NCBI GenBank assembly: GCA_020137815.1
Contig: CM035354.1
Coordinates: 5,270,001-5,334,000, forward strand
DNA length: 64,000 bases
Direction: 5' to 3'
Origin: Hormiphora californensis
Lineage: Eukaryota > Animalia > Ctenophora
Part shown: positions 1 through 64,000 of the stretch, one piece after another
Position numbering within the stretch: position 1 is the first letter of the stretch
Layout of the letters: every line of letters starts with the position of its first letter
Program-made: the position numbers and the translations under genes
Notes under the pieces: generated by a model
The model's database searches: none
Seen by the model: the letters and a program-made list of their open reading frames with translations, nothing else
Told to the model about the DNA's origin: nothing

Positions 1-748
1 TGAGAGATGGAGTACTAAATGAGAGGTAGGGAAGCTGAGAGATGGAGTAAATGGGAGGTAGGGAAGCTGAGAGATGGAGTGAATGGGAGGTTGGATAGCT
101 GAGAGATGGAGTAAATGGGAGGTAGGGAAGCTGAGAGATGGAGTAAATGAGAGGTAGGGAAGCTGAGAGATGGAGTAAATGGGAGGTAGGGTAGCTGAGA
201 GATGGAGTAAATGGGAGGTAGGGAAGTTGAGAGATGGAGTAAATGGGAGGTAGGGAAGCTGAGGGATGGAGTAAATGGGAGGTAGGGAAGCTGAGAGATG
301 GAGTAAATGGGAGGTAGGGAAGCTGAGAGATGGATTAAATGGGTGGTAGGGTAGCTGAGAGATGGAGTGAATGGGAGGTAGGGTAGCTGAGAGATGGAGT
401 AAATGGGAGGCAGGGATGGAGTAAATGGGAGGTAGGGAAGCTGAGAGATGGAGTAAATGGGAGGTAGGGTAGCTGAGAGATGGAGTAAATGGGAGGAAGG
501 GAAGCTGAGAGATGGAGTAAATGGAAGGTAAGGTAGCTGTGAGATGGAGTAAATGGGAGGTAGGGAAGCTGAGAGATGGAGTAAATGGGAGGTAGGGAAG
601 CTGAGAGATGGAGTAAATGGGAGGTAGGGTAGCTGAAAGATGGAGTAGATGAGGGGTAGGGTAGCTGAAAGATGGAGTAGATGAGGGGTAGGGTAGCTGA
701 GAGATCGAGTTGATGAGGGGTAGGATAGCTGAGAGATGGAGTAGATCA
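1..748. repeat. Minisatellite, 32-bp unit (GGGAGGTAGGGAAGCTGAGAGATGGAGTAAAT), roughly 23 copies, truncated at the window edge
   Basis: Unit directly visible in tandem; it explains ORF 15..755. Confidence 0.95.
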
Positions 749-1534
749 AGATCAAGAAATATTTGATTCGGCACCGACCCTCTCTCTACTCCTCGATGTT
801 TCCCGCCATGTTCTGCAGCTGCTGTGTGAGAGTTGAACGCGAGCGCGTCAATAACATGACACGACATGCAACACGACATGCAACACGACATGCGAGATGC
901 GAATTTCATTATTTTGAAGTTTTGTGGGGTTGCGATTTTTGTTTTAGGTCGGAGAGTGAAACGGCCGGTACAGTGGTAAACTAGATTAAAAACTGTACGC
1001 CTCATTAGACGGCGATTTTTCCTATCTTGTCTGGTTCCTGAGATATGGCCCCCTAAAGAGTTGGTGTCTCAAACTGCTGAATCGGGGTCACGCGAGGAAA
1101 ATGGGCATCAGTTTGCGTGTACTGCTCCGTTTTTCACGGGACTTGAACGAGGGTGACGGCAAGAGTCTCACCTATTACATGGTATCCTTACATTGTGTAT
1201 TAAATCTAAAATGACTGAGCAGCATGCTTGTTAATGAACCTTGACGTGTTTACTTGTCTCGCAAGCGCGCTCGCGACTAGCAAACACGACATGCAGTTCA
1301 CACCCTGTATATGTCCCACTTTCACACACAATGTCATACATCTCAGTTTCATTGACACAGTTACACACCTTCATTCGGCGTTTCTCAATCCGTGGCTTTG
1401 GCATTATTTACATTCTACAGTGAGAGAAAGAGAGGTAACAAAACCCATATTAACTATCTCTCTCAAAAGAAAACATTCAAAACAAGATTGGTTTTTTGGG
1501 GGCATAAATAAAAAGATCGAACTGCCGATATAAA

Positions 1535-1912
1535 TTATGAAGAGTAAGGCGTTGTGGGTTCCACTACCAGTCCCTTGATATTAAACTCGTACTCCTTCAA
1601 CATGTTACTGGTATCGGCATCAATCTCCAAATCCTTGACAAGAGCGGACACCTCAGGCACATAGTTGTCCCTCCTCTCTCGCTCCTCCTCTTGGAGCTTG
1701 ATAGAGATACCCCTGACGGGTCCCTTCTGGATCCTCTTCATGAGATGGGTCATGAAGCCGGCAATCTTGTTTCGGAGCCTCTTGCTGGGGATAATGGCAA
1801 TCTCCTCGGCAATCCTTTTGTTAGTGTGGAAGTCAAGGGTCAGGCGGGTGTAGTATTTCTCGATCATTAGCCTACTGGCTCGCTTCACTGTCTTCGTCCT
1901 AACTCGACCCAT
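1535..1912 (-). CDS. RPS17: 40S ribosomal protein S17 (eS17), intronless CDS
   Basis: [33 protein letters not shown]...[46 protein letters not shown] is the eS17 signature. The true ATG is at 1912, preceded by an acceptor-like TCTCTAG 5 nt upstream. Confidence 0.98.
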
Positions 1913-2686
1913 GTTGGCTAGAGAGGGATACAAGCACGGGTTAGAGTTTGTAGTAGGCAAAGATGTGATGGGCGAGGAATGTAGGAATAGGGTGTCAATT
2001 CAAGTGTGGGGGTTTTATTATCATGAGTTAGTGGGATGAGATTCGAATACTGGGAAGAAGGAATGTCTTGGCATTTGTGTAGGAAGGGGGGGGGGGTCAG
2101 AAATACAAAGAAAAAATTTGTTTGATCCTAGGATGATTATGAGAATGAATGTGTGAGAAAGAAAGAAAGAAATAGAGAGAAAGAATAGAGGGGGAACGAG
2201 TTTGAGAAGGTTGAGTTTGCAAGAGAGAGAGAGAGAGAGGGGCGATAGAGGAATCAAAAAGATACAAGATGTTGTGATTTGCGTACCTTTCTAAATTCAG
2301 GGCGCCGGTTCCTTCCCCCACAAAATATCAGTTCAGTTGCCGTTCCCCTTTCTCTTGACAGGCGCCCTGAATTAGACACTAGTGTAACGCAGTGTGATAG
2401 AATGACGGGTGGGCAAATATTGCAGAGACTGGGACAGAAATCTAGCACCCACCCGTTATGACAGTGAAAGTTGCAGAGATAAAACAAAGATGTAAGTTGA
2501 AGCAAGTTGGCGTAGAAAGGAGGGAGAGGGTTTGAGGTATAGAATGGGTCGAGACGAAATTGGGGTTCGGGAAGGGAGGGGTATCACCAGACCATTGAAC
2601 CGTCCGTAGCATCAAAACACATCATATTTTTCTGTAATAAATAAAAAAACCAATTCAAGGAATTAAAAAGGGGTGCTGATTATCAT

Positions 2687-3022
2687 CTAATCGAAGAGAG
2701 AGAATCCCATGTCATCATCAGACTCCTCTTCCTCGCTTTCCTCCTTCTTGGCCTCCTCAACAGGGGCAGCAGCAGCACCTCCGGCAGCGGCGGCACCTCC
2801 AGAGGCAGCAACACCACCACCTGATGGTACACTGGCAAGCTTCTCAGATCCAGCGGCTAGAACCTCGTTGATGTCCTTGCCAGACAGCTGGGCCATGACG
2901 AAGGCGAGTTTCTCGTCGTCAACGCCAACTCCGACACTGGAGAGGATGGCCTTGATGTCAGCATCAGAGGGAGATTCGTTTCCACCGAGGGCAGCGAGCA
3001 GGTAAGCAGCAACGTAACGCAT
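2687..3022 (-). CDS. RPLP2: 60S acidic ribosomal protein P2, intronless CDS
   Basis: [16 protein letters not shown]-terminus, Ala/Gly hinge and C-terminal [14 protein letters not shown] motif. Confidence 0.98.
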
Positions 3023-3419
3023 TTTAAGTACTGGTACACGAAACGAGGAGGAGTTACCTATAACACGGGGGTTGGGTTAGAGTAGCACTGAAATGTGAGC
3101 AGAGATGTTACAATTTCTCAAACAGATAAAATAGTAAAGTGGGTATAAAGGAATCACTAAGCTGTTCAAGAGACTGTTTGTTGTTAGACGTAAGCACTAT
3201 GCGGACGTAACATTTGCTAACGCCATCTAGATTTAATAGAGGTCAAGTTTGCTACGCGTGCATGAGGCATGGATCCGCTGAATTTCTTATTCGATTAGAC
3301 ATTCAATAACACGGAGCTCGAGATGAGCAATAAAATAATAAAATGTTAAGAACAAAATATTTAACTAGCAATTAGCCTATTCATTCACTTAGGTAGACTG
3401 AAGTTTACCAGCCTAACTT

Positions 3420-3760
3420 AAAATGTGAAACTCCTTGACGTGGGGTTAAGACTTCCTAGATAGGTTAATCGTTCAGAAACACTTCCTGGGTTCAAGGCAA
3501 ACCTTGGTGCGTTCATGAAGGAATTCCATGACAGACCACCGGTGCGTGGGGTGCGTGGCTATGTGACGACTGACGGTCCTTAATGAGTTCAGAGAGGCAG
3601 AAAGAAAGAGCGTTATGTGAAGCTGTAAATGTTGTTTGCTGATGACGCTGTTTGGGTTTGACTTTGAGTAAGAGACTGTAAATAGACAATTTGACAAAGG
3701 TGGACCCACGAGATGGGAATTTGTATTGTGTAATTTATTTGAATTTAAATTTGAATTTGA
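3420..3760 (+). mobile_element. Possible degraded 3' end of a CR1/L2-type LINE
   Basis: Plus-strand translation ..RLPR*VNRSETLPGFKANLGAFMKEFHDRPPVRG..GY resembles the C-terminal tail of CR1/L2 ORF2. It is followed by a TTTGAA-like repeated tail. By-eye similarity only. Confidence 0.4.
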
Positions 3761-4225
3761 AGTGCCGCATACGGCCTAACATATCAGTCATTTTTCTATC
3801 TGTAGTGATGAAATATGAAATTAGTCCGTAGACCTACTCAACATAGGAAATAGCTTATGAAACAGCTTATGAAACATTTGCTCGTCCAAAAAGTGGGGCG
3901 CCGTTACGATCTGGGTTAAGCGGCCTGTTTACAGGTGCACGCTGCCAAAAAGTACACTGCACTAAAATGGCTCTAAGCGCCGTTTTGGCTAATCCAAAGT
4001 TTATCTGATAGGAAATATCAAAGCCTAACCCTAGCCCTTTACTTCAGCCCTAACACTAAAATAATCGTGCACTAACCCTAAAAAATCGCGAGTGCTGAGA
4101 CTCCAAACACCCAGATTTTGACGTTGGCCTAAAAAGTGATGCAAATCCAAATTTCGAAACACAGGCGTGATTAACTACACAACTAAGCAGCTATTTAGAC
4201 CGTTGTGGCAAGCTTTTCTTAATAT

Positions 4226-4734
4226 GGGGGGGGGCCTGCCGCAAGAATCTCATGCCTCATTGGCGATTTTCAGGGTAGCTGGGATTTTTGAGATTTTCAA
4301 TTTTTGGCTAAAAAACGTGGGATTTTTGAGATTTTTGAGGCAAATTTGCGATTTTTCGGGGTAAACCCAAATTTTTCTCAAAAATCTCATAGAAAGGAAA
4401 AATTTCCATTCGAAAATTTGGAATAGAAACAATTCTTGTGTTTTTCTACCAAAAATCAAAATTCTGGATAGAAATTTTCCTTGTGTTCTAGTACAAAAGT
4501 TAATGTGAAGCTAAAACATGAAATCTGCCTATTGAAATTACTAAACTGCTATTGTGATTCAGTTTTAAGCTAAAACATATGTCGAAAAACTGAATATTGG
4601 CAGCAAAAATTGTGCCAATTTAACACAAAAATCTCAAAAATCTCAAACGTAATTGAGCAAATTTTCCCAAAAATCTCAAAAATCTCATCTGCCGAAAAGA
4701 GGGTAGCTGAGATTTTTGCGGCAGGCCCCCCCCC
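4226..4734. mobile_element. Non-autonomous DNA transposon (MITE) with G9/C9 termini
   Basis: TIR GGGGGGGGGCCTGCCGCAAGAATCTCA ... TGAGATTTTTGCGGCAGGCCCCCCCCC, flanked by duplicated TAATAT (4220-4225, 4735-4740). Confidence 0.8.
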
Positions 4735-5082
4735 TAATATCTAGAACTAAAATTGTACAATAACACAAATTGGGAACACATTTCATTATCTGGGGAACAG
4801 CTACCGCCTGCCGGAGAGAGAAAAGGGCTTCGACGGGCAACCAAGCATTTGGCAAACGCCGCTGGCAGCGAGGGATAAGACAGCGCTTTTCAAACCAAGC
4901 ACCGAAACAAAACGCACTTTTGAAAAAGATCTTCAGGCTCAGTTTCCCGTGTCCCGTTCTGTCGAGTAAAATGTTGTGCGCGCGACGAGTGCGCGTACAG
5001 TAACGCGCTGTGTCTAGATGCAGCGTATTTTAATATACAACGCGCCTTACATTAAATGTTAGTGTAACAGGAAACTAGCGTT

Positions 5083-5753
<671 letters not shown>

Positions 5754-5971
5754 ATAGGGCATAGCTTGATGAGTTGAGGTCAGTACAAAAAATTGAAATT
5801 AAAATTTTGATTTTAAACCCAGATACTATACATGCCAGCGGCTGTTAAAACTTTTCTCCCCTATTCTCACAGTCACAATCTCCCGCGCCATTTATTCTTT
5901 CAATTTTTGAAGCATTACAATCAGAATTATAGAAAGGGTGAGCAGATTATGATCTGGACAGGATCTGATAT

Positions 5972-8900
5972 TTACTGCCTATTTTTAGCGGGTTCTAGTA
6001 TTCCAATCAGCTCCTCGACACTCGGCGGGTTATCCCAATCGATGTTGCACGCTTCCAGCTTAGATTTTGCTGCTTTGAAACTCAAGGTGGCGTATTTTAT
6101 AGGAGCAGGGAATTCGATCACCCTGAAAAGAGTAAATCATTTGTGATTCATTGAAAAATATCATTATCAAGCTAAGGGGAAACTCTAACTGAATGGCATC
6201 CCATTAATGGGATCCCATCAGCAGTAAAACTCTAACTGATAATGGACCACAGTGATGGTTCTTTCACATTTAACATATGAAAAAGAAACAAGAAGTTGAG
6301 ATATACCTAGTGACTCGTGGGTCACAATGACAGAGGTAGAAAGAGAGCATTTCCCATTCGTCAATGGTAAACTTGCTATCGTCGTGGAGAATTCTATAGC
6401 GACCAGGAAGCCAGCTACTACTAGGATCTATGGAGTTTTTAGGTGAATTTCAAATCGTATCTAACCCTGTCTGGCGGCGCCAGACCCCAATTTGATTTGC
6501 GCTCAGATGGGTCGCGGCGCCAGACAGATCTAACCGGAATCTTAAAAGTAAAAACAAGTGTCGTCCTAAAAATAGAATTCATCGAATCAAAACTTCGAAG
6601 AAAAAAGTGTTGCTGCTTAGATTACAGTTCCAAATTTATTCTTCGCCTAATCTAAATAGGGTAGCGACTGGATATTTGAAATGGCGGCTAATTTGAAGCA
6701 CCCCTTCTACAGGCCAGCAGGTGCACCAGATTTGGATTTCTAGACATCAGTGGGCTAGTCAGAACTTTGGTAACATAGACACCTGGCGCGGGGGTCGCGC
6801 CAGGTGTCTATGTTACCAAGTCAGAACTCATGCCAAGCCCACTGATGTCTAATTCTAAAAATCCGAATTCAAATTACTGTAAAACTAGATATTTTCGAGG
6901 CAATTAATTTTCGCGATTCGATCAAAATTTACTATTTTCGCGATTTTAATTTTCGCTAATCCAACTGCTACCCCCATTTCACGGTCCTAGTCTATTGTCT
7001 AATTACGCCAAGAGTGCAGTCATCATTGCCATGAGACACCAGACCTGCTTGGCGTAGACCAATGAAATGTGAGCATTTTCTCATTGCTGATTGGCTCTAA
7101 GAGATAGCCAATCAGGGATGAGACAGAAAAGGCTCACATCTCATTGGCTTACAACTCCTACTGAATCCCTTGCCACGTATAAGAGCAGTGGTCACATGAC
7201 CATTATTAATATAACACTCCTAGGGGTTAGGGTTAGGGTTAGGGTTAGCTTTCTGTAAAAAATCATCCAAAATATTTTCGCGGAATTAATTTTCGCGGAT
7301 TTTCCAGCCAAAAATAAAGAGCGAAAATAAAAATCTCACGAAAATATCTAGTAGTGTCTGACTGTGGTCTGGAAACCCCCTACTGCACGGAGCTTTTCTG
7401 AATCACCTTTTCGAGACGAATCCAACGCAACCGGAATTAGCTTTCTATCTTATCGGGAAGTTTGGGCTTGGGCCCCTTCAATTTTAGTCATTTTTTGGTG
7501 CGCGAGCCAATCAGAGGCCTTTATTTCGAAATCTAGGCCTCTGATTGGCTCCCACACCGAAAAATGACCAAAAATGAAGGGGCTCAAGCCCAAACTTCCC
7601 GATAAGATAGAAAGCTAATTCCGGTTGCGTTGGATTCGTCTTGAAAATGTGATTCAGAAAAGCTCCGTGCTCCTAGGGGGTTTCAGACCACAGTCAGATA
7701 TTATCTAGTTTTACAGTAGCCGCCATTTCAAATAGCCATTCGCTACCCTAATCAATAAGTGCCACTCACTTCCAGAGTAAAGAAAGAATTCCATGTAGTA
7801 AGGCGATGTAACTCCGCTGTCCACAACTGTTCCAGAATCAACCTTTCTTCCATCAACCTTATCAAAGTACTGCTTATGTGATCGGCGAGAGAACATTACA
7901 ATAGAAATTAGTGGCTGATTCGAGGCATCTTCTTGATATATACCCAAACAGGCGTCACGGATCTCTTGGAGTTCAGATTCAAAATTACCTCGTGAAACAA
8001 CGGCCCTTGCTATACGAAATTTGGCCGCTCTACCCCGCTTGATTAGATCATCGATTTTGGGATCCCAATAGTAGCATATAATCCTGTTTGGCAGCATTTT
8101 TTCCTTTCTTTGGTATTCCACCGGCATTTCTTTTACAATGTTACCAAGTCCTTGTATGTACTCAATTATCTGACCATCGGCATCCGGGAAAATCGGTAGA
8201 ACTCGATTGATATAACGTCCAGAATTTATATTTTTCGATGAACAACCCACAACCGTAGCGATTGAGGGCATTCCACGAAATTCAGGAAAGTGAGTAAGCT
8301 GCGCTCCAAAAATGAGGGTCTGTTCGTTGAAAACTGCACGAGGGATGCCTTCTGTATTTTGGTTGACTGTCCAATTAGTGCCACCCATCTTAAGGTTAGT
8401 TTTCTTCAGTATATCATGAAGAATCAGCTTTGGGTCATTATGTTTTCCGAAGATTCGTTCATATCTAACAACCTTTTCCACTTTTTCAATTGTTATGCAT
8501 TGCGTGATTTTACCATCTTTTTCACACATTTTGATTTTTCCAAAGTAGCTCGGGTCAGGCATTATAACGTAGTTAAAGTTTGTTGGAGACGACTCGATGG
8601 AACTCTGGAGATCTTCAGTTCTAATGCAGACACAATCCTGTGCTTGGTCTAATATTCCCATTCCTAAATCGTTAGCAAAACTCACCAGTTTTCGAATGAA
8701 TTTGTTGATGACAAATGTCATTGGTAGATCCACAAGATAAACAGAAAACCGGCCATCCTTAATACAATGGGAAAAGTTTTGCATTCTCCAAGTTCCAGCT
8801 TCACTCACATTCTTTCCATCGATAGTAAGACTAGGGAGGACCCTTCCCTTAACTCTGATATCCATAGGTGTTATATCTATGAACGAGTTAACTGTTCCTG

Positions 8901-8994
8901 GTTCTCCGATGGTACGCAAGGTCCTTGAAATGAGTTCAACTGAAGTTCCAATGGTTCCAGTAGCAGGCTTATATCCGGCAGCACCATCAGCCAT
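5972..8994 (-). CDS. Short Argonaute-family protein (L2-MID-PIWI only, no N/L1/PAZ), 3 exons, 498 aa, predicted slicer-inactive
   Basis: Exons 8994-7770, 6427-6307 and 6122-5972, all GT-AG and phase-consistent (1225+121+151 nt). Motifs: L2 VKGRVLP..GTWRM; MID TQCI and KKTNLKMGGTNW; PIWI IFGAQLTH, PSIATVVG, GTVVDSGVTSP..EFFLYS, YRILHDDSKFTIDEWEMLSFYLCH, RVTRVIEFPAPIKYA. AATAAA lies ~75 nt after the stop. Confidence 0.92.
6657..7750. mobile_element. Nested cluster of inverted-repeat elements (MITEs) in Argonaute intron 1
   Basis: Outer TIR TAGGGTAGCGA.TGG.TATTTGAAATGGCGGCTA at 6657-6690 and 7717-7750. Inner elements: 6877-7716 (TA TSD), ~7353-7701 (palindromic, flanked by TATCTAGT) and 6767-6819 (9-bp TSD GTCAGAACT). 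Confidence 0.9.
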
Positions 8995-9185
8995 AGTTTG
9001 TTTCAGTGTTTGAGGGTAGAAAACACTGAAACTAAAAAAACAAAGAGGTGGCTTCTTACTCAACAACACCAATGATAAGGAGGTGTACGCTGTCAACATA
9101 TTTATCCGCAGAAAAGTTTTTCAGTTGTAAGGTTTAAGTCATGCAACTTGAAGCCAACCGACCTCTGTCTCGTGGCGCCAGACCC

Positions 9186-9271
<86 letters not shown>

Positions 9272-9282
9272 AAGACAGACAA

Positions 9283-9335
<53 letters not shown>

Positions 9336-9464
9336 ACAGAACAGAACAGAACAGAACAGACAGACAGAACAGAACAGAACAGAACAGAACAGAACAGAAC
9401 AGAACAGAACAGAACAGAACAGAACAGAACAGAACAGAACAGAACAGAACAGAACAGAACAGAC
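9186..9464. repeat. Compound microsatellite (GACA)n followed by (AGAAC)n
   Basis: Directly visible. Confidence 0.97.
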
Positions 9465-10487
9465 ACTTTTGTCTATGTTGAACCAAGGCTATGGCGCCGC
9501 GACCCCACCTGAGCGCACTGTCGCGCTCCAATTTGAGAATCAAATGGGGTATGGTGACGCCATGCAGAACCAACCGATACAACCTTGGTTCAACCATTAC
9601 CAAGGCAACCGATACAAAAGAAAACAAGTCTCATAACTGGGAAGAAATAATTCGTTAACTTAACTAACACAGCTTAATACAAACAGATATATTTCTCCTC
9701 TCACACGTCTATAACACCTCTCGTGCACTACTGGATGCACCAGATCTAACCAATGATGGCATAGTTTTAATTTTGTAAAAATAAACTGCATTAACGCGTA
9801 GTGTTACAAAAAATCCTAGAACTCAGTCGACACACACAGATATATAGCTGAACAAGCATTTTATCACCAGAGAGATATATATTTTCAGGTTAATAAAGGG
9901 GTTGTATAATCAACAAAAACATGACTAAAATTCTCTAAAAATGATATACGTTTTAAAAAAGAATTGAGAGAAGAATTATCCACTGGTTCTTTATGAACGT
10001 ATGTGTGTGTCTCAAACTACTGAGCACTAATCGGAACACATTGTCATAACACATTTACAAAAGTTTTATAATAAAAGAGACCGCACGGTATATATTGTTA
10101 TCAGTATTACCGTATTATAATTATTATGACTATTTACAGTTGTATACAAAACTTGTGGATAAAATTTACCACGCACGATATATATAATAACCTTGTCTTC
10201 TTCAGATATCGACATCCCTCACTTTATATTTAATAGAAGCAGAAAGAGTGAATCAAATCGAGGAGGAAATGGGTAATTCCAATCTTCATTCGATATGGTA
10301 CCATCCTTCATTGACTCCAGCTCCCATCTCTGTGAAGTATAAACTAAACAACTTACAACACTCGCTCAAAGCGTCTTTTTGTCTCTCTCGCTGCCACTTG
10401 CATAATATCATCATTGTCCCTCGCGTGATATATCATTGGTCAAATCACATGGCCTGCTATATTGTAACTACAACGTGTGTTGGACCC

Positions 10488-54495
<44,008 letters not shown>

Positions 54496-55061
54496 TTCAG
54501 CAAGGTTAACCATGATTTATAGCCCCTTACTTCCAAAGTATAGTTTTACATCCTATAGGAGATTATTAGGATCATTTTGAAGCATAGATCTATGATATTT
54601 AGCATAAAAACAGGAGGTTAGGCGCGAAAAAGAAGTTGAATAACAAAAAAGTCAAAACTTCTGAATTTTAAGATTCTTATTTTTATAAATTTTAAAGTGC
54701 GCGTCGGGAAGCGCGTCGCACTTTCTGTTTTGCGCGCAACTGCGCGGCGTAAATTCGGAAAACTTTTAAAAAATCAAATTTCAGCTTCCACAAAACTTGA
54801 TTTTTTAAAGATTTTTGAGAAATTTTGCCCGTTTTGGAGCCAACAAAATCTCCGTCAACACTCAATTCTGAGACATTAAATACATCAAGTTAGTCATTAT
54901 TTTGAAAATTTGGCCGTTAGAACGCCATCTGGCTACTTATTTTGACGACTCAATTTTCACCATTCCCCCTGTTGGCTGTTGACTGGAGTTTCCCACTTCC
55001 CCTTCCCAGTCATGTAAATGAACCACTTACGCATTGAGTTTGACTCCTAAAAAATACAACT
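54496..55061. promoter_or_regulatory. Probable bidirectional promoter between DIP2 and SEH1
   Basis: Divergent start codons 566 bp apart, a CGCG-rich patch at ~54697-54750 and an AACGCCATCT motif at 54921. Confidence 0.6.
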
Positions 55062-58000
55062 ATGCTCTCGAATGAGCTTTTGAGTGTCCTGAGTACTGAT
55101 CCAAAACGAAGTAAGTGTGGGAACTGACTCATTGGGTATACTGTTTCTATTCCGAAGGTTCGGATTATCAGGAATCATGACAACTTGTGCTACCAGGTCA
55201 TGAGGACACAATTCACGATATTCAGTTCAACTGGTTTGGAGATATGATGGCAACATGTTCCTCCGATCACAAGGTAAAGAAACACAACCCACCTACCATA
55301 TTTGAGACATCACCCGTTTGAGACATCACCTGTTTGAGACATCACCCGTTTGAGACATCACCCTCACTCTCAGGTTAAGATATGGAAGAAGATTGGTGAC
55401 ATGTGGTCGGTGGTCAAAGAGCTACCGGGTCACATAGCACCGGGTCATATAGCACCAGTTTGGAGAATGTCCTGGGCACACCCTGATTATGGGGTGTTAC
55501 TGGCGACCTGTAGTATGGACAGTAGAGCAATTATCTGGCGTATGGTACGTGCATAATAGCTTGATCGTGTATAGGAGAGAGAGAGAGAGAGAGAGAGATA
55601 TTTGCACCTGTCCTTATAATTGTGATATCTTTGCAGGCCAATGATGATGTGACGGAGTGGACTAAGAAGGTTCTGATGGACAGCGTTACACCTGTTATAG
55701 ATGTGAAGTTTGCACCACGGACCTGGTCCTCTGCTGATATGAGCCCTGGAAAACCAGGTACAGATTCTTTCTTGGAATGGATGGCTGATAATTATATAGA
55801 ACTTTTGGTACTTTTGCCTAACACAAAATCTATCCCCGTATAATTCCCAGATTATATAATTGTATAATTCTACAGACATGTTACGTAACCCATGTCTAAG
55901 CTACACCCCTTCTAATTCCCAGATATGTTGTTACTGGCGACGTGTTGTGATAAAGCAGTTTTCTTCTATATTGTAGAGCCTAACCCGCACCTGAATGACA
56001 CAGACGGCAATCGTCTCTCACAATACACGGTACTCAGATTCTCTGTACTTTCAAATCTTTCTTTTTGTCATGTGGGTTTTTACTCAAACGAAGATTACAA
56101 GGCGACATGTCTACCGCACCCAATGTTTCCTATTTTCTCCTTGTCCCTTTCCCCTCACAATTGTTCCCATTTCCCTTACAATTGTTCCCTTTCCCCTCAC
56201 AATTGTTCCCATTTCCCTTACAATTGTTCCCTTTCCCCTCACAATTGTTCCCTGTTCCCTAGATAGAGGAACATGCTGGTAACATCTCGTGTTTAGCATG
56301 GAACTCCCTCTCAGACTTCTCTCAGCTTGTGCTGGCTGTGGGCTTCTCAAGTGACAAGGGGCTCTCACGAATTGATCTTTACTCTTTTGAGGATAGTCCT
56401 ACACCTAACTCGGTATACTAAGTTTTACCGGGGGACATTTGGTGTCAATATTTCACTACTTTTCTATTCATCAATACTTATTACAGGACCAAGTATCGAA
56501 GAACAAGACTAGGATTATGACACTTCGTCTAAATAGCAAGCTCCAGCACATGGCATTCCGGCCTAATAACGGCTCTAGAAGAAACGTCCTCGCTGTAGCC
56601 ACGGAGCACAAATTATTGGTCTACAAGCTATACAGTGATGTAAGCAGAAATATTTCTTATATTATACATACAGCTTAGCATTCATTATTAATTATGTATC
56701 TAGAAATGTTTAGCCTATTTTTATACGTGTTTTACTAAGCAGAGCTAGGTATTCATTAGTCGTTTATTCTTCGGATTTTAGCTTGTTTTACATGTCCTCT
56801 CTCACATTAGTTTTCTAAAGACCTACTGCAACTGCGATATTAGAAATGACGTACTAAGTCTGCTGCTGATAAATAGACAGATCCTGTCTGGTACTAGTGA
56901 CTAGTCTGTATCATATCCAACCAGTGAGATCATAGTTCAATATTGCTAAGTTAACTTTCACCCAGATCTTTCTTTTTCGACCGTTGTAATTCTTTTTTAT
57001 TAGACCTGATATTTTACCGTTTATGTCTATTTCACTGATGCCTGGTCCACTTTGCTAAAATCTCTAACTTGTCAGTCCCCTCAGGCCTCATTCCCCTAAT
57101 CCATTCCCCACTCTTTACTCCCCCACAGGAAGAGATACCACCTGAGTCAGATGGGGTTGAATCCTTCAAGGATGACGTCAAGCAGGTCAGCTGGGACATA
57201 TTTGGTACCCAGATACTCACCATGTTCTCCAATGGGACCCTGAAAACCTTCTCTTGGAAGTAAGTCATCTTTCTACTTGTTGTATGTTCTAACCGGGGGG
57301 GGGGGTTAGAGAGGGCTCATTCCTTGCTCAGGTGTGAAACACCTACCAAGGGAAAGTGAGGGTTACCTAGCTACCAGTCTCTCTCCCACCTACTAAGTAA
57401 CCAGATTATAGGTAAAATTATGTAATGTGAGGGGAAGTGTTAGCTGTATAGGTAGAGAGATAGGGAATAGGATCAGAAAGCGATCAGTTATAAATAGCAG
57501 AAATATATGCTGTAATCTGTAATATAATAGCACTGCAATATGGAGGAGAGGGAAAGTTGATGGAGGGAAAAAAGGAAATATATATGATAAACTGGGTCGT
57601 TCTGGCACTGGCGGTGTTAGTGGTCGAATTACAAAAGTTGACACGCTGTTACGAACCCACAATTCATATGTCTTTGTGACAATATTACTATTACAGTGAA
57701 CCACAATACAGCCCCCCTCTTGGTGTTCATGATACTTGTATACATTTCTCTCTTTTGTTCACAACCTCATGTTGTAATTAGAATACCAAGAGAGAAATGT
57801 AGAAATGCTATCACGTTGAATAAAGATTTCAGGAAATTGCAAAAATAACTAAAAAAGTAAAGAGAATAACTCATTTTATATGCCGCTGTCATGTGATCCT
57901 AGCATTTGCATAATTCATCATCTCTCTCGCTTTGTGAACTCTGTCATTATTCTTGTTGACAGCTATACATCACCATGTGCATGATGTACTCTCTCAGAGT

Positions 58001-58586
58001 ACATTGTTGACCGAACATATACTGCACTATTACACGCATGCATCCCTTTAAATACGCTGCTGTCTGTGTCTTTTGAATTAAGAACTCCAATTTCATACAC
58101 CAGTGTTAGGTAGAAATTTATAATTTTGAGTCAGGGCCAACCAGTGCTTGGTATTACTCAAAAGAAGAGCTCCCTGCCGGGTTAATGACTGGACTGTAAT
58201 TATATGCTCTCTAGAGGCCAGTCTTGTCGACTTACCGCATTACTAAACCCATGATGAATGCCACGCCCTTTACTGTTTACTGGGTTGGGAGAGAGTTTCG
58301 AGTCAGTGCAGTAACTTAGTCTGGAGCAGTCCTATAAATCACTTCTCTAATACTCACATGTAGGCTACTTTTGGAAATACTTTTGCCTGTCTTATATATT
58401 GACAATCTGTACTGTGAGGATTTCTGCAAGCCCCCCCCCTCTCCCAACTTTGCTCCTCTCTTATTCTGTTAATTAATTAATGTTAATTAATTATTAATTG
58501 CTCTACTCAGGTATAAACCACAACGACAGTGGGCCAGTAGGGAGCTGGTATCCCGCAAAGAGCTCGACCAATGTATACGGGACTAG
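55062..58586 (+). CDS. SEH1: Nucleoporin SEH1 (WD40; Y-complex/GATOR2 subunit), multi-exon
   Basis: Spliced [67 protein letters not shown]. The segments [36 protein letters not shown] and [11 protein letters not shown] fit SEH1 better than SEC13. Last exon 58511-58586. Confidence 0.88.
55301..55363. repeat. 16-bp tandem repeat (TTTGAGACATCACCCG) x4 in a SEH1 intron
   Basis: Directly visible. Confidence 0.9.
56143..56258. repeat. 21-bp tandem repeat with two alternating variants in a SEH1 intron
   Basis: CCCTTTCCCCTCACAATTGTT alternates with CCCATTTCCCTTACAATTGTT. Confidence 0.88.
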
Positions 58587-58825
58587 GGGGACACGTGACA
58601 AGTCATCTAGGGGGACTGGAGAGGAGCTGTGTTACTATGTACCAGGAGACGACTAGAATCCTAGAGAGATCATGTGTATGTGTGACAAATATACAGTGGG
58701 AGACCACGTGATAAACACTACACACTGATCACGTGTCGAGTATAAGACCTGAAGGTTGGACACGTGGTTATGTGTTGTCGTGGATAGCATGATGCTCTTC
58801 TCACAACATGGTACTGAGTAAGCAG

Positions 58826-58928
<103 letters not shown>

Positions 58929-59428
58929 ATCTCTTTTTACTTTTCTCCCTCTTTACTTTTCTTTTTCTCTCTCGCTCTTTCTCAAGTATACGTGGGGTAT
59001 CTTTTTAATTTGTTTGTTGTGTATGAACGTTGAAATTGACCGGTTTTGTTCAATATTTCTCGTTTTTTTCTCTTTCTCTTACGTCCCGCTTACACATCAG
59101 TCATCAGATGACACAAATACTTTTTGGTCCAATTATCTAATTTAATAATTTCTTGAAATGAACAATAGTGAACTTCTTTTTTATAACAGACAGAATGTTC
59201 CCACCCACAGGAACCGTGACGAAGGATCGTTTAAATTTGATCGTTTAGCCCAGGTTAAACATTTCCTGATTTTTCTAATCACGGCCATGATAATTTGTTC
59301 CATGGAATTGGTCACAGTGGTTGACTGTGTAATTAATTTTCTGAACTGCAATTTCGACATTGCGTTGTTAAGCCATTTAGTTAATGTTTTCGGCATTTTA
59401 ATGCTCCCTTTAATTTAATAGCCCTGCT

Positions 59429-60115
59429 TTTTAAGTTAACTAATGCATATCCAAAAGTGTCTGTAGCTATTTGGGTGATGTTCTGACAATCCAATCACGA
59501 GTTATGACCAAAAAACAGTCAAAAAAGACGTTTTAAAGTGACAAAAAGGAGGACCTGAACACAGCCCTTATATGAAGGGTTGGGGCTATGAAACTTCTTG
59601 AGTGGACAGAGAATCGTCCAAATTTGCAGTGTCAACTTTGGAATAGTTTCTATCTTTTGTAGTTATCTAATTAGAGCCGTTGAAACATGTGAGACGATCT
59701 GCAAAACAGGGTTATTTGGTACTGTTTCCACCCCATATTGCTTGCTCTCACCGCTTGTATGCTTTAATCTGCTCTCTAATTGGGTAAATCTCGTCAAGTG
59801 ATCACTTCACAAGCAAAAATACACAGTATTAGAGGCCCCTACAGCATCTTCTCACATGTTTAAACAGCTCTAATGAGATAACTACAAAAGATAGAAACTA
59901 TTCCAAAGTTGACACTGCAAATTTGGACGATTCTCTGTCCACTCAAGAAGTTTCATAGCCCCAACCCTTCATATAAGGGCTGTGTTCAGGTCCTCCTTTT
60001 TGTCACTTTAAAACGTCTTTTTTGACTGTTTTTTGGTCATAACTTGTGATTGGATTGTCAGAACATCACCCAAATAGCTACAGACACTTTTGGATATGCA
60101 TTAGTTAACTTAAAA
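59429..60115. mobile_element. Foldback MITE (~690 bp) between SEH1 and the ZIP gene
   Basis: TTTTAAGTTAACTAATGCATATCCAAAAGTGTCTGTAGC ... GCTACAGACACTTTTGGATATGCATTAGTTAACTTAAAA, with ~250-bp near-perfect arms. Confidence 0.9.
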
Positions 60116-60250
60116 CCGGTTTCAAGATGATCCAAGCACTCCTTCCGTGGGCACGACCGCGCACCAATAGTGTTCCTAACTATTTTATAACCCACTACCC
60201 CATTTTGAATTACTCGTTTTGTTAACCATATCGCCAGTTTTAGGTTTAGT

Positions 60251-62420
60251 ATGGGCGAGGGTGAGCTATTTATTGATGATGATCATCTACTGGAAGAATT
60301 ACAGGTACAACATCATAATTGTTCTCACTATTTCACAGACAAGTGTCCGATTTCAGTTTCAATTGTCCGATTTTTAGTTTCGAACTCTAAAGGTTTGTTC
60401 CTGTTTCAGAATATTAATTCCAGTGCCCACCACGGTGAGGAGGAAGGTGGAGATGAGCTATTGTCAGCACACCACATTCTAACTGTCAAGTGTGTCGGGA
60501 TCTTCGTTATGATGGGTATGAATTATTGCCAATTTACATAAAACACATCCCTTGGAATACTGTTATTCTAAGTTCTAACCCTCATTTTCAAAATTTGTGG
60601 GTGCTGTAAGAGAGATTCGATCAATGTAATGCTGGTGCTAATACCTAACTCCTCTTTGATCAGCCCTAACGACACTGTTCTGTTTGCTGCCCTACAAAAC
60701 GTACTCCTGTGAACACAGACAGCGACTGATATCCTTCGCAAACTGCTTTGGAGGAGGAGTTCTATTTGGAACTATCTTTTTACATCTCATCCCTGAGGTA
60801 GCTGTAGGGTGATTGAGGGATTTGAATTGTCAGACAGTGTTATTATGATAGAGATATACTAATGATGTCTGATGATATAGTGATACTAATGACCTGTGTA
60901 TTATATTTGTAGGTTTCTGTTCAAATGAACGAGTACCAGCTGATGACGGAGCGAACCTTTCCCATCCCACTTGCTGAGACATTAGAGGTAGGAGAGAGAA
61001 GGAAAATTAGGGATTCTACTTAGGGATGTTTAATTTCTTTGTGCAATGGAAATGGCCTTGACGTCAGGTTGACGTCACAATGTTTAGAAGAAAGTTCCGC
61101 CCACTCCTCTATTTGAGTGGCTATTTATAATTGGCTAAACTATTAGCATGATACCCAGCTTTAACCGATACCCCATCAGGTTCTAGGATTCTGTCTGATT
61201 CTCTTCCTGGAAACTTTATTCGACGAGTTATCTGTTAGAAAACTAAGAAAGGGAATGTTCGCTGACGACTGTGAAAAGTGTGAAGAGAACCATAATAATC
61301 TCCACGTGTTACAGAATGTTAATCCCACTGAGTGTGAGGCATCCCAACCGGTTAGTATAGCTTCTGAGAAATTGTTCAGACAGAGAATGACAAATTCTGA
61401 TAAATCTACCATTGAACTCTTTTCTCTTACTGATCCTTAGTTTACTTATTCAATCTCTCCCCTTATAGGCGGATACATCAGATATCATAGCAGCGGATAA
61501 GAATGGTCTACTAGTGAATTCTAAAGTCCCTAAAACATGTGTCGTTGAGAAGAGACATAACATTGCCATACTGCTTGCCTCACTCGTTACACACTCAGTT
61601 TTCGAAGGTAGGACGAATCGTTGCTTGTTAAGAAGAAATGTTAAACCTCGTCTAGCTTTTATTAATTTAAAACCTTCAGGTGGAGCTGTGGGCGTGGAGA
61701 GAGAAACGCAGACTCTGTTAGGCCTTCTAGGAGCAATTTTGATACACAAATGTGCCATTGCTCTTACTCTCGGGTTAGTAGTGATGGAGGGCGCGGTGAC
61801 TCAGTTGTAATCGAATTTGGCGCGGTGTTGTGTATGCGCGCAGCAACACAGGCCACACTTGGCCGCATAGTTTGGAATCAGAAATAACTTCGTTGGGCTT
61901 CAGCCCAATGTTCTCACATCCCGTTACATTTTGTCACATGTCCGTAACGGCTGTAACACTTGTATGGATGTCACTAACTCTTCCCATTCTCCTAGATCTC
62001 GGTTGGTAACCCAAAAGATTAGGTTCCAAAAGGGTTGTATCTACGCAATGCTGCTATCTCTGGGTACTCCCGTTGGCATTGTTCTGGGCGTGACCGTGGA
62101 GGCGAAACTAAATGGCAGTATTTTAGATCTTGTCTCAGCAACCATACAGGTATGGAGCCACTACTCGAGTTCTTTTTGTTTAGAAACCAAGTATTGATGT
62201 TCTAAAACCTGTCCTAATATTTCATCTTCCCATCCAGGCACTAGGAATTGGAATTTTCCTCTACATCACCTTTGCAGAGATCCTCTTCCCCGAACTAAAG
62301 GACAAGCAGAACATGCACTACAAGATACCTATCATTTGTCTAGGGATACTGGTGATCGGGTGCGCCTCTCTGCTGCACGACCACAACCATGGCAGTCACG
62401 AGGGTCATGATCACGATTAG
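60251..62420 (+). CDS. ZIP (SLC39) zinc transporter, ZIP1/2/3-like, multi-exon
   Basis: ANCFGGGVLFGTIFLHLIPE (TM2), THSVFEGGAVG (TM4), IHKCAIAL (TM5), LGTPVGIVLG, GIGIFLYITFAEIL; C-terminus HDHNHGSHEGHDHD*. Confidence 0.93.
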
Positions 62421-63796
62421 GGAGAGAGACACATTAGTGTGTGCAGATAGAGACAGATAGAGTCAGAAGAAGATAGAAGATGGTAGAAGAAGAGAAAGAG
62501 AGAGAGGGGAGAGAGATGTAGAAGAAGAGATAGATAGAGAGACAGATAGACCCACGAATCGCCTAATGACAGATAGCTAAAGTCTTGTCACCATACTTAA
62601 ATCATTGATTGAAGCTCTAAGCTTTTTAGAAGCTTACCAACCTATTTTCTAACACAGCACCCTTTTTTGTTTTTTATGTACCTTTTCTTTTTTGTATAAA
62701 AAGTGTTATATCTTTCTTATCTGTAGTATTTATAAATAGTACAATTCTCAACTTAAATTCAAAACTTAATATGTTAATCCATTCTTTTATCTGCTGTATT
62801 TATTCCTGTTTTTTATGCTAACTTATAACATGCTGTGAAAAGTGTCAAATCTTTACACGCGCTGTTAACTTGTCTCTATGTAAAAAGTGTTAAGATAATA
62901 TTTTCTAAATTGATTCAAAGAAATTCGTGTCTCAGTTTTCCACAGCCAGAACAAGACTGCATTCTGTAATTTCGGCCTGGTTAGGAGAGCCTCTCCAGGG
63001 AGAGGCAGTCTTTTGTGAGAGTGTACAGTTCAGTTCAGTTCAGTTCAAGAATTAGTGAAAACACAGGATACATTAAAATAATAAAAACACACGGTCAGCT
63101 CAGCGAACATAAAATCACACAAGAATGTTACGAGCGCAGCACCACTCCAATATTGAATTGCTGTTGGCTTGAGCAGGGTAACCGCTGACAGGGGGTGTGT
63201 CAGGAAAAGTGGAGAGAAAACTACCCAACTGAGATTTGAACTGGTGAAGCCTCTTTTACAGTTCGTGTACTATCATGGCCGTGGTATAACCAGACCGGCG
63301 ATGCAATTCTTCGTTCATGTCAACTCTCATCCAAGTCCAGGCTGTCCAATAACACAGTGCAGCACACGAATGTACAATGTATTCCAGCGCGCACCACCCA
63401 GTTTGGATGTCACCGCGCGTCACATAACAACACCTCACAATACAACCTGATCCGATCAGTTTCATAACATGAGCATTACATTGAGAATATTTTGGCGTAA
63501 CTCGGTTTGGTGAGAGGCCTGTTACACGATTATAGAATGGATAAATCAGTATTCCTATGACAACATGTATCCATATGAATCTACTAGCTGTTACCGGTCT
63601 CAGCTCGGCCAGAGTGTTCCTCCATGATAACAGTGTGGTCCCTAGCAACAAAATGACTTATCACAATTCATTCAATTTTCTCAACCATACCTTCATTTTA
63701 CACATTATAGCGCTCGTGTGTCTCCTTTCAGTTTCATGAGCCCTTAGTCCCCTGTCCAGACTGCATGTCATGTCTTTCAACCACACCAATCACTGT

Positions 63797-64000
<204 letters not shown>

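Follow-up and report, generated by a model that had tools for sequence, protein, structure and literature searches.

One review describes all eukaryotic Argonautes (AGOs) as long, six-domain proteins (PMC10772731), and a second confines short Argonautes to prokaryotes (PMC11370952). Short prokaryotic Argonautes (pAgos) such as SPARTA, SPARSA, SPARDA and SiAgo, and the split long-B AfAgo, consist of a MID domain and an inactive PIWI domain, without N or PAZ (PMC11370952; PMC10954474). A MID-PIWI lobe engineered from Kluyveromyces polysporus Ago1 (Dayeh et al. 2018, via PMC9262622 and PMC10772731) was stable only with a fused piece of the Beam and remained able to load duplexes (PMC9262622). Loading of human AGO2 begins with the MID-PIWI lobe, which on its own takes hold of one end of the duplex before N, L1 and PAZ strip off the passenger (PMC13306894). 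Here we describe a ctenophore gene, on the minus strand of a window of 64 kb (the whole stretch of DNA analysed), which lacks the canonical layout N-L1-PAZ-L2-MID-PIWI.

Gene structure and the deletion within exon 1

Three exons, 8994-7770, 6427-6307 and 6122-5972 (1225, 121 and 151 nt), join to 498 codons plus a stop codon without internal stops, and both introns are bounded by GT..AG, which bears out an earlier reading of the DNA alone (the sequence-only reading) that three exons splice in frame into an uninterrupted protein of 498 aa. Exon 1 encodes residues 1-408 plus 1 nt and holds the N-terminal Beam strand (8923..8958, residues 13-24, equivalent to human AGO2 ~32-43), the deletion junction, distal L2, MID and most of PIWI; a short linker (8866..8922, residues 25-43) stands in for ~330 residues (N, L1, PAZ and the front of L2). 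Exon 2 (PIWI, ~residues 409-449) is followed by exon 3, which encodes the end of PIWI and the stop codon, with Thr461 at the catalytic His position and without an MFFI-type motif. Intron 1 (6428..7769) is enlarged by nested inverted-repeat elements of very high repeat depth (outer arms 6657-6697 and 7710-7750; inner palindrome 7352-7703), with a loose end at 7749 in sample contigs X7 and X9, and intron 2 (6123..6306) measures 184 nt. A candidate polyadenylation signal, AATAAA (5891..5896), lies 76 nt beyond the stop, counted at 5896. Upstream, 31 nt from the ATG, a pyrimidine tract with AG (9025..9045) forms a candidate acceptor that may serve a trans-spliced leader or a 5' exon; three short spliced-leader words had no match in the 64-kb window, and an Rfam family search of the window found none.

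In Pfam searches, the gene matched Piwi alone, in exon 1 (E 5e-22), with a sub-threshold Piwi piece in exon 2. PAZ, ArgoN and ArgoL1 were detected in P0004, a full-length relative from Pleurobrachia bachei, and were absent from the short relatives P0001, P0002 and P0006. The profile pattern expected by the sequence-only reading was therefore found for Piwi and, in those three proteins, for the absence of PAZ, ArgoN and ArgoL1; the expected ArgoMid and ArgoL2 matches did not appear, which is uninformative because they are equally absent for P0004. Residues 10-24 had the N-terminal strand of P0004 as their top match (score 30 versus 14 for the next, reached by 6/1000 shuffles) and, among 58 full-size AGOs in which the motif could be recognised, best matched the N-terminal strand in 43. 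From this strand motif to the L2 GRVL motif there are 37 residues in P0001 and P0002 and 364 in P0004; among the 60 proteins (of 160) with both motifs, the spacing was 211 in one nematode gene model and at least 332 in the other 57. The strand match upholds the earlier view that the start of the protein resembles the N-terminal strand of AGOs. That the same exon runs on into L2 was right as to its presence, although the distal part alone is retained. An assignment of residues 10-24 to an L1 strand, proposed by large alignments, was rejected: it scores below the Beam in P0003, P0004, P0011, P0012 and P0158, yet is the best match in P0008.

Consistent with the earlier statement that the DNA upstream leaves no evident room for missing exons, tblastn with full-length P0003 and P0004 brought up nothing from N, L1 or PAZ in the 64 kb (best match outside the gene, E 0.054). 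Among 3847 candidates, a weak search recovered no relative of exon 1 that was longer, full-length relatives having appeared in another search. Overall, the ~330 residues are deleted within exon 1, fusing the Beam to distal L2-MID-PIWI; the clean internal deletion sparing the MID-PIWI lobe that the sequence-only reading had put forward is thus confirmed, inside an exon and with the Beam retained.

We considered whether the short form is an artefact, either of misassembly or of N and PAZ exons being spliced in from elsewhere. No single contig of the compared samples spans the whole stretch, the acceptor upstream of the ATG is open in frame, and trans-splicing is common in ctenophores. However, the junction is bridged in an independent second sample (X5 record 17; 8857-9190, 0 other letters, 2 gaps) and in a second species, organism B (X6 record 18, which also contains exon 2), and is present in two P. 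bachei gene models. Further, because the junction falls within a single exon and downstream of the N-terminal strand, an upstream exon would be unable to supply N or PAZ in order. Misassembly can be set aside, and an artefact of either kind is largely refuted and very improbable.

Eight sample runs were compared, seven of which behave as DNA contigs; X11, guessed to be RNA, gave one repeat-derived piece, in intron 1, which bears neither way on expression. In organism B, a single 2,170-nt contig carries all three exons, with an intron 1 of ~157 nt and a shorter intron 2, and its exon 1 gaps (30 letters, net +24) agree with the indels of P0001, in whole codons. X5 differed from the window by 39 other letters in 7789-8169 and by none in 8857-9190. 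In sample S1, one copy lacks 502 nt, which shifts its frame (joint 7956 to 8459, seen in X2 and X4); it represents a null allele or else a paralogue that is dead.

Descent of the short family and selection on exon 1

P0001 (P. bachei gene model EP00116 P003753) is 80% identical to the window protein (407/507) across all three exons (exon 1, 80% over 418 aligned residues; exon 2, 76%; exon 3, 84%), and P0002 (P. bachei gene model P005038), a second short paralogue, is 59% identical. Both share with the window gene the deletion, the end of exon 1 and the Piwi-only Pfam profile, and both are database predictions without a functional name. The sequence-only reading had looked to related genomes for orthologs with the identical deletion, and P0001 and organism B supply them, with P0002 as a paralogue that shares it. 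On its 1,464-nt contig, P0006 reads through both exon junctions as one ORF, as would a spliced transcript or a retrocopy of a family member.

In a tree confined to the short proteins and eukaryotic Argonautes, the short proteins formed one clade (support 100/100), sister to P. bachei AGO3/4 (support 100/99), on a stem branch of 0.93 compared with 0.19 for P0004. The best PDB sequence matches were human AGO1-4 (E 1e-25) versus E 5e-6 for PIWI. The short Argonaute is a derived member of the eukaryotic AGO clade by descent, to which it is closest in sequence and fold, and the duplication of the short gene predates the split of the two species. Because the clade is sister to P. bachei AGO3/4, the gene is not a prokaryotic transfer; the eukaryotic top matches likewise rule this out, and its introns, together with eukaryotic AGOs ranking first in structure and sequence, place it outside the prokaryotic short-pAgo clades. 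P. bachei Argonaute 3 and 4 (AEX15553.1, P0004; AEX15554.1, P0003; AGO clade) resemble the short clade in the N-terminal strand motif and in 39-40% identity over L2-MID-PIWI but keep N, L1, PAZ and the readable D, E, D catalytic positions, their records being cut or frameshifted before the His. A literature search found no description of a one-lobed ctenophore family; the gene models may be listed in the report of the P. bachei genome (Moroz et al. 2014) or its supplementary files. A metagenome scan gave 54 pattern matches, 0 confirmed. The ESM Atlas returned generic Piwi clusters only, including Piwi-only ascomycete clusters of 431-454 aa, which may be fragments.

Across 406 codons of exon 1, 73 amino acid differences against 143 nucleotide differences gave a dN/dS of 0.36-0.42 (up to 0.55 if transition bias is allowed for; overall range ~0.3-0.55), below 1 as the sequence-only reading would have it. 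In neutral simulations under three settings of 5000 each, 73 or fewer amino acid changes occurred in 0/5000 each, and 12-58 of 5000 were free of stops; the synonymous share of the listed differences was 18/36 (p 0.0002-0.0025). These comparisons indicate purifying selection on exon 1, and at 0.3-0.55 that selection is loose. A slowly decaying or nearly dispensable duplicate, its frame persisting with little function, would fit a dN/dS far above the much lower values of typical housekeeping genes, the frameshifted copy in S1 and the 9/16 protein-changing share of the listed X5 differences. We consider decay of this kind quite unlikely, however: the neutral simulation was rejected in each setting, the exon 1 indels relative to organism B are in whole codons, and fold and pocket have persisted in four family members that are 54-84% identical.

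Catalytic site, MID pocket and predicted fold

At the catalytic positions, the window gene has Q232, a retained E278, a replaced RDGV loop and T461; three of the four slicer residues are lost, and with them the DEDH/D tetrad of slicing AGOs. Among the short proteins, the Asp597-equivalent reads Q/Q/Y/N and the His807-equivalent T/F/Y. Several seed-contact residues are lost as well, and the C-terminal MFFI-type motif, the hydrophobic end that canonically places the carboxylate at the 5' phosphate, is missing (P0007 ends MFFI and P0008 MFYI). The window gene retains 46/66 of the columns conserved in canonical AGOs, compared with 41/43 in P0004 and 57/61 in P0007. In its MID pocket, K155, Q165, C166, K198 and K202 are kept, with a Tyr to Phe change at 151 (Tyr529-equivalent) and N194D. 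K155, Q165 and C166 are retained in 3/3 short proteins covering them, N200 and K202 in 4/4 and K198 in 3/4 (R in P0002); the functional roles of these positions, Tyr529 excepted, are assumed here. Going beyond the earlier reading, these alignments show that one catalytic residue of the four survives and that several seed contacts and the C-terminal motif are gone, with most of the MID 5'-phosphate pocket kept. The convergence on short-pAgo architecture claimed earlier holds and extends to the inactive PIWI, which had gone unremarked, whereas the suggestion of guides of unrestricted length is weakened by the seed-contact and C-terminal losses. A GW182-decoy reading was dropped: the presumed tryptophan-pocket positions, read by eye, differ in full-length P0004 too.

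An AlphaFold model of the ortholog (pLDDT 82, pTM 0.85) superposed on human AGO2 residues 32-854 with Z ~36, as the sequence-only reading had envisaged. Scores were 33-37 against AGO structures and 32-33 against PIWI structures, and the match to 'uni-lobed' human AGO2 (9k6r) reached Z 36.1 with an rmsd of 2.1 over 423 of 480 residues. Model residue 13/14 aligned to human AGO2 32/33, with a predicted strand E18-25 and pLDDT <50 at residues 24-41 (linker); the model was built from a 94-row alignment with a misaligned N-terminus and placed the strand like the Beam nonetheless. It stops at human AGO2 854 of 859, five residues before the carboxylate contacting the 5' phosphate.

The protein may no longer bind RNA at all, judging by the Phe at the Tyr529-equivalent, the shortened C-terminus, the changed columns and the acidic P0001 (pI 5.95 versus ~9 for the MID-PIWI parts of canonical AGOs). 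It would then be an RNA-independent scaffold or decoy, its MID-PIWI fold kept for contacts with Dicer, loading chaperones or a viral or transposon RNAi suppressor, a course for which Med13 offers a precedent (PMC12477606). The 20/66 changed columns lie mainly in the PIWI RNA channel, and fast evolution with patchy divergence between samples, as in X5, would fit conflict. On the other hand, the basic and polar residues of the MID pocket are kept clade-wide and nearby PIWI residues are not, some of the former perhaps being structural, and the analysis turned up no partner. We regard this possibility as somewhat unlikely.

Proposed role and comparison with known systems

We tentatively favor a role in which this one-lobed Argonaute under selection (Beam, distal L2, MID and PIWI), devoid of three of four slicer residues, may well hold small-RNA 5' ends or siRNA duplex ends, thereby damping or redirecting endo-siRNA silencing rather than cutting targets. 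A copy of an AGO3/4-type gene lost ~330 residues within one exon with its Beam retained, was duplicated before the two species split, and kept an open frame under purifying selection and five MID-pocket positions while losing catalytic, seed-contact and C-terminal features. If the gene is expressed and the protein stable, the MID pocket would bind a 5' monophosphate, probably weakly. Because N, L1, PAZ and slicing are missing, the protein would stall at the first loading step, holding the duplex end, and would neither release the passenger nor scan targets well; because the end would be held without passenger release, it would compete with full-length AGOs for siRNAs. In support, the engineered lobe and the capture step of human AGO2 described at the outset offer precedents, AGO1x, which has an altered C-terminus, does not silence and competes with AGO1 (PMC9262622), and endo-siRNAs predominate in the ctenophore Mnemiopsis (PMC6211395). 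Counting against the proposed role, the affinity of a MID domain on its own for nucleotides is just 0.1-3.6 mM, and the engineered yeast lobe, though an active slicer, can eject passengers (PMC9262622). The loose selection, the long stem branch (0.93) and the frameshifted S1 copy also speak against it.

A different outcome, to which we give little credence, is a sensor like the short pAgos, loading a single-stranded guide, pairing with a target and signaling via a partner in trans, be it an N-L1-type protein or an effector enzyme, in the manner of SPARTA, SiAgo and AfAgo. The end state of MID and inactive PIWI is that of short pAgos (PMC11370952), and in AfAgo a long Ago has been split, so that it works with an N-L1-L2 protein of its own (PMC10954474). 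It is correspondingly improbable that the slicer AGO of comb jellies gave rise in them to a family of catalytically dead, one-lobed, guide-loaded sensors signaling through a separate partner or effector, which, if true, would be the first eukaryotic short-Argonaute system. The earlier suggestion of an APAZ-like partner in trans is not supported so far: no APAZ or N-L1 partner or effector adjoins or is fused to the gene in the 64-kb window, whose Pfam-recognised neighbors are DIP2, RPLP, RPS17, a Ras-family GTPase and a weak ZIP match (130/175 ORFs scanned), and a word-limited search of the protein collection, covering 1014 candidates of 30-421 aa, yielded no N-L1-PAZ protein that stands alone. 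Further, the protein carries its own Beam, probably in the site that a partner would otherwise occupy, and its seed-contact residues are eroded.

The ctenophore gene differs from the short pAgos in being independently derived from a eukaryotic AGO, in having introns, its own Beam and distal L2, and in having no partner or effector gene found nearby. The Leishmania protein PIWI-tryp is also a eukaryotic Argonaute-family member without a recognisable PAZ, but at 133 kDa, with a long N-terminal region and a retained DDH triad, mitochondrial and present in RNAi-negative species, it is not a compact one-lobed AGO (PMC3528672). The K. polysporus lobe, including its stabilising Beam piece, and the transient uni-lobed state of human AGO2 (PDB 9k6r; PMC13306894) consist of essentially the same parts as the ctenophore protein. 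Their RNA-binding residues are intact, whereas in the natural gene the slicer site, seed channel and C-terminus are degenerate. The family is a natural exception to both review statements given at the outset and a candidate regulator of endo-siRNA-dominated, miRNA-free silencing in an early-branching animal phylum. It repeats the inference from constructs that a lone MID-PIWI lobe requires a Beam piece for stability, and that from prokaryotes that catalytic residues tend to disappear once N-PAZ is missing from a lobe. Overall, it offers a testable natural case of a eukaryotic MID-PIWI lobe acting alone and a second, independent run of the change from long to short Argonautes in which the parent gene survives.

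Gene structure and position of the deletion

The short AGO gene on the minus strand comprises three exons (8994-7770, 6427-6307, and 6122-5972) that splice in frame to give 498 codons plus a stop, with both introns bounded by GT..AG and, past the stop, an AATAAA at 5896 on the same strand. The frame and introns thus bear out the three-exon, 498-aa model without internal stops proposed in the sequence-only reading. Piwi was the sole Pfam domain detected in the encoded protein. A tblastn search of the whole 64-kb window with full-length relatives as queries detected neither N nor L1 nor PAZ sequence, and the longest open AG..GT stretches between the end of DIP2 and the ATG were microsatellite or short frames with no AGO likeness, in agreement with the earlier view that there is no evident room upstream for missing exons. 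The upstream gene, DIP2, lies on the same strand (10488 to at least 30575) and ends with a DIP2-like AMP domain at 10488; downstream, also on the same strand, are RPS17 and a 60S acidic ribosomal protein (1538-3076). Elsewhere in the window are a Ras-family ORF (38464-39099, minus strand) and a weak match to a ZIP transporter (62184-62417).

Residues 10-24 of the window protein match the N-terminal strand of P0004, the full-length Pleurobrachia bachei Argonaute 3, with a score of 30 (next best, 14) that was reached by 6 of 1000 shuffles, confirming the resemblance first noticed at the protein start. This strand was also the best match of residues 10-24 in 43 of the 58 full-size AGOs showing the motif. 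The spacing from the strand to the GRVL motif of L2 is 37 residues in the window protein and in the P. bachei gene models P0001 and P0002, compared with 364 in P0004 and at least 332 in 57 of 60 proteins with both motifs (211 in the Trichinella model P0010). Therefore, ∼330 residues are missing, namely N, L1, PAZ, and the front of L2. L2 had been read as beginning about 15 residues after the strand; distal L2 with GRVL does follow 37 residues on, but its front is deleted. Via the P0004-human AGO2 alignment, the deletion corresponds to about residues 44 to 385-400 of human AGO2, and helix 7, at the position we take it to occupy, would fall inside the deleted stretch. Because the deletion junction lies inside an exon, an upstream exon cannot restore the domain order.

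Separately, in P0010 (Trichinella pseudospiralis KAL1233612.1), the gene model of a tandem-duplicated AGO, N and L1 are present and PAZ is absent; the missing PAZ may be a skipped-exon prediction error. The ESM Atlas contains several Piwi-only ascomycete clusters (431-454 aa), either fragments or further natural short AGOs. Intron 1 is ∼1.1 kb larger through nested inverted-repeat elements (6657-7750) absent from organism B, a second species; the outer arms measure 41 nt, and a near-perfect 352-nt palindrome at 7352-7703 could let the pre-mRNA, here that of an RNAi gene, fold back into a long hairpin.

Orthologs, selection, and family

That an artefact explains the short gene is highly improbable because the region is covered in a second sample that carries the same species label, in which a single contig spans 8857-9190 with zero other letters (sequencing run X5, record 17), and in organism B, in which all three exons lie on one 2,170-nt contig with shorter introns (X6 record 18). 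Misassembly, which the sequence-only reading had named as a possible refutation, is thereby discounted. The gaps in exon 1 of X6 record 18 (30 letters, net +24) are exactly the indels of the window protein relative to P0001. P0001 (504 aa) is 80% identical to the window protein across all three exons, and P0002 (403 aa, reading into intron 1) shares its N terminus and 59% identity with the window protein; both carry the deletion, P0001 as anticipated for an ortholog. The window thus probably derives from a species closely related to P. bachei.

Exon 1 differs from organism B by 143 letters and from P0001 in 73 of 406 codons, requiring at least 84 changes. Taking the X6 contig and P0001 as the same locus and 84 as a minimum, dN/dS is 0.36-0.42, or up to 0.55 with transition bias, below 1 as had been proposed for an intact gene. 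Neutral evolution was simulated 5000 times under each of three settings: no run had as few as 73 amino acid changes, and 12-58 of 5000 remained stop-free. Among the 36 organism-B differences, taken from 40 rows listed with 180 further rows outside that set, 18 were synonymous compared with 22-27% expected (p 0.0002-0.0025). Counting against selection are two observations. In sample S1, a 210-nt contig joins 7956 to 8459 (X2, X4), a frameshifting deletion of 502 nt (7957-8458) that may mark a null allele or a dead paralogue; X5 diverges from the window by ∼10% in PIWI at 7789-8169 and is identical at 8857-9190, a patchiness for which old balanced alleles, gene conversion, or an additional paralogue could account. 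Slow decay of the gene is, in our estimate, improbable. Overall, selection on exon 1 is real but loose, and the gene is very probably real and has been under selection.

A second short paralogue is visible in contigs of both organisms. The organism B record 18 of X7 has both small insertions marking P0002; in organism A, 16 differences separate the window from a 407-nt contig that aligns to 8860-8994 and stops at the ATG, and the loose ends at 8999 and 7764 lead into different flanking sequence. Another related copy, the third, ∼84% identical over 8492-8667 and absent among the proteins found, is marked by a 30-letter loose end at 8667 identical in both organisms (X2, X4, X7, X9); it may be a further short AGO or a more closely related full-length parent. 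The fourth member, P0006 (281 aa, N-terminal part not visible in the record), is a single ORF through both exon junctions on a 1,464-nt ENA contig, which points to either a spliced transcript or a retrocopy.

In a midpoint-rooted tree of 21 of the 161 available sequences, the four short proteins grouped together (100/100) with P0004 as their sister (100/99); their stem branch measured 0.93 compared with 0.19 for P0004. A quick midpoint-rooted tree of 60 of the 161 sequences agreed. A group, named after the tree had been seen, of seven full-length rows called ctenophore-like by tree position alone (P0005, P0007-P0009, P0011, P0012, and P0019) and excluding the short proteins was rejected (AU p 0.002). 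The short protein thus belongs to the AGO clade by descent.

Predicted fold and residues kept or lost

P0001 was folded in place of the spliced window protein using an alignment of 94 sequences, yielding a model with pLDDT 82 and pTM 0.85 in which residues 1-15, the linker 24-41, and the insert 325-342 are of low confidence. In the superposition that the sequence-only reading had proposed as a check, the model fits human AGO2 (Z ∼36-37, rmsd 2.1-2.7), its residues 13/14 to 504 aligning with chain residues 32/33 to 854; 423 of the 480 residues of the "uni-lobed" AGO2 entry 9k6r also aligned with it.

Among 85 canonical rows, 66 columns are conserved at 85% or more; of these, the window protein retains 46 and P0001 45 (P0004, 41/43; P0007, another full-length AGO, 57/61). 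The window protein keeps K155, Q165, and C166 (human AGO2 533, 545, and 546) and K198, N200, and K202 (566, 568, and 570). Tyr529 is replaced by Phe, Asp597 by Gln, Arg714 by Gln, and His807 by Thr; also lost are His753 together with the short loop that follows, Ser798, and the C-terminal MFFI-type motif. Glu637 is retained in the window protein and P0001 only. In these two proteins the catalytic RDGV loop, including Asp669, has given way to a basic insert (window 7960-8070, residues 309-345) that is absent from P0002 and P0006; it diverges more than any other part (25/37 identical) and is of low model confidence. We presume the guide-binding roles of these positions from the human AGO2 literature. 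Passages of PMC13306894 describe stacking by Tyr529 in human AGO2, and part of PMC9262622 assigns the AGO C-terminal carboxylate a role in guide binding; contacts of PIWI loops with the seed backbone are described in general terms. The window protein does not have the six-domain layout, the full catalytic tetrad, or the C-terminal motif of canonical AGOs. As judged from its sequence, the short gene encodes a conserved, predicted non-slicing one-lobed AGO with most residues of the putative 5'-end pocket kept and the presumed seed channel worn.

Proposed role and known systems

According to passages of PMC13306894, the MID-PIWI lobe of human AGO2 alone captures the duplex end first, and passenger peeling requires N, L1, and PAZ. 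For an isolated MID-PIWI lobe, part of PMC9262622 reports that stability needs a piece of the Beam, the N-terminal strand, and that duplexes are loaded and specificity is lost; a passage of PMC10772731 offers its author's suggestion that loss of catalysis in short AGOs served to prevent promiscuous cutting. AGO1x, with an altered C terminus, is described in part of PMC9262622 as competing with AGO1 without silencing. In the ctenophore Mnemiopsis, the endo-siRNA pathway is described as dominant (PMC6211395, in part), and Drosha, Pasha, and miRNAs as missing (PMC3563456, in part). By analogy, we tentatively favor a protein that would hold small-RNA 5' ends or duplex ends, stall at this stage, and so temper the endo-siRNA pathway. 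A role as an RNA-free scaffold or decoy is rather unlikely.

A sensor of the short-pAgo type acting with a partner in trans is improbable, as a partner was looked for and none was found in the 64-kb window (130 of 175 ORFs scanned with Pfam) or among 1014 candidate proteins (30-421 aa) in the protein collection. Of the proposed convergence on prokaryotic short pAgos, the clean deletion, dN/dS below 1, orthologs, and short-pAgo-like parts stood, but partner dependence has so far found no support. Short pAgos and the window protein are alike in their parts and dead PIWI but unlike in origin. The Leishmania PIWI-like protein, as described in part of PMC3528672, also has no PAZ, but is 133 kDa and keeps DDH. 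In the open-access literature searched, leaving aside the supplement of the P. bachei genome paper, we found no description of a short ctenophore AGO family. Orthologs, selection, and a predicted model support the one-lobed architecture, which conflicts with explicit statements in current reviews.

Follow-up and report, generated by a model that had tools for sequence, protein, structure and literature searches.

A minus-strand gene in the 64,000-nucleotide stretch of Hormiphora californensis DNA analyzed here (the window) encodes a short Argonaute (AGO) of 498 aa, in which a beam strand is joined directly to the end of L2 and is followed by MID-PIWI. The slicer tetrad is broken, the side chains of the guide 5'-phosphate pocket are kept, descent is from the AGO3/4 lineage, and the reading frame is intact in two species. 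We give roughly even chances to the reading that this one-lobed AGO holds 5'-phosphorylated small RNAs by their first nucleotides and does not slice, acting as a competitor, buffer or tether beside a long AGO.

Gene model and layout of the short Argonaute

The gene has three exons (8994-7770, 6427-6307 and 6122-5972; all features of the gene given below are on the minus strand), and this model is the sole in-frame GT/AG combination with a GTGAGT donor. Exon 1 (7770..8994) holds codons 1-408 plus 1 nt and covers the beam, the junction, distal L2, MID and most of PIWI; it is an open reading frame with a GTGAGT donor at 7769, matched in tblastn by residues 1-417 of the Pleurobrachia bachei protein P0001 (80% identity) and by Pfam Piwi (4.9e-22), with the PAZ, N and linker families all absent. 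Exon 2 (6307..6427), carrying the remodelled GTSRP loop and the LCH..R792 segment, is in frame with a GTGAGT donor and is matched by P0001 residues 417-458 (76%) and Pfam Piwi (2.9e-4). Exon 3 (5972..6122) was placed by the in-frame splice model and P0001 residues 455-504 (84%), and encodes the H807 to T replacement, the final helices, the polar C-terminus and the stop. An AGO had been placed at 6080..8560 by an earlier, sequence-only reading; the AGO is there, and that span omitted the first ~145 codons (the beam-to-L2 junction) and the two introns. Alternative splice sites (GC or GTGGCA donors) fitted P0001 and the second P. bachei protein, P0002, less well, and the introns rule out a retrocopy origin. 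The P0002 gene model reads through the same donor-like spot as the exon 1 end.

Inverted repeats are nested within intron 1 (6428..7769). They comprise a palindrome of 352 nt at 7352-7703 (arms of 176 nt, 89%), a perfect hairpin of 24 nt at 6767-6819, and 41-nt arms at 6657 and 7750. It also holds four telomere-type hexamers (GGGTTA units at 7224-7248), and the repeats look like nested MITE-type elements. Compound ACAG/ACAGAGA-type microsatellites stand on both sides of the gene (5083-5753 and 9186-9465), and window positions 1-743 are a minisatellite with 23 copies of a 32-bp unit. On one side of the gene lies a DIP2-like gene and on the other a ribosomal P protein ORF. The DIP2-like gene (PF23024) is multi-exon, on the minus strand, with its 3' end at 10488 and above, ~1.5 kb from the AGO ATG; the other neighbour is an intact, intronless 111-aa 60S acidic ribosomal protein ORF at 2687-3022 on the minus strand (Pfam 1.7e-25), a gene or a retrocopy. 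A pyrimidine tract with two AG (9026..9046), 32-38 nt before the ATG, is a possible splice or trans-splice acceptor as judged from its letters. Trans-splicing is known in ctenophores, and given the acceptor-like site the DIP2-like gene and the AGO gene could be an operon-style, trans-spliced arrangement.

The beam strand (residues 9-25, 8920..8970) is the sole remnant of the N-terminal part. A beam profile built from 60 long AGOs had its best match at residues 9-23, its score on P0001 was reached by 2 of 2000 shuffles, and the beam region aligns with the N-terminus of P. bachei AGO3. The distance from the beam to the GRVLP strand (end of L2) is 24 residues, versus 351 in P. bachei P0004, and this spacing defines a junction (8860..8919) that replaces N, L1, PAZ and proximal L2, indicating that ~327 residues were deleted internally from an AGO ancestor. 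This start and junction recur in P0001 and P0002. The canonical long-AGO layout (N, L1, PAZ, full L2) is thus absent. When the window was translated in six frames, none of the 2661 segments matched an N-L1-PAZ profile (best E 0.5, against 1e-115 for the control), an N-PAZ profile did not match P0001 or P0002, and the junction region alone had no significant match among PDB sequences. None of 18 unrelated representatives of 380-620 aa carried a beam in the first 60 residues. Since the long AGOs called as single ORFs (P0005-P0007 and P0012) extend from the N region to about the intron 1 site, we infer that the deletion arose within one large exon. A homologue search among longer proteins (1141-3255 aa only) found nothing. 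One protein search returned no N-PAZ-only protein, a weak negative result, since it also missed P0001 and P0002, both of them in the query.

The fold was predicted on the orthologue P0001 in place of the window protein, with AlphaFold and a 112-row alignment. The model (pLDDT 85, pTM 0.88) is a compact MID-PIWI lobe with the beam strand (17-25) at high pLDDT and with low confidence at the junction (28-41, pLDDT <50), the insertion loop 326-343 and the last residues. In Foldseek the best match was the uni-lobed human AGO2 map 9k6r (TM 0.73); 5THE, the isolated C-terminal lobe from yeast, was also matched (TM 0.69, E 2.6e-27). A single-sequence prediction reached pLDDT 32. The model leans on long-AGO homologues, so it shows fold compatibility, not stability.

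Active site and guide-binding pocket

Residue numbers of human AGO chains (PDB) were carried through the 112-row MID-PIWI alignment (MAFFT), which left out representatives >1100 aa, small fragments and sequences with odd ends. The dead active site (8002..8301) has Q232 at D597 (codon 8301-8299), E278 at E637 and A331 at D669, and T461 stands at H807 (codon 6088-6086). The alignment bears out the sequence-only reading for D597, H807 and the retained E637. The same reading had D669 as probably retained in a YYWD motif, and this part falls: MAFFT and BLASTP versus P. bachei AGO3 both align RAVVSRG with RDGVAEG, giving A331, and the YYWD aspartate sits inside a basic insertion of ~21 residues that immediately precedes the D669 position (8008..8070, after IICY), present in P0001 and not in P0008. 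Read ungapped from the left, the D669 column is W310; one HMMER alignment of P0001 matches a D to D669, though it needs a gap to do so, and a displaced aspartate may lie near the position. P0008, without the insertion, has T at this position. The tetrads are QEAT in the window protein, QEVF in P0001 and NRTY in P0008, compared with DEDH/DEDD in 91 of 99 comparison AGOs (a hand-trimmed set) and DEDH in both relatives complete through the tetrad. No DEDH/DEDD tetrad was restored by the multiple alignment, and the protein is likely non-slicing; the loss goes beyond what had been claimed, with three of four tetrad residues replaced here and all four in P0008.

The MID 5'-phosphate pocket codons (F151, K155, Q165, K198 and K202; 8389..8544) were assigned by alignment to AGOs. 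The side chains K533, Q545, K566, K570 and R792 are retained as K155, Q165, K198, K202 and R446, and Y529 is replaced by F151 with loss of the hydroxyl, all as previously read by eye. All short members covering the positions keep K533, Q545, K570 and R792, have F at Y529 and K or R at K566, and remain basic at K709 and R795; no short member that covers Y790, S798, Y804, R714 and H753 retains these residues. We take R714 and H753 to have guide-binding roles. All 6 pocket positions are unchanged or conservatively substituted, versus 10 of 26 conserved polar positions elsewhere (one-sided Fisher p=0.009), with the conservative classes set after the data were seen and the rows related; counting identity only, the contrast is not significant (4/6 vs 8/26, p=0.12). 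Roles of guide-contacting residues are described in PMC4390867, PMC5737567 and PMC9262622.

The protein ends in AKNRQ, a polar end in place of the aromatic tail, as had been noted from the sequence, and the polar end stands at the same point in P0001 and P0008. An aromatic C-terminal tail is found in 121 of 141 unrelated AGO representatives and in the long relatives P0009 and P0010. The C-terminal carboxyl takes part in 5'-phosphate recognition according to PMC9262622, and this component of the pocket appears displaced. The earlier claim of a kept guide 5'-phosphate pocket thus holds for the side chains and not for the apparently displaced C-terminal carboxylate or for several seed contacts, which are lost: in alignment the pocket has its side chains kept and its lid altered. 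The GTSRP arginine (R761) is indeed lost, as claimed, and is not special to the short AGO, since the tetrad-intact P0009 and P0010, together with the P. bachei fragment P0017, carry V at the position; the alignment indicates that this loss is older than the short family, and we discarded it as a specific feature. The long AGOs of the clade (P0009, P0010 and P0017) have GTSVP or GTGVP for GTSRP and no R812, a clade-wide trait of tetrad-intact proteins.

These data leave a real, if minority, chance that the product is a functional protein of AGO fold which no longer binds guide RNA and acts as a scaffold, decoy or small phosphorylated-ligand binder, with the lysines serving structure or the ligand. 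The C-terminal tail, four seed contacts (Y790, S798, Y804 and R714) and the PAZ anchor are all gone, each of which may count against guide binding; P0001 is net acidic (pI 5.95, versus ~9 for two long AGO C-halves), and a lone MID domain binds weakly, with nucleotide binding only at 0.1-3.6 mM (PMC9262622). Against the loss of guide binding stand the invariance of K533, Q545, K570 and R792 and the basic K566, K709 and R795 in members only 51-61% identical, the net basic charge of the window protein itself (pI 8.3), and the finding that an engineered lobe still loads guides (PMC9262622).

Descent, selection and relation to known systems

Among 3945 candidate proteins of 224-714 aa, three were relatives, all from P. 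bachei: P0001 (504 aa), P0002 (403 aa) and Argonaute 4. P0001 is 82% identical over 495 aligned positions, colinear with all three exons, and has the same Met start, layout and length; P0002 also has the short start (61% identity). A search of 1.84 billion representatives gave 1499 matches, and P0008 and P0013 were added from the best 150. P0008 (281 aa, on a 1464-nt contig) reads through both intron sites, as expected of either a spliced transcript or an intronless copy. P0013, from P. bachei, covers a C-terminal part and may be the end that P0002 lacks.

The four short proteins, including the window protein, form one clade (FastTree 1.0, 53 rows; IQ-TREE 100/100, 19 rows, without the fragments P0013 and P0017), and their sister is P. 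bachei AGO3/4 (P0003; IQ-TREE 98.6/100, FastTree 0.82), in trees of AGO rows only, with no PIWI or pAgo rows. The stem branch of the short clade is long (0.72-0.75), a point against the RNA-binding reading. PDB sequence matches were stronger to AGOs (1e-11 to 1e-25) than to PIWIs (1e-6 or weaker). Sequence, fold (Foldseek) and nesting among long AGOs in the trees all place the protein in the eukaryotic AGO clade. The deposited P. bachei 'Argonaute 3' (P0004, AEX15553.1) leaves the AGO frame after ISVVVCTK, at about residue 675, and is identical upstream to 'Argonaute 4' (P0003); P0017 looks like its true C-terminal part, and the two names may stand for one gene. Our literature searches showed no description of a PAZ-less ctenophore AGO, though these models may be mentioned in the 2014 paper on the Pleurobrachia genome or in its supplements; PMC4971632 lists one Mnemiopsis Ago-like gene without domain detail.

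It is unlikely that the short proteins are a young duplicate family under relaxed selection, drifting towards pseudogenes. Both stem and terminal branches are long, the dead-site residues differ in each paralogue, P0002 and P0013 are incomplete models, and no transcript was seen in the single RNA run X1, with zero cover of the AGO exons, a run matching the neighbouring region mostly at <90% and hence uninformative. Differences from P0001 were not significantly rarer at AGO-conserved columns (23/165 vs 34/165, p=0.14). Decay is opposed by two species at 82% identity sharing open frame, start, stop and canonical introns, with five length differences and none frame-breaking: in a neutral simulation (3000 runs) to this identity both copies stayed stop-free in ~1% (P about 0.011). 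Three independent sequences also end at the same point, and 49 of 67 conserved fold-defining columns are kept.

Among the closest known systems is P. bachei Argonaute 3/4 (AEX15553.1, AEX15554.1) of the eukaryotic AGO clade, the sister lineage, at 39% identity over L2-MID-PIWI. It shares the beam and pocket residues and has N, PAZ and D, E and D at the first three tetrad sites, whereas the window protein is missing ~327 residues, the aromatic tail and three of the catalytic residues. The engineered MID-PIWI lobe of Kluyveromyces polysporus Ago1 (PDB 5THE) has a beam piece fused, as in the window protein (PMC9262622, PMC10772731); the yeast construct is reported as artificial, catalytically active and promiscuous, whereas the window protein is natural, tetrad-dead and without the seed contacts and C-terminal tail. 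The trypanosomatid PIWI-like protein of Leishmania is likewise a eukaryotic Argonaute-family member with no PAZ, but differs in size (133 kDa), DDH motif, C-terminal hydrophobic residues, a mainly mitochondrial location and separate lineage, as reported in PMC3528672. The Argonaute-like module of MED13, an ancient and very large Mediator subunit, is an inactive eukaryotic MID-PIWI reused as a scaffold, with no evidence of relationship to the window protein. Among AGO clusters of the ESM Atlas, three Ascomycota clusters (73-103 members, 431-454 aa) have a Piwi domain and little else, possibly fungal short AGOs or gene-calling fragments.

A parallel to the catalytically inactive short pAgos had been proposed from the sequence. 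It stands for architecture: short pAgos (SPARTA, SPARSA, SPARDA), the split long-B AfAgo and Asgard HrAgo2 are reported to have MID with inactive PIWI and no PAZ, and an adjacent APAZ or N-L1-L2 partner, often with an effector (PMC10954474, PMC11217426). It does not stand for ancestry. The window gene is spliced, sister to an animal AGO at 39% identity, adds its own beam and distal L2 to the inactive MID-PIWI, and has housekeeping neighbours, with no adjacent APAZ or N-L1-L2 partner or effector gene within the window, so that it falls outside the prokaryotic short-pAgo clade and the likeness is, on these sequence grounds, convergence and not membership. A partnered arrangement like that of AfAgo and short pAgos, with an N-lobe or effector supplied in trans and triggered by RNA binding, is very unlikely: the protein shares its dead PIWI and missing PAZ with short and split long-B pAgos, which need an N-L1-L2 partner (PMC10954474), but its own beam and distal L2 point to an internal deletion and not a split, and neither the six-frame N-L1-PAZ search of the window nor the neighbouring genes offer a partner. 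An artefact of gene model or assembly, in which the true gene has upstream N/PAZ exons, is highly improbable, since against the acceptor-like site before the ATG and a 5' end without cover in the uninformative run X1 stand a beam, itself an N-terminal AGO element, sharing one open frame with L2, the same junction in two P. bachei models, and only ~1.5 kb without N/PAZ signal between the ATG and the DIP2-like stop.

Proposed role and meaning

In the proposed non-slicing, RNA-binding role, a comb-jelly AGO would have been duplicated, and one copy would have lost the N-PAZ lobe by internal deletion, plus its cutting residues. The product is predicted to form a stable MID-PIWI lobe, like its engineered yeast counterpart; an isolated MID-PIWI lobe was stabilized only after a beam piece was fused, and the beam-fused lobe binds targets but cleaves mismatched RNA (PMC9262622). 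As a lone lobe cuts mismatched RNA, loss of catalysis may have been favoured, and this cause of lost catalysis has been proposed for short AGOs (PMC10772731). As a low-fidelity binder, the short protein would use its K/R residues to hold 5'-monophosphate small RNAs by their first few nucleotides; it would neither anchor the 3' end nor measure length, and the seed would be loosely ordered. Since ctenophores are without miRNAs, its ligands would most likely be Dicer endo-siRNAs; in Mnemiopsis miRNAs are reported absent and endo-siRNAs abundant (PMC3563456, PMC6211395), and PMC6211395 also describes, for Mnemiopsis, an unexplained 25-nt small RNA class. Instead of cutting, the short protein would be a competitor of the long AGO that slices, or a buffer or tether for it.

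It is conceivable by analogy, though quite improbable, that an animal lineage has re-invented the short-Argonaute sensor, in which a dead one-lobed AGO loads RNA and target binding signals via a separate partner; if true, it would act as short pAgos do in bacterial immunity.

The narrow known range limits the general importance of the finding. In published descriptions eukaryotic Argonautes have two lobes, and the short dead forms are prokaryotic. The protein encoded here, conserved in a second species, appears to be a natural half-Argonaute in an animal, where the half-Argonautes we otherwise found were reported only in prokaryotes or as engineered proteins. As an independent case it agrees with the published idea that loss of the N-PAZ lobe forces loss of slicing (PMC10772731), and at ~500 aa it provides a natural scaffold to ask what guide binding needs without PAZ, the seed clamp and the C-terminal carboxylate.
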